The notes below the pieces were generated by a model. The model was not told the origin of the DNA and made no database searches. It saw nothing but the letters and a program-made list of their open reading frames with translations. The translations under genes were made by a program, and so were the position numbers. Shown here in pieces: positions 1 through 64,000 of a DNA stretch of 64,000 nucleotides. Numbering within the stretch: the stretch's first letter is position 1; each line of letters starts with the position of its first letter. Source of the stretch: Taeniopygia guttata (lineage: Eukaryota); the NCBI RefSeq assembly GCF_048771995.1, contig NC_133041.1:4599324-4663323 (forward strand). Direction: 5' to 3'.

Positions 1-640
1 GAAAGGGGAATTTTGGGGGAAAATTGAGGATAAATGGGAATTTTGGAGCATTTTTGAGGGAAAAGTGAGGGAAAATGGAATTTTGGAGCTTTTTGAGGGA
101 AATTTGAGGAAAAAAGGGAAATTTTGGAGCTTTTTGGGGGAAAATTGAGGAAAAGGGGGAATTTTGAAGCTTTTTGAGGGAAATTTGAGGAAAAAATGGG
201 AATTTTGGAGCTTTTTGGGGGAAATTGAGGGGAAAAGGGGAATTTTGGGGGAAAATTGAGGATAAAAGGGAATTTTGGAGCTTTTGGGGGAAAATTGAGG
301 ATAAAAGGGAATTTTGGAGCATTTTTGAGGGAAAAGTGAGGGAAAAGGGGGAATTTTGGAGCTTTTTGAGGGAAATTTGAGGAAAAAAGGGGAATTTTGG
401 AGCTTTTTGGGGGAAAATTGAGGAAAAGGGGGAATTTTGGAGCTTTTTGAGGGAAAATTTGAGGGGAAAAGGAGAATTTTGGAGCTTTTTGGGAGAAAAT
501 GAGGAAAAAAAGGGAGTTTCGGAGCTTTTTTGGGGAAAAGTGAGGATTAAAGGAAATTTTGGAGCATTTTTGAGGGAAATTTGAGGGAAAAATGGAAATT
601 TCCTTTTTGGGGGAAAATTCGGGGGTAAAGGGGATCCCAC
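1..640. repeat. Tandem satellite with a ~58-60-bp unit (ggggaattttggagctttttgagggaaa(a)ttgaggaaaa..)
   Basis: The periodicity is visible directly, and the ORFs here are low-complexity artefacts. Confidence 0.9.
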
Positions 641-2399
641 CAAGGGGTTTTGGGGGATTTCGGGCAATTTTTGATCACTTTAATTCCATTTAAGTCACTT
701 TAATGTCACTTTTGATCACTTTAGTGTAAATTTTATTCATTTTAAACTCATTTTTACCCCTTTAAGGCACTTAAATGTCACTTTTGGTCACTTCAATGCC
801 ATTTTTGGTCACTTTAATACCATTTTGGATCACTTTAATGCATTTTTTTCTCCATTTAGGACATTTTAATGTAACTTTTCCTCCATTTCCTGGAACTTTG
901 CCTCCCCCTACCCAAATTTTGGGTGGGTTTCAGTCAGTTTTGGGTCATTTTCAGTCGGTTTTGGGTCATTTTCAGTTGGTTTTGGGTTATTTTCAGTCGG
1001 TTTTGGGTGGATTTCAGTCATTTTTTAGGTTTTGAGGGGTTTCACTCCTTTTCAGCTCGGTTTCGCTCATTTTTGGGTCATTTTCTCTTGGTTTTGGGTT
1101 GTTTTCGCTTCATTTTGGGTCAGTTTCACTCAGTTTTGGGTCATTTTCACTCCATTTTGGGTCATTTTCACTCCATTTTGGGTGATTTCGCTCAGTTTTG
1201 GGTGGATTTCACTCAGTTGTGGGCAAGTTTCACTCAGATTTGGGTCATTTTCACTCCATTTTGGGCCAGTTTCACTCCATTTTGGTCCATTTTGGGTCAT
1301 TTTCACTCCGTTATGGGCCATTTTCACTCCATTTTGGGCAAGTTTTCCTCCATTTTGGGCCAGTTTTACTCCATTTTGGGTCATTTTATGTCATTTTTAC
1401 TCCATTTTGGGTAATTTTCACTCAATTTTGGGTAATTTTCACTCCATTTTGTGTTGGTTTCACTCAATTTTGGGTCATTTTCACTCCATTTTGGGCCATT
1501 TTCACTCAATTTTGGGCCATTTTCACTCCATTTTGGGTCATTTTCACTCCATTTTGAGCCATTTTCACTCAATTTTGGGTCATTTTCACTGGGTTTTGGG
1601 CCATTTTCACTGGGTTTTGGGCCATTTTCACTGGGTTTTGGGTCATTATCACTCTGTTTTGGGTCATTTCCACTCCATTTTGGGCCATTTTTACTCTGTT
1701 TTGGGCCATTTTCACTGGGTTTTGGGCCATTTTGGGTCATTTTCACTAGGTTTTGGGCCATTTTCACTCCATTTTGGGCCATTTTCACTCAATTTTGGGT
1801 CATTTTCTCTCCATTTTGGGTCATTTTCACTCCATTTTGTGCCATTTTTACTCAGTTTTGGGCCATTTTCACTGGTTTTTGGGCCATTTTCACTGGTTTT
1901 TGGGCCATTTTCACTCCATTTTGGGCCATTTTGCGTCATTTTCACTGGGTTTTGGGCCATTTTCACTCCATTTTGGGCCAGTTTTACGCCATTTTGGGCC
2001 ACTTTGGGTCATTTTCACTCCATTTTGGGTCATTTTCACTCCACCTTGGGCGATTTTTACTCCGTTTTGGGCCATTTGGGTCATTTTCACTCCATTTTGG
2101 GCCATTTCCACTCCATTTTGGGCCATTTTCACTCCGTTTTGGGCCATTTCCACTCCATTTTGGGCCATTTTCACTCCGTTTTGGGCCATTTCCACTCCAT
2201 TTTGGGCCATTTTCACTCCGTTTTGGGCCATTTTCACTGGGTTTTGTTCCATTTTCACTGGGTTTTGGGCCATTTTCACTCCGTTTTGGGCCATTTTCAC
2301 TCTGTTTTGGGCCATTTTGGTTCATTTTCACTCCATTTTCACTGGGTTTTGTGCCATTTTCACTCCGTTTTGTGCCATTTTGGGCCATTTTCCCCGTTT
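641..2399. repeat. Tandem satellite with ~21-24-bp units (cactttaatg.. then gggycattttcactcmrttttg)
   Basis: There are hundreds of near-identical units. The overlapping multi-frame ORFs (for example 1032-3338) are artefacts. Confidence 0.9.
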
Positions 2400-2602
2400 T
2401 CACTCCCTTTTCCCCTTCTCCCCCCTCCACCTGCGCAGGTTGAGCCCCAGCAGCGCCAGGTTAACCCCGTAGGTGCCGAGGCAGACCAGGCACAGGTCCC
2501 TGAGGCCGAAGAGCAGGACCCCCGCCAGCCACAGCGAGGCCAGCGCCGAGGCCACCGACGAGGCCACCAGGGCCACCGAGGCCACCCGGCCGCGCCGGAC
2601 AC
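2400..2602 (-). CDS. VKORC1: Vitamin K epoxide reductase complex subunit 1, exon 3 (terminal, includes stop)
   Basis: The minus-strand translation is GVRRGRVASVALVASSVASALASLWLAGVLLFGLRDLCLVCLGTYGVNLALLGLNLRRWRGEKGKRE*. It aligns to the VKORC1 C-terminal half (..[35 protein letters not shown]..) and includes the CxxC redox motif. The acceptor is ..ctgtggcag| at 2603-2604 (revcomp), and the phase (1 nt from exon 2) gives LLLG|V. Confidence 0.85.
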
Positions 2603-2639
2603 CTGCCACAGAGGTCACACCAGTTTGGCCCAGTTTGGC

Positions 2640-4600
2640 CCAGTTTGGTCCCAGTCTGTCCCCAGTTTGGCCTCAGTTTCCCCAGTTTGTTCCCAGTTTG
2701 TCCCAGTGTCCTCCTCAGTGTTCCCAGTTTGGTCCCAGTTCCTCCCCAGTTTGTCCCAGTTTCTCCCAGTGTCCTCCTCACCTTCCTCCACAGTTTGTCC
2801 CAGTTTCTCCCCAGTTTCTCCCAGTTTCTCTCCCAGTTTCCCCAGTTTGTCCCCAGTTTCCCCAGTTTGTCCCCAGTTTCCCCAGTTTGTCCCCAGTTTG
2901 TCCCCAGTTTGGCCCAGTTTGCCCCAGTTTGGCCCAGCCACAGCGAGGCCAGCGCCGAGGCCACCGACGAGGCCACCAGGGCCACCGAGGCCACCCGGCC
3001 GCGCCGGACACCTGCCAGAGAGGTCACACCGGTTTGGCCCAGTTTGGGCCCAGTCTGGCCCAGTTTGTCCCCGGTTTGGCCTTAATGTTCCCAGTCTGTC
3101 CCCAGTTTCTGCCCAGTTTGGCCTCAGTGTCCCCAGTTTGTCCCAGTGTCCTCCTCACCTTCCTCCCCAGTTTGTCCCAGTGTCCCCCAGTTTTTCTCAG
3201 TTTGTCCCAGTTTGTCCCCAGTCCCCTCCAATCCCCTCCCAGTCCCTCCCAGTCCCTCCCAGTTCCCTCCCAGTCCATCCCAGTATAACCCAGTCCCCCC
3301 AATCCCCCCAAAACCCCACCCAGTCCCTTCCAGTATAACTCAGTGCCCCCAAACCTCCTCCCAGTCTCTCCCAGTCCATCCCAGTAACCCCGAATTCCAT
3401 CCCAGTTCCCTGTAACCCCCTCCCAGTCCCTCCCAGTATAACCCAGTCCCCCCCAAACCCCCAAAAACCCCTCCCAGTCCCTCCCAGTCCCCTTTAACCC
3501 CCTCCCAGTCCATCCCAGTGCCCTTTAACCCTTTCCCAGTCCCTCCCAATCCCCCCAATCCACTCCCAGTCCTTCCCAGTCCCCTCCAATCCCATCCCAG
3601 TCTGTCCCAGTATAACCCAGTCCCCCCCAATCCCCTCCCAGTCCCCTTTAACCCCCTCCCAGTTCCCTCCCAGTCCCTCCCAATCCCTTTCCAGTCCATC
3701 CCAGTCCCTCCCAGTTCCCTCCCAGTCCCTCCCAACCCCCTCCCAGTCCCTCCCAGTCCATCCCAGTGCCTTTTAACCCTTTCCCAGTCCCCCCCAATCC
3801 CATCCCAGTCTGTCCCAGTATAACCCAGTCCCCCCCAATCCCCTCCCAGTGCCCTTTAACCCCCTCCCAGTTCATCCCAGTCCCTCCCAGTGCCCTTTAA
3901 CCCCCTCCCAGTTCCCTCCCAATCCCTTCCCAGTCCATCCCAGACCCCCCAATCCCTCCCAGTCCCCTCCCAGTCTATCCCAGTCCCCCCAAACTACCTC
4001 CCAGTCCCTCCCAGTGCCTTTTAACCCTTTCCCAGTTCCCTCCCAGTCCCTCCCAGTCCCCCCCAAACCCCCTCCCAGTCCCTCCCAGTGCCCTTTAACC
4101 CCCTCCCAGTCTCTCCCAGTGGCTCCCAGTCCCCCCCCAACACCCACCCAGTCCCTCCCAGTCCATCCCAGTGCCTTTTAACCCTTTCCCAGTTCCCTCC
4201 CAGTCCCCCCAATCCCCTCCCAGTCCCTCCCAATCCCTCCCAGTCCCCTCCCAGTCTATCCCAGTCCCTCCCAGTGCCCTTTAACCCCCTCCCAGCCCCT
4301 CCCAGTGGCTCCCAGTCCCCCCCAAACCCCCTCCCAGTGGCTCCCAGTGGCTCCCAGTATAACCCAGTCCCCCCCAACCCCCTCCCAGTCCCTCCCAGTC
4401 CCTCCCAGTGCCCCCCAAACCCCCTCCAAGTCCCTCCCAGTGGCTCCCAGTGACTCCCAGTCCCCCCCAAACCCCATCCCAGTCCCTCCCAGCCCCTCCC
4501 AGTCTATCCCAGTCCCCCCCAAACCCCATCCCAGTCCCTCCCAGCCCCTCCCAGTCCCTCCCAGTCCCCCCCAAACCCCCTCCCAGTGGCTCCCAGTACA
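2640..4600. repeat. Satellite (cccagtttg / ccctcccagt, ~9-10-bp unit) filling VKORC1 intron 2
   Basis: The periodicity is visible directly. Confidence 0.9.
2934..3041 (-). pseudogene. Partial duplicate (~105 bp, ~98% identical) of the VKORC1 exon 3 5' end plus its acceptor, lying inside intron 2
   Basis: Sequence 2936-3019 is identical to 2525-2608 (offset 411 bp), and the AG acceptor is retained (ctctctggcag|gtgtcc on the minus strand). Reading from this copy runs on into the cccagtttg satellite (ORF 2461-3027). Confidence 0.8.
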
Positions 4601-4622
4601 CCCCAGTGCCCGGGGTTGTTAC

Positions 4623-4732
4623 CCAGCAGCCCCTGCAGCAGGTAGAAGATCAGCCCGATGGCGCCATTGGGCACGTTCAGGGCGCTGGCCCCGCCCAGCA
4701 CCGGCTCCACCAGCCCCAGGCCACGCCCCCAC
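4623..4732 (-). CDS. VKORC1: VKORC1 exon 2 (110 nt)
   Basis: It encodes (R)WGRGLGLVEPVLGGASALNVPNGAIGLIFYLLQGLLG, matching VKORC1 [39 protein letters not shown]. The acceptor is ttttgcag|G and the donor G|GTAAC, and the 110-nt length is the same as human exon 2. Confidence 0.85.
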
Positions 4733-4849
4733 CTGCAAAAGGGGCGTGGCACCGCCGGGACACGCCCACAAATGGTTAGACACGCCCCCACGCCCATATA
4801 TGGTGTGTAACTGCGGATAAACCACGCTCCTTGTTTGTTGCTAAGCCAC

Positions 4850-5800
4850 GCCCACCACATTTACATATCCATAGATGGTCATGGCTGGGTTAAACCACAC
4901 CCCCTCAGCGAGATGCCACGCCTTCATATATGCAAATAGCCCATGCAAACATGGCCGCATGTGGAAATGAATGGAATAAACCACGCCTTCGTTTGCATAT
5001 ATGCAAATGACCCATGCAAATCATGCCTTCATGCCCATATATGGAATAAACCATGCCTCATGCCTATGTATGCAAATAAACCACACCTTCGCCCACCTAT
5101 GCAAATAACCCATGCAAACATGCCCATATATGGAAATAATAGACACAGACCACTCCTTCATGTGCATATATGCAAATAACCCATGCAAATCGCCTTCATG
5201 CCCATATATGCAAATAAACCACGCCTTTATGTCTATATATGCAAATAAACCATGCCTTCATGCCAATATATGCAAATAAACCATGCCCTCATGCCCATAT
5301 ATGCAAAAAATCCATGCAAATAACTCTTTTATGCCCATATCTGGAAATAAATTATGCAAACGATGTCCTCATGCCTATATATGCAAATAGCCCATTCAAA
5401 ACATGCATTCATATATGCAAATAAGTGACACAAACCACGCCTCCATGCCCATATATGCAAATAACCCATGCAAACAACTACTTCATGCCCATATATGCAA
5501 ATAAACCATGCCCTCATGCCCATATATGCAAATAACCTACACAAACCACCCCTGCATGCCCATATATGCAAATAACCCATGCAAACCATGCCTTCATGCA
5601 CATATATGTAAATAAACCATGCCCTCATGCCAATATATGCAAATAACCCATGCAAACCACCCCTGCATGCCATATATGCAAATAAACCATGCATTCATGC
5701 CCATACATGCAAATAACCCATGCAAACCACGCCTCCATGCTATATATGCAAATAAATCATGCAAACCACACCCCCATACCCATATATGGACACAGTATAT
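4850..5800. repeat. ~25-bp satellite (catgcccatatatgcaaataaaccatgcctt) in VKORC1 intron 1
   Basis: The periodicity is visible directly. Confidence 0.9.
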
Positions 5801-5939
5801 TTATTCATGCAATATAAATCTTTAATTAACATAAACCCCGCCCCTTATTTAAGCCACGCCTCTTCCCGTACTCCATACAAAGCCCCGCCCCTTTCTCCTC
5901 ACGGGCCCCGCCCACCACGCCCCCTAGCGAATCGCCCCG

Positions 5940-6130
5940 CCCCTCCACCACCATTGGCCGCCGCCTGACGCAAGCCCCGCCCACTCGCGTTTCCCTCACT
6001 ACCATTGGCCGCCGCCTCAGCAGGCCCCGCCCACTCAATTTTCCCGCCAACACCGCTGCCTAGCGGCCCGTCCTTCCCCTCCCCGCTATTGGCCGCCGCC
6101 TCACGCAAGCTCCGCCCACTCCCGTTCCCG
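5940..6130. promoter_or_regulatory. Three tandem modules of a CCAAT box plus GC box in VKORC1 intron 1
   Basis: The motif ccattggccgccgcc..(c)ccccgcccactc occurs three times (about 5953, 6004, 6087). Read on the VKORC1 sense strand each is a CCAAT box next to an Sp1-like GGGCGGGG site. Confidence 0.35.
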
Positions 6131-6174
6131 CCCGCCCCCTCCCGTTACTCCCGGGCCGTTCCCGGTGCTTTTAC

Positions 6175-6329
6175 CGGGAGGAAAACACCCGCGTGCAGGA
6201 CACCGAGGGCCCCAGGTCGCAGGCGGCTCGGTAGGACGGGTCCTTGGCCACCTCATGCTCCACATGCAGCGCGTACACCGACAGCGCCGCGCCCGCCACA
6301 CACAGCGCCGCCCGCAGCGCCGCCGCCAT
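6175..6329 (-). CDS. VKORC1: VKORC1 exon 1 coding part (ATG at 6327-6329)
   Basis: It encodes [52 protein letters not shown], matching VKORC1 ..[35 protein letters not shown]. The donor is CG|GTAAAAG, leaving R split across exons 1 and 2. The tracked ORF begins at an upstream in-frame GTG (6368), but the first ATG is at 6329. Confidence 0.8.
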
Positions 6330-6720
6330 CGTCCAACCCCGATTGGGCGTCGCCGCTGCCACTCCCACCTCCCCTGTCCTGTGATTGGCCGGCGCGATGA
6401 AATCCCGCCTTGTTTCCGGTTGGGGCGCGGGGGTTGTTGGGAGTTGTAGTCCCGCGGGAAGTAACAGCGCGGATGAAAAATGGCGGGAGCGCGGCCAAGA
6501 TGGCGGCGGGGAGCTGAGTGAGGGCTCGGGCTCGGCCCCGCCGCTCCGGAGCCCTCCCGGAGGCCTTTGGGGAAGGTCGGGGCTCGGTGAGTGAGGCCCG
6601 GAGGGGTCCCGGGGGTCGCGGGGGTCCCGGGGGTGGCGGGGACGGGAGGGAATGGGTGGGATGGGGGGGCGGTGACGTCACGGGGCAAGATGGCGGCGGC
6701 GGCGTGAGGGGAAGGGGGGG
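6330..6720. promoter_or_regulatory. CpG-island promoter upstream of VKORC1, possibly bidirectional with PAGR1
   Basis: It is CpG-dense and carries a reverse CCAAT box (gtgattggccgg ~6382), an ETS-like ttccgg, gggagttgtagtcccg (reverse complement ACTACAACTCCC, a ZNF143/SBS-type motif), a CRE palindrome tgacgtca (~6672), and two YY1-core motifs caagatggcggcgg (6496, 6686), each followed by a gtgag(t/g)g donor-like site. Confidence 0.6.
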
Positions 6721-6779
6721 GGGGGAGGGAAATGGTGGGAGAGGCCCTGAGGGAGAGAAATAAAGCGCCGGGATTGAAC

Positions 6780-9230
6780 TGGGATGGAACTGGGAATAAA
6801 CTGGGAAAGAGCTGGGATTAAACTGGGATGGAACTGGGATTAAACTGGGATGGAACTGGGATTAAACTGGGATGGAACTGGGAGCCCAAACTGGGAGCAC
6901 TGGGAACCCCTCATGGATCAAAATGGGAGCACTGGGATCAAACTGGGATTCTCCCATCCCAATGTGGTTTTTCCCCCTTTTATTGTGTTTTTCTTCTCCT
7001 TTTTCGCCCCTAAATCCCCAATTTTTTCCCAAATTCCCCAAACGTTTCCCAAATCCCCCCATTTTTCCTCATTTCCACCCATTTCTTCCCAATTTGTTCC
7101 CATTTTTCCCAATTTCCCCCCAATTTCCCCCTTTTTCACCAATTTTCTCCCATTTCCCAATTTCCTCTAATTTACCCCCATTTTTTCTTCCATGTTCCCT
7201 TATTTTCCCCTATTTTTTCTAATTTCCCCCCTATTTTTCCCTTTTCCCCCCATATTGTTCCCATTTCCTCCCATTTTGCTCAATTTACCCCATTTTTCTC
7301 CCATTTTCCCAAATTTTTCCCAATTTTTTCCCATTTTCCTTCATTTTCCCCCCTTTTCCCCATTTTCTCCCATATTTTCCTCAATTTACCCCAATTTTCC
7401 CCATTTTCTCCCATTTCCCTCCATTTTTCTCAATTTTTTCCCATTTATCACCATTTTTTCCCAATTCCCCCTATTTTCTCCAATTTCCCCCCATTTTTCT
7501 CAATTTTTTCCCATTTCCCCCAATTTTCCCCATTTATTCCCCATTTTTTCCCATTTCCCCCCATTTTTCCCCCCATTTTCCCAATTTCCCCCAATTTTCC
7601 CCATATATTCCCATTTTCCACATTTTTTCTCAATTTTTCTCATTCTTCCCTGTATTCTCCCCAATTCCCTCCATTTTTCCCCTTGTTTTCCCATTTTTCC
7701 CCATTTTTTCCATTTTTTCCAATTTACTCCCAATTTTCCCCATTTCCTCCCATTTCCCCCGAATTTTCCCTACTTTTCCCCCATATTATCCCAAATTTCC
7801 CCCATTTTTCCCCATTTTCTCCAATTTTTCCCCATTTATCCCAATTTTCCCCAATTACCCCAATTTGCCCCATTTTCCCCCGTTTTCTCCAATTTTTTTC
7901 CATTTTTTCCCCTTTTTCCAATTTTTTTCCTGATAAATTCCCATTTCCCCACATTTTTTTATCAATTTTTTCCTTTTTCTCTCATTTTTCCCATTTTTCC
8001 CATTTTACCCCATTTCCCCCCCATATTTTTCCCATTTCCCCCCATTTTTCCCAATTTCCTCCCATTTCCTCCCATTTTCCCCATTTTTTCCCATTTTTTT
8101 TCCATTTTTCTCAATTTTTCCCATTTTTTCCCCATATATTCCCAATTTTCTCAATTTTTCCCATTTTTTTCCCATTTTACCCCATATCTCCCCCATATTT
8201 TTCCCAATTCCCCCCCATTTTTCCCAATTTCCCCCCATTTTCCCCCATTTTTCCCAATTTCCCCCCATTTTCCCCCATTTTTCCCAATTTCCCCCCATTT
8301 TCCCCCATTTTTCCCAATTTCCCCCATTTTCCCCCATTCCCCCCCATATTTCCCCCCATCTCCCCTCCATTTTCCCCTTGTTTTCCCCCCACTTTTCCCG
8401 ATTTCCCCCCATTTTTCCCTATTTTCCCCCATTTTCCCCATATTTTCCCCATTTTCCCCCATTTTCCCCCATTTTTCCGCATTTCCCCACATATTTTTCC
8501 CTATTCCCCCCATATTTTTACCAATTTCCCCCCTTTTTCCCTATTTCCCCCCAATTTCCCAATTACCCCCATTTTCCCCATTTTTCGCAATTTCCCCCAT
8601 TTTTCTCCCCAAATATTCCCATTTTTACCCCAAATTTTCCCGTTGTTTCCCATTTTTACCCCATTTCCCCCCATTTTCCCCATTTCCCCACATAATTTTC
8701 CCAATTTCCCCCCATTTTTCTCCCCAAATATTCCCATTTTTTCCCATTTTTACCCCAAATTTTCCCATTTTTACCTCATTTCCCCCCATTTTTCCCAATT
8801 TTCCCCCATTTTCCCCCCATTTTTCTCCCCAAATATTCCCATTTTTTCCCATTTTTACCCCAAATTTTCCCGTTTTTTCCCATTTTTACCCCATTTCCCC
8901 CCCATATTTCCAATTTCCCCCCATTTTTCCCAATTTCCCCCCATTTCCCTCCAATTTCCCCCCATTTTTCCCGATTTCCCCCATTTTTCTCCCATTTTCC
9001 CCCATTTTCCCCCATTTTCCTCCATTTCCCCCCATATTTTTCTCAATTTTTCCCATTTCCCCCCATTTTTCCCAATTCCCCCCATTTTCCCAATTTCCCC
9101 CCATTTCCCCCCATTTTCCTCCCAAATATTCCCATTTTTTCCCATTTTTACCCCAAATATTCCCATTTTTCCCCATTTTTACCCCAAATTTTCCCATTTT
9201 CCCCGCATTTTCCCCCAATTTCCCCCCCAG
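6780..9230. repeat. A 22-bp satellite ctgggatggaactgggattaaa (6780-6960), then a ~20-bp pyrimidine-only satellite ccccattttcccaatttcc (6960-9230)
   Basis: The plus strand is almost free of G, so all three frames stay open (ORFs 7192-9714 and 7683-9692 are artefacts). Confidence 0.9.
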
Positions 9231-9627
9231 CCCCCCATGTCCGCCCCCCCCTCCCCCCTCCCCCCCCCCCTGCACACCCTCACCCTCACCCCTCCCCCCC
9301 CCCCCCCAAATCCCCCCAGGAACCCCCGGAACACCCCGACAAACCCCCGGAAAAAGCCCCAAAATCGCCGGAATTCGCCCCAAACCCGCCGGAGGAGGAG
9401 GAGTGGGGGGTGCCCTGGAGCGAGGAGGAGGAGGAGGAGCCCCCCGGGGGATGGACCCCCGAGCCCCCCGAGATCCGGCGCCTCTTCGAGGCCATCGCGC
9501 GCGCCGGGACCCTCCCGCTGCGGAGCGGCCCCCTGCCCCGCCGCCAGCCCACCCCGGAGCCCCCCAGCGACCCCGAGGACGGGGGGGACCCCGCCCAGAG
9601 CCCCCCCCAGCGGCCCCCCGAGATCAA
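9231..9627 (+). CDS. PAGR1: PAXIP1-associated glutamate-rich protein 1, first coding exon (5' boundary and start unresolved)
   Basis: Frame 2 encodes ..EEEEWGVPWSEEEEEEPPGGWTPEPPEIRRLFEAIARAGTLPLRSGPLPRRQPTPEPPSDPEDGGDPAQSPPQRPPEI(K), matching human PAGR1 ..[55 protein letters not shown]... The donor is AA|GTACAC at 9628. The candidate ATG at 9237 (preceded by the acceptor-like ttcccccccag) is in frame 0 and would join frame 2 if the C17 homopolymer at 9291-9307 were one base longer. Confidence 0.65.
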
Positions 9628-9689
9628 GTACACTTTGGGGCAAAAAATGGGCGTTTTGGGCAAAAAAAAAGGGGATTTTTAGGTGGTTT

Positions 9690-12600
9690 TAGGGGGGGTT
9701 TAGAGCGATTTTAGGGGGATTTTGGGGCCATTTTAGAGGCAAAGTTGAGGATTTTTTGAAGGTTTAGGGTGGATTTTGGGAAATTTAGGATGGATTTTGG
9801 GTGATTTAGGGTGGATTTTGGGGGATTTTGGGTGGATTTAGGGGGGATTTAGGATGGATTTTGGGGGATTTTGGCAGGTTTAGGATGGATTTAGGAAGGA
9901 TTTTGGGGGATTTAGGATGGATTTAGGATGGATTTTGGGGGATTTTGGATGGATTTTGGGCCATTTCAGACAGATTTTGGGAGATTTAGGATGGATTTGG
10001 GATGGATTTTAGGGGATTTAGGATGGATTTAGGACAGTTTAGGATGGATTTTGGGGGATTTTGGGTGGATTTTGGGTGGATTTAGGATGGATTTTGGATG
10101 GATTCTGGGGGATTTAGGATGGATTTAGGAAGGTTTAGGATGGATTTTGGGTGGATTTGGGAAGGTTTAGGATGGATTTGGGAAGGTTTAGGATGGATTT
10201 TGGGAGATTTCGGAAGGATTTCAGAAGGTTTAGATTGGATTTAGGATGGATTTCGGAAGGTTTGTGATGGATTTTGGAAGATTTAGGATGGATTTTGGGA
10301 GATTTCGGATGGATTTAGGATGGATTTCGGACGGATTTTGGGCCATTTCAGGTGGATTTTTGGCCATTTCAGGTGGATTTTGGGCCATTTCAGACAGATT
10401 TTGGCCCGTTTCGGGTGGATTTTAGGCCATTTTGGGTGGATTTTGGGCGGTTTCGGGTGGCGCCGGGACCCTCCCGCTGCGGAGCGGCCCCCTGCCCCGC
10501 CGCCAGCCCACCCCGGAGCCCCCCAGCGACCCCGAGGACGGGGGGGACCCCGCCCAGAGCCCCCCCCAGCGGCCCCCCGAGATCAAGTACACTTTGGGGG
10601 GAAAAATGGGGGTTTTGGGCAAAAAAACCGGGCGTTTTTAGGGGGTTTGGGGGCCATTTTAGGGGGATTTTGGGGCCATTTCAGAGGGAAAGTTGAGGGT
10701 TTTGGAAGGTTTAGGATGGATTTTGGGGCATTTAGGATGGATTTTGGGGGATTTAGGATGGATTTTGGGTGGATTTAGGGTGGATTTCCGATGGACTTTG
10801 GGGGATTTAGGATGGATTTTGGAACATTTAGGATGGAATTAGGCAGGTTTAGGATGGATTTTGGGGCATTTCGGATGGATTTAGGAAGGTTTAGGATGGA
10901 TTTTGGGTGGATTTTGGGGAATTTAGGATGGATTTAGGATGGATTTAAGCAGGTTTTGGATGGATTTTGGGGCATTTTGGATGGATTTAGGAAGGTTTAG
11001 GATGGATTTTGGGTGGATTTAGGAAGATTTAGGATGGCTTTGGGAAGGTTTAGGATGGATTTTGGGGCATTTCGGGTGAATTTTAGAAGGTTTAGGATGG
11101 ATTTAGGAAGATTTAGGATGGATTTAGGATGGATTTAGGAAGATTTAGGATGGATTTTGGGAGATTTAGAATGGATTTAGTGTGGATTTAGGATGGATTT
11201 TGGGCCATTTCGGGCAGATTTTGGGCCGTTTCGGGCGGCGCCGGGACCCTCCCGCTGCGCAGCGGCCCCCTGCCCCGCCGCCAGCCCACCCCGGAGCCCC
11301 CCAGCGACCCCGAGGACGGGGGGGACCCCGCCCAGAGCCCCCCGCAGCGGCCCCCCGAGATCAAGTACACTTTGGGGGGAAAAACGGGCGTTTTGGGCAA
11401 AAAAACCCGGCATTTCTACGTGGTTTGGGGGCCATTTTAGGGGGATTTTTGTGCCATTTCAAAGGGAAAGTTGAGGATTTTGGAAGGTTTAGGATGGATT
11501 TAGGATGGATTTAGGATGGATTTTGGGCCATTTCGGGTGAATTTTAGAAGGTTTAGGATGGATTTAGGAAGATTTAGGATGGATTTTGGGAGATTTAGGG
11601 TGGATTTAGGATGGATTTAGGATGGATTTTGGGCCATTTCGGGCGTATTTTGGCCCATTTCGGGCGGCGCCGGGACCCTCCCGCTGCGCAGCGGCCCCCT
11701 GCCCCGCCGCCAGCCCACCCCGGAGCCCCCCAGCGACCCCGAGGACGGGGGGGACCCCGCCCAGAGCCCCCCCCAGCGGCCCCCCGAGATCAAGTACACT
11801 TTGGGGCGAAAAACGGGCGTTTTGGGCAAAAAAACCGGGGATTTCTACGTGGTTTGGGGGCCATTTTAGGGGCATTTTGGGGGGATTTTGCGGCCATTTC
11901 AGAGGGAAAGTTGAGGGTTTTTGGAAGGTTTAGGATGGATTTTGGGGCATTTAGGATGGATTTAGGATGGATTTTGGGGGATTTAGACAGGTTTAGGATG
12001 GATTTTGGGAGATTTCAGGTGGATTTAGGATGGATTTTGGGAGATTTAGGGTGGATTTAGGATGGATTTAGGATGGATTTTGGGGTATTTAGGATGAATT
12101 TTGGAACATTTAGGATGGATTTTGGGGAATTTAGGAAGGATTTAGGCAGCTTTAGGATGGATTTTGGGGGATTTAGGATGGATTTAGTATGGATTTTTGG
12201 GGATTTTGGATGGATTTCGGAAGGTTTAGATTGGATTTAGGATGGATTTAGGAAGGTTTGGGATGGATTTAGGAAGATTTAGGATGGATTTTGGGGCATC
12301 TAGGATGAATGTGGGATGGATTTTGGGGGATTTAGGGTGGATTTGGGATGGATTTTGGGGGATTTAGGATGGATTAAGGATGGATTTGGAGCATTTAGGA
12401 AGGTTTCGGATGGATTTTGGGGCATTTAGGGTGGATTTAGGATGGATTTTTGGGGCATTTAGGATGGATTTGGGATGGATTTTGGGGGCTTTAGGATGGA
12501 TTTTGGGGGATTTAGGGTGGATTTAGGATGGATTTTGGGGCATTTAGGAAGGTTTCGGATGGATTTTGGGGGATTTAGGATGGATTTACAAAGTTTTAGG

Positions 12601-13080
12601 ATGGATTTCGGATGGATTTTTGGGCATTTCGGATGGATTTAGGAACATTTAGGATTGATTTTGGGGGATTTAAGAAGGATTTTGGGGGATTTAGGATGAA
12701 TTTGGGAAAATTCAGAACAGATTTTTGGGGTTTGGACGAATTTTGGGATGAAATTTAAGCGATTTCGGGGCCATTTCCCAGTGAAAATTGAGGATTTTGG
12801 GAAGCTTCGGGTCAGATTTTGGATGAATTTTTGGGATTTCCAAAGAATTTGGGAGAAATTTTGGGGGAATTTTTCAGCATTTTGGCACAATCGAGGAAAA
12901 TTTCGGTTTTCATTCTAAATTTGAGTTTAATTCCTGCAAATCCAGGAAAAATCTCAGAATTTTCCAGCCAAAATCCCCCAAAATTTAACCCAAAATTCCC
13001 AAATTTTTGCTTTTTGGATCCCAAAATTTCCCCCAAAATCCCCCAAAGGAATTTTTTCCCAATTTTGTGGGATTTGACCC
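9690..13080. repeat. ~22-bp satellite ggatggatttaggatggattttgggg (PAGR1 intron 1) with embedded exon-1-tail copies
   Basis: The periodicity is visible directly. Confidence 0.9.
10459..11900 (+). other. Three partial copies of the PAGR1 exon 1 3' end plus donor plus ~90 bp of intron, inside the intron-1 satellite
   Basis: Copies of gcgccgggaccctcccgctgcg..cccccgagatcaa|gtacactttgggg..gggcgttttgggcaaaaaaacc lie at about 10459-10690, 11228-11470 and 11658-11900, and each keeps the GT donor. Confidence 0.8.
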
Positions 13081-13100
13081 CAAACTTTGGGATTTTCCAG

Positions 13101-13183
13101 GCCCCCTCCCCCCACGGAATTCGATTTTGACGACGAGCCCCTCCCCCCCAGCCCCGCCCTGATCGACCGGCGCCGCGCCCCAG
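13101..13183 (+). CDS. PAGR1: PAGR1 exon (83 nt)
   Basis: The acceptor is ttttccag|G and the donor cag|GTACC. It encodes (K)[27 protein letters not shown](G), matching human PAGR1 [26 protein letters not shown], and the phases fit both the previous and the next exon. Confidence 0.85.
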
Positions 13184-13189
13184 GTACCA

Positions 13190-14170
13190 AAAACACAAAT
13201 TTGGGGCGATTTGGGGGATTTGGGGAGTTTTGGGGAATTTGGGGAGCATTCTGGGATTTTGGGGAGATTTTTGGGGGATTTTTGGGGGGGTTTTGGGGGG
13301 TTTTTAGGGATAATTTTGGGTAATTTTGGGGAAATTCTGGGATTTTGGGGGAATTTTGGGAGGGGTTTTGGGGAATTTTGGGGGAATTTTTGGGGTTTTT
13401 TGGGGATATTTTTGGGGGTGATTTTGGGATTTTGGGGGGATTTTTTTGGGGTTTTTTGAGGGGATTTTTTTGGGGTTTTTGGGGTGATATTTTAGGGTTT
13501 TTTTGGGGTGATTTTGGGGCATTTTAGGATGGTTTTGGGGATATTTTGGGGGGATTTTTTGATTTTTGGGGGATTTTTGTGGGTTTTTTTGGTGGGGAGT
13601 TTTGGGGTTTTTGGGGGATTCTTTGGGGCGAATTTTGGGAAATTTTTTGGGGATTTTCGGGGGTTTGGGGATAATTTCAGGGTTTTTAGGGGGATTTTTG
13701 GGCCAATTTTGTGGCATTTTCACAGCGGTTTTTGGGCTGAATTTGCAGCAATTTCTCCGCAATTTTTGGGTTAATTTTGGGCATTTTCACAGCGATTTTT
13801 GGGCCAATTTTGGGTTCATTTTGTCGACGCTCACAGAGATTTTTGGGCTGATTTTGGGTTGATTTGGGTGATTTTCAGTGATTTTTGGGTCAATTTTGGA
13901 TTGATTTTCGTGATTTTCACAGTGATTTTTGGTCTATTTTGGGCTGATTTTGGGGCATTTTCAGAGCGATTTTTGGGTTGATTTTTGTGATTTTCACAGT
14001 GATTTTTGGGTTAATTTTGCGCATTTTCACTGCGATTTTCTGGGTAATTTTGTACATTTTCACAGAGATCTTCGGGTTAATTTTGGGTTAATTTTGTGCA
14101 TTTTCACAGTGATTTTTGGATTGATTTTGTGCATTTTCACAGCGATTTTCAGGTTAATTTTGTGGATTTT
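13190..14170. repeat. G/T-rich satellites (gggaattttgggg; cacagcgatttttgggttaattttgtgcatttt, ~62-bp) in PAGR1 intron 2
   Basis: The periodicity is visible directly. Confidence 0.85.
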
Positions 14171-14181
14171 CCCCATTTCAG

Positions 14182-14336
14182 GCCCGCCCAGCCGGGGGCA
14201 GAAGCGCGAGGCGCGGCTGGACAAGGTCCTGTCGGACATGAAGCGCCACAAGCGGCTGGAGGAGCAGATCCTGCGCACCGGCCGGGACCTGTTCCCGCCC
14301 CAGGGCCAGCGCCCCTTCCCCCGCCACAAAAACTGA
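14182..14336 (+). CDS. PAGR1: PAGR1 terminal coding exon (stop TGA at 14334-14336)
   Basis: The acceptor is ccccatttcag|. It encodes (G)[50 protein letters not shown], a near-identical match to human PAGR1 [37 protein letters not shown]. Confidence 0.85.
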
Positions 14337-14439
14337 CGGAAAAGGGAAAAAATGCAAAAAAAAATAACAGTTCGGGCACCTCGTGGTGTTTTGGGTCGAT
14401 TTGGAGCTGTTTTAGGGAGTTATACATTGATTTTTGGGG

Positions 14440-17400
14440 CATTTCCGGCCAGGACCTGTTCCCGCCCCAGGGCCAGCGCCCCTTCCCCAGGCACAAAAAC
14501 TGACGGAAAATGGGAAAAAATGCAAAAAAAATAATGGTTTGGGCACTCCGTGCTGTTTTGGGACGATTTGGAGCTGTTTTAGGGAGTTATACATTGATTT
14601 TTGGGTGATTTTTGGGGCATTTCCGGCCGGGACCTGTTCCCGCCCCAGGGCCAGCGCCCCTTCCCCAGGCAGAAAAACTGAGGGAAAAAGGGAAAAAATT
14701 GAAAAAAATTAACATTTCAGGCACTCGGCCTCGTTTTGGGTGAATTTCGGTGGTTTTTGGGTGATTTTTGGGCAATTTTTGGGTGATTTTTGGGGCATTT
14801 CCGGCCGGGACCTGTTCCCGCCCCAGGGCCAGCGCCCCTTCCCCCGCCACAAAAACTAAGGGAAAAAGGGAAAAAATCCAAAAAAAATAACATTTACGGC
14901 ACCCCACGGTGTTTTGGGACGATTTGGAGCTGTTTTAGGGAGTTATACATTGATTTTTGGGTGATTTTTGGGTGATTTTTGGGGCATTTCCGGCCGGGAC
15001 CTGTTCCCGCCCCAGGGCCAGCGCCCCTTCCCCCGCCACAAAAACTGAGGGAAAAGGGAAAAAATTGAAAAAAAATAATAGTTTGGGCACCCCACGTTGT
15101 TTTGGGGCGTTTTAGGGAGTTGTACATTGATTTTTCGGTGATTTTTCGGTGATTTTTGGGAGTTGTACATTGATTTTTGGGTGATTTTTGGGGTATTTTT
15201 GGCCAGGACCTGTTCCCGCCCCAGGGCCAGCGCCCCTTCCCCCGCCACAAAAACTGAGGGAAAAGGGAAAAATGCAAAAAAAATAACGTTTCGGGCACCC
15301 TGTGGTGTTTTTGGGTGAATTTTGGTGGTTTTTGGGTGATTTTTGGGCGATTTTATGGAGTTATACGTTGATTTTTCTGTGATTTTTGGGAGTTGTACAT
15401 TGATTTTTGGGTCATTTTAGGGAGTTTTATGTGGATTTTTGGGTGATTTTTGGGACTTTTACATTGAATTTTGGGACTTGTACATTGATTTTTGGGTGAT
15501 TTTTGGGAGTTATACATTGATTTTTGGGTGATTTTTAAGAGTTGCACATTGATTTTTCGTGATTTTTTTGGGAGTTATACATTGATTTTTTGGGTGATTT
15601 TTGGGAGTTGTACGTTGATTTTTCAGTGATTTTTGGGAGTTGTACATTTATTTTTGGTGATTTTTGGGGTGATTTTTGGGGTGATTTGGGGCATTTCCGG
15701 CCGGGACCTGTTCCCGCCCCAGGGCCAGCGCCCCTTCCCCCGCCACAAAAACTGACGGAAAATGGGAAAAATGCAAAAAAAATAACGTTTCGGGCACCCT
15801 GTGGTGTTTTTGGGTGAATTTTGGTGGTTTTTGGGTGATTTTTGGGCGATTTTATGGAGTTATACGTTGATTTTTCTGTGATTTTTGGGAGTTGTACATT
15901 GATTTTTGGGTCATTTTAGGGAGTTTTATGTGGATTTTTGGGTGATTTTTGGGACTTTTACATTGAATTTTGGGACTTGTACATTGATTTTTGGGTGATT
16001 TTTGGGAGTTATACATTGATTTTTGGGTGATTTTTAAGAGTTGCACATTGATTTTTCGTGATTTTTTTGGGAGTTATACATTGATTTTTTGGGTGATTTT
16101 TGGGAGTTGTACGTTGATTTTTCAGTGATTTTTGGGAGTTGTACATTTATTTTTGGTGATTTTTGGGGTGATTTTTGGGGTGATTTGGGGCATTTCCGGC
16201 CGGGACCTGTTCCCGCCCCAGGGCCAGCGCCCCTTCCCCAGGCACAAAAACTGAGGGAAAATGGGAAAAAATCCAAAAAAAAAAACATTTCAGGCACCTC
16301 ACGGTGTTTTGGGTCATTTTACGGAGTTGTACATTGATTTTTGGGTGATTTTTGGGGCATGTTTTACCAGGACCTGTTCCCGCCCCAGGGGCAGCGCCCC
16401 TTCCCCCGCCACAAAAACTGAGGGAAATGGGAAAAATGCAAAAAAAAATAACGTTTTGGGCATCTGGCGTTGTTTTGGGCGAATTTGGTGGTTTTTGGGT
16501 GATTTTTGGGCGATTTTATGGAGTTATACGTTGATTTTTGGGTGATTTTTGGGAGTTGTACATTGATTTTTCAGTGATTTTTGGAACTTGTACATTGATT
16601 TTTGGTGATTTTTGGGTTACTTTTGGGAGTTGTACATTGATTTTTGGGTGATTTTTGGGACTTGTACATTGATTTTTGGGAGTTGTACGTTGGTTTTTGG
16701 GTGATTTTTGGGTGATTTTTGGGGCATTTCCGGCCGGGACCTGTTCCCGCCCCAGGGCCAGCGCCCCTTCCCCAGGCACAAAAACTGAGGGAAAAAGGGA
16801 AAAAATGCAAAAAAAATAACGTTTCGGGCACTCGGCCTCGTTTTGGGTGAATTTCGGTGGTTTTTGGGTGATTTTATGGAGTTATACATTGATTTTTCGG
16901 TGATTTTTGGGAGTTATACATTGATTTTTCAGTGATTTTTGGGAGTTGTACATTGATTTTTCAGTGATTTTTGGAACTTGTACATTGATTTTTGGTGATT
17001 TTTGGGTTACTTTTGGGAGTTGTACATTGATTTTTGGGTGATTTTTGGGACTTGTACGTTGATTTTTGGGTGATTTTTCAGTGATTTTTGGGAGTCGTAC
17101 GTTGATTTTTGGGTGATTTTCGGCTGGGACCTGTTCCCGCCCCAGGGCCAGCGCTCCTTCCCACGGCACAAAAACTGACGGAAAAGGGGAAAAATGCAAA
17201 AAAAAATAACATTTACGGCACCCCACGGTGTTTTTGGGTCGTTTTAGGGAGTTGTACATTGATTTTTGGGTGATTTTTGGGAGTTGTACATTGATTTTTG
17301 GGTGATTTTTGGGGCATTTCCGGCCGGGACCTGTTCCCGCCCCAGGGCCAGCGCCCCTTCCCCAGGCACAAAAACTGAGGGAAAATGGCAAAAAATGCAA

Positions 17401-17740
17401 AAAAATAACATTTCAGGCACCCTGCCTCGTTTTGGGTGAATTTCGGAGGTTTTTGGGTGATTTTTGGGAGTTAAACACTGATTTTTCAGTGATTTTTCAG
17501 AGTTGTACATTGATTTTTCAGGGAATTTTGGGAGTTGTACATTGATTTTTGGGTGATTTTTGGGTGATTTTTAGGAGTTTTATGTTGATTTTTGGGAGTT
17601 GTACGTTGATTTTCAGGTGATTTTAGGGACTTCTACGTTGATTTTTGGGTGATTTTTGGGGCATTTCCGGCCGGGACCTGTTCCCGCCCCAGGGCCAGCG
17701 CCCCTTCCCCCGCCACAAAAACTGAGGGAAAAGGGAAAAA
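14440..17740 (+). other. About 12 partial copies of the PAGR1 last-exon 3' end (last ~17 codons plus stop plus the start of the 3' UTR), embedded in a ~35-bp satellite
   Basis: The unit gggacctgttcccgccccagggccagcgccccttcccc[ca]g[gc]cacaaaaactga[cg]ggaaaa.gggaaaaaatgcaaaaaaaataac recurs at about 14449, 14628, 14808, 14990, 15203, 15696, 16197, 16360, 16731, 17128, 17323 and 17664. Confidence 0.8.
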
Positions 17741-18436
17741 ATTCTCAAAAAAATAACGTTTCAGGCACCCCGTGGTGTTTTGGGTCGTTTTTTGGGTGAA
17801 TTTATGGAGTTATACATTGATTTTGGCTGATTTTTGGGTGATTTTTGGGAATTGTACATTGATTTTTCGGTGATTTTTGGCAGTTGTACATTGATTTTTT
17901 GGTAATTTTTGGGACTTCTACGTTGATTTTTGGGTGATTTTACGGAGTTTTATGTTGATTTTAGGGAGTTGTACATTGATTTTTGGATGATTTTTGGGAC
18001 TTTTACATTAAATTTTGGGTGATTTTGGGAGTTGTACATTGATTTTTTGGTAATTTTTTTAGGAGTTGTACGTTGATTTTTTGGCGATTTTTGGGGATTT
18101 TATGTTGATTTTTGGATGATTTCTGGGAGTTATACATTGATTTTTAGCGATTTTTGGGAGTCGTACATTGATTTTTGGGTGATTTTTGGGATTTTTACAT
18201 TGAATTTTGGGACTTGTACATTGATTTTTGGGTGATTTTTGGGTGATTTTTTGGGTGATTTTGGGCTGATTTTTTGGGTAATTTTGTGCATTTCCACGGC
18301 GATTTTCTCATTTCCACGACGATTTTTTTAACAGTTTTTTCCCATTTTTATGCTGAATTTCAATTCCCCCCCGAGTCCCAAAAAAACCCCAAAAGTCCAA
18401 GAATTCCCCCCAAAAAACCCCAAATTTGGGGTTTCT

Positions 18437-18549
18437 TCATTCGCTGTCGGAGTCGACGACGCCGCGGAGCCGCGACCAGTCCGGGGGGGGGAGGGGCGAC
18501 CTCGGCGGCGATTTTGGGGCCGTTTCGGCGTTTCTGCGGCGGGATCGCG
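18437..18549 (-). CDS. HIRIP3: HIRA-interacting protein 3, terminal coding exon (stop at 18437-18439)
   Basis: The minus-strand translation is (A)RSRRRNAETAPKSPPRSPLPPPDWSRLRGVVDSDSE*, matching the human HIRIP3 C-terminus ..RPRRRTAWNPLGEAAPPGELYRRTLDSDEERPRPAPPDWSHMRGIISSDGESN*. The acceptor is ttttttcccccag| (phase 1), which is compatible with the upstream exon. Confidence 0.65.
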
Positions 18550-18559
18550 CTGGGGGAAA

Positions 18560-19350
18560 AAAGAAATTAATTTGGGGAAATTTGGGAAAAATTTGGGAAA
18601 ATTTGGGGTTTTTACAGCGATTTTTTGGTGGTTTTATGGCGATTTTTCGTGTTTTTACGGTGATTTTTTGGTGTTTTTTGGGGATTTTTACGTTGATTTT
18701 TTGGCGAATTTTTGGGTCATTTTTTGGGGATTTTTTAGGTCGTTTTTGGGTGATTTTGTGGTGAATTTGGGGGTTTTACAGCGATTTTTGGGTGTTTTAT
18801 CGGTGATTTTGGGAGTTTTTATGGTGTTTTTTGGGTAATTTTGTGGCAATTTTATGGTGATTTTTTTGGGTCATTTTTAGGTGAATTTGGGATTTTTGTA
18901 GCGATTTTTGGGTGTTTTTTCGGTAATTTTGGGGGATTTTTATGTTCATTTTTAGGCAATTTTTGGATAATTCTTTGGCAATTTTAAGGTGATTTTTTTG
19001 GGTCATTTTTGGGTGATTTTGGGAATTTTCACAGCGATTTTGGGGCAGTTTTGGGATTTCTGCGGCGGGATCGGGATAAAAAAAGAAATTCAAGGGGAAA
19101 ATTTGGGGAAATTTGGGGAAAATTTGGGGTTTTTACAGCGATTTTTGGGTGATTTTTTCTGATCTTTTTTTTTGGGTGATTTTGGGGTGATTTGAGCATT
19201 TTCCCAACGATCTTCGGGGCAATTTTTTGGGTGATTTTGGAGATTTTTTTGATGATTTTAAAGGAATTTTGGCCATTTTCTCAACGATCTTTGGGGCGAT
19301 TTTGGTTCTTTTTTTTTTAAATAAAATGTTGGCGATTTTCACAGAAAATT
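18560..19350. repeat. G/T-rich satellite (ggtgattttgtggtgaatttgggggttttacagcgatttttgggtgtttt)
   Basis: It contains a second partial copy of the HIRIP3 last-exon flank (tttctgcggcgggatcggg at ~19060). Confidence 0.8.
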
Positions 19351-19396
19351 GAAGTTTTTAAGGGCAGAATTTTGGGGTTTTTTTGGGTTTTTTTAC

Positions 19397-19489
19397 CGGG
19401 TAAAATGTTGGAGGCGTCGAGGGCGGCGAGTTCGGCTCTTTCCTCGCGGCGGCGGCCGAGGCGGCGGCACCGGGCCAGGGACGGGGTGC
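19397..19489 (-). CDS. HIRIP3: HIRIP3 penultimate exon (3' end may extend: an alternative in-frame stop lies at 19317)
   Basis: The minus-strand translation is (G)TPSLARCRRLGRRREERAELAALDASNILP(G), matching human GTPSLGKCRALKEQREEAAEVASLDVANIISG. The acceptor is ctttttcag| and the donor G|GTAAAAAAA. Confidence 0.7.
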
Positions 19490-19499
19490 CTGAAAAAGC

Positions 19500-21200
19500 C
19501 AAAAAACGACCCAAAATTCACCCCAAAATCCACTGAAAACTCCACCCAAATCTGCAAAATTCCGCCAAAATTCCCCCAAATCCCAAAATTTCAGCCAGAA
19601 TCCCCCAATTCCCACCAAATCCCCCAAAATAACCGAATTTTACCCAAAATTACAGCAAAATTCCGCCCAAAATCCCGAAATTCTGCCCAAAATTCTGTGA
19701 AAATCCCAAAATTCCCCCAAATTCCTGTGAAAATCCCAAAATTCCCCCAAAATCCTTCAATTCTCCCAAAAATTCACCCGAAATTACAGAATTCCAGCAA
19801 AATCCATAAATTCCCAAAAAATTCTCTGGAAAATCCAAAAATGTCACCAAAAGTCCCAAAGTTCCACCCAAAATTCCTTGAAAATTCCAGGATTTCACTC
19901 AAAGTTATCCCCAAAATTTAATTTCACCCATAATTCCGTGAAAATCTCAAAATCCCACCCAAATTCCCAAAATTTCACCCAAAATCCTCCTGAAAGTCCC
20001 CAAAAAATCCGCAAAAACCCCAAAATCCCAGGAATTAATCCCAAAATCCCAAAATCCTGGGAATGAACCCCAAAAACCCTAAAATCACGGGAATTATCCC
20101 CAAAATCCCATGAATGAATCCCAAAATCCTGGGAATTAACCCCCAAAATCCCGGGAATTAACACAAAAAACCAAAATCCCGGGAATTAACTCCCAAAATC
20201 CCAGAAATTCATCCCAAAAAACCCCAAAATCCTGGGAATTAACCCCCAAAATCTCGGGAATTCACCCCAAAACCCCCAAAATCCTGGGAATTTTCCCCGA
20301 AAGCCCCAAAAATCCCGGGAATTATCCTCAAAATTCTGGGAATTCACCCCAAAATCCTGGGAATTAACCCCCAAAAAAACACCCAAAATCCCAGGAATTA
20401 AACCCAAAATCCCAAAATCCCGTGAATTCACCCCAAAATCCCGGGAATTGGCCCCAAAATCCGAAAACGCCGGGAATTCCCCCCGAAACCCCCCAAAATC
20501 CCGTGAATTCACCCCAAAACCCCCAAAATCCCGTGAATTCCCCCCAAAACCCCCAAAATCCCGTGAATTCCCCCCAAAACCCCCAAAATCCCGTGAATTC
20601 CCCCCGAAAACCCCAAAATCCCGTGAATTCCCCCCAAAACCCCCAAAACCTCGTGAATTCCCCCCAAAATCCCGTGAATTCCCCCGAAAATCCCCTGAAC
20701 TCCCCCCAAATCCCCAAAATCCCGGGAATTCCCCCCGAAATCCCCAAAATCCCGGGAATGAACCCCAAAATCCCGGGAATTCACCCCTAAAAAACCCAAA
20801 ATCCCGGGAATTCACCTCAAAACGCCGGGAATTCACCCCAAAAGCCCCGAAATCCCGGGAATCGATCCCCAAATCCCGGGAATTCACCCCAAAAGCCCCA
20901 AAATTCCAAGAATTCCCCCCAAAACCCCCAAAATCCCGGGAATGAACCCCAAAATCCCAGGAATTCACCCCAAAATCTCAGGAATTAACCCCAAAATCTC
21001 AGGAATTCACCCCAAAATCCTGGGCATTAACTCCTAAAATCTGAGGAATTCCCCCCAAAAAACCCGAAAATCCCGTGAATTCCCCCCAAAATCCCGAGAA
21101 TTCCCCCCAAAGCCCCAAAATCCCGGGAATTACCACAAAAAGACCCAAAATCCCGAGAATTCCCCCCAAAATCCCGGGAATTCCCCCAAACCCCACATCC
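19500..21200. repeat. ~22-bp satellite cccaaaatcccgggaattcacc in the HIRIP3 intron
   Basis: The periodicity is visible directly. Confidence 0.9.
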
Positions 21201-21206
21201 GGGCAC

Positions 21207-21351
21207 CTCTGAGGCCGAGCTCGCGCAGGGCGCCCCTCAGCGCCTCCAGCGCCTCGCGGCGGCTGCGGCACTTCCGGAACAGCCGCTTGTAGTTAGGGCG
21301 CCACCCAGCGGCGCGGAGGTATCGCTTCAGCCGCGCCACTTCCGGCGGGTC
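21207..21351 (-). CDS. HIRIP3: HIRIP3 exon encoding the conserved CHZ-adjacent region
   Basis: The minus-strand translation is DPPEVARLKRYLRAAGWRPNYKRLFRKCRSRREALEALRGALRELGLR(G), matching human MRLKRYIRACGAHRNYKKLLGSCCSHKERLSILRAELEALGMKG. The acceptor is ccccag| and the donor AGAG|GTGCCC. Confidence 0.75.
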
Positions 21352-21539
21352 CTGGGGGCGGGGCTCAGTCAGGGGCGGGGCTTGCGCAAACCACGCCCCC
21401 TCTGGGGATTTGGCGGGAAATTGGGGGTTTTGGCGGGAATGGGAAATTAAGGGGATTTTGGGGGATTTTGGCATAAATTTGTTCAAGTTTTGGGGTTTTG
21501 GGGTTTTGGAAAATGTGGGGAAGGTTTTGTGGGGAAAGT

Positions 21540-22300
21540 TGGTGAGGTGGTGATAAAGGAATGTGAATAAGGTAATTAAATAGAGAATAAAAATAAATAA
21601 ATAAAAATAAAAATAAATATAAATATAAAAAGAAATATAAATATATGTAAATATAAAAATCAATATAAATATAAAAATAAAAATAAAAATAAAAATCAAT
21701 ATAAATATAACCATAACTATAACTATAGCTATAACTAAAATATAAATATAAATATAAATATAAATATAAATATAAATGTAAATGTAAATGTAAATATATG
21801 TAAATATAAAAATCAACATAAATATAAAAATCAAAATAAATATAAAAATCAATATAAGTATAACCGTAACTATAACTATAACTATAACTAAACTAAAATA
21901 TAAATATAAATATAAATATAAATATAAATATAAATATAAATATAAATATAAATATAAACAGAGTATAAATATAAATATAAATATAAATATAATAGTTATA
22001 AAATTAACCATTAAATAATATAAGTATAAATAGTGCATAAATATAAGTATAAATATGAATAAAATAATTATAAAATTAACAATAAAATAAGATACATATA
22101 AGTACAAATAAAAGAAAATAATAAAATTAAAAATAAAATAATAAAAATAAAAATAAGAAATAAAATATAATATAATAAAATATAAAATTTAAAAACTAAA
22201 TAAAGTAAGTATAAATAAAAGAAATAAAATAATATAAATTAAACATATAAATAAAATAATATAAATAAAATAATAAAAGTTTTGTGGAAATTTAACAAAA
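21540..22300. repeat. AT-rich microsatellite, (ATAAAT/ATATAA)n
   Basis: The block is ~90% A+T inside an otherwise GC-rich region. Confidence 0.9.
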
Positions 22301-22379
22301 ACGGCAAATCGCAAACAAAATCTCGCCAAAAATCGAGAAAAACGGCACAGAAATAACCAATTGTTACCTTCATAATATT

Positions 22380-23860
22380 CCGATATTCTGCCCCAAAATT
22401 CCCCCCAATATTACCCCCAAAATCCCAAAAATCCCCCCCAAAAATTATCCCCAAAGTCCTTCAAAATCTCCCCAAAATTTCCCCAAAATCCCAAAAATCT
22501 CCCCCAGATTCTCCCCCAAATTCCCTCCAAAATCCCCCCAAAATCACCCCAAAATCCCCCCAAATTCCCTCCAAATTCCTCCCAAAATTCCCCCCAAAAT
22601 TCTCCCCAAATCTCCCAAAACCCCCCAAATTTCCACAAAAAGCCCCTAATATTTTTCCCTGAAAATCCCACATTTCCCCCCTAAAAATCCCAAAATTCCC
22701 CACAAATCCCCAAAAATCCCAAATTTTACCCCAAAATCCCAATTTCCCCAATTTTTTTTCCAGAAAACCCAAATTTTACCTAAAAATCCAAAATTTCCCC
22801 CAAAAATTTCCCAAAATTCATAAATTTTCTTAAAACTCCCCTCAAAAATCCCAAATTTCCCCAAAATTCCCCCCAAAATCCAAATTTTCCCAATCTTTAC
22901 ACAAAAACACCCAAAAATTCCAATTCTCTTATTTTTTTCCCCAAAAATCCCAAATTTCCACCTAAAACCCCCAAAATTCCCCCAAAATTTTCCCAAAAAA
23001 ACCATTTTTTCCCCCAAATTTTCCCACAAAACCCCACATTTTCCCCATAAATAACCGATTTTTCCCCAAAAATCCCAAATTTCCCCCCAAAATCCCCATT
23101 TTCCCCAAAATTTTCCCAAAATTCCTCCCAAAAATCCCAATTTTTTCCCAAAACCCCCAAATTTCCCCAAAATTCCCCTCAAACACCCCAAATTTCCCCA
23201 AATATCCCCCCAAAAATCAAAATTTTCTGCAAAATTCCCTCCAAAATCCCAATTTTTTTACCAAAACGCCCAAATTTCCTCAAAATTCCCCTCAAAAACC
23301 AAAATTTTCCCAAAATTCCTCCCAAAAATCCCAATTTTTTCCCCAAAACCCCCAAAATTCCCCAAAAATCCCCTCAAAAATCAAAATTCCCCAAAATTCC
23401 CCTCAAAATTCCCAAATTTCCCCAAAATTCCCCCCAAAATCCCATATTTTTTCCCAGGACCCCCAAATTTCCCCAAAATTCCCCTAAAAAACCCCAAATT
23501 TCCCCAAAATTCCCCAAAACCTTCAAATTTCCCCAAATATCCCCCGAAAAATCAAAATTTCTCCAAAATTCCCCCCAAAAATCCCAAATTTCCTCAAAAT
23601 TACCTCAAAAAAAATCCCAATTTTCTCCAAATTCCTTCCAAAAATACCAATTTTTTTACCAAAAAAACCAAATTATCCCCAAAATTCCCCCCCCAAAATA
23701 ATAATTTTTGTCCTGAAAAAAACAATTTTTCCCCAAAATTTCCCCCAAAATCCCAATTTTTTTACCAAAATCCCCAATTTTTCCCTAAAATTTTCCCAAA
23801 ACCCCCCAAAATTTTCCCAAAAACCCCCAAATTTTCCCAAAAAAACCCCAAATTCCCCCA
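22380..23860. repeat. C/A-rich satellite (ccccaaaattcccc..aaatcccaaattt, ~40-bp)
   Basis: The periodicity is visible directly. Confidence 0.85.
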
Positions 23861-23870
23861 AAATTTTCAC

Positions 23871-26800
23871 CTTCCTGGGATTCCACCACGTCTCTTCCTC
23901 CTCCTCTTCCTCCTCCTTCCTCCTCCTCTTCCTCGTCCCCCGCTCTTCCTCCCGCTCCCGTTTTCGCCGTTTTTCCGCCCATTTCGCCAGCGGCAAATCC
24001 TCGGAATCCTCCGAATCCGACCCCGCCGATTTTTGGGGCAATTTCGGGGATTTTCGGGCAATTTTTGGGGCTTTTTCGTCCTCTTCATCTTCATCCTCTT
24101 CTTCCTCGCTCTCAAATTTTGATTTTTTGGTCAATTTTTTTGTCATTTTTTGCCTTTTTTCCTCAATTTTTCCTGTTTTTTTCCTGTTTTTCCCACCTGG
24201 ATCTTCCTCTTCTTCCTCTTCTTCCTCCTCATCTTCATCCTCATCTTCATCTTCTTTGCTCTCAATTTTTGATTTTTTGGTCAATTTTTTTGTCATTTTT
24301 TGCCTTTTTTCCTCAACTTTTCCCGTTTTTCTCCCATTTTTCTTGCCTGAATCTTCCTTTTCCTCCTCCTCATCTTCATCCTCTTCATCCTCTTCTTCCT
24401 CGCTCTCAAATTTTGATTTTTTGGTCAATTTTTTGGTCGTTTTTTGCCTTTTTTCCTCGGTTTTTCCTGTTTTTTTCCCATTTTTCTTGCCTGGATCTTC
24501 CTCTTCTTCCTCCTCATCTTCATCCTCCTCTTCCTCACTCTCAAATTTGGATTTTTTTGCCCCTTTTTGCCTTTTTTCCTCGATTTTTCCCGTTTTTTTC
24601 CTGTTTTTCTTGCCTGGATCTTCCTCTTCTTCCTCCTCATCTTCATCCTCCTCTTCCTCGCTCTCAAATTTCGATTTTTTGGTCATTTTTTTTGTTATTT
24701 TTTGCCTTTTTTCCTGATTTTTTCCCGTTTTTTTCCTGTTTTTCCCGCCTGGATCTTCCTCATCTTCCTCCTCATCTTCATCCTCCTCTTCCTCACTCTC
24801 AAATTTTGATTTTTTTGCCGCTTTTTGGGTCACTTTTTGCCTTTTTTCCTCGATTTTTCCTGTTTTTTTCCTGTTTTTCCCACCTGGATCTTCCTCTTCT
24901 TCCTCTTCTTCCTCTTCATCTTCCTCGTCCTCGCTCTCAAATTTCGATTTTTTGTTCAATTTTTTGGTCGTTTTTTGCCTTTTTTCCTCGATTTTTCCCG
25001 TTTTTCTCCCATTTTTCTTGCCTGAATCTTCCTCTTCTTCCTCCTCATCTTCATCTTCTTCATCCTCCTCTTCCTCACTCTCAATTTTTGATTTTTTTGG
25101 CCTTTTTTGCCTTTTTTCCTCCACTTTTCCTGTTTTTTTCCTGTTTTTCCCACCTGGATCTTCCTCTTCCTCCTCCTCATCTTCATCCTCCTCTTCCTCA
25201 CTCTCAAATTTCGATTTTTTGGCCAATTTTTTGGTCATTTTTTGCGTTTTTTCCCCAATTTTTCCCGTTTTTTTCCTGTTTTTCCCACCTGGATCTTCCT
25301 CTTCTTCCTCCTCATCTTCATCCTCGTCTTCCTCACTCTCAAATTTTGATTTTTTTGCCCCTTTTTGCCTTTTTTCCTCGATTTTTCCCGATTTTTTCCT
25401 GGTTTTCCCGCCTGGATCTTCCTTTTCCTCCTCCTCATCTTCATCCTCTTCATCCTCCTCTTCCTCACTCTCAAACTTCGATTTTTTGGCCAATTTTTTG
25501 GTCATTTTTTGGGTTTTTTCCCCAATTTTCCCCGTTTTTTTCCTATTTTTTCGGTCTGGCTCTTCCTCTTCCTCCTCCTCATCTTCCTCCTCCTCACTCT
25601 CCATTTTCCTCCTTTTTCCCCCCATTTTTTCCCATTTTCCCCCTTTTTTCTCCTCATTTTTCCCAGATTTTGCTGATTTTTCCCCAATTTTTCCCCTTTT
25701 CACCCCGATTTTCTCCCTCTCTTCTTCCTCCTCCTCTTCCTCCTCCTCACTCTCCATTTTCCCCTTTTTCGCCCCGTTTCTCCCAGAATTTTCGGATTTT
25801 TCTCCAATTTTTCCTTTTTTCACCCCAATTTTTATCCTCTCCTCTTCCTCTTCCTCCTCATCTTCCTCACTCTCAATTTTCCTCCTTTTTGCCCAATTTT
25901 TCCCCATTTTTTCCTCATTTTTCCCCCCAAATTTCTTCATCTCCTCCTCTTCCTCCTCCTCCTCTTCCTCACTTTCAATTTTCCTCTTTTTTGCCCCATT
26001 TTCCCCCATTTTTTCCTCATTTTCCCCATCATTTTTCCCGGAATTTTTGGATTTTTCTTCATTTTTTCCATTTTTCACCCCATTTTTCTTCCTCTCCTCT
26101 TCCTCCTCCTCCTCCTCTTCCTCATTTTCAATTTTCCCAATTTTTTGCCCATTTTTGCCCATTTTCCCCTCATTTTTTTCCTTTTTTGCCCCATTTTTCC
26201 TTTCTTCTTCCTCGTCCTCTCCATCACTTTCAATTTTCCCCATTTTTGCCCCATTTTTTCCAATTTTTTGACCATTTTTCCACTTATTTGCCTCATTTTT
26301 CTTTTCTTCTTCCTCCTCCTCTTCCTCACTTTCAATTTTCCCCATTTTTGCCACATTTTTTCCCACTTTTTCCTCATTTTTTCCCATTTTTGCCTCATTT
26401 TTCCTTTCTTCTTCCCCCTCCTCTTCCTCACTCTCATTTCCCCCCTTTTTCTCCCCATTTTTCCCAGAACTTCTGGATTTTTCCTCATTTCTTCCTTTTT
26501 TCACCCCATTTTTCTCCCTTTCCTCTTCCTCCTCTTCCTCACTTTCCATTTCCCTCATTTTTTTCCCATTTCCCCCCAATTTTTCCTCATTTTCCCCCTT
26601 TTTTGCCCCATTTTCCCTTTCTTCTTCCTCCTCCTTTTCCTCACTTCCAATTTTCCCCATTTTTGCCCCATTTTCCCCCATTTTTTCCTCATTTTCCCCC
26701 GTCTCTTCCTCATCTTCATCCTCCTCTTCCTCGCTCTCAAATTTCGATATTTTCACCCTTTTTTTGGTCATTTTTTCCCTTTTTTCCACAATTTTTCCCA

Positions 26801-27137
26801 ATTTTTTCCCGCCTGGATCTTCCTCCTCATCCTCATCTTCCCCTCCCTCAAATTTCGCTTTTTCTCCCCATTTTTTCCCCATTTTTTCCCCGATTTCCCC
26901 CGTTTTTCCCCCATTTTTCCTCTCTGCCTCCTCCCCTCCCTCCTCTTCCCCCTCCCCCACCATTTTCCTCATTTTTGTCCCATTTTCCCCCATTTTTTCC
27001 CCATTTTCCTCCTCATTTCTCTTCCTCCTCTCCTCCTCTTCCTCAGCCCCATTTTTCCCGCCATTTTCACTTTTCCCGCCATTTCCGCCATTTTCCCGCC
27101 ATTCTCCCCATCCGCCAGGGGGCGCCCCTCTGGCCAC
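23871..27137 (-). CDS. HIRIP3: Putative HIRIP3 large acidic exon expanded into ~25 in-frame tandem repeats of ~120-135 bp (K/E/D-rich); the 5' limit is unknown
   Basis: A 1154-codon open frame lies on the HIRIP3 strand with units ..DPGGKNRKKTGKIEEKRQKMTKKLTKKSKFESEEEEDEDEEEEEE... It ends ..[50 protein letters not shown] with a strong donor AAG|GTGAAAA at 23870, in phase with exon 21207-21351. Human HIRIP3 has a comparable Ser/Glu/Lys-rich centre. Caveat: a purine-only repeat whose unit is a multiple of 3 stays open without selection. Confidence 0.4.
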
Positions 27138-27901
27138 GCCCCCTTCCAGCTCCGCGCATGCGCAATCGGCCTCGCCGCCACCCGGCGCCCTGCGGAGAAG
27201 AAAAGGGCGTGGTCAAACAGGGCGTGGTCAAACAGGGCGTGGCAGCATCGGGGGCGTGGCCAACGCAAGGCGTGGCCCCCCCGGGGGGGTCTCCGGTGTT
27301 TCCCCTCCCCCCTCCCGGTACCGTTCGCAGCCGCTCGCCGCCGCCGCCGCCGCCATTTCTGCGCCCTCAGAGCAGCGACCAATGAGGATGGGGATGAACG
27401 ACAGTGAGGCGGGGCTTGAGGCGTGATAACCAATGAGGTGCAGCGCTATGAACCAGGAAGCGGCGACAACCAATAGAAGCGAGGAAAAGGCGGGGTGAAG
27501 TTGAGCGGCAGCAGTTTTGGCCAATCAGAAGCGCGGCAGAACAGCGCAGGCCAATAGAGCGCGGAGCAACTTGTGGGAGTGAATGGCAGCCACTTTAACC
27601 AATCAGAAGCCGGCTAGGAGCTGCAACAACCAATTAGAAGCGTCAGTAGGCGGGGCTAAGCTGCTGAGCCATGCCTAACACGGAAACGCTTGGCGCGTGA
27701 TTGACAGCAGCGCCACCCAATCAAATCGCCGCTTTCTGACGGTTTAACTAATCACACACAGCAGAAGGCGGGGTTTAATCCCGCTCCCGGAGAAGAACCC
27801 GGAAGAGGAACGCGGGGTTGGACCAAAAGGGACCAATCAGGAGGCGGCGCGGGAAGGGGAGAGCCAATGAGGAGCGAGGGGAAGGGCGGGGCTTGTCCGC
27901 C
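27138..27901. promoter_or_regulatory. HIRIP3/INO80E bidirectional CpG-island promoter with an array of 11 same-orientation CCAAT boxes
   Basis: CCAAT boxes lie at 27379, 27430, 27470, 27521, 27551, 27599, 27629, 27717, 27833 and 27864 (plus a variant 27748), mostly in the context RRCCAAT[CG]AG, which is the NF-Y consensus. There are also runs of gggcgtggtcaaacagggcgtgg and an ATGGCGGCGGCGGCG stretch on the minus strand (about 27340). The INO80E ATG follows at 27902. Confidence 0.65.
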
Positions 27902-27985
27902 ATGAACGGGGCGAGCGAGGGCGATGGCGGCGGCTACAAACGGCGCTGCCGGGCCCTGAAACGGCGCCTGAAGCTGCTGCTCTAC
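27902..27985 (+). CDS. INO80E: INO80 complex subunit E, exon 1 coding part
   Basis: It encodes MNGASEGDGGGYKRRCRALKRRLKLLLY with the donor TAC|GTGAGG. It matches human INO80E [27 protein letters not shown]. Confidence 0.85.
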
Positions 27986-28059
27986 GTGAGGGGCGGGGCC
28001 AAGGGGAAAGGGGAGGGGCTTAAAGGGCGGGAAGGGAAAAGGGGCGGGGCTTCAGCGTG

Positions 28060-29100
28060 AGGGGAGTGGGGGGCAATGGGGGGAATGTGAAATATTGGGG
28101 AAAAAATGGGAATTTTGGGGGGAAAAATGGGAAAATTTGGGGGGAATAGGGGAGTTTTGAGGGTTTGGGGGGGTTTTGGGGAAAATTTGGGGGTTTTGGG
28201 AAAGAATTTGGGGGTTTTGGGGGGGAAAATGCTAATTTTGAAAGGAAAAATACCGAAATATTGGGGGAAAAAAGTGAATTTTTAAGGGGAAAAATGGTAA
28301 TGTTTGATGGGAATTAGGGAGTTTTGGGTGTTTGGGGGAGTTTTGGGGGGTTTGGGGGAAAATTTGGGGGTTTTGGGGGGAAAAATGATAATTTTGAAAG
28401 GAAAAATACCGAAATATTAGGGGAAAAAAGTGAATTTTCAAAGGGGAAAAAGGGTAAAGTTTGGGGGAATTAGGGAGTTTTGGGTGTTTGGGGGAGTTTT
28501 GGGGGTTTTTGGGGAAAATTTGGAGTTTTTGGGAGGAAAATGGGAATTTTGAAAGGAAAAATACCGAAATATTAGGGGAAAAAAGTGAATTTTTAAAGGC
28601 TAAAAAGGGTAAAGTTTGGTGGGGGAAAATACAATTTTTAGGGGGAAAATTGGAATTTTTGGAGAGAAAAAAAGTCAACTTTTGGGGTAAAAATTTGAAT
28701 TTTTGGGGACAAAAAGGACCATTTGGGGGTAAAAAAGGTTGAATTTTCAAGGGTAAAAGCTGACTTTTGGGAGGAAAAAAATAGAATTTTTAGGGGGAAA
28801 AGGTGGATTTTTGAGAGGAAAAAAAGCCAAATTTTTGGGTAAAAAAGGTGAAATTTTTGAGGGGGAAAATGGTAAATTATGGGGGAGAAAAAGTCAAATT
28901 TTGTGGGGAAGAACATGAATTTTTAGGGGTAAATAGCCAAATATTGGGGGCAAAAAAAGCTGAATTTTTGAGAGCAAAAAAAGAGAAATTTTAGGGGGGA
29001 AAACCTAAATTTCGGAGGGGAAAAAAGCCAAATTTGGGGGGGAGGGGGGGGAACGTGAATTTTAGGGTAAAAAAGCCAAATTTTGGGCAAAAATTAAAAT
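28060..29100. repeat. ~130-bp satellite (ggggaaaaatg.taattttgaaaggaaaaataccgaaatattgggg..) in INO80E intron 1
   Basis: The periodicity is visible directly. Confidence 0.85.
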
Positions 29101-29108
29101 TCCCCCAG

Positions 29109-29179
29109 GAGCAGGAATGTTTCCAGGAGGAGCTGAGGAGGGCCCAGCGCAAACTCCTGAAAGTCTCCAGGGACAAAAG
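29109..29179 (+). CDS. INO80E: INO80E exon 2
   Basis: The acceptor is tcccccag| and the donor AG|GTACC. It encodes [23 protein letters not shown](R/S), matching human [24 protein letters not shown]. Confidence 0.9.
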
Positions 29180-29199
29180 GTACCAAAATCATCAAAATT

Positions 29200-30150
29200 C
29201 ACCCCAAAAATTCCTTTTTTTCTTCAAATTCTTCAAATTCCTTAAAATCGTCCTAGAAAGTTCACAATTTAAAAAAATTAATTTAATTTTATTTCCAAAA
29301 TTCTAAATTTTTCAGATTTTTATTTTGAATTTCCAAATTTTTAAGATTTCTATGCTTAAAAATAACCTATTTTTAAAATTTTAGTTTATGTTCTTTCTAA
29401 ATTCCCAGTTTAAAATTTTTTTCCAAGATTCTCAAATTTTAAAAAAATTTTTCCCAAATTGCCAACTTTTATTTCTATTTTTTGCCCCAAAAATTTCCTT
29501 TATTAGAATTTTTATTTTTACTTTTTTTTTTTCCAAGTTCTCCATGTTTTTTTTTTATTTCTTGATTTTTCCCAAACTTCTGTTAGGCTTTTTTTGCAAA
29601 AATCCTCAATTTTTAAAAACTTCCCATTTTGACTTCTGTTTTTTCCTAAAGTCGTTAATTTCTGGTTTTTATTTCCATTTAATTTTTATTTATAATTTTT
29701 TTTTTTATTTAGCTTTCTAATTTTTCAATTTTTAGTTTTTATTTATTTTTCTTTTAATTTTTTCACAACTTTTTTTAATTTTTAGGTTTTATTTATATTT
29801 TTTTGTTTCAATTTTTTATTTTTGTCTTTTAATTTTAATTTTTTATCTTTATTACTTTTTTATTTTTAATTTTTTTTCTTTATGTTTTTTACTTCTAATT
29901 TTTTATTTGTCTTTTTTATTTTTATGTCTTTTTTATTTTCATTTTTTCCTTATTTTTAATTTTTAGTTTTGTTTCTATTTTTTATTGATTTTTTTTTCTT
30001 GCTTTTATTTCATCCTAGAACCTCACTTTATTCAATTTTTTTCCTTTTTTTCCCTTATTTTTCCCCCAAAATTCCCAACTTTTTCCATTTTATTTAAAAT
30101 TTTTTTTCCCCTTCTTTTCCCCCCCAAAACCTTCAAATTTTTGGTTTTTT
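29200..30150. repeat. AT-rich low-complexity block (tttttaattttttatttt) in INO80E intron 2
   Basis: It is low complexity and T-rich. Confidence 0.8.
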
Positions 30151-30157
30151 TCCTCAG

Positions 30158-30210
30158 TTTCCTTTTGGACCGGCTCCTGCAGTACGAAAACGTCGACGAT
30201 GATTCCTCAG
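30158..30210 (+). CDS. INO80E: INO80E exon 3
   Basis: The acceptor is tcctcag| and the donor G|GTACC. It encodes (S)FLLDRLLQYENVDDDSS, matching human SFLLDRLLQYENVDEDSS. Confidence 0.9.
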
Positions 30211-30315
30211 GTACCTCTGGGGGGTCAAAGGTCAAACCCAGGGGGGGTCAGAGGTCAAACCCGGGGCTGGCCCCGCCCCTCCCGCACCCCCTGATTGGCT
30301 CCTCCCCCTCCCCAG

Positions 30316-30391
30316 ACTCGGAGGCGACGGCGTCGTCCGACAACAGCGACGGCGACGGCGCCAAGGGGGCGGAGCCAACGCCCGCCAAGAG
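30316..30391 (+). CDS. INO80E: INO80E exon 4
   Basis: The acceptor is ccccag| and the donor AG|GTCAGC. It encodes [25 protein letters not shown](R), matching human [27 protein letters not shown]. Confidence 0.85.
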
Positions 30392-30419
30392 GTCAGCGAG
30401 GGGTTAAAAAATCCAAGAT

Positions 30420-31330
30420 GGCCGCCAGGGTGGGCGTGGTTTCAAAATGGCCGCCCAAGAGTTGGGAGGGGTTTCAAAATGGCGGATCTTGAGGTGGGCG
30501 GGGTTTCAAAATGGCGGATCTTAGGTGGGCGGGGTTTCAAAATGGCGGAGCTTGAGGTGGGCGGGGTTTCAAAATGGCGGATTTTGAGTTGGGTGTGGCT
30601 TCAAGATGGCTGCCGTCATGGTGGTAAAAATCTAAGATGGCCACCATTGTGGGTCTCAAAATCCAAGGTGGCTGCCATTATGGGGGCCAAATTTCAAAAT
30701 GGCTACCATCCTGTGGGTGAAAATCCAAAATGGCCACCAATATGGAGGTTAAGATTCAAGATGGCCTCCACCATGTGGTTTAAGATTCAAGATGGCTGCC
30801 ACCATGAATGTAAAATTTCAAGATGGCCACCATCATGGCCGTCAAATTTTAATATGGTTGCCACCATTTGGGTGAAAACCCAATATGGCTGCCATCATGG
30901 CAGTCCAATTTCAAGATGGCGGCCACCACGTGGGTGAAAATCCAAGATGGATACCATCATGAATGTAAAATTTCAAGATGGCCACCATTATGGATGTCAA
31001 ATTTGAATATGGTTGCCATAATTTGGGTGAAAATCCAATATGGCTGCCATCATGGCAGTCCAATTTCAAGATGGCGGCCACCACATGGGTTAAAATCCAA
31101 TATGGCTGCCATCATGGCAGTCCAATTTCAAGATGGCGGCCACCACGTGGGTGAAAATCCAATATGGCTTCCATCATGGCAGTCCAATTTCAAGATGGCG
31201 GCCACCACGTGGGTGAAAATCCAATATGGCCGCCATTATGGATGTCAAAATCGAAGATGGCTTCCATCATGGCGGCCAAATTTCAAGATGGCTGCCACGA
31301 TGAATGACAAAATCCAAGATGGCTGCCTAA
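30420..31330. repeat. ~60-bp satellite carrying a YY1-core (AAGATGGCGGCC) and an E-box (CACGTG) in INO80E intron 4
   Basis: The unit ccaatatggctgccatcatggcagtccaatttcaagatggcggccaccacgtgggtgaaaat occurs about 15 times, with divergent copies toward the 5' side. Confidence 0.85.
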
Positions 31331-31363
31331 TAAGTGGGCGTGGCCAACGCTTCTTCCTTGCAG

Positions 31364-31415
31364 GCGCCGCTCTCCGACCCCGCCCCCCTCAAACTTTGGC
31401 CCCTCCTCCTATTTG
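31364..31415 (+). CDS. INO80E: INO80E exon 5
   Basis: The acceptor is ttccttgcag| and the donor TTG|GTGAGT. It encodes (R)RRSPTPPPSNFGPSSYL, matching human KRKRSPPLGGAPSPSS.. The phase is consistent with exons 4 and 6. Confidence 0.75.
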
Positions 31416-31504
31416 GTGAGTGCCCCTCCCCTTCCTCTTTAAGCCCCGCCCATTTTTGCGGACAAAGTGGGCGGGGCCTGACGTGGCCCCTCCCCCTTCC
31501 CAAG

Positions 31505-31606
31505 ATGGCGTCGCCGCCGTACGGGTCGTTCCCCCTCCCCCCGCAGGGCGGGGCCCGGCCACGCCCCGTCCCCGCCCGGCGCAGCAAAGGGACGCGCAGA
31601 GGCCAG
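31505..31606 (+). CDS. INO80E: INO80E exon 6
   Basis: The acceptor is cccttcccaag| and the donor CAG|GTGAGG. It encodes MASPPYGSFPLPPQGGARPRPVPARRSKGTRRGQ, matching human ..SRYPPFPSDY..LRPKREKRPRLPRKLK. The acceptor choice is slightly uncertain, with an alternative at cccgcag|GGC (31546). Confidence 0.7.
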
Positions 31607-31609
31607 GTG

Positions 31610-32800
31610 AGGGGCGGGGCTAACGGAAAGGGGTGGGGCTAAAGGAAAGGGGTGGGGCCAAAAAGAAAAGGGGCGGGCTAAAGAAAAAGGGGCGGGGATA
31701 AAGAAAATTTATTAACGGAAAAGGGGCGGGGCTAAACGGAAAGGGGCGGGGATAAAGAAAAAGGGGGTGGGGCTAATGGTAAAGGGGTGGGGCTAAACGG
31801 AAAGGGGCGGAGATAAAGGGAAAGGGGAGGGGCTAAAGAAAAAAAGGGTGGAGCTTAAAATAAAGGAGGTGGGGTTAAAGGGAAAGGGGTGGGGCTAAAA
31901 GAAAAGAGGTGGAGTCAAAGAGAAAGGGGTGGGGCTAAAGGAAAAGAGGAGGGGCTAAAGGGAAAGGGGTGGGGCTTAAGGGAAAGGAGGTGGGGCTAAA
32001 GGGAAAGGGGTTAAAAGGAAAAGAGGTGAGGCTAAAAAGAAAGGGGTGGGGCTAAAGAAAAAGTGTTAAAAGGGAAAGGGGCGGGGCTAAATAAAAAGGG
32101 GCGGAGCTAAAGAAAAAAGTGTTAGTGGGAAAGGGGTGGGGCTAAAATGAAAGGGGTGGGGTTAAAAGGGAAAGGGGTGGGGCTAAAGAAAAAAGGGGTG
32201 GAGCTTAAAAGAAAGGAGGTGGGGTTAAAGGGAAAGGGGTGGGCTAAAGGGAAAGGGGCGGGGCTAAAGGGAAGGGGCGGGGCTAAAGAAAAAAGTGTTT
32301 AAGGGAAAATGCCGGTACCAAAGGGAAAAGGGGTGGGGCTAAAGTGAAAGGGGTGGGGCTTAAGGGAAAGCAGGTGGGGTTAAAGGAAAAGGGGTGGAGC
32401 TAAAGGGAAAGGGGTGTGGCCAAGGGAAAGGGGCGGGGCTAAGGGAAAAGGGGCAGGGCTAAAGGGAAAGGGGTGGGTATAAAAAAAGAAAGGGTTAAAA
32501 GGGAAAGGGGCGGGGCTAAAAAGAAAGGGTGAAAAGTGTAAGGGGCGGGGCTAAATAAAAAGGGTTAATGGAAAGGGGTGGGGCTAAAAGAAAAGGGGTG
32601 GGGCTAAAGAAAAAGGGTTAAAAGGAAAAGGGGTGAGGCTAAAGGGAAAGGGGCGGGGCTAAAAAGAAAGGGGGTGGGGCTAAAAGGAAGTGGGATTACG
32701 GGAAAGGGGTGGGACTAAAGAAAAGGGGGTGGGGCTAAAGAAAAAAGGCGGGGTTAAAAGGGGAAAGGGGTGTGGCTAAATGGGGAGGGGTCATGGGGGT
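31610..32800. repeat. 18-bp GC/GT-box satellite (aaaggggtggggctaaag / ggggcggggc), ~65 copies, in INO80E intron 6
   Basis: The periodicity is visible directly. Confidence 0.9.
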
Positions 32801-32867
32801 CAAGGTGGGGTCAGGGGTCACTCAGCGGTCACTCACTGACCCTCCCCCCCTCTCTCCCCCCCCCCAG

Positions 32868-33110
32868 CCCCCTCCCGCCCCTCCCCCTCTGCCCCTTTCG
32901 GGGGGTGGGGCGGGGGCGGGGCTGGGCGGGGGGCGTGGCCCTGGCTCGCCCCTCCCCCCGGCGCTGGCCCCGCCCCCGGCCCCGCCCCCCGTGCCCCCCA
33001 CGCTGCCCCGGCGGCTCCTGAGCGGCCCCGGGGGCGGGGAGGGGGAGGGGGAGGGCAGCGACGACCCCCTGGACGGGGACGACGAGCTGGTCATCGACCT
33101 GCCCGAGTGA
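32868..33110 (+). CDS. INO80E: INO80E terminal exon (stop TGA at 33108-33110)
   Basis: The acceptor is cccccccag|. It encodes a Pro/Gly-rich segment followed by ..PPTLPRRLLSGPGGGEGEGEGSDDPLDGDDELVIDLPE*, matching the human INO80E C-terminus ..[22 protein letters not shown]. Confidence 0.85.
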   Translation, partial: PPPAPPPLPLSGGGAGAGLGGGRGPGSPLPPALAPPPAPPPVPPTLPRRLLSGPGGGEGEGEGSDDPLDGDDELVIDLPE

Positions 33111-34620
33111 CCCCGAGTGACCCCGAGTGACCACTGACCCCTGAGTGACCCCTGAGTGACCATCGGCCTCCCTGAGTGACCCCTGAGTGACCACCGACCT
33201 TCCCTGGACGGGGACGACGAGCTGGTCATCGACCTGCCCGAGTGACCCCGAGTGACCCCGAGTGACCCTGAGTGACCCCTGAGTGACCAGTGAGTGACCA
33301 GTGACCTCCCTGAGTGACCACCGACCTTCCCTGGACGGGGACGACGAGCTGGTCATCGACCTGCCTGAGTGACCCCTGAGTGACCATTGACCTCTCTGAG
33401 TGACCAGTGACCCCGAGTGACCCCGAGTGACCATCGGCCTCCCTGAGTGACCCCTGAGTGACCATCGGCCTCCCTGAGTGACCACCAACCTCCCTGAGTG
33501 ACCATCGGCCTCCCTGAGTGACCATCAGCCTCCCTGAGTGACCATCGGCCTCCCCAAGTGACCACCGGCCTTCCCTGGACGGGGACAACGAGCTGGTCAT
33601 CGACCTGCCCGAGTGACCCCGAGTGACCCCTGAGTGACCACTGAGTGACCCTGAGTGACCACTGAGTGATCCTGAGTGACCGCTGAGTGACCACTGACCT
33701 CCCTGAGTGACCATCGGCCTTCCCTGGACGGGGACAACGAGCTGGTCATCGACCTGCCCGTGTGACCCCTGACCGCTGAGTGACCACTGAGTGACCACCG
33801 ACCTCCCTGAGTGACCATCAGCCTCCCTGAGTGACCATCAACCTTCCTGAGTGACCATCGACCTTCCCTGGACGGGGACGATGAGCTGGTCATCGACCTG
33901 CCCGAGTGACCCCGAGTGACCCTGAGTGACCCCTGAGTGACCATTGACCTGCCCGAGTGACCCCGAGTGACCCCTGAGTGACCACTGACCTCCCTGAGTG
34001 ACCATCGGCCTTCCCTGGACGGGGACGACGAGCTGGTCATCGACCTGCCCGAGTGACCCCTGAGTGACCCCGAGTGACCCCGAGTGACCCTGAGTTACCC
34101 TGAGTGACCATCGGCCTCCCTGAGTGACCCCTGAGTGACCACCGGCCTTCCCTGGACGGGGACGACGAGCTGGTCATCGACCTGCCCGAGTGACCCCGAG
34201 TGACCCCGAGTGACCCCGAGTGACCAGTGAGTGACCATCGACCTCCCTGAGTGACCATCGGCCTCCCTGAGTGACCATCGGCCTTCCCTGGACGGGGACG
34301 ACGAGCTGGTCATCGACCTGCCCGAGTGACCCCGAGTGACCCTGAGTGACCAGTGAGTGACCACTGACCGCTGAGTGACCCCTGAGTGACCAGTGACCTC
34401 CCTGAGTGACCACCGACCTTCCCTGGACGGGGACGACGAGCTGGTCATCGACCTGCCCGAGTGACCCCGAGTGACCCCTGAGTGACCCCGAGTGACCCTG
34501 AGTGACCACTGAGTTACCACTGACCCCTGAGTGACCGCTGAGTGACCATCGGCCTCCCTGAGTGACCCCTGAGTGACCACTGAGTGACCACGGGGTGTGG
34601 AGTGACCATCGGCCTTCCTG
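33111..34620 (+). other. About 9 partial copies of the INO80E last-exon 3' end (LDGDDELVIDLPE plus stop) within a GAGTGACC micro/minisatellite
   Basis: The unit cttccctggacggggacgacgagctggtcatcgacctgcccgagtga recurs at about 33199, 33320, 33562, 33710, 33858, 34008, 34140, 34284 and 34416, separated by (gagtgacc/cctgagtgacc)n. Confidence 0.85.
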
Positions 34621-36550
34621 AGTGACCAATGGGAGTTTTTGGGTGTAAAAATGTCAATTTTGGTGTTAAAATTTTTTTTTTTTTTTTAATTGGGATTTTT
34701 GGACGTAAAAATGTCAATTTTGAGGTTAAAATTGGGGAAATTTGGGTCAAATGTGGATTTTTAATGTAAAAATGTCAATTTTGGGGTTAAAATTGGGGAA
34801 ATTTGGGTCAAATGTGGATTTTTAATATAAAAATGTCAATTTTGGGGTTAAAATTGGGGATTTTGGGTTAAATGGAATTTTTGGATGTAAAAATGTCCAT
34901 TTTGGATATGAAATGAGGAATTTTGGTGTTAAATGAATTTTTGGATGTAAAAATGTCAATTTTGGGGTTAAAAAAGGAAGTTTTCAGTCAAATGTGAATT
35001 TTTGGATGTAAAAATGTCAATTTTGGGGTTAAAATTGGAGAATTTTGGTGTGAAATGGGAATTTTTAAATGTAAAAATGTTAATTTTGGGATTAAAATTG
35101 GGGAATTTTTGGTTAAATGGGAATTTTTGGATGTAGAAATGTCAAATTTGGGGTTAAAATTGGGGAAATTTGGGTCAAATGTGGATTTTTAAAGTAAAAA
35201 TGTCAATTTTGGGGTTAAAATTGGGGATTTTGGGTTAAATGGAATTTTTGGATGTAAAAATGTCAAATTGGAGGTTAAAAATGGGGAATTCTGGGTCAAA
35301 TTGGAATTTTTAGATGTAAAAATATCAATTTTGGGATTAAAATTGGGGGTTTAGGGTTAAATGTGAATGTTTTAGATGTAAAAATGTCAATTTTGGGGTT
35401 AAAATTGGGGATTTTTCAGTTAAACTGGAATTTTTGGATGTAAAAATGTTAATTTTGGGATTAAAATTGGGGAATTTTGGGTTAAATGGGGATTTTGGAC
35501 ATAAAAGTATCAATTTTGGTGTTAAAATTGGGGTTCTGGGTTAAATGTGGATATTTGGATTAAAAATTTTTAATTTTGGGGTTAAAATTTGGGAATTTCG
35601 GGTCAAATGAGAATTTTTAGATGTAAAAATCTCATTTCTGGGGTTAAAACTGGAGAATTTTGGTGTGAAATGGGAATTTTTGGATGTAAAAATGTCAATT
35701 TTGGGGTTGAAATTGGAAGTTCTGCGTCAAATGGGAATTTTTGGAAGTAAAAATGCCAACTTTGGGGTAAAAAAAAATAGGAAATTTTGGGTTAAAATTA
35801 GGGATTTTGGATAAAAAACAGAGAATTTTGGTGTGAAATGGGAGTTTTTGGATGTAAAATTTTCAATTTTGGGGTTAAAATGGAGGGTTTGGGGTTGAAT
35901 GTGAAGTTTTGGATGCAAAAATGTGAATTTTGGGGTGCTGAGGAGAAAACCCTTTGAATTTGATGTAAAAAAGTCGAATTTTTATTAAAATTCGTTAAAT
36001 TCTCACCCAAAATTGGGGATTTTTGGGGTTAAAATCTTAAATTTTGGGTTTAAATCAGCCAATTTCAGGAAAAAAAAAACCCCAGCAGTAATTCTGAGGG
36101 GAAAATTTGCAAATTCTGAGGGGAAAACCTTTGAATCTGAGGCAAAAAAGTCGATTTTCATTAAAAACGTTCGAGTCTCACCCAAACCGTGAATTTTGGG
36201 GGTAAAATCCGAGATTTTTGGGTTAAAATGAGCCGATTTTAGGAAAAAAAACCCCCACAATAATTCTGAGGGGAAAAGTTGCAAATTCTGAGGGGAAAAC
36301 CTTCGAATCTGAGGTAAAAAAGTCGATTTTTATTAAAAACGTTCAATTCTCACTCAAACCGTGAACTTTGGGGGTAAAATCTGAGATTTTTGGGGTAAAA
36401 TCAGCCGATTTTAGGAAAAAAAAAACAACCCAATAATTCTGAGGGGAAGATGTATGAATTCTGAGGGGAAAAATATCACCAAATTTGAGGTTAAGAATTC
36501 GAATTTTATTAAAAACGTTCGATTCCCACCCAAAAATGAGAATTTTGGGG
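34620..36550. repeat. ~60-bp satellite (gtaaaaatgtcaattttggggttaaaattggggaatttgggtcaaatgtggatttttaa), then a ~120-bp repeat four times (36050-36550)
   Basis: The periodicity is visible directly. Confidence 0.85.
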
Positions 36551-36559
36551 CTAAAAGCG

Positions 36560-36720
36560 CCGATTTTTGCTCTTGGCCACTTCCGGACTCGCTTTCCCAG
36601 CGTCCTTTGCGCGCCTAACCCGGAAACAGGAGGGGTGGAAGCGGAAGCGACGTGACGTCACTTCCGTCTTCCGGCGCTTCCCGATCGTCGCTCCGCGTGC
36701 GGCTCGTTCGGTGCGGGGGG
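36560..36720 (+). promoter_or_regulatory. Candidate EIF3C promoter and non-coding exon 1 (CpG island)
   Basis: This non-repetitive CpG-rich island has ETS-like cttccgg three times, the CRE palindrome tgacgtca (36653-36660), and a donor-like cg|gtgcgggg at 36711. The EIF3C ATG is 1.7 kb downstream, after a satellite-filled intron. Confidence 0.45.
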
Positions 36721-36849
36721 GGTGGGGCGGAATTTGGGGTAAAATTTGGGGATTTTGGGGTTAAAAGCGCGGAAAAAATCGGTGGTGGGGAGAGGGGAGA
36801 GGTTTGGGGCGAAATTTGGGGGGTTTGGGGCTGAAATTGGGGGTTTGGG

Positions 36850-38280
36850 GGCTTAAATTTGGGTTAAATCCGTTCGGTTTTGGGTTTAATTTCTTTGGTT
36901 TTGGATGAAATTTCTGTGGTTTTTGGGTTAAATTCCTCCGGTTTTGGGTCAAATCCCTCCGGTTTTGGGTTAAATTCGTCCGGTTTTGGGTTAAATTCTT
37001 CCGGTTTTGGGTTAAATTTCTCCGGTTTTGGGTCTAATCTCTCCGGGTTTGGGTTAAATTCCTCCGGTTTTGGGTGGAAACGCGCGAATTTGGGGTGACA
37101 ATGTCCAAATTTGGGGTAGAAACAGGAAAATTTGGGGTGAAACCGCGGGAATTTGGGGTGAAAAAGTCCAAATTTGGGGTGAAAACTCGAGAATTTGGGG
37201 ATGAAATTCGGAAACTTGGGGTGAAAATGTCCAAATTTGGGGTAGAAACAGGAAAATTTGGGGAAGAACTGCGGAAATTTGGGGTGAAAACGCAGGAATT
37301 TGGGGTCGAAAAGCCCAAATTTGGGGTGAAACCGCGGGAAATTGGGGTGAAAACGTCCAAATTTCGGGTGGAAACGCTGGAAATTGGGGTAAAAAAGCCC
37401 AAATTTGGGGTGAAACCGCAGGAATTTGGGGTGAAAAGGTCCAAATTTGGGGTGGAAACGCAGAAATTTGGAGTGAAAACATCCAAATTTGGGGTGAAAA
37501 TGTCCAAATTGGGGGTGAAAACGCGGGAATTTGGTGTAAAACCGCGGGAATTTGGGGTGAAAAAGCCCAAATTTGGGGTGAAACCGCGGGAATTTGGGGT
37601 GAAAAAGTCCAAATTCAGGGTGAAAACGCGAAAATTTGGGGTGAAACCGTGGGAATTTGGGGTGGAAATGTCCAAATTTGGGGTGAAACCGTGGGAATTC
37701 GGGGTGAAAAAGTCCAAATTTGGGGTGAAACTGCGGGAATTCGAGGTGAAAACATCCAAATTTGAGGTGAAAACGAGAAAATTTAGGGTGAAACCGTGGG
37801 AATTTGGGGTGAAAAAGTCCAAAACTGGGATGAAAAAGTGGGAATTTGGGGTGAGAACGTCCAAATTTGGGGTGAAATCGCAGGAATTTGGGATGAAATC
37901 GCAGGAATTTGGGGTAAAAATGCAGGAATTTGGGGTGGAAAAGCCCAAATTTGGGGTAAAACCGCGGGAATTTGGGGTGAGAACGTCCAAGTTTGGGGTT
38001 AAAATGTGGGAATTTGGGGTAAAAATGTCCAAATTTTAGGATGAAATGCGGAAATTTGGGGTGAAAAAGTCCAAATTTGGGGTGAAAAAGTCCAAATTTG
38101 TGGTTAAAACGCGGGAATTTGGGGTAAAACCGCGGGAATTCGGGGTAAAAAAGCCCAATTTGGGGTGAAACCGCGGGAATTGGGTTTGAAAAAGCCCCAA
38201 TTTGGGTTAAAACCGCGGGAATTCGGGGGTGAGAACATCCAAATTTGGGTTAAAACCGCGGGAATTCGGTGTCGGGAGCT
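36850..38280. repeat. ~32-40-bp satellite (ggtgaaaacgcgggaatttggggtgaaaaagtccaaattt) in EIF3C intron 1
   Basis: ORF 37074-38039 (FGVK repeats) is an artefact. Confidence 0.9.
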
Positions 38281-38389
38281 GTAATTTTTTTACCGCCCGT
38301 GTCCCGCAGGCTGCCGCTGTCCCTGTCCCTGTCCCTGTCGCTGTCCCTGTCCCTGTCCCTGTCGCTGTCCCCCTGTCGCTGTCGCGGTC

Positions 38390-38487
38390 ATGTCGCGATT
38401 CTTCACCACCGGCTCCGACTCCGAGTCCGAATCCTCCGCGTCCGGAGACGAGACCGCGCCCAAAGCGGCCGGAGGGCCCTACAGCAA
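38390..38487 (+). CDS. EIF3C: Eukaryotic translation initiation factor 3 subunit C, first coding exon (exon 2; acceptor at 38309, 5' UTR 38310-38389)
   Basis: It encodes [32 protein letters not shown](K), matching human EIF3C [33 protein letters not shown]. The donor is AA|GTGGGC. The 5' UTR contains a (CTGTCC)n microsatellite. Confidence 0.9.
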
Positions 38488-38499
38488 GTGGGCGGGGCT

Positions 38500-39540
38500 T
38501 AGGGGGAAAGGGGCGGGGTTTGGGGAAAAGGGGCGGGGTTTGGGGAGAAACGGGCGCGGATTGGGTAAATGGGGCGAGATTTAAATAAAAGGGGGCGGGG
38601 TTTGGGGGAAAGGGGCGGGGTTTGGGGAGAAACGGGCGGGGATTGGGTAAAGGGGGCGGAATTTGAATAAAACGGGGCGGGGTTTAAGGAAAGAGGACGA
38701 GATTTAAATAAATAGAGGCGGGGTTTGGGTAAAAGGGACAAAATTTAAATAAAAGGGGGCGGGGTTTGGGTAAAAGGTGAAGTTTGAATAAAAAGGGGTG
38801 GGGTTTGGGTAAAAGATGAAATTTGAATAAAAGGGGGAGGAGTTTGGGTAAAAGGGGTGAAATTTGAATAAAAGGAGGTGGGGTTTGGGTAAAAGGGGTG
38901 AAATTTAAATAAAAGGAGGCGGGGTTTGGGTAAAAGGGGCGATATTTGACTAAAAGGGGGTGGGGTTTAAGGAGAAAGGGCAAGATTTAAATAAAAGGGG
39001 GCGGGGTTTGGGCAAAAGGGGCGAAATTTGAATAAAAGAGGGAGGGGTTTGGGAAAAGGCGAAATTTGAATAAAAATGGGGGGAGTTTGAGTAAAAGGGG
39101 CGAAATTTGAATAAAGGCGGCGGGGTTTGGGAAAAAGGGCAATATTTAAATAAAAGGGGGCGGGGTTTGGGAAAATGGGAAAATTTAAATAAAAGGGGGC
39201 GGGTTTTAGGTAAAAGGCATGAATTTTAAATAAAAGGCGGTGAGGTTTGACTAAAAGGGGCAAAATTTAAATAAAAGGGGGCGGGGTTTGGGGGAAAAGG
39301 GGCGAAATTTGGATAGAAGGAGGCGGGTTTTGGGTGAAAGGGGCAAAATTTAAATAAAAGGGGGTGGGGTTTGGGGAAAGGGGCATGATTTGGGTAAAAG
39401 GGGGCGGGGTTTGGTGAAAAAGGCAAAATTTGGGTAAAAGGGGGCGGGGTTTGAGTAGAAAGGGGCGGGGTTTATCAGAAGGGGTGTGGTTTGAGGCCAA
39501 GGGGCGGGGTTTTGGGGAAATGGGCGTGGTTTGCATAAAA
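38500..39540. repeat. ~40-bp GC-box satellite (aaaagggggcggggtttgggtaaaaggggcgaaatttgaat) in EIF3C intron 2
   Basis: It carries ~25 GGGGCGGGG motifs. Confidence 0.9.
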
Positions 39541-39571
39541 AGGGGCGTGTCTGATGCGGCCCCGCCCCCAG

Positions 39572-39637
39572 GCCGCTGCTGCTGAGCGAGGATGAGGAGG
39601 ACACGAAACGCGTGGTGAGGAGCGCCCGCGACAAGAG
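39572..39637 (+). CDS. EIF3C: EIF3C exon 3
   Basis: It encodes (K)[21 protein letters not shown](R), matching human [22 protein letters not shown]. The acceptor is cccccag| and the donor AG|GTATTG. Confidence 0.9.
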
Positions 39638-39639
39638 GT

Positions 39640-41220
39640 ATTGATCGGGTATTGATCCGGTATCGATCGGGGATTGGTGCGGTATTGATCCGCCAGCCAT
39701 CGGGTATTGGTCCGGGATCGATCAGGGATTGGTCCCGTATTGGGCCGGGATTGATCGGGTGTTGATCCGCTATCGATGGGGTATTGGTGCGGTATTGATC
39801 GGGAATTGGTCCAGGATTGATCGGGGATCGGTCCCATATTGGGCCGGGATTGGTCGGGTATTGGGCCGCTAGCGATCAGGTATTGATCCGCCAGCGATCG
39901 GTTATTGGTCCGCTAGAGATCAGGTATTGGTCCGGTATCAATCGGGTATTGGGCCGGTATCGATTGGGTATTGTTCCGGTATTGATTGGTTATTGGTCCA
40001 GTATTGATCGAGTATTGATCTGTTATTGATCCAGTATTGATCGGTTATTGATCCACTAGCCTTGATATTGATATTGGTCAATATCAATACCCTTGATATT
40101 GACCAATATCAAGGGTATTGGTCCCTTATTGATCGGGTATTGATCCCTTATTGATTGGTCTTTGATCCCTTCTTGATTGGTTATTGATCCCTTATTGATT
40201 GGTTATTGGTCCGCTAGCTATCGGGTATTGATCCGCTAGCGATCGGGTATTGGTCCATTATTGATCATTTATTGATTCGGTAGTGAACGGTTATTGATCC
40301 GCTATCGATCGGGTATTGGTCCCTTACTGATTGGTTATTGATCCCTTTTTGACTGGTTTTTGATTCCTTATCAATGAGTTATTTATCCCTTATCAATGAG
40401 TTATTGATTTCTTGTTGATTGGTTATTGATGCTTTATTGATTGAAGATTGATCTGCTAGCAATCAGTTATTGGTGCCTTATTGATCGGTTATTGATCCAG
40501 GATTGACCGGTTATTGATCCCTTATTGATCAGTTATTGGTTTTATTGATCGGTTATCGGTTCCTTATTGAGCCGTTATCAGTTTCTGATTGAGCCGTTAT
40601 CGGTTCCTTTTTGAGCCGTTATTGATCTGGTATAGATTGGTTATTGAACCCTTATTGATCAGGTATTGATCCCTTATTGATTGGTTATCAGTTCCTTATT
40701 GAGCCGTTATTGAGCCGTTTTTGAGCCATAATCGAGCAAGTATTGATCCCTTATTGAGTGGCTATTGAGCAGTTATGGATCTCTTATTGATTCATTATTG
40801 GTCTCTTATTGATTGGTTATTGATACATTTTTGAGCAGTTATTGATTTGTTATTGGTCAGCTATTGACCAGTTATTGATTGGTTATCGGTCCCTTATTGA
40901 GCGGTTATTGATCCCTTTTTATCCCTACTGGTCCCAATGGGTCCTTATTGATCCCTATTGGTTCCTATTGGTTTGGTTTCTATTGATCCCAATGGCCCCA
41001 GATGGATCCTTATTGATCCTGATCAATCCTTATTGATCCCTATTGATCGCAACGGGTCTGTATTGATCCCTGTTGGTCCCAATGGATCCCTATTGATCCC
41101 TATTGGTTCCTATTAGTTTGGTTTTAATTCATCCCTGTTGATCCCGATTGATCCCAATGGACCCAAATCGATCCCGATTGATCCCGATCGATGCCAATCG
41201 CCCCTGATTGATCCCGATCG
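39640..41220. repeat. ~22-bp satellite (gggtattgatccgctagcgatc and variants) in EIF3C intron 3
   Basis: The periodicity is visible directly. Confidence 0.9.
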
Positions 41221-41227
41221 ATCCCAG

Positions 41228-41303
41228 GTACGAGGAGCTCACCAACCTGATCCGCTCCATCCGCAACGCCATGAAGATCCGCGACGTCAGCCGCTGCCTC
41301 GAG
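41228..41303 (+). CDS. EIF3C: EIF3C exon 4
   Basis: It encodes (R)[25 protein letters not shown], matching human [25 protein letters not shown]. The acceptor is atcccag| and the donor GAG|GTGCCC. Confidence 0.9.
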
Positions 41304-41309
41304 GTGCCC

Positions 41310-43360
41310 GAAACCCCGAAATTCCCAATTTTCACCCCAAAAATCCCAGATTTATGCTCTCAAAAATCTCCAATTTTCAGCCCAAAAATCCCCCAGAAAA
41401 TTCCCCCAATTTCAGCTCAAAAATCCCCAATTTTCATCCCAAAAATCCCAGATTTCGGCTCCCAAAAATCTCTAATTTCACCCCAAAAATCCCCCTCAAC
41501 AGTCCCCCCATTTCACCCCAAAAATCTCCAGTTTTCACCCCAAAACCCCCAATTTTCACCCCAAAAATCTCCAATTTCACCCCAAAATTCCCCCTCAACA
41601 GGCCCCTCATTTCACCCCAAAAATCTCCAGTTTTCACCCCAAAACCCCCAATTTTCACCCCAAAATACCCAGATTTTGTCCCCCAGAAATCTTCAATTTC
41701 ACCCCAAAAATCCCCCTCAACAATCCCCCCCGTTTCACCCCAAAAATCCCCAATTTTCACCCCGAAAATCCTCAGTTTTCACCCCAAAAATCTCAAATTT
41801 CCAACCCAAAAATCCCCCAGAAAAATCCCCCAATTTCAGCCCAAAAATCCCAAAATTTTCATGTCAAAATTCTCCAAATATCACCCCAAAGTTCCTCAAT
41901 TGTCACCCAAAAAATCCCCATTTTTCACCCCAAAAATCTCTAATTTCAACTCCCAAAAATCTCCAATTTCCAGTCCAAAAATCCCCAAATTCTACTCCCA
42001 AAAATCCCTAATTTTCACCCAAAAAAATCCCCGAATTTCCCCATTTTTCCCATTTCCCCCCAATTTTCCCCCCATTTTTCCCATTTTTCCCCCCAATTTT
42101 TTCCCCATTTTCCCCCTATTTTTCCCATTTCCCCTCATTTTTCCCCATTTTTCCCATTTTTCCCATTTTTCCCCCATTTTCTCCCAATTTTTTCCCATTT
42201 TTCCCCCATTTTCCCCCATTTTTTCCCATTTTCCCCCATTTTCTCCCATTTTCCCCCCATTTTTTCCCCATTTTCTTCCCCAAATATTCCCATTTTCCCC
42301 CCGAATTTCCCCATTTTTTCCCATTATCCCCCCATTTTTTCCCATTTTGCCCCCAAATTTCCCCATTTTTCCCCAATTTCTCCCATTTTCTCCCATTTTC
42401 CCCCATTTTTTCCCATTTTCCCCTTGAATTTTCCCATTTATTCCCATTTTCACTCCAAATTTCCCCATTTTTTCCCCCCATTTTTTCACTTTCCCCCCAT
42501 TTTTTCACATTTTCCCCCCAATCTTCACATTTTTTCAATTTTCCCCCATTTTCCCCATTTCCCCCCATTTTCCCCCCAAATTTCCCCATTTTTCCCCATT
42601 TTCACACCAAATTTCCCCATTTTTTCCCATCTTCCCCCATTTTTCCCCATTTTTTCCCATTTTCCCCTTCGATTTTCCCTATTTTCCCCCCTAATATTCC
42701 CATTTTCCCCCCGAATTTCCCCATTTTTCCCTAATTTTCCCCCCATTTTTCCCCATTTTTCCAAATTTTCACCCCGAATTTCCCCATTTTTCCCCCATTT
42801 CCCCCTAATTTTTCCCCATTTTCCCCCATTTGCCCCATTTTCCCCCCATGTTTCCCCATTTATTCCCCATTTTTCTACCCAAATATTCCCATTTCCCCCC
42901 AAATTTCCCCATTTTCCCCATTTCCTTCATTTTTTCCCATTTTCACCCCAATTTTCCCGCCATTTTCCCCTCATGTTTCCCCTCCTGTTTCCCCATTTTT
43001 CTCCCCAAATATTCCTATTTTTCCCCATTTCCCCCCAATTTTCCCCCATCTCTCCCCAATTTTTCCCCATTCTCCCCCATTTTCCCCATTTTTTCCCATT
43101 TTCACCCCAAATATTCCCATTTTTTCCTATTTTTTCCCATTTTCACCCATTTTTTTTCCCATTTTTACCCTTTTTAAACCCAATTTCCCCCATTTTTAAC
43201 CTCATTTTTAACATAAAATTTCCTTTTTCCCTCACATTTTTCCCATTTTTCCCCAATTTTTTCCCCGTTTTCCCGCGTTTTCACCCCAAATTTTCCCATT
43301 TTCCCCCTAAATTATCCCAAATTTCCCATTTCCCCCCTTTTTCACCCAAATTTCCCTTTT
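41310..43360. repeat. C/A-rich satellites (ccccaaaaatctccaatttcacc; cccattttccccc) in EIF3C intron 4
   Basis: The periodicity is visible directly. Confidence 0.85.
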
Positions 43361-43366
43361 TCGCAG

Positions 43367-43480
43367 GAGTTTGAGCTGCTGGGCCGCGCCTGGGCCAAGG
43401 CCAAGGGGGTGGTGGACAGGGAGGGGGTCCCGCGCTTCTACCTGCGCATCCTGGCCGACCTCGAGGACTACCTCAACGAG
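43367..43480 (+). CDS. EIF3C: EIF3C exon 5
   Basis: It encodes [38 protein letters not shown], matching human [38 protein letters not shown]. Confidence 0.9.
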
Positions 43481-43499
43481 GTGAGAAATGCCTTTTTGG

Positions 43500-44770
43500 G
43501 GATAAAAACGCACATTTTGGGGCATTCCAAACATTTAATCTATTGAGGGATTTTTGGAATTTTTTTCGGATTTTTTTTTGATTTTTTTTCCGCTTTTTTT
43601 CTGAGTTTTTCTAAATTTTTTTGAATATTTTTGCATTTTTTTCAGATTTTTTTTTAATTTTTTTTCCGCCTTTTTTTTCTGGGTTTTTCTGAATTTTTTG
43701 GAACTTTTTTTCAGGTTTTTTTTTTATTTTTTTTACGCTTTTTTTTCTAAGTTTTTCTTGATTTTTCTGAATTTTTAAAAATTTTTGTCAGATCTTTTTT
43801 GGATTTTTTTCCACTTCTTTTTTCTGGGTTTTTCTTAATTTTTCGGAATTATTTGGAATTTTTTTCAGATTTTTTTTTCTTCCACTTTTTCTTCTGAGTT
43901 TTTCTGAATTTTTTTCAATTTTTTTCGATTTTTTTTTTAATTTTTTCAGATTTTTTAAGGGTTTTTTGCATTTTTTCCACAATTTTTCTAAATTAAAAAA
44001 AACCCATATTTTTGCATTTTTTACCATTTTTTTTCCATTAATTTTTCCTATTTTTTTTAATTTTTTTGAGTTTTTTCACGATTTTCCCCGATTTTTTTTC
44101 TTAATGGCTTTTCTTTTTCACTTTTTGTGGTTTTTAAAAGGATTTTTTTTGAATTTTTTTCAGATTTTTTCTGATTTTTAAATATTTTTTTTTTGCATTT
44201 TTTTTGCCCTTTTTTTCCTGAATTGTTTCCTGAATTTTTCTGATTTTTTTTTTGAAATTTTTCATGGTTTTTCAGGTTTTTTTCAGATTTTTTTTTTAAT
44301 TTTGGTGGACTTTTTTTTTTTTGTGGTTTACAAAAGTATTTTTTTTTTTTTAGAATTTTTTGGGGGTTTTTCAAAATATTTCAAAATTTTTTTTTTTTTT
44401 AAGATTTGTTGGGGTTTTTTTTTTAATTATTTTGGGATTTTTTTTTTAATCTTTATTTGTGGCTTTTCACCATTTTTGGGGTCATTTTTTTATCTTTTTT
44501 TGGGTCATTTTTTAATCTTTTTTTTTTGATATTTCACCATTTTGGGGTCATTTTTTTAATCTTTATTTGTGGCTTTTCAGCAGTTTTGGGGTCATTTTAT
44601 ATTTTTGGGGTCATTTTTTAATCTTTATTTTTGATTTTTCACTATTTTTGGGTCATTTTTTTATCTTTTTTTGCGTTTTTTCACCATTTTTTTGTGTTTT
44701 TTCACCATTTTTTTGTGTTTTTTCACAATTTTTTTTTTGTTTTTCACCGTTTTTTGTGCTTTTTCCCCGT
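43500..44770. repeat. T-rich low-complexity block (ttttttcagattttttttt..)
   Basis: It is a low-complexity block. Confidence 0.8.
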
Positions 44771-44780
44771 TTTTGGGCAG

Positions 44781-44906
44781 CTGTGGGAGGACAAGGAGGG
44801 GAAGAAGAAAATGAACAAAAACAACGCCAAAGCCCTGAGCTCTTTGAGGCAAAAACTGCGGAAATACAACCGCGACTACGAGGGGCAGATCGCTGCCTAC
44901 AGACAG
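44781..44906 (+). CDS. EIF3C: EIF3C exon 6
   Basis: It encodes [42 protein letters not shown], a near-identical match to human EIF3C. The donor is CAG|GTCAGC. Confidence 0.9.
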
Positions 44907-44909
44907 GTC

Positions 44910-46330
44910 AGCAAGGGGTTAAAAACGGGGAAAATTTGGGGGAAAACGGGAAAAAAATTGGGAGAAATTTGGGGGGAAAAATGGGTGAAAAATGGGCAAA
45001 ATATGGGGGAAAAATAAGCAAAAAACAGGGAAAATATTGACAAAAAATGGGGGAAATTTAAGCAAAAAATTGGGAAAATATTGACAAAAAGTGGGGGAAA
45101 TTTGGGGGGAAAATGGGGAAAAAAATTGACAAAAATGGGGGGAAAAATGTGGGAAATGGGGAAAAAATGGATGAAATTGGGCAAGAAATGGGGGGGAAAT
45201 GGGGAAAAAGGGGCAAAAAATGGGGGAAAATTAAGCAAAAAACCAGGGAAAATATTGACAAAAAATGGGGGAAATTTGGGGGGAAAATGGGGGAAAATAT
45301 TGACAAAAATGGGGGGAAAAAAATGGGGGGAAAATGTCCAAAAATGGGAAAAATACAACCGGGACTACGAGGGGCAGATCGTCGCCTACAGACAGGTCAG
45401 CAAGGGGTTAAAAACGGGGAAAATTCGGGGGAAAACGGGAAAAAAAAGGGGAAAAAATGGGGGAAAAATGGGCAAAAAATGGGAGAAAATTATAGGAAAA
45501 ATGGGGGAAAATTATGGAGAAAATGGGGGGAAAATTGAGAAAAATGGGGGGAAAAATGGGGAAAAAATGAAATTGGGCAAGAAATGGGGTGAAAATAGGA
45601 AAAAATGGGGGAAAATTAAGAAAAAACAGAGAAAATATTGGCAAAAAAGGGAAAAAAATGGGGGAAAATTAAGCAAAAAACTGGGAAAATTTTGACAAAA
45701 ATGGGGGAAAAATGGGGGAAATTTGGGGGGAAATGGGGAAAAATTGACAAAAATGGGGGAAATTTGGGGGAAAAATGGGGAAAAAATGGACAAAAATGGG
45801 GAGAAATGGGGAAAAATGGGCAAAAAAGGGGGGAAAATTGGGAAAAAAGGTGGAGAAAATGGGCAAAAATTAAGAAAAAAATGGAGAAGAAAAAGAGGGA
45901 AAATTGGGGAGAAAATGGACAAAAAATGGGAGAAAAATGTCCAAAAATGGGCAAAAACTGCAGAAATACAACTGGGACTACGAGGGGCAGATCGCCGCCT
46001 ACAGACAGGTCAGGAAAGGGTTAAAAACGGGGAAAATTTAGGGGAAAAAGGGAAAAAAAAAAGGGAGAAATTTGGGGGAAAAATGGGGGAAAATAAGCAA
46101 AAAACGGGGAAAATATTGACAAAAAATGGGGGAAAATTAAGCAAAAAACAGGGAAAATATTGACAAAAAATGGGCAAAAAATGGGGGAAATTTGGGGGGA
46201 AAATGGATTAAAAAATTGACAAAAATGGGGGGGAAATTGGGGGAAAAAATGGGGGGAAAATGTACAAAAATGGGAAAAATACAACCGCGACTACGAGGGG
46301 CAGATCGCCGCCTACCGACAGGTCAGGAAA
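44910..46330 (+). other. Three partial copies of the EIF3C exon 6 3' end plus donor plus flanking intron, in the downstream satellite
   Basis: The unit aaatacaacc[gc][cg]gactacgaggggcagatcg[ct]cgcctac[ac]gacag|gtca[gc][gc]aa[ag]gggttaaaaacgggg occurs at about 45348, 45955 and 46275. Confidence 0.8.
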
Positions 46331-47376
46331 GGGTTAAAAACGGGGGAAATTCGAGGGAAAATGGGAAAAAAAAGGGCAAAAAATGGGGGAAAATTAAGCA
46401 AAAAACAGGAAAAAATGGGCAAAAAATGGGGGAAAATTATGGGGAAAATGGGGGGAAAACTGACAAAAATGGGGGGGAAAATGGGGAAAAAATGAAATTG
46501 GGCAAGAAATGGGGTGAAACTAGGAAAAAATGGGCAAAAAATGGGGGAAAATTAAGAAAAAACAGGGAAAATATTGGCAAAAAAGGGCAAAATATGGGGG
46601 AAAATTAAGCAAAAAACTGGGAAAATTTTGACAAAAAAATGGGGGAAAAAATGGGGGAAATTTGGGGGCAAAATGGGGGAAAAATTGACAAAAATGGGGG
46701 AAATTTGGGGGAAAATGGGGAAAAATTGATTAAATTGGGCAAGAAATAGGAAGAAAATGGGCAAAAATGGGCAAAAAATGGGGGAAATTAAGCAGAAAAC
46801 AGAGAAAATATTGACAAAAAAATGGGGGAAATTTGGGAGAAAAAATGGGTAAAAAATTGACGAAATTGGGAAAAAAATGGGCAAAAAATGGGCAAAAAAA
46901 TGGGGGAAAATTAAGCAAAAATCAGGGAAAACATTGAGAAAAAATGGGGGAAACTTGTTGGGGAAATGGGGAAAAAAATTGGCAAAAATAGGGGAAAAAT
47001 GGGAGAAATTTGAGTGAAAAATTGGGGAAATTTGGGGAAAAAAGGGGAAAAAATGGGTAGGGAAAATGGGGGAAAATTGACAAAAATGGGGAGAAAATGG
47101 GGGAAAATTGACAAAAATGGACAAAAAAGGGACAAAAATGGGGGAAATTTGGGAAAAATGGGTAAAAAAATGGGGAAATGAGAAAAGAATGGGTAAAAAT
47201 TTGGGAAAAAAATTTAAAAATATTGGTTTAAAATGGGTAAAAAAAAGAATAAAAAATAGATTTAAAAAAACGGGAGAAAATGTATTTTAAAAACCTAAAA
47301 AATGGGTTGAAAAGGGTGAAAATAAATTTTAAAAATGAATTAAAAATGACCAAAAATTTGGATTTTTCCCCCCCAG

Positions 47377-47428
47377 AACCCCGAGCAGTCGGACGAGGAC
47401 GAGGAAAAAAGCCGCAGGGACTCGGAAG
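47377..47428 (+). CDS. EIF3C: EIF3C exon 7
   Basis: It encodes NPEQSDEDEEKSRRDSE(G), matching human NPEQSADEDAEKNEEDSEG. The acceptor is cccccag| and the donor G|GTCGG. Confidence 0.85.
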
Positions 47429-47429
47429 G

Positions 47430-48255
47430 TCGGAAAATTCGGGATTTTGGGGGAAATTTGGGGATTTTTGGGACAAATTTGTGGATTTTTGGGATCATTT
47501 TGCCATTTTTTGGACAATTTTTGGAATTTTCGGGGACAAATTTGGGGATTTTTTTGGCAAATTTGGGATATTTTGGGCCACTTTTGGGTGGGAGAATTTT
47601 TGGGGCAATTTTTTTGATTTTTTTAGGGCAATTTTGGGCATTTTTGGGACAAATTTGGCGATTTTTAGGATAATTTTTGGGGCAAATTTTGGATTTTTGG
47701 AGCATTTTTGGGATAATTTTGGCATTTTTGGGGCATTTTTGGGATTTTTGGGCTTTTTTGGGGGGTAATTTCTGCAATTTAAAAAATATTTTGGGACATT
47801 TTGAATTTTGGGACAATAAATTAAATTTTGGGGTAAATTTGGGGGGTTTTGGTGAACTTTTGAGATAATTTTTGGGATTTTAGATTGTTTTGGGTGTAAT
47901 TTCTGGAATTTTGAAATACTTTTGGGGTATTTTGGATTTTGGGGCAATAAATTGAATTTCAGGGGAATTTTTGGACGATTTTGGGTGAGGTTTTGGGGTA
48001 ATTTTGGGGATTTTGGGCTTATTTGGGGGGTAATTTCTAGGATTATGAAATAACTCTGGGATATTTCTGATTTTGGGGCAATAAATTGAATTTTGGGAGA
48101 ATTTTTGGTGGATTTTGGGGTCATTTTGGAGGATTTTTGGCCTTTTTTGGGGTGTTTTGCGGGTAATTTCTGGAATTTTTTAAAATTTTGGGCTATTTTG
48201 GGTTTTGGGCCAATAAATTGAATTTTGGGTGAATTTTGGGTGAATTTTTGGTTTT
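47430..48255. repeat. G/T-rich satellite (tttgggacaaatttggcgatttttgg; ggggcaataaattgaattttgg)
   Basis: The periodicity is visible directly. Confidence 0.8.
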
Positions 48256-48261
48256 TTCCAG

Positions 48262-48347
48262 GCTCTGGTTCCTCCTCGGGGGCCGAGGACGACGCCGGGA
48301 ATTTCCTGAAGCGCCGCGAGCGCGACGAGCCCCGGAGCCGCTACAAA
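48262..48347 (+). CDS. EIF3C: EIF3C exon 8
   Basis: It encodes (G)SGSSSGAEDDAGNFLKRRERDEPRSRYK, matching human SSDEDEDEDGVSAATFLKKKSEAPSGESRKFLKK. The phase is consistent. Confidence 0.75.
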
Positions 48348-48349
48348 GT

Positions 48350-49490
48350 GACCGAAATTGGGGGAAAAAATCGGAATTTTGGGCAAATCCGGGAGGGAAA
48401 ACTGGGGGGAAAATTGGGGAAAAATTGGGGAAAATTTTGGGGAAAAAATGGGGAAAATTTTGGGGGAAAATTGGGGGGAAAATGCGGAAAAAATGGGATT
48501 AAAATATGGGGAAATTTTGATTGAAATGGTTGAAAATTGGGATTTAATTTGGATTAAAATAAGATTTAATTGTCATTAAAATGGGGATAAATTGGCATTA
48601 AAATGAGATTTATTTTAGATCAAAATGGGAAAATTTGGATTTAATTGGCGTTTAACTGGAATTAAATTGGATTTATTTGGGATTTTATTGAGATTAAAAT
48701 GGGATTTAATTTGCATGGAATTGGGATTTAATTGGGATTGAAGTTGCACTAAAATGGGGAAAATTTGGATTAAAATTGGATTTATTTCGGATTTAAATGG
48801 GTTTTAGTTGAGATTTGAATGGGATTTAATTTGTATTAAGAGAGGATATAATTGGGATTTAATTTGCATGAAAATTGGATTAAATTTGCATGAAAATGGG
48901 AATAAATTGGGATTGAATTGTGTTTAAAATGGGATTTAATTGATATTAAAATGAGATTGAATTGGGATTTAATTGAAATTTAAATTGCAATAAATTGGGA
49001 TTGAAATGGGATTTAATTGGGATTCAATTAGTATTAAAATGGGATTTCTATTGGGATTTAATTTGCGTTAAAAAGTGATTTAATTGGTGTTTAATTGGGT
49101 TTTAAATGAGGTTTACTTAAAAATTGGATTAAATTGGGATAATATTGGGGATTTAATTTTAATTAAAATGGGATTTATTTGGGATTTAAAGGGGATTTAA
49201 TTGGGATTTAAATGGGATTTTATTGGGATTTAAATGGGATTTAATCGAGATTTAAATGGGATTTAATTTGCATTAAAATGGGATTTAATTGGGATTTTAT
49301 TGAGATTTAAATGGCATTTAATTGCATGAAAATAGGATTTAATTGGTAATTAAATGGGATTTAATTGAGATTTAAATGGGGTTTAATTAAGATTTAAAAT
49401 GGATTGAATTGGGATTTAATTTGCATAAAAACGAGGGAAAATTGGGATTTTTTGGGGCTTTAATTAAGATTTAATCACTGTTTAATGATC
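48350..49490. repeat. ~20-bp satellite (gggatttaattgggattaaaat)
   Basis: The periodicity is visible directly. Confidence 0.9.
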
Positions 49491-49514
49491 TGCCCCGGTG
49501 AACCGCAAACCCAG

Positions 49515-49639
49515 GAGTCGGAGTCGGAGCCGGAGTCGGAGTCGGACGAGGATTGGGGCGATTCCGCCTCGGAGTCGGACTCGGAGTCGGATGAGGACGA
49601 CGGAAAATTCACCTCGTTGGCCTCCAAATTCCTCAAAAA
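49515..49639 (+). CDS. EIF3C: EIF3C exon 9
   Basis: It encodes ESESEPESESDEDWGDSASESDSESDEDDGKFTSLASKFLK(K), matching human ..[39 protein letters not shown]. The donor is AA|GTCAGG. Confidence 0.85.
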
Positions 49640-51340
49640 GTCAGGAAATCGGGAAAATTGGGAATTTCGGGAAAATTTGGGTGAAAAAACGGGAAAAATC
49701 GGGTGAAAAATGGGAAAAATCCGGGGAAAATTGGGTGGAAAATTGGGAAATTGGGGGAAAGTTGGGTGGAAAACACGGAAAAATCCTGGGAAAATTTTGG
49801 GGCAAATTCACCTCTCTGGGCTCCAAATTCCTCAAAAAGTCAGGAATTCGGGAAAATTGGGGATTTTGGGAGAATTTGGGGGAAAAAACGGGAAAAATCG
49901 GGTTAAAATTGGGGGGAAAATGGGGAAATTGGGGGAAAGTTGGGGGGAAAATACGGAAAAATCCCGGGGAAAATTCACCTCATTGGCCTCCAAATTCCTC
50001 AAAAAGTCAGGAATTCGGGAAAATCGGGGATTTCCGGAAAATTTGGGGGAAAAAACGGGAAAAATCGGGTGAAAAATGGGAAAAATCCGGGGGAAATTGG
50101 GGGAAAGTTGGCTGGAAAATATGGAAAAATCCCGGGGAAAATTTGGGGGAAATTGGGAAAAATCGGGTGAAAATTTGGGAAATTTTGGAGAAAAATTGGG
50201 TGGAAAATTGGGAATTTTGGGAAAAATTTGGGAAATTTTGCGGGAAAATTGGGGGAAATCGGGTGAAAATTGGGGAAATTTTGTGTGAAAGTTGGGTGGA
50301 AAATAGGGAAAAATCCGGGAGAAAATTCACCTCATTGGCCTCCAAATTCCTCAAAAAGTCAGGAAATTGGGAAAATTGGGAATTTTGGGAGAATTTGGGG
50401 GGAAAAATGGGAAAAATCGGGTGAAAAATGGGAAAAATCCGGGGGAAAATTGGGTGGAAAATTGGGAAATTGGGGGAAAGTTGGGTGGAAAATACGGAAA
50501 AATCCCAGGGAGAATTGGGGAAAATTCACCTCGCTGACTCCAAATTCCGCAAAAAGTCAGGAAATCGGGAAAATCGGGAATTTCCGGAGAATTTGGGGGA
50601 AAAAATGGGAAAAATCGGGTTAAAATTGAGTGAAAAATGGGGAAAATTGGGTGAAAGTTGGGTGGAAAATACGGAAAAATCCTGGGGAAATTTGGGAAAA
50701 TTAGTGGGAAAATTTGGGTGAAAATTGGGGAATAATTGGAAAATTTTGAGGAAAAATTGGGTGAAAATTGAGGAAAATTGGGTGGAAAATTTGCACGAAA
50801 ATTGGGGGTAAATTGGGAAATTTTAGGGGAAAATTGAGGAAAATTGGGAACAATTCGAGAGAAAATTGGGGAAATTTGGGAAATTTTGTGTAAAGGTTGG
50901 GTGAAAAATTGGGGCAAATTCACCTCTCTGGCCTCCAAATTCCTCACAAAGTCAGGAAATCGGGAAAATTGGGGATTTTGGGAGAATTTGGGGGAAAAAA
51001 CAGGAAAAATCGGGTGAAAAATGGGAAAAATCCGGGGGAAATTGGGTGGAAAATGGGGGAAATTGGGGAAATTGGGTGGAAAACTGGGTAATTTTGGAGG
51101 AAAATTGGGGGGAAATTGGGAAAAATCGGGTGAAAATTTGGGAAATTTTGGAGAAAAATTGGGTGAAAAATTGGGAAAATTGGGGAAAATTTGGGAAGAA
51201 ATTGGGGAAAATCGGGTGAAAATTGGGGAAATTTTGTGTGAAAGTTGGGTGGAAAATTGGGAAAAATCCGGGGAAAATTTGCCTCGCTGGGCTCCAAATT
51301 CCTCAAAAAGTCAGGAAATCGGGAAAATTGGAAAATTCGG
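49640..51340 (+). other. Six partial copies of the EIF3C exon 9 3' end plus donor, embedded in the downstream satellite
   Basis: The unit [ag]aaattcacctc[gtac]..ggc[ct]ccaaattcctcaaaaa|gtcaggaa[at]tcgggaaaattgg occurs at about 49795, 49972, 50316, 50518, 50910 and 51276. Confidence 0.8.
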
Positions 51341-52740
51341 GAAAATTTTGGGGGATTGGGAAAAATTGGGTTAAAAAATGCAAAAAATCAGGTGAAAATT
51401 GGGTGAAAAATGGGTTAAAATGCCTCAAAATTGGATTTTTTGGGGAATTTTTGGGGATTTTTTTGAATATTTTGGGATTTTCTTGGGAATTTTGGGTAAT
51501 TTTTGGGGAATTTTTTGGGAAATTTGGGGAATTTTTGAGGAATTATATGACATAAAATCGCTCCAAATTGAGTCAAAAATGGATTAAAATGCCCCAAAAA
51601 TGGGAATTTTTTTGGGGGATTTTTGTGCAAATTTCGTGGAATTTTTGAGGAATTTTTGGGAATTTTGGGAATTTTTTGGAATTTTGGTGGGAAGAGTTAC
51701 AGGGCAGGAAACTGCTGAAAAATACGTCAAAAATTAGTAAAAAATCACTTTAAAATGCCAAAAAAATGGGATTTTTGTGGGAATTTTTGGAAATTTTTGT
51801 GGGTTTTTTTATGGAAATTTTTTGGGAAGTTTTTCGGAATTTTGGAATTTTTTGGGGATTTTTTTGGGAAGTTTTTGGGAATTTTGGCGGGAATTTTGAG
51901 ACGGATTTATGGGACGAAAATTCCTAAAACACGGTTCAAAAATGGCCTCAAAATGGGATTTTTGGGGGATTTTTCGGGATTTTTTTGGGAATTTTGGGGA
52001 ATTTTTGAGGAATTGTTTGGGTATTTTGGGAATTTTTTTAGAGATTTTGGGAATTTTGGTCAGACTGTAGAGGAGCAGCTATGGAGCAGAAAAATACTGA
52101 AAAATGGGTCCAAAATAAGTAAAAACTCAGTTTAAAATGGCCAAAAAAAGGGATTTTTGTGGGAATGTCGTGGAATTTTTTGGGAATTCTGGGAATTTTT
52201 GGGAATTTTGGTAAGATGGTAAAGGAAGAATTTCAGGGCAGGAAACTGCTGAAAAATGGGTCAAAAATGAGTAAAAAATCACATTAAAATGCCAAAAAAA
52301 AGGGATTTTTGCGGGAATTTCGGGGGAAATTTTGGGAATTTTTTGAGGAATTTTTTGGGAATTTTGGGAGTTTTTTGGAATTTTGGTCAGAATGTGGAGG
52401 AGGACTTATAAAACAGAAAATCACTCAAAAATGGGTCAAAAATAAGTAGAAAATCAGTTTAAAATGTCCAAAAAATTGGATTTTTGTGGGAATTTTGGGG
52501 GGTTTTTTTTGGGATTTTTTGAGGAATTTTTTGGGAATTTTGGGGATTTTGGGGAATTTTGGTCAGAATGTAGGGAAGGGATTATGGAGCAGAAAATTAC
52601 TCAAAAATGAGTAAAAAATCACTTTAAAATGGCCGAAAAATGGGATTTTTGTGGGAATTTGGTGGAATTTTTGTGGGATTTTTTGTGGAATTTTTTGGGA
52701 AATTTGGGAATTGGGTAAAATTTGGGAATTTTGGGATTTC
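51340..52740. repeat. G/T-rich satellite and ~130-bp repeats (gggaattttgg..cagaaaatcactcaaaaatgggtcaaaaataagta)
   Basis: The periodicity is visible directly. Confidence 0.8.
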
Positions 52741-52745
52741 CCCAG

Positions 52746-52890
52746 GGACGAGGAGCGTCGCGGGGCGGAGCGGCGGCGCGAGGAAAAGGCCAAGAAGAAA
52801 CTGGAGCGGAAAAGCCGCCGGGAGGAGGAGGAGGAGGAGGAGGAAGGGGGAGAGTGGGAGAAGGTCAAGGGAGGAGTCCCCCTCATCAAG
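52746..52890 (+). CDS. EIF3C: EIF3C exon 10
   Basis: It encodes (K)[48 protein letters not shown], matching human [49 protein letters not shown]. Confidence 0.9.
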
Positions 52891-52899
52891 GTGGGAAAT

Positions 52900-54860
52900 T
52901 GGGGCGAAAAATGGGGATTTTGGGAAAAAGGGAATTTTGGGGGAAAAAAAAATGGGATTTATGGGAAAAAAATTGGGGTTTTTAGGGGGAAAAATGGGAT
53001 TTTTAGGGGGAAAATTGGGGTTTTAGGGAGAAAAAATTGAACTTTTGGGGTGAAAAATTTGGGTTTTGGGGGGAAAAATTGGATTTTTGGGACAAAAAAT
53101 TGAATTTTTTGGGGAAAAATGGATTTTTGGGGTGAAAAATGGGATTTTAGGGGATTTTGGGGAAAAAATTAGAATGTTTGGAGATTTTAGGGCTTAAAAA
53201 TGGAGGTTTTGGGGGGGAAAATTGGATTTTTGGGACAAAAAATTGGATTTTGGAGAGAATTTTTAATTTTTGGGGTAAAAAATGGGATTTTTGGGAAAAA
53301 TTTTGATTTTTTGCACAAAAAGAGAATTTTTTTGGGATAAAAATGGATTTTTTGGGGTGAAAATTAGGATTTTCAAGAAAAAATTGGATTTTTGGGAGAA
53401 AAGATGGGATTTTTAGCAAAAAATTGGGGTTTTTAGGGGGAAAAATTGAATTTTTGGGAGAAAAAAATTGAATTTTTGGGGTAAAAATGGATTTTTGGGG
53501 TAAAAATGGGATTTTAAGGGATTTTTGGAAAAAAAAATTTAATTTTTGGTGATTTTAGGGGTGAAAAATGGGGGTTTTGGGGGAGAAATTGGATTTTTGG
53601 GAAATTTTTTTTAGATAATTCAGGGAGGCTTTGGGGGGAAAATGGTTTTTTCAGGACAAAAAAATGGAATTTTGAGGTAAAAAATGGGATTTTTGGGGTG
53701 GAAATTGGAATTTTGGAGGGGGGGAAATTGAATTTTTGTCAGGGAAATTGGGATTTTTTGGGGGGGGGAAATTTCAATTTTTTGGGCAAAAATCAGAATT
53801 TTGGGGGGATTTTTATGGGATTTTTTTTGATAATTCAGGGAGGTTTTGGGGAAGTTTTTTTTTATTTTTGGGGGGGATTTTTGTCACTTTTTGGATCATT
53901 TTTTGGGGCAGGAAAAGCCGAAAATGTTCGCCAAGGGCACGGAGATCACGGTGGGGCTGGTGATGAAAAAACTCAACGAGATCCTCCAGGCCCGGGGCAA
54001 GAAGGGCACCGACAGGTGGGCCAAAAAAGCCAAATTTCACCCCAAAATTACCCCAAAATTCACCCCAAAATTACCCCAAAATCACCCTGAAATTACAGCA
54101 AAATTCCAGCAAAATTCCATTTAAATTCACCCCAAAATTCCCCAAATTAACACAAAATTCACCCCAAAATTTCAGTAAAATTCACCCCAAAATTCCATCA
54201 AAATTCACCCCAAAAATTCCAGAAAAATTCACCCCAAATTCCCCCTGAAATTACCCCAAAATTCCCCCAAATTCATCCCAAAATCCTCCTGGAATTACCC
54301 CAAAATTCCCCAAAATTTACCCCAAAATCTCCCTTAAATTACCCTAAAATTCCAGCAAAATTCCATTAAAATTCGCCCCAAAACACCCCAAAATTCACCC
54401 CAAAATCACCCCAAAATTCCAGCAAAATTCACCCCTAAATCCTCTTGGAATTACCCCAAAATTGCCCCAAAATTAACCCCGAAATTCACCCCAAAATTCC
54501 ATTTCAATTCACCCAAAATTGCCCTGAAATTGTCCTGAAAATCCCCAATTTTTTCCCAATTTCCCCCAATTTTTACCCCATTTTTCACCCCTTTTTTCAC
54601 CCTTTTTTCACCCAATTTTCACTAAATTTCCCCCAATTTTTTTCCTCATTTTATCTCAATTTTCCCCAATTTTTAATTTCATTTTTAACCCTTGTTTTAC
54701 CTCCAAAAAGACCCAAATAAATCCCATTTTTCAACCATTTTTCCCCCATTTTTCCCCATATTTTCCCCATTTTTGCCCCAATCTCCCCCGGGTTTTTTGC
54801 TTTATTTTTTGCTCTATTTTTTTTGCCCGATTTCCCCGTTTTTCACCCCATTTTCCCCTC
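52900..54860. repeat. Satellites (ggggtgaaaaatgggatttttgg at 52900-53905; caccccaaaattccagcaaaattca at 54020-54855) in EIF3C introns 10 and 11
   Basis: The periodicity is visible directly. Confidence 0.85.
53912..54015 (+). CDS. EIF3C: EIF3C exon 11
   Basis: It encodes [34 protein letters not shown](R), matching human [35 protein letters not shown]. Confidence 0.9.
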
Positions 54861-54862
54861 AG

Positions 54863-55004
54863 GGCGGCGCAGATCGAGCTGCTGCAGCACCTGGTGGCCG
54901 TGGCCCACGAGCACCAGCTGGGGGTGCCCCTGGAGCTGAAAATCAAATTCAACATCGTGGCCTCGCTCTACGACTACAACCCCAACCTGGCCGCCTACAT
55001 GAAG
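54863..55004 (+). CDS. EIF3C: EIF3C exon 12
   Basis: It encodes (R)[47 protein letters not shown], matching human [47 protein letters not shown]. Confidence 0.9.
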
Positions 55005-55009
55005 GTGAA

Positions 55010-56150
55010 ATCGGGGCAAAAAACGGGGAAATCGGGCAAAAAACACAGAAAAAAAAAAGGGGAAATCGGGCAAAAAATAGAGAAAAAAAATGGGGAAAAT
55101 TGGGGCAAAAATGGGGTTAAAAATGTGATTTATTTGGATTTTTTTTTGATTTTTTGAAGGTAAAAGAAGGGTTAAAAATGAAATTTAAAAGGGAAAAAAA
55201 TTGGGGAAAATTGAGATAAAATAAGCAAAAAATTGGGGAAAATTTAATTAAAATTTGGTGAAAAAAGGGTTAAAAATGGGATTTATTTGGATTTTTGGGG
55301 AATTTTTTAAGGGAAAATAAGGGTTAAAAATGAAATTATAAAAGGGAAAACTGGGGGGAAATTAAGATAAAATGGGGAGAAAATTGGGGAAAATTTGGTG
55401 AAAATTGGGTGAAAAAAGGAATAAAAATGACGATAATAATGGGATTTATTTGGGTTTTTGGGACTACAACCCCAACCTGGCCGCCTACATGAAGGTGAAA
55501 ACGGGGCAAAAAACAGCGAAATTGGGCAAAAAATAGAGAAAAAAACCCGGGGGAAATTGGGGCAAAAATGGAGAAAATATGGAGAAAATATGGGGAAAAA
55601 AAGGTGGAAAATTGGGGTTAAAAATGTGATTTATTTGGATTTTTTTGCGATTTTTTTAAGGGAAAATAAGGGTTAAAAATGAAATTAAAAAGGGAAAAAA
55701 TTGGGGAAAATTAAAAGAAAATGAGGAAAAAATTGGGGGAAATTTGGTGAAAATTGGGTGAAAAAAGGAATAAAAATGGGGATAAAAATGGGATTTATTT
55801 GGATTTTGGGGATTTTTTAAAGGTAAAACAAGGGTTAAAAATGGAGGAAGAATGGGGAAAATTGAGATAAAATTAGGAAAAAATTGGGGAAAATTTGGTG
55901 AAAATTGGGTGAAAAAAGGGTGAAAAATGGGGATAAAATGGGATTTATTTGGATTTTTTTAAAGGTAAAACAAGGGTTAAAAATGAAATTAAAAAGGGAA
56001 AAAATGGGGGAAAATTGAGATAAAATGAGGGAAAAATTTGGTGAAATTTGGTGAGAAAAGGAATAAAAATGGGGTTAAAAATGGGATTTATTTGGGTTTT
56101 TGGGACTACAACCCCAACCTGGCCGCCTACATGAAGGTGAAAACGGGGCA
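55010..56150 (+). other. Two partial copies of the EIF3C exon 12 3' end plus donor in a ~640-bp higher-order repeat
   Basis: The unit gactacaaccccaacctggccgcctacatgaag|gtgaaaacggggcaaaaaac occurs at about 55463 and 56103. In the copies the breakpoint lies inside the exon, before GACTAC. Confidence 0.8.
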
Positions 56151-56639
56151 AAAAACGGCAAAATCGGGCAAAAAATAGAGAAAAAAACCCGGGGGAAATT
56201 GGGGCCAAAATGGGGAAAATATGGGGGAAAAACGGTGGAAAATCGGGGTAAAAATGGGATTTATTTGGAATTTTTTTGGGATTTTTTGAAGGTAAAAGAA
56301 GGGTTAAAAGTGAAATTTAAAAGGGAAAAAAAATTGGGGAAAATTGAAATAAAATAAGCAAAAAATTGGGGAAAATTTAATTAAAATTTGGTGAAAAAAG
56401 GGTTAAAAATGGGATTTATTTGGATTTTTTAGGAATTTTTGGAGGTAAAACAAGGGTTAAAAATGAAATTAAAAAGGGAAAAAATGGGGGAAATTAAAAT
56501 TAAATGAGGAAAAAATTGGGGGAAATTTGGTGAAAATTGGGTGAAAAAAGGAATAAAAATGGGGGGAAAAATGGGATTTTTTTGGATTTTTTTTGGGATT
56601 TTGTGAAGGGCGGATCTGTGGGTCAGACAGGATCTATGG

Positions 56640-57514
56640 GGCGGATCTATAGGGTGAGTTTCTATAGGCGGAGCTGTGGCAGCGCTGCCTGGGATGTATA
56701 GAGGAGCTCCTGGAGCTGCTATGGGGCAGATCTATAGGCTCGGGGCGGATCTATGGGCTCGGGGCGGATCTATGGGGCAGATCTATGGGTCAGACAGGAT
56801 CTATGGGGCGGATCTATAGGGTGATATTCTATAGGCGGAGCTGTGGCAGCGCTGCCTGGGATGTATAGAGGAGCTCCTGGAGCTGCTATGGGGCAGATCT
56901 ATAGGCTCGGGGCGGATCTATAGGGCAGATCTATGGGTCAGACAGGATCTATGGGTCAGACAGGATCTATGGGTCAGGGCGGATGTGTGGGTCAGGATCT
57001 ATAGGGTGATATTCCATAGGCGGAGCTGTGGCAGCGCTGCCTGGGATGTATAGAGGAGCTCCTGGAGCTGCTATGGGGCAGATCTATGGGCTCGGGGCGG
57101 ATCTATGGGGCAGGATGGATCTATAGGGCAGGATCTGTGGGTCAGGATCTATGGGGCAGATCTATAGGGTGAGTTTCTATAGGCGGAGCTGTGGCAGCGC
57201 TGCCTGGGATGTATAGAGGAGCTCCTGGAGCTGCTATGGGGCAGATCTATAGGCTCGGGGCGGATCTATGGGGCAGGGTGGATCTATAGGGCAGATCTAT
57301 GGGTCAGACAGGATCTATGGGGCGGATCTATAGGGTGATATTCTATAGGCAGAGCTGTGGCAGCGCTGCCTGGGATGTATAGAGGAGCTCCTGGAGCTGC
57401 TATGGGGCAGATCTATGGGCTCGGGGCGGATCTATGGGGCAGGATGGATCTATAGGGCGGATCTGTGGGTCAGACAGGATCTATGGGGCGGATCTATAGG
57501 GTGATATTCTATAG
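56640..57514 (+). other. Five upstream partial copies of the EIF3C exon 13 acceptor plus its first ~53 nt in a ~170-bp tandem array
   Basis: The unit ttctatag|gc[ga]gagctgtggcagcgctgcctgggatgtatagaggagctcctggagctgct occurs at about 56669, 56836, 57021, 57181 and 57351. The copies diverge after GCTGCT into atggggcagatctat.., and only the final copy continues into the real exon. Confidence 0.85.
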
Positions 57515-57640
57515 GCAGAGCTGTGGCAGCGCTGCCTGGGATGTATAGAGGAGCTCCTGGAGCTGCTCTTTGCCCACCCCGAGATCTTCGTGGGCGAAAA
57601 CGTCCTCGAGGAGTCCGAGAACCTCAGCAACCCCGAGCAG
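57515..57640 (+). CDS. EIF3C: EIF3C exon 13
   Basis: It encodes [42 protein letters not shown], matching human [42 protein letters not shown]. The acceptor is ttctatag| and the donor CAG|GTATGG. Confidence 0.85.
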
Positions 57641-58460
57641 GTATGGGGCAATCTATGGGGCACCTATGGGGCACTTGTGGGGTACTTGTGGGGCACTTAT
57701 GGGGCATTTATGGGGTGTGGGGGCACCTATGGGGTCATTTTTGGGGTCACTTATGGGGTAATCTATGGGGTCATTTATGGGGCTCCTATGGGGTCATTTA
57801 TGGGGTGTGGGGGCACTTATGGGGTTATTTATGGGGCACTTATGGGGTAATCTATGGGGCACTTATGGGGCACCTGTGGGGTCACTTATGGGGCACCTGT
57901 GGGGTCACTTATGGGGAACTTATGGGGCACTTTGGGGCACTTATGGGGCACTTATTGGGTTATCTATGGGGTCACTTATGGGGCACCTATGGGGCACTTA
58001 TGGGGCACCTATGGGGCACTTATGGGGCACCTATGGGGTCATTTATGAGGCACTTACGGGGCACTTATGGGGCACTTATGGGGTACCTATGGGGCATTTA
58101 TGGGGCACTTGTGGGGTCATTTATAGGGTCACTTTTGGGGTCACTTATGGGACACTTATGGGGATTTTGGGGTCACTTTTGGGATTTTGGGGTCATTTTG
58201 GGGTCAGTTTTGGGGTAATTTTGGGTTTATTTATGGGATTTTATGGTCGGTTTTGGTTTTTGGGGTAAATTTTGGGGATTTTGGGTCCGTTTCAGCCGTT
58301 CCGGGTGCGCGGCTGCGTCCTGACCCTGGTGGAGCTGAGGGGTCATTTTGGGGTCATTTATGGGTTTTGGGGTCACTTTTGGGGTTTTTTGGGTGGGTTT
58401 TGGGTTTTTGAGGACAGTCACGGATTTTTGGGGTAAATTTTGGGGATTTTGGGTCCGTTT
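57641..58460. repeat. ~22-bp satellite (cacttatggggcacctatgggg)
   Basis: ORFs 57523-58218 and others (MGHLWGTYG..) are artefacts. Confidence 0.9.
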
Positions 58461-58463
58461 CAG

Positions 58464-58557
58464 CCGTTCCGGGTGCGCGGCTGCGTCCTGACCCTGGTGG
58501 AGCGGATGGACGAGGAGTTCACCAAGATCATGCAGAACACCGACCCCCACTCCCAGG
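58464..58557 (+). CDS. EIF3C: EIF3C exon 14
   Basis: It encodes [31 protein letters not shown](E), matching human [32 protein letters not shown]. One partial upstream copy of the acceptor plus first ~45 nt lies at about 58284-58330. Confidence 0.9.
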
Positions 58558-59589
58558 GTGGGTCCGGCTGTGGGGCAGAGCTCGGCCCCATAGATCCAAA
58601 AACCCCAAAAAAACCCAAAAACCCCAAAAAATCTGAAAAAATGTGAATTTTTGGTCATTTTTTGGCTTAATTTCCTTTTTTTTTGGCCAATTTTGGTCAT
58701 TTTCACTCCAAATTTGGAGGTTCTGTGGGGCAGGTGGGATGTGGGGCAGAGCTCGGCCCCATAGATCCCAAAAACCCCAAAACCACAAAAAAAAACCCAA
58801 AAAAAAATCTCAAAAAATGTGAATTTTTGGTCTTTTTTTGGGAAATTTTCACTTTTTTTGGCCAATTTTGGTCATTTTCACCCCAAATTTGGGGTTTTTG
58901 TGGGGCAGGGGGGAAGTGGGGGAGGGCTCGGCCCCATAGATCCCAAAAAACCCCAAAAAACCCCAAAAAACAAAAAAAAAAACCCAAAAAAACCTCAAGA
59001 AATGTGAATTTTTGGTCATTTTTTGGCTTAATTTCCTTTTTTCTTGGCCAATTTTGGTCATTTTCACCCCAAATTTGGGGTTTTTGTGGGGCAGGTGGGA
59101 TGTGGGGAAGGGCTCGGCCCCATAGATCCCAAAAACCCCAAAAAACCCCAAAAAACAAAAAAAAAAATCTCAAAAAATGTGAAATTTTGGTCATTTGTTG
59201 GCCAATTTTAGCTTTTCATGGCCAATTTTGGTCATTTTTACCCCAAATTTGGGGTTTTTGTGGGGCAGGTGGGATGTGGGGCAGGGCTCGGCCCCATAGA
59301 TCCCAAAAACCAAAAAAAACCCCAAAAAACCCCAAAAAAACTCCCCAAAAAAACCCTCAAAAATGTGAATTTTTGCTGATTTTTTTGGCCAACTTTGGCT
59401 TTTTTTTTGGCCAATTTTGCTCCTTTTCACCCCAAATTTGGGGCTTCTGTGGGACAGGTGAGCTCCGGGTGGGCGGAGACTCACCTGGGTGAGGTTTTGG
59501 GGTTTTTGGAGGGGATTTTTGGGGTATTTTGGGGTTTTTTTGGGTTTTTTGGTGGTTTTTTGGGTTTTTAAAGTCTCACCTGCCCACCA

Positions 59590-61929
59590 GGTGTGCCCAG
59601 GTGTGTCCAGGTGTGACCTCAGTGTACCTGGAGCACCTGAAGGATCCAAACCCTGAACGGGGGCTCACCTGGAGCTCACCTGGCTGTGATTTCGATGGGA
59701 TTTTTGGGGTTTTTTTGGACTTTTTTGGGTTTTTTGGGGTTTCTTGGGGTTTTTTTGGCATTTTAATCCCTCACCTGCCCACAAGGTGTGCCCAAGTGTG
59801 CCCAGGTGTGCCCAGGTGAATCCTCAGAACTCCTGGAGCACCTGAAGGATCCAAATCCTGAGCTGGAGCTCACCTGGCTGGGATTTTGATGTGGTTTTTT
59901 GGGGGTTTTTTGGGTTTTTTGGTGTTTTTTGGGTTTTTAAAGTCTCACCTGCCCACCAGGTGTGCCCAGGTGTGACCTCAGTGTACCTGGAGCACCTGAA
60001 GGATCCAAACCCTGAACTGAGACTCACCTGGAGCTCACCTGGGGCTCACCTGGATGGATTTTGGAGGATTTTTGGGGTATTTTTGGGCTTTTTTGACATT
60101 TTAATCCCTCACCTGCCCACAAGGTGTGCCCACAAGGTGTGCCCAGGTGTGCCCAGGTGAATCCTCAGAACTCCTGGAGCACCTGAAGGAGCTGGAGCCT
60201 CACCTGGGGCTCACCTGGAGCTCACCTGGCTGGGGATTTTGGGGATTTTTTGGAGTATTTTGTGGGTTTTTTGGGTTTTTAGGTCTCACCTGCCCAACAG
60301 GTGTGCTCAGGTGAGTCCTCAGAACACCTGGAGCCTCACCTGGGGCTCACCTGGCTGGGTTTTTTGGGGATTTTTTGGGCTTTTTTTGGTTTTTTTGGTG
60401 TTTTTTTGGCATTTTAATCCCTCACCTGCCCACCAGGTGTGCCCAGCTGTGCCCAGGTGAGTCCTCAGAACACCTGGAGCACCTGAAGGAGGTGGAGCCT
60501 CACCTGGAGCTCACCTGGCTGGGATTTCGATGTGGTTTTTGGCTTTTTTTTTGTCCTTTTTTTGGTTTTTTTTTTGGTTTTTTTTCTTTTTTCGCTATTT
60601 GCCCCCTCACCTGCCCGCCAGGTAACCCAGGTGTGTCCTTTCAGAGTACGTGGAGCACCTGAAGGATCCAAACCCTGAACTGGGGCTCACCTGGCTGGGA
60701 TTTCAATGGGATTTTTGGGGTTTTTTTGGGTTTTTTGGTATTTTCAGCCTCACCTGCCCGCCAGGTGACCCCGCCAGGTAACCCAGGTGTGTCTTTGCAG
60801 AGTACGTGGAGCACCTGAAGGAGCCGGAGCCTCACCTGGAGCTCACCTGGCTGTAATTTTGATGTGGTTTTTGGCGCTTTTTTGTCCTTTTTTTGGATTT
60901 TTTTTTTGCATTTTCCGCTATTTCCCCCTCACCTGCCCGCCAGGTAACCCAGGTGTGCCTTCACAGAGTACGTGGAGCACCTGAAGGAGCTGGAGCCTCA
61001 CCTGGGGCTCATCTGAGGCTCATCTGGAGCTCACCTGGCTGGGATTTCAATGTGATTTTTTGGGGTATTTTTGGGGATTTTTGGTGTTTTTTGGGTTTTG
61101 AAGGTCTCACCCCTCAGCCAGGTGTGTCCAGGTGAGTCCTCAGAACAATTGGAGAACCTGAAGGAGCCGGAGCCTCACCTGGCTGGGATTTTGGGGATTT
61201 CTTGGTGTATTTTTGGCCTTTTTTTGTCCTTTTTTTGGGTTTTTTTGGGGTTTTTTTTGCCACTTCCCCCCTCACCTGCCTGCCAGGTGTGCTCAGGTGT
61301 GCCCAGGTGTGACCAGGTGTGACTTCAGTGTACCTGGAGCACCTGAAGGATCCAAACCCTGAACTGAGACTCACCTGGAGCTCACCTGGAGCTCACCTGG
61401 AGCTCACCTGGGGCTCACCTGGGGCTCACCTGGCTACGATTTTGGGGTTTTTTGGGCTTTTTTAATCATTTTTTTGGATTTTTTTCCTTTTTTCACTACT
61501 TCCACCCTCACCTGCCCGCCAGGTAACCCACCAGGTAACCCAGGTGTGTCTTTCAGAGTACGTGGAGCACCTGAAGGATCCAAACCCTGAACTGGGGCTC
61601 ACCTGGAGCTCACCTGGCTGCGATTTTGGGGATTTCTTGGTGTATTTTTGGCTTTTTTTTGTCCTTTTTTTGGGTTTTTTTTCCTTTTTTCGCTATTTCC
61701 TCCCTCACCTGCCCGCCAGGTGAGCTCAGCTGTGCCCAGGTGTGTCCAGGTGAGTCCTGAGAACACCTGGAGCACCTGAAGGATCCAAACCCTGAACTGG
61801 AGCTCACCTCGCTATGATTTCTATGTGATTTTTCGGGGTTTTTTAGGTTTTTTGGGCGTTTTTTTGGCATTTTCACCTTTACCTGCCCGCCAGGTGACCC
61901 CGCCAGGTAACCCAGGTGTCTCTTCCCAG
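59590..61929 (+). other. About 12 upstream partial copies of the EIF3C exon 15 acceptor plus first ~22 nt, in a ~150-190-bp tandem array
   Basis: The motif (t)ttcag|agtacgtggagcacctgaag and the variants cag|aacacctggagcacctgaag and cag|tgtacctggagcacctgaag occur at about 59609, 59828, 59972, 60166, 60466, 60644, 60800, 60965, 61140, 61325, 61548 and 61757. Each is followed by gatccaaaccctgaactgg..ctcacctgg rather than the exon body. Confidence 0.85.
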
Positions 61930-62096
61930 AGTACGTGGAGCACCTGAAGGACGAGGCGCGGGTGTGCGGCATCATCGGGCGGCTGCAGCGCTACCTGCAG
62001 GCCAAGGGCAGCCCCGAGGAGCTGTGCCGGGTGTACCTGCTGCGCGTCCTCCACACCTACTACAAGTTCGACTACGCCGCCGCCCGCCGCCGCCAG
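61930..62096 (+). CDS. EIF3C: EIF3C exon 15
   Basis: It encodes (E)[55 protein letters not shown], matching human [55 protein letters not shown]. Confidence 0.9.
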
Positions 62097-62186
62097 GTGC
62101 GGCCCCGCCCGCAGGTGAGCCCCGGCCCGCAGGTGAGCCCCGGCCCGCAGGTGAGCCCCGGCCCGCAGGTGAGCCCTGACCCGCAG
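62097..62186 (+). repeat. An intron (or exitron) built from 5 tandem 18-bp units, each starting GT and ending AG, that stays in frame with the flanking exons
   Basis: The units are gtgcggccccgcccgcag once, gtgagccccggcccgcag three times and gtgagccctgacccgcag once. The ORF track reads straight through them as [30 protein letters not shown]. Confidence 0.85.
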
Positions 62187-62275
62187 GAGAAGGAGAAGGA
62201 GGATGAGGAGAAGGAGAAGCAGGAGGAGGAGGAGGAGGAGGAGGATTCGGAGGCGTTGATGGAGAGGTTGTGCAG
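62187..62275 (+). CDS. EIF3C: EIF3C exon 16 (the gene continues beyond the window end)
   Basis: It encodes [29 protein letters not shown](R/K), matching human ..[22 protein letters not shown]. The donor is AG|GTGAGT at 62276. Confidence 0.85.
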
Positions 62276-64000
62276 GTGAGTGGGGCACACCTGGGCACAC
62301 CTGGAGGGCATCAAGACACACCTGGATACACCTGGGTGGGGTCAGGGCACATCTGGGTGGGGTCAGGGCACACCTGGGTACACCTGGGTACACCTGGAGG
62401 TGTTAAAGACACACCTGGATTGGCTTAGAGAACACCTGGATACACCTGGAGGGGGTAAAGACACACCTGGGTGGGGTAAAGGCACTCCTGGACACACCTG
62501 GAGAGGGTCAGGGCACACCTGAGTACTCCTGGGTTGGGTCAGGGCACACCTGGGTGGGGTCAGGGCACACCTGGGTGGGGTCAGGGCACACCTGGGTGGG
62601 GTCAGGGCACACCTGGATACACCTGGAGGGCATAAAGACACACCTGGATTGGCTTAGGGCACACTTGGAGGGAGTCAGGGCACACCTGGAGGGGGTAAAG
62701 ACACACCTGGGTACACCTGGGTGGGGTGGGGGCACACCTGGGTGGGGTTGGGGCACACCTGGATATACCTGGATACACCTGGGTGGGGTTTGGGCACACC
62801 TGGGTGGGGTAAAGACACACCTGGGCACACATGGATACACCTGGGAGGGCTCAGGGCACACCTGGGTGGAGTCAGGGCACACCTGGGTTGGGTTAGGGAA
62901 CACCTGGATACACCTGGAGGGGGTAAAGACACACCTGGACACACCTGGATACACCTGGAGGGCATAAAGACACACCTGGATACACCTGGGTGGGGTTGGG
63001 GCACACCTGGAGGGGGGAAAGACACACCTGGATACACCTGGAGGGGGTCCAGGCACACCTGGGCACACCTGGATACACCTGGAGGGGGTAAAGACACACC
63101 TGGGTACACCTGGAGGGGGTCAGGGCACACTTGGATACACCTGGGTGGGGTCAGGGCACACCTGGGTACACCTGGGTGGAGTAAACGCACACCTGGGCAC
63201 ACCTGGGTACACCTGGGTAGAGCAAACGCACACCTGGACACACCTGGATACACCTGGAGGGGGTCCAGGCACACCTGGGCACACCTGGGTACACCTGGAT
63301 ACACCTGGGTGGGGTCAGGGCACACCTGGAGGAGGTGGGGATGCACCTGGGTACACCTGGATACACCTGGATGGGGTTGAGGCACACCTGGGTACACCTG
63401 GAGGGGGTCAGGGCACACCTGGATACACCTGGAGGGGGTCAGGGAACACCTGGAGGGGGTAAAGATACACCTGGGCACACCTGGGTACACCTGGAGGGGG
63501 TCAGGGCATACCTGGATACACCTGGAGGGGGTCGGGGCACACCTGGACACACCTGGATACACCTGGGTGGGGTCAGAGCACACCTGGGCACACCTGGAGG
63601 GGGTCGGGGCACACCTGGACACACCTGGATACACCTGGGTGGGGTCAGAGCACACCTGGGCACACCTGGAGGGGGTCAGGGCACACCTGGGCACACCTGC
63701 AGGGAGACGAGACACACCTGGAGGGGGTCAGGGCACACCTGGACACACCTGGATACACCTGGAGGGGGTCCGGGCACACCTGGGCACACCTGGATACACC
63801 TGGGTGGGGTCAGGGCACACCTGGAGGAGGTGGGGATGCACCTGGGTACACCTGGGTGGGGTTGGGGCACACCTGGGTACACCTGGAGGGCATAAAGACA
63901 CACCTGGATTGGCTTAGGGCACACTTGGAGGGAGTCAGGGCACACCTGGGCACACCTGGAGGAGGTGGGGATGCACCTGGGCACACCTGGATGGGGTCAG
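62276..64000. repeat. ~30-bp satellite (cacacctgggtggggtcagggcacacctgga..) in EIF3C intron 16; it runs to the window end
   Basis: It is rich in CACCTG/CAGGTG E-box motifs, and its many ORFs are artefacts. Confidence 0.9.

What the first reader, a model, noticed from the sequence alone, without database searches (positions are those of the whole stretch)
30420..31330. INO80E intron 4 satellite made of YY1-core plus E-box units
Each ~60-bp unit contains caAGATGGCGGCCacCACGTGgg, which is the canonical YY1 core (AAGATGGCGGC) next to a CACGTG E-box, about 15 times. YY1 is itself a subunit partner of the INO80 complex. The same YY1 core also occurs twice in the VKORC1/PAGR1 promoter (6496, 6686). 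This may be an intronic binding-site sink or enhancer array.
Basis: partly seen in the sequence, partly recalled or inferred. Interest (0 to 1): 0.5.

Follow-up and report, generated by a model that had tools for sequence, protein, structure and literature searches.

The report
Zebra finch INO80E intron minisatellite
Intron 4 of the zebra finch INO80E gene is filled by 30 copies of a 31-32-bp repeat that each carry a YY1-like binding motif; it is one of about 160 such repeat arrays in this window, typical of bird dot chromosomes, though the motif core recurs in the same introns of other birds and one turtle.

Summary
The array is real (window 30414-31348, + strand, INO80E intron 4), but it was described inaccurately. 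The unit is 31-32 bp, not about 60 bp. There are 30 monomers: 6 G-rich 'A' units, then 24 'B' units in exact 31-bp register with 62- and 155-bp higher-order repeats.

The quoted composite (canonical YY1 core plus CACGTG) occurs 3 times exactly and once with CACATG. All four copies are near-identical products of one recent duplication. CACGTG is not enriched in the window. A degenerate core, CAAnATGGC, is present in 24 monomers.

The window is zebra finch. TRF covers 84% of it, with periods in multiples of about 10.5 bp. This is the published intronic minisatellite ('sequence stuttering') landscape of avian dot chromosomes.

Best reading: the array is a local tandem expansion of an old intron-4 element. 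The YY1-like cores are probably inherited from that seed, not assembled for function.

One observation keeps a functional reading open. The core, but not the spacer or period, recurs in INO80E introns 4-5 of a suboscine, a tinamou, a goose (one copy) and one sea turtle. It is absent from a second turtle and from intron 4 of a caecilian. This pattern resembles the Peg3-DMR YY1 clusters. YY1 occupancy was not testable here.

The parts
30318..30392 (+). INO80E exon 4 (DSEATASSDNSDGDGAKGAEPTPAKR), 5' boundary of the array intron
   Evidence: tblastn; donor AG|gtcagc read
30393..31362 (+). INO80E intron 4 (970 bp); 93% is covered by tandem repeats
30414..30442 (+). First unit, CAAGATGGCCGCCAGGGTGGGCGTGGTTT, 22 nt from the 5' splice site. 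It aligns with the first motif in Myiozetetes, goose and Natator. It shares the GTGGGCGTGG tail with the last unit.
30443..30601 (+). 'A' sub-array: five 31-32-bp units, CAAAATGGCGGATCTTGAGGTGGGCGGGGTTT. GC 56%, CpG observed/expected 0.88 (composition figures are for 30414-30601, first unit included). The architecture resembles the 30-bp unit of Myiozetetes intron 4.
30602..31314 (+). 'B' sub-array: 23 monomers in exact 31-bp register, consensus CAAGATGGCTGCCATCATGGGGGTCAAAATT. GC 45%, CpG observed/expected 0.35 (composition figures are for 30602-31332, last unit included). Each monomer contains the near-palindrome GATGGCnGCCATC.
30788..31097 (+). Two copies of a 155-bp (5-monomer) higher-order repeat, 92% identical
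31036..31221 (+). Three copies of a 62-bp dimer (0-2 mismatches per monomer). The fourth copy of that variant is at 30912.
31315..31348 (+). Last, truncated unit, CAAGATGGCTGCCTAATAAGTGGGCGTGGCCAAC, then the polypyrimidine tract and acceptor
31363..31418 (+). INO80E exon 5 (RRSPTPPPSNFGPSSYL)
31501..31512 (+). Isolated CAAGATGGCGTC that straddles the intron 5 / exon 6 boundary (cccaag|ATGGCG). The same arrangement occurs in Myiozetetes at L001 12755.
6476..6697 (+). Three YY1 cores (AAAAATGGCGGG, and CAAGATGGCGGC twice) in the VKORC1/PAGR1 bidirectional promoter. They are not part of the array. They are conserved in Myiozetetes (L001 270-505).

Best explanation
The array is a lineage-specific intronic minisatellite of the kind that fills introns on avian dot chromosomes, described in the literature as 'sequence stuttering' or intronic minisatellites with unit lengths in multiples of 10-11 bp.

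Proposed history (inferred):
- A short, old intron-4 element lay 13-47 nt downstream of exon 4. It consisted of a YY1-consensus core CCAAnATGGC(C/G)GCC followed by a GGGCGTGG-type G-rich box.
- It was duplicated in tandem in the passerine lineage, giving the 'A' units, which resemble those of a suboscine.
- In the zebra finch lineage a derived, AT-richer 31-bp 'B' monomer then expanded. It was reorganised into 155-bp and 62-bp higher-order repeats by further local duplication.

Likely mechanism of expansion (inferred): replication slippage, unequal exchange or gene conversion, helped by the hairpin-forming near-palindrome ATGGCnGCCAT and by a unit length of three helical turns.

The many YY1-like cores are inherited from the seed by copying. 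The canonical AAGATGGCGGC + CACGTG version is a single young variant. I judge it most likely that the array as a whole has no specific function beyond being intron sequence, and that most B units are methylated and unoccupied in the germ line.

Shown: anatomy, copy history, genomic context, cross-species recurrence of the core.
Inferred: expansion mechanism, methylation state, absence of function.
For: - Organism and context. VKORC1 spliced from the window is identical to Taeniopygia guttata XP_041575461.1, on a 5.7-Mb contig. TRF covers 84% of the window in about 161 arrays, with period peaks at 10-11, 21, 31-32, 42, 52, 63 and 74 bp. INO80E introns 1, 4 and 6 are 83-96% tandem repeat.
- Literature. 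In zebra finch dot chromosomes, tandem repeats make up more than 70% of introns, mostly minisatellites with units in multiples of 10-11 bp (10.1101/2025.10.17.683159). Dot chromosomes are highly methylated and 51% of their euchromatin is minisatellite (10.1101/2025.10.14.682431). In chicken, 'sequence stuttering' is of local origin, and exon stuttering also occurs (PMC12954441).
- Exon stuttering is seen here too: the end of the INO80E terminal exon is copied about 9 times at 33200-34461.
- Local origin. The unit matches nothing else in the window or in the fetched loci. The first and last units share the GTGGGCGTGG tail.
- Copy history. Monomers 16/21/23 and 17/24/26 are identical, the 155-bp repeats are 92% identical, and the lag-2 and lag-5 mismatch minima fit the higher-order structure.
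- CpG decay. The B part has CpG observed/expected 0.35. Core positions 10-11 read CCG, CTG or CCA.
- Hairpin potential. The single-stranded DNA fold has z = -4.2 against shuffles.
- Other arrays carry transcription-factor consensus sequences in the same way. Intron 6 has exact GGGGCGGGGC sites (20 in the window against 0.6 expected). Twelve arrays meet the loose YY1 cluster criterion.
- The seed element is present as a single copy in goose intron 4 and as a near-site in tinamou intron 4.
Against: - The core CAAnATGGC is clearly the least variable part of the B monomer: 1.0 mismatches per site against 4.3 elsewhere among 17 distinct monomers, rank 1 of 31 placements, permutation p about 0.007.
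- Its one free position and positions 10-11 vary in the places where, in the matrix I wrote from memory, YY1 tolerates variation.
- The same core, with different spacers and periods (14, 30, 31, 32 and about 63 bp), fills intron 4 of Myiozetetes (16 sites including the exon 6 acceptor, none elsewhere in 22 kb apart from the promoter) and intron 5 of a tinamou (13 sites). Five of the six sites in 21 kb of the Natator turtle locus lie in introns 4-5.
- A purely neutral array would not obviously keep one 9-12-bp core through complete turnover of the rest.
- No methylation or occupancy data were available, so 'unoccupied' is an inference.
Confidence: 0.6

Rival explanations
1. The array is a functional cluster of YY1 binding sites of the Peg3-DMR type. 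Selection keeps many YY1 sites in INO80E introns 4-5 in birds and some turtles while number, spacing and intervening sequence turn over. YY1, which partners the INO80 complex in mammals, would bind the unmethylated units and act on INO80E or its neighbours as an intragenic enhancer, a tether, or a methylation-setting element. This could amount to a feedback loop.
For: - The core is the most conserved part of the monomer.
- The core recurs in orthologous introns of Myiozetetes, tinamou, goose (one copy) and Natator, with unrelated spacers.
- Eight perfect CGCCATnTT sites lie in the array, half of those in the window.
- YY1 motifs also sit in the INO80E-side promoters of seal, goose and zebra finch.
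Against: - The second turtle, Carettochelys, has a 58-bp repeat in intron 4 with no YY1-type site. The caecilian has none in intron 4.
- The goose keeps only one copy, so multiplicity is not conserved.
- The B units show CpG decay, and most have the weaker ATGGC(T/C) form.
- The intron 1 arrays are also shared between the two passerines without any YY1 motif, so retention of an array is not special.
- Degenerate YY1-like clusters are common in this window.
- There are no binding data, and the matrix was written from memory.
Confidence: 0.22
2. The element works at RNA level. The sense-strand motif CAAGAUGGC(G/C/U)GCC, repeated just downstream of the 5' splice site, acts as an intronic splicing enhancer or exon-definition aid for the very short exons 4-6 in an extremely repeat-rich pre-mRNA.
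For: - All sites are on the transcribed (sense) strand.
- The first motif lies 13-47 nt from the 5' splice site in five sauropsids.
- The same core straddles the exon 6 acceptor in two passerines.
- The literature raises a splicing role for intronic minisatellites and non-B DNA on dot chromosomes.
Against: - Uniform orientation inside a tandem array follows from copying and is not independent evidence.
- No known RNA-binding protein motif was matched, and there is no Rfam hit.
- The goose PAGR1 array of the same core lies upstream of a start codon, not next to a splice site.
Confidence: 0.08
3. The array is an assembly or collapse artefact of a hard-to-sequence region.
For: Dot-chromosome minisatellite regions show PacBio HiFi coverage dropouts. 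Array sizes differ greatly between the window and the Myiozetetes draft assembly.
Against: The array has an exact 31-bp register over 23 monomers, with graded divergence and a nested higher-order structure. Independent assemblies of other species show the same kind of array in the same introns.
Confidence: 0.03

Closest known systems
Intronic minisatellites / 'sequence stuttering' of avian dot chromosomes (PMC12954441; 10.1101/2025.10.14.682431; 10.1101/2025.10.17.683159)
   Same: A zebra finch gene lying in DNA that is 84% tandem repeat. The array is confined to one intron, of local origin and imperfect. Its unit length falls in the 10-11-bp-multiple series (31 bp). Exon stuttering occurs at the 3' end of the same gene. 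The sequence has non-B (hairpin) potential.
   Different: Those papers describe the class, not this array. They do not report that a unit's core matches a transcription-factor consensus, or that a core persists in the orthologous intron across bird orders.
Clustered YY1 binding sites in tandem repeats of Peg3 intron 1 (Peg3-DMR), and likewise Xist/Tsix and Nespas (PMC2665242, PMC4196374)
   Same: A tandem repeat inside an intron whose small conserved motif is a YY1 site (GGCGCCATCTT there, GGCnGCCATCTTG here on the other strand). All sites share one orientation. The motif is kept between species while number and spacing differ.
   Different: Those are mammalian imprinting control regions with demonstrated YY1 binding and allele-specific methylation. 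Birds have no known imprinting. No binding is shown here. Most units carry the weaker non-CpG form. Multiplicity is not conserved (one copy in goose, none in Carettochelys).
Promoter-proximal YY1 motif AAGATGGCGGC of housekeeping genes
   Same: The same 11-mer on the sense strand. Genuine examples lie in this window's VKORC1/PAGR1 promoter (6497, 6687) beside CRE and ZNF143-like motifs.
   Different: The array lies about 2.5 kb inside the gene, in intron 4, is multi-copy, and is not at a mapped transcription start.
Goose PAGR1 5' array (L002 4040-5141)
   Same: An independent tandem expansion of the same YY1 core in a neighbouring gene of the same syntenic block: 29 cores, 26 of them perfect CGCCATnTT.
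   Different: Different gene and position (immediately upstream of the ATG), GC-rich 37-108-bp units, CpG retained.

Membership tests
Avian dot-chromosome intronic minisatellite ('sequence stuttering') | Lies in a gene on a bird dot chromosome or its repeat-dense euchromatin | tested here: inconclusive
   The organism is shown to be zebra finch by 100% VKORC1 identity, on a 5.74-Mb contig, which is dot-chromosome size. TRF coverage is 84%, which fits published dot-chromosome euchromatin. The chromosome name itself was not available.
Avian dot-chromosome intronic minisatellite ('sequence stuttering') | Imperfect tandem repeat of tens of bp confined to a single intron, leaving the exons intact | tested here: met
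   30 monomers of 31-32 bp at 30414-31348, inside intron 4 (30393-31362). Exons 4 and 5 are intact.
Avian dot-chromosome intronic minisatellite ('sequence stuttering') | Local origin: the unit is not a dispersed repeat | tested here: met
   The 155-bp higher-order repeat and the A units match only 30429-31323 in the window, and nothing in the other loci. The rest of the genome could not be searched.
Avian dot-chromosome intronic minisatellite ('sequence stuttering') | Unit length in multiples of 10-11 bp | tested here: met
   Periods of 31-32 bp. The window-wide period histogram peaks at 10-11, 21, 31-32, 42, 52, 63 and 74 bp.
Avian dot-chromosome intronic minisatellite ('sequence stuttering') | Evolutionarily recent and polymorphic in length | not testable with these tools
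   Identical monomers indicate recent copying. No population data were available.
Clustered YY1-binding-site array (Peg3-DMR type) | At least 3 YY1 motifs (cgCCATntt, at most 1 mismatch) within 500 bp | tested here: met
   29 sites in intron 4, 8 of them perfect. However, 11 other arrays in the window also meet this criterion, so it has little specificity here.
Clustered YY1-binding-site array (Peg3-DMR type) | A motif cluster at the homologous position in other species despite unconserved surrounding sequence | tested here: inconclusive
   Met in Myiozetetes intron 4, tinamou intron 5 and Natator introns 4-5. Goose has a single site. Carettochelys has none, and the caecilian has none in intron 4. 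Mammals could not be examined.
Clustered YY1-binding-site array (Peg3-DMR type) | In vivo YY1 occupancy | not testable with these tools
   No ChIP or CUT&RUN data were accessible.
Clustered YY1-binding-site array (Peg3-DMR type) | Differential or regulated CpG methylation of the cluster | not testable with these tools
   Indirect evidence only: CpG observed/expected is 0.35 in the B part and 0.88 in the A part.
E-box (USF/MYC) site array | CACGTG recurring in the repeat unit beyond chance | tested here: not met
   3 copies, all in identical young monomers. The window-wide count is not above shuffles.

The most novel reading that the evidence does not exclude
INO80E introns 4-5 carry a multi-copy YY1-site cluster that predates the split of the major bird lineages (seen in a tinamou, a goose and two passerines, and possibly shared with some turtles). 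It would be maintained by selection through complete turnover of repeat unit and copy number. That would make it a non-mammalian, non-imprinted counterpart of the Peg3-DMR, sitting in a gene for a subunit of the very remodeller (INO80) that YY1 recruits, and so a candidate YY1-INO80 feedback element.
Probability: 0.18. Interest if true: 0.6.

Novelty: new member of a known kind. Interest (0 to 1): 0.3.

Why it matters
Taken as it stands, this is one more example of the minisatellites that fill zebra finch dot-chromosome introns. It shows that consensus transcription-factor motifs inside such arrays are poor evidence of function. By the loose published YY1 criterion, a dozen arrays in 64 kb look like 'YY1 clusters', and another intron of the same gene is an array of GC boxes.

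It would matter more if the cross-species persistence of the core reflects selection. These arrays could then be used to ask whether 'stuttering' amplifies pre-existing regulatory sites. Two independent cases appear here: INO80E introns 4/5, and the goose PAGR1 5' region. It would also allow a test of whether birds have Peg3-like clustered YY1 elements outside any imprinting context.

There is also a practical consequence. GenBank gene models for INO80E in two bird species read through into these repeats and translate them as spurious KMAD/KMAA peptide repeats.

Tried and rejected
- E-box component: rejected. CACGTG occurs only 3 times, in identical copies, and is not above chance.
- 'About 60-bp unit, about 15 composite copies': rejected.
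- Structured RNA gene in or near the array: no Rfam family reaches its gathering score in 27000-35000.
- Dispersed repeat or transposon origin: no other copy in the window or in the fetched loci.
- Published loose YY1 cluster criterion as evidence of function: it flags 12 arrays in the window, for example the CCCCATTTTT 10-mers, so I dropped it as uninformative here.
- Mammalian comparison: failed. The seal locus is N-masked beyond exon 3. The look-ups for the human and bat proteins, and for a frog protein, returned nothing.
- The parrot contig ends in intron 3. The Logan contig L008 is a spliced transcript.
- Deep conservation across all turtles: not supported. Carettochelys has a different 58-bp repeat without the CCAT core.
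- k-mer sharing as proof of special conservation of intron 4: weakened, because the intron 1 arrays are shared between the two passerines even more strongly.

Full report
**1. What is in the sequence**

Reading window 30200-31600 and running TRF shows a tandem array on the + strand between 30414 and about 31348.

Segmenting on the recurring CAAnATGG anchor gives 30 monomers:
- a first unit, CAAGATGGCCGCCAGGGTGGGCGTGGTTT (30414);
- five 31-32-bp 'A' units, CAAAATGGCGGATCTTGAGGTGGGCGGGGTTT (30443-30601);
- 24 'B' units in exact 31-bp register from 30602 to 31315, with consensus CAAGATGGCTGCCATCATGGGGGTCAAAATT.

TRF also reports periods of 62 and 155 bp for the B part.

The mismatch matrix of the B monomers explains those longer periods:
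- A 5-monomer, 155-bp higher-order repeat is present twice, at 30788-30942 and 30943-31097, 92% identical.
- Its last two monomers were amplified further as a 62-bp dimer. Monomers 16/21/23 are identical to each other, and so are 17/24/26.

**2.

The quoted 22-mer AAGATGGCGGCCACCACGTGGG occurs three times exactly, plus once with CACATG. It does not occur about 15 times. These four copies are one recently duplicated monomer variant.

CACGTG occurs three times in the entire 64 kb, all in these copies. The window count is not above shuffles.

The feature that does run through the array is the degenerate core CAAnATGGC. It occurs 24 times in intron 4 and 33 times in the window, against 3.9 expected. 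All array copies are on the + strand.

I also scanned with a YY1 matrix that I reproduced from memory of JASPAR MA0095.2, so it is approximate. It scores 29 + strand sites at 11 bits or more between 30414 and 31501; the last is the exon 6 acceptor, outside intron 4.

**3. Gene and organism**

tblastn with INO80E peptides places the exons on the + strand:

| Exon | Window coordinates |
|---|---|
| 1 | 27902-27985 |
| 2 | 29109-29181 |
| 3 | 30156-30211 |
| 4 | 30318-30392 |
| 5 | 31363-31418 |
| 6 | 31505-31606 |
| last | to 33110 |

The spliced product hits Pfam INO80E (PF24237) at 77 bits. The array therefore does fill intron 4.

VKORC1 lies on the - strand at 6338-2403. Its spliced product is identical, residue for residue, to Taeniopygia guttata XP_041575461.1, recorded on a 5.74-Mb contig. 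The window is zebra finch, and the contig is of dot-chromosome size.

**4. Context**

TRF covers 84% of the window in about 161 non-overlapping arrays. The period histogram has sharp peaks at 10-11, 21, 31-32, 42, 52, 63 and 74 bp.

INO80E introns 1, 4 and 6 are 83%, 93% and 96% tandem repeat. Intron 6 is an array of about 55 units of 20-21 bp built on GGGG(C/T)GGGGC, with exact GC-box decamers: 20 in the window against 0.6 expected. The end of the terminal coding exon (LDGDDELVIDLPE plus stop) is itself copied about nine times downstream.

This matches published descriptions:
- In zebra finch dot chromosomes, tandem repeats make up more than 70% of introns, mostly minisatellites with units in multiples of 10-11 bp (10.1101/2025.10.17.683159).
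- 51% of dot-chromosome euchromatin is degenerate minisatellite, and dot chromosomes are highly methylated (10.1101/2025.10.14.682431).
- In chicken the phenomenon was named 'sequence stuttering'. It is of local origin and includes exon stuttering (PMC12954441).

The 31-bp array is thus one member of a known and very abundant class.

**5. Is the YY1-like core more than an accident of copying?**

Evidence for some constraint:
- Among 17 distinct B monomers, the eight specified core positions show 1.0 mismatches per site against 4.3 elsewhere. The core is the best of all 31 circular placements, and a permutation test gives p of about 0.007.
- The free position of AAnATGG and positions 10-11 vary where, in the matrix I wrote from memory, YY1 is degenerate.
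- Orthologous loci, fetched through annotated INO80E proteins, show the following:

| Species (locus) | INO80E introns 4-5 |
|---|---|
| Myiozetetes cayanensis, suboscine (L001) | Intron 4, 640 bp, with about 15 CCAAGATGGCCG cores in units of 30 bp, 14 bp and irregular length. No other such site in 22 kb except three in the VKORC1/PAGR1 promoter and one at the exon 6 acceptor. |
| Nothoprocta, tinamou (L005) | One near-site in a 90-bp intron 4. An array of at least 13 CAACATGGCCGCC cores (about 63-bp dimers) in intron 5. |
| Goose (L002) | An 80-bp intron 4 with a single CAACATGGCGCC. |
| Natator, sea turtle (L004) | Five of the six sites in 21 kb lie in introns 4 and 5. The two introns share 26-28-bp blocks at 96% identity or more. 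|

- An alignment of the 5' ends of intron 4 puts the first motif of zebra finch, Myiozetetes, goose and Natator in the same columns, 13-47 nt from the splice donor.

This 'motif kept, number and spacing not kept' pattern is what was described for the YY1 sites in the tandem repeats of Peg3 intron 1 (PMC2665242; PMC4196374).

Evidence against constraint:
- The second turtle, Carettochelys (L009), has five copies of an unrelated-looking 58-bp GC-rich unit in intron 4 and no YY1-type site.
- A caecilian (L007) has none in its 1.15-kb intron 4.
- Multiplicity is not conserved, since the goose has a single site.
- The intron 1 arrays are shared between the two passerines at least as strongly as the intron 4 arrays, without any YY1 motif. 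Inheritance of an array over that time span needs no selection.
- By the loose published cluster criterion (cgCCATntt with at most 1 mismatch, at least 3 per 500 bp), 12 arrays in the window qualify. Motif clustering alone therefore means little in this DNA. Even so, 8 of the window's 16 perfect sites are in intron 4.
- The B part is AT-richer (GC 45%) and CpG-depleted (observed/expected 0.35, against 0.88 in the A part). The core's CpG is decayed to CTG or CCA in most units. This is what long-term germline methylation would produce, and it is not what a protected, occupied CpG-rich element would show.

**6. Mechanism**

Three observations bear on how the array grew:
- The first and last units share the tail GTGGGCGTGG.
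- The A units resemble the Myiozetetes 30-bp unit, a G-rich box followed by the core.
- The B monomers carry a near-palindrome, GATGGCnGCCATC. A 186-nt stretch folds as single-stranded DNA far better than shuffles (z = -4.2).

I infer the following history. A single ancestral element (YY1-type core plus a GGGCGTGG box) was duplicated in tandem in passerines. A derived 31-bp monomer then expanded in the zebra finch lineage by slippage, unequal exchange or gene conversion. Two recent rounds of higher-order duplication produced the four 'canonical YY1 + CACGTG' monomers.

A second, independent expansion of the same core exists in the goose. There are 29 CAAGATGGCG cores in 1.1 kb directly upstream of the PAGR1 start codon. 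The two passerines have only 2-3 cores at that promoter. This supports the view that stuttering amplifies pre-existing promoter-type motifs.

**7. Verdict**

The array and the intron are right; the unit size, the composite motif and the count are wrong.
The units do carry YY1-like cores. The E-box is incidental. The proposed function is untested.
- Best explanation (confidence about 0.6): a locally expanded dot-chromosome minisatellite whose motif content is inherited from its seed.
- Main rival (about 0.2): a Peg3-DMR-like functional YY1 cluster.
- Minor rivals: an RNA-level splicing element (about 0.08) and an assembly artefact (about 0.03).
- Novelty: a new member of a known kind.
- Interest: modest (0.3).

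The one point worth following up is the persistence of the core in INO80E introns 4-5 across bird orders and in one turtle.

Noticed in passing
window 33100-34461: The last 13 codons and the stop of INO80E (LDGDDELVIDLPE*) are tandemly copied about 9 times downstream of the real terminal exon, with a period of about 135-150 bp. This is an instance of 'exon stuttering'.
   Followed up: partly
window 31607-32867: INO80E intron 6 is an array of about 55 units of 20-21 bp built on AAAGGGG(C/T)GGGGCTAAAG. It contains exact Sp1/KLF-type GC boxes (GGGGCGGGGC: 20 in the window against 0.6 expected). This is a second intron whose repeat unit looks like a transcription-factor site.
   Followed up: partly
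whole window: 84% of the 64 kb is tandem repeat (about 161 arrays). Unit lengths are quantised at about 10.5-bp multiples (10-11, 21, 31-32, 42, 52, 63, 74 bp), as published for zebra finch dot chromosomes.
   Followed up: yes
L002 4040-5190 (goose, Anser cygnoides): About 1.1 kb immediately upstream of the PAGR1 start codon holds 29 CAAGATGGCG cores (26 perfect CGCCATnTT) in 37-108-bp repeat units. Zebra finch and Myiozetetes have only 2-3 cores at the same promoter.
   Followed up: partly
window 6390-6700: The VKORC1/PAGR1 bidirectional promoter carries a ZNF143-like ACTACAACTCCCAAC (reverse strand), a CRE (TGACGTCA) and three YY1 cores. The YY1 cores are conserved in Myiozetetes (L001 270-505).
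   Followed up: partly
proteins P0003 (Myiozetetes) and P0002 (Nothoprocta): The GenBank INO80E gene models read through the exon 4 or exon 5 donor and translate the intronic repeat as ...TKMADRGWGDIKMDDGGGGGAKMAAKG... and ...ADMADNGGGRANMADSMG. These are annotation errors caused by the arrays.
   Followed up: yes
L004 11540-11606 and 11946-12049 (turtle, Natator depressus): Introns 4 and 5 share 26-28-bp blocks at 96% identity or more (CCAGTATCCAACATGGCTGCC and GCTGCCATYTTTAATATGGGC). A short segment has therefore been duplicated across exon 5.
   Followed up: partly
window 31501-31512; L001 12755: The exon 6 acceptor reads cccaag|ATGGCGTC, so a YY1-type core straddles the intron 5 / exon 6 boundary in both passerines.
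   Followed up: no
window 1314-2381: The 21-bp array on the VKORC1 side gives 29 weaker YY1-matrix hits (GAAAATGGCCCA), all on the - strand, which is the sense strand of VKORC1. I read this as a by-product of the A-tract/G-tract unit composition.
   Followed up: no
L003 12870-13354 (parrot, Lathamus discolor): INO80E intron 3 is a CCCTATAGA(C/G)-type satellite that runs to the contig end. A different intron of the same gene is expanded in a different bird order.
   Followed up: no
window 27057-27349; L002 9969; L006 9276-9772: YY1-matrix hits on the - strand just upstream of INO80E exon 1 in zebra finch, goose and seal. This suggests conserved YY1 motifs in the INO80E-side bidirectional promoter.
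   Followed up: no

Follow-up and report, generated by a model that had tools for sequence, protein, structure and literature searches.

In the 64,000-nt stretch of DNA analysed here (the window), EIF3C carries a tandem repeat of 90 nt at 62097-62186. The repeat has an open reading frame, stands at about the position of an ancestral intron and is homologous to a satellite in the neighbouring intron; the corresponding site is coding in Zosterops. We tentatively read this array as an intron-derived in-frame minisatellite, which may be mainly translated in a disordered linker of variable length. In the passerine lineage, an ancient phase-0 intron of this linker ("intron A") would have shrunk to a short relic, in frame and translated, of which Zosterops would keep GTGAGC+CAC only. 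In the window species, an 18-nt unit that resembles a donor end (GTGAGC) joined directly to an acceptor end (CCCGCAG) would have been amplified to five copies. Retained mainly in the mRNA, the array would add ~30 Pro/Ser/Gln-rich residues to an eIF3c linker that varies freely in length. Both the retention in mRNA and the history of collapse followed by amplification are what we infer from the DNA described below.

The gene was identified as EIF3C on the + strand by a Pfam match to eIF-3c_N (E = 3e-79). Its exons were mapped by tblastn from 39564 to 62075 on the + strand. The tblastn query was a human EIF3C sequence, used as a probe only, and the mammalian junction given below rests on contig L036. 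The features surrounding the array are as follows; in sequences, a slash marks a splice junction or a splice-like site.

58558-61929, + strand: upstream intron, with tandem units of ~136-332 bp
61930-62096, + strand: EIF3C exon part A, acceptor ctcttcccag/AG, tblastn HSP 61929-62075, GC3 100%
62097-62114, + strand: unit 1, GTGCGGCCCCGCCCGCAG, encoding VRPRPQ, the most divergent unit
62115-62168, + strand: units 2-4 (starts 62115, 62133 and 62151), three identical copies of GTGAGCCCCGGCCCGCAG, encoding VSPGPQ each
62169-62186, + strand: unit 5, GTGAGCCCTGACCCGCAG, encoding VSPDPQ
62187-62275, + strand: EIF3C exon part B, a purine-rich acidic stretch and then the conserved DSxxLMERLC region
62276-64000, + strand: intron B (phase 2), filled with CACACCTGG-type satellite and running off the window end

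The architecture of the array was determined by direct reading of the sequence. It consists of five head-to-tail 18-bp units, each running from GT to AG, which confirmed what an earlier note on this DNA had said of the unit ends and of a length divisible by three. The note had also described the units as one sequence repeated five times. The number of units was right, but only three are identical, and the two variant units carry 3 and 2 mismatches to the consensus. In Tandem Repeats Finder, the repeat was placed at 62094-62187, with a period of 18, 5.2 copies, 93% matches and a score of 153. When the whole window was searched for the 18-mer with up to three mismatches, five occurrences were found, all in the array, compared to 0.04 expected from shuffles.

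The EIF3C reading frame is open from 61932 to 62276, across the whole array (90 = 5 x 18 nt, stop-free). Translation of the array gives 30 aa, namely VRPRPQ, (VSPGPQ)x3 and VSPDPQ, in agreement with the proposal that full retention adds 30 aa in frame. Since the unit length is a multiple of three and no stop codon is present, the array is viable without splicing. The encoded hexapeptide is rich in Pro, Ser, Gln and Gly. The array is 44% C and 82% GC, and its GC3 is 96.7% versus 100% in exon part A and 93.1% in part B. The order GC3 > GC1 > GC2 in the array is the same as in the flanks.

The intron history of the linker was then read from orthologous contigs. Intron A is kept in mammal-like, reptile-like, fish-like and some bird-like contigs. 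In the mammal-like L036 it begins at ...KFDYKAHQRQLTPPEGSSK/gtgagt, is ~205 nt long and ends in ...cccag/, and in the fish-like L009 it reads ...GLQGESK/gtgaga...ttcag/. The acceptor in L034 is gcccgcag/TCAGAG (SEQDQ), and the exon end in the bird-like L003 and L004 is ...KFDYAALRKEQGLE/gtgaga. Every intron A seen starts AG/GTGAG. Because it is present in L036, L034, L009 and L003/L004, intron A is ancient in the linker. Its position is ...LTPPEGSSK/SEQDQ..., nine codons past HQRQ/LTPP. The human junction had previously been given as ..HQRQ/LTPPEGSS.., which is misplaced; the conserved junction in L036, L009 and L034 is SSK/SEQDQ. Measured from KFDY, intron A lies after 10-15 codons in L036, L034, L009 and L003/L004, versus 7 or 13 codons for the site in the window.

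In one organism, the linker is free of introns. Its contigs L002, L005 and L006, which have the same sequence, contain neither intron A nor intron B, and their linker lies within a single exon. The L002/L005 linker shares D-P-Q in frame with unit 5. The motifs that flank the linker, KFDY and DSxxLMERLC, are conserved (DSxxLMERLCK in L002, L009, L034 and L036), and the sequence between them varies among orthologues. Measured from KFDY to DS, the linker ranges from 21 residues in L002 and 25 in L009 to 56 in the window and 70 in Zosterops; without the array, that of the window would be 26. The human EIF3C linker, which we take to be 26 residues, is the same length as that of the window without the array. 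A metagenome scan returned mostly distant eukaryotes, and its useful contigs were L005/L006 and the fish-like L009. The protein collections searched contained no passerine EIF3C transcript or transcript-derived protein except a partial Zosterops gene model, and their Columba livia fragment (P0109) stops just after KFDY. In the bird-like ENA contig L035, the ..ILCHIYHHALHSRW.. exon region recurs at 270-385 in a diverged form reading DLCPISHHALHSRWFQ.., amid ctgtggg-type repeats. L035/P0099 was considered as a further new intron position and set aside, since it probably represents part of an exon that was copied into a repeat-rich intron and has diverged.

The closest relative available was Zosterops borbonicus (L001), which shares the flanking repeat types and intron B with the window. 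In Zosterops, the exon reads as a single open frame between EYVEHLK and MERLCR, and exon part A of the window was 91% identical to this exon at the nucleotide level. At the array site, Zosterops reads GCA CAG GTG AGC CAC GAG AAG GAG, with 9 nt (GTGAGC+CAC) between the Q codon and GAGAAGGAG. Since 9 nt are too short for an intron, CAG/GTGAGC must be translated in Zosterops (Q-V-S-H). In the multiple alignment, this CAG/GTGAGC lined up with the L003/L004 donor GAG/GTGAGA and with unit 2 of the window, and unit 1 was aligned opposite the Zosterops coding sequence ..GGASAQ. In the comparison of orthologues for unit number that had been suggested earlier, Zosterops showed a single CAG GTG AGC, versus five copies in the window. 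A second set of in-frame repeats containing CAGGTG (QVKVEQVEQVKVEQVK), independent of the first, is present in the Zosterops linker, and this exon therefore tolerates decoy donors. Zosterops was the only relative in which this exon is assembled, and its assembly has a gap immediately downstream. Because its exon is 9% divergent from the window exon, it is not a close proxy. Upstream, the Zosterops protein model is not reliable, as it continues through an intron (QVSSPVPQVTQVCLSP), and only the DNA was used.

We examined the origin of the unit in the two neighbouring introns. The register CAGGTGAGCCCTGACCC (62166-62182, in unit 5) is the reverse complement of the intron B satellite (GGGTCAGGGCACACCTG, + strand) at 16 of 17 bases, and the satellite 21-mer GGGTCAGGGCACACCTGGGTG is an inverted homologue of the array unit. 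The whole search with CAGGTGAGCCCTGACCC gave 37 matches, compared to 0.11 expected, of which 33 were on the minus strand at 62339-63948. The 12-base sequence that opens this register in units 2-4, CAGGTGAGCCCC, occurs on the + strand in these three units only, and on the minus strand in eight copies in the upstream intron. In the last 8 kb of the window (56001-64000) lie 39 of the 47 CAGGTG copies and 157 of the 166 CACCTG copies. By these matches, the array belongs to a local family of repeats with a CAGGTG core and is inverted with respect to the two neighbouring introns. The units resemble miniature GT...AG introns because AG/GT is the core of this family. Another way to read the unit is as the donor end common to every intron A (GTGAG), followed directly by an acceptor end, CCCGCAG, that is identical to the L034 acceptor.

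Intron B itself, which follows MERLCR, is common to the window and Zosterops (L001, from 4763), and in the window it consists entirely of CACACCTGG-type satellite. It is absent in L002/L005, L009, L034 and L036, where the coding sequence is continuous through (K/R)D, and it looks like a lineage-specific intron gain. The donor of exon part B at 62276, TGCAG/GTGAGT, matches the consensus at 9/9 positions. The satellite unit of intron B, (G)ATACACCTGG / CACACCTGG, at 62283-64000 on the + strand, corresponds to a 5' splice site in antisense (CCAGGTGTATC), and for this reason the satellite resembles the 5' end of U1 snRNA. More than 150 satellite copies in the pre-mRNA are complementary to CAGGUG donors, including the donor of intron B and the five array units.

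The tandem units of the EIF3C introns include recognisable copies of adjacent exon ends, that is, pseudo-exon pieces with their own acceptor or donor. In the upstream intron, the units contain copies of the acceptor with the first ~22 nt of the exon, as well as the minus-strand CAGGTGAGCCCC copies. Examples are three extra copies of one 15-residue exon segment and two copies of an acceptor plus AGTACGTGGAGCACCTGAAGGA.

45339-45395, window: exon-end copy in an EIF3C intron
45886-46008, window: exon-end copy in an EIF3C intron
46154-46321, window: exon-end copy in an EIF3C intron
56074-56136, window: exon-end copy in an EIF3C intron
57150-57308, window: exon-end copy in an EIF3C intron
58293-58334, window: exon-end copy in an EIF3C intron
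61557-61590, window: exon-end copy in an EIF3C intron
~61770-61800, window: exon-end copy in an EIF3C intron

These copies are potential decoy splice sites. Exon-end copies within introns were also observed in the bird-like contigs L003 (1290-1363) and L004 (757-840). As EIF3C introns repeat their own exon borders, the satellite could have been seeded from the array junction, or the reverse.

We next compared the splice signals of the array with those of the gene. Scored against the donor consensus MAG/GTRAGT, units 2-5 match at 8/9 positions (CAG/GTGAGC in units 2-4) and unit 1 at 7/9 (CAG/GTGCGG). The real EIF3C donors match at 5-9/9, most of them at 5-7/9. The unit acceptors have CAG/G, and positions -23 to -4 are 50-55% pyrimidine with 5-10% T, compared to 30-55% T at the same positions in eight real EIF3C acceptors. 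The only yTnAy motif in the array is CTGAC in unit 5, and the other UnA motifs are of the GUGAG type. This CTGAC was rejected as a branch point for the 62186 acceptor, since its distance of 8 nt from the last AG is too short, and no consensus branch site was found within the array at a usable distance (about 18-40 nt upstream). The purine-rich GAR stretch downstream of the array resembles exonic splicing enhancers, which are known to activate weak upstream acceptors, and would favour splicing. RNA folding of the array with its flanks scored worse than shuffled sequence (z = +2.0). In a fold of 62080-62400, units 3-5 paired with inverted satellite copies at ~62330-62400, and the whole fold was unexceptional (z = 0.87). 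Predicted folding therefore gave no evidence of a selected RNA structure at the array, and Rfam had no family match anywhere in the window.

The five donors and five acceptors allow 15 pairings, of which nine span 18 or 36 nt, three 54 nt, two 72 nt and one 90 nt. The shortest validated vertebrate introns are 43 nt, and human introns show a threshold at 65 nt and a peak at 85 nt (PMC4463651). The claim that any donor/acceptor pairing would serve could thus not be upheld, as 9/15 pairings fall below the shortest validated introns. The whole array (90 nt) and the 72-nt pairings lie above the spliceosomal length minimum. By length, the 90- and 72-nt pairings are feasible, those of 54 nt are borderline, and those of 18 and 36 nt are not feasible.

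The array had been described as an intron between exons 15 and 16. A conserved intron is indeed expected here, but the open ORF, the coding status in Zosterops and the T-poor acceptors speak against taking this description as established. Taken together, the open 3n frame, the flank-like GC3, the Zosterops ORF, the variable linker, the T-poor acceptors and the satellite homology make translation of the array the tentatively preferred reading. The open frame by itself is no more than a moderate argument, since about 2/9 of introns (1/3 x 2/3, ~0.22) would be 3n and stop-free by chance.

Constitutive removal is a possible, somewhat doubtful alternative. In this case, 62097-62186 would be a 90-nt intron, a shrunken intron A, with inner sites kept silent by being too close together. 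It is likewise possible, with similar doubt, that such a 90-nt intron was built from the local tandem-repeat family in the same way as other EIF3C introns. The array lies about where the intron is expected and in the same phase 0, matching intron A in phase and approximate position. Its AG/GTGAG is shared with every intron-A donor seen, its donors (8/9) beat most real EIF3C donors (5-7/9), and the unit end CCCGCAG is the L034 acceptor. The satellite family is otherwise found here in introns only. Excision would leave a linker of 26 residues, near the 25 of the fish-like L009, and exons of ordinary size, 167 and 89 nt. The length is also suitable, as short vertebrate introns have a modal size close to 90 nt (PMC4463651). 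Against these points, an excised intron needs no 3n stop-free frame, and Zosterops has no intron here. In addition, the polypyrimidine tract is poor in T, there is no well-placed branch site, and five donors and five acceptors compete within 90 nt.

The ultra-short vertebrate introns described by Shimada et al. (2015, PMC4463651) are similar to the array in that it is 90 nt long, near the 85-nt human peak, and GC-rich with canonical ends. Several of the validated ultra-short introns also have no good branch site or polypyrimidine tract (PMC4463651). However, most of them (12/22 screened) are G-rich with G-triplet enhancers (PMC4463651), whereas the array is C-rich, a tandem repeat and frame-keeping.

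Alternative splicing of the array is less likely. Here the array would be an exitron, or a mini-intron with several registers, from which some transcripts lose 90, 72 or 54 nt to give isoforms differing by 30, 24 or 18 residues. Such an intron could be a nascent one, re-born by tandem duplication of an AG/GT-bearing segment. In its sequence the array resembles exitrons, being a GC-rich, 3n, stop-free segment within an ORF that has canonical ends and falls in a disordered region (PMC4484396). Tandem duplication of AGGT-bearing coding sequence has created a spliceable intron elsewhere (PMC3265369, PMC4974935). On the other side, the acceptor signals are weak and 9/15 pairings are sterically impossible. 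A related history, which we also regard as improbable, is that intron A collapsed to an unspliceable translated 18-nt relic and that amplification to 90 nt restored spliceability, with isoforms produced through the 90-, 72- and 54-nt registers. Splicing of a re-born intron might be modulated by base-pairing with the ~30 inverted unit copies in intron B.

The exitrons of Marquez et al. (2015, PMC4484396) have, like the array, a continuous ORF, a length that is a multiple of 3, no stop, GT...AG ends and a disordered low-complexity segment. Exitrons are defined by observed alternative splicing. The array differs from them in being tandem, with five nested donor/acceptor pairs, and in being apparently derived from an intron or satellite. 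The same authors proposed a "splicing memory", in which exitron splicing can arise from vestigial signals left at a former exon border by intron loss (PMC4484396). Among published ideas, this one comes nearest to the history suggested for the array, although no orthologue was found in which an exitron corresponded to an intron (PMC4484396).

The Rogers model (Hellsten et al. 2011, PMC3265369; potato RdRp, PMC4974935) offers a second comparison, in that AG/GT is coding in Zosterops and repeated in the window. Because CAG/GTGAGC is coding in Zosterops and tandem here, the first GT and a later AG could bracket a removable segment whose excision would give a near-ancestral mRNA. In the known cases of the Rogers model, the duplicated exon segments are longer and supply a polypyrimidine tract, whereas the array has 18-nt units. 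Since each unit is 18 nt, at least three units would have to be removed together.

A mis-assembly of the presence or copy number of the array is very improbable: GC-rich tandem repeats are error-prone and the Zosterops assembly has its gap close by, but there are no N bases in the window, and the pattern does not fit an artefact because the first and last units are diverged and both flanks are joined by clean in-frame junctions.

The tentatively preferred reading, a mainly translated minisatellite at the former site of intron A, has its own known counterpart in coding minisatellites of disordered linkers. Like these, the array has a 3n unit that encodes a hexapeptide, the linker ranges from 21 to 70 residues among orthologues, and Zosterops has a second repeat. 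The array differs from usual coding minisatellites in its splice consensus at both ends, its place at an ancestral intron site and its being an inverted copy of an intronic satellite. If translated, it would be an ordinary example of an in-frame repeat that has expanded within a disordered linker, here in an essential translation factor. If the re-birth reading were true, a minisatellite at a "remembered" intron site would provide a natural case of intron re-birth, or of the origin of an exitron.

This stretch of EIF3C differs among a few species: some keep a conserved intron, one has lost it completely, Zosterops retains a relic of 9 nt, and the window species has a 90-nt repeat bearing splice sites, while a new lineage-specific intron lies 89 nt downstream. 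Because these states coexist across species, the locus is a compact natural series for intron loss, exonisation and possible re-creation. It also shows the intron-filling tandem repeats of a GC-rich bird gene interacting with splice signals.

Outside the array, tandem repeats in which long spurious ORFs occur make up almost the entire window. On the minus strand, 23673-27137 contains a 1154-residue open frame with acidic/basic repeats of ~40 residues (..KKSKFESEEEEDEDEEEEEEDPGGKNRKKTGKIEEKRQK..). This frame had no Pfam match; it may represent a genuine gene rich in repeats, or only a frame left open by a GA-rich tandem repeat. On the + strand, an ORF fragment at 13929-14336 matched Pfam PAXIP1_C (E = 7e-9), which suggests a PAGR1-like exon upstream of EIF3C.
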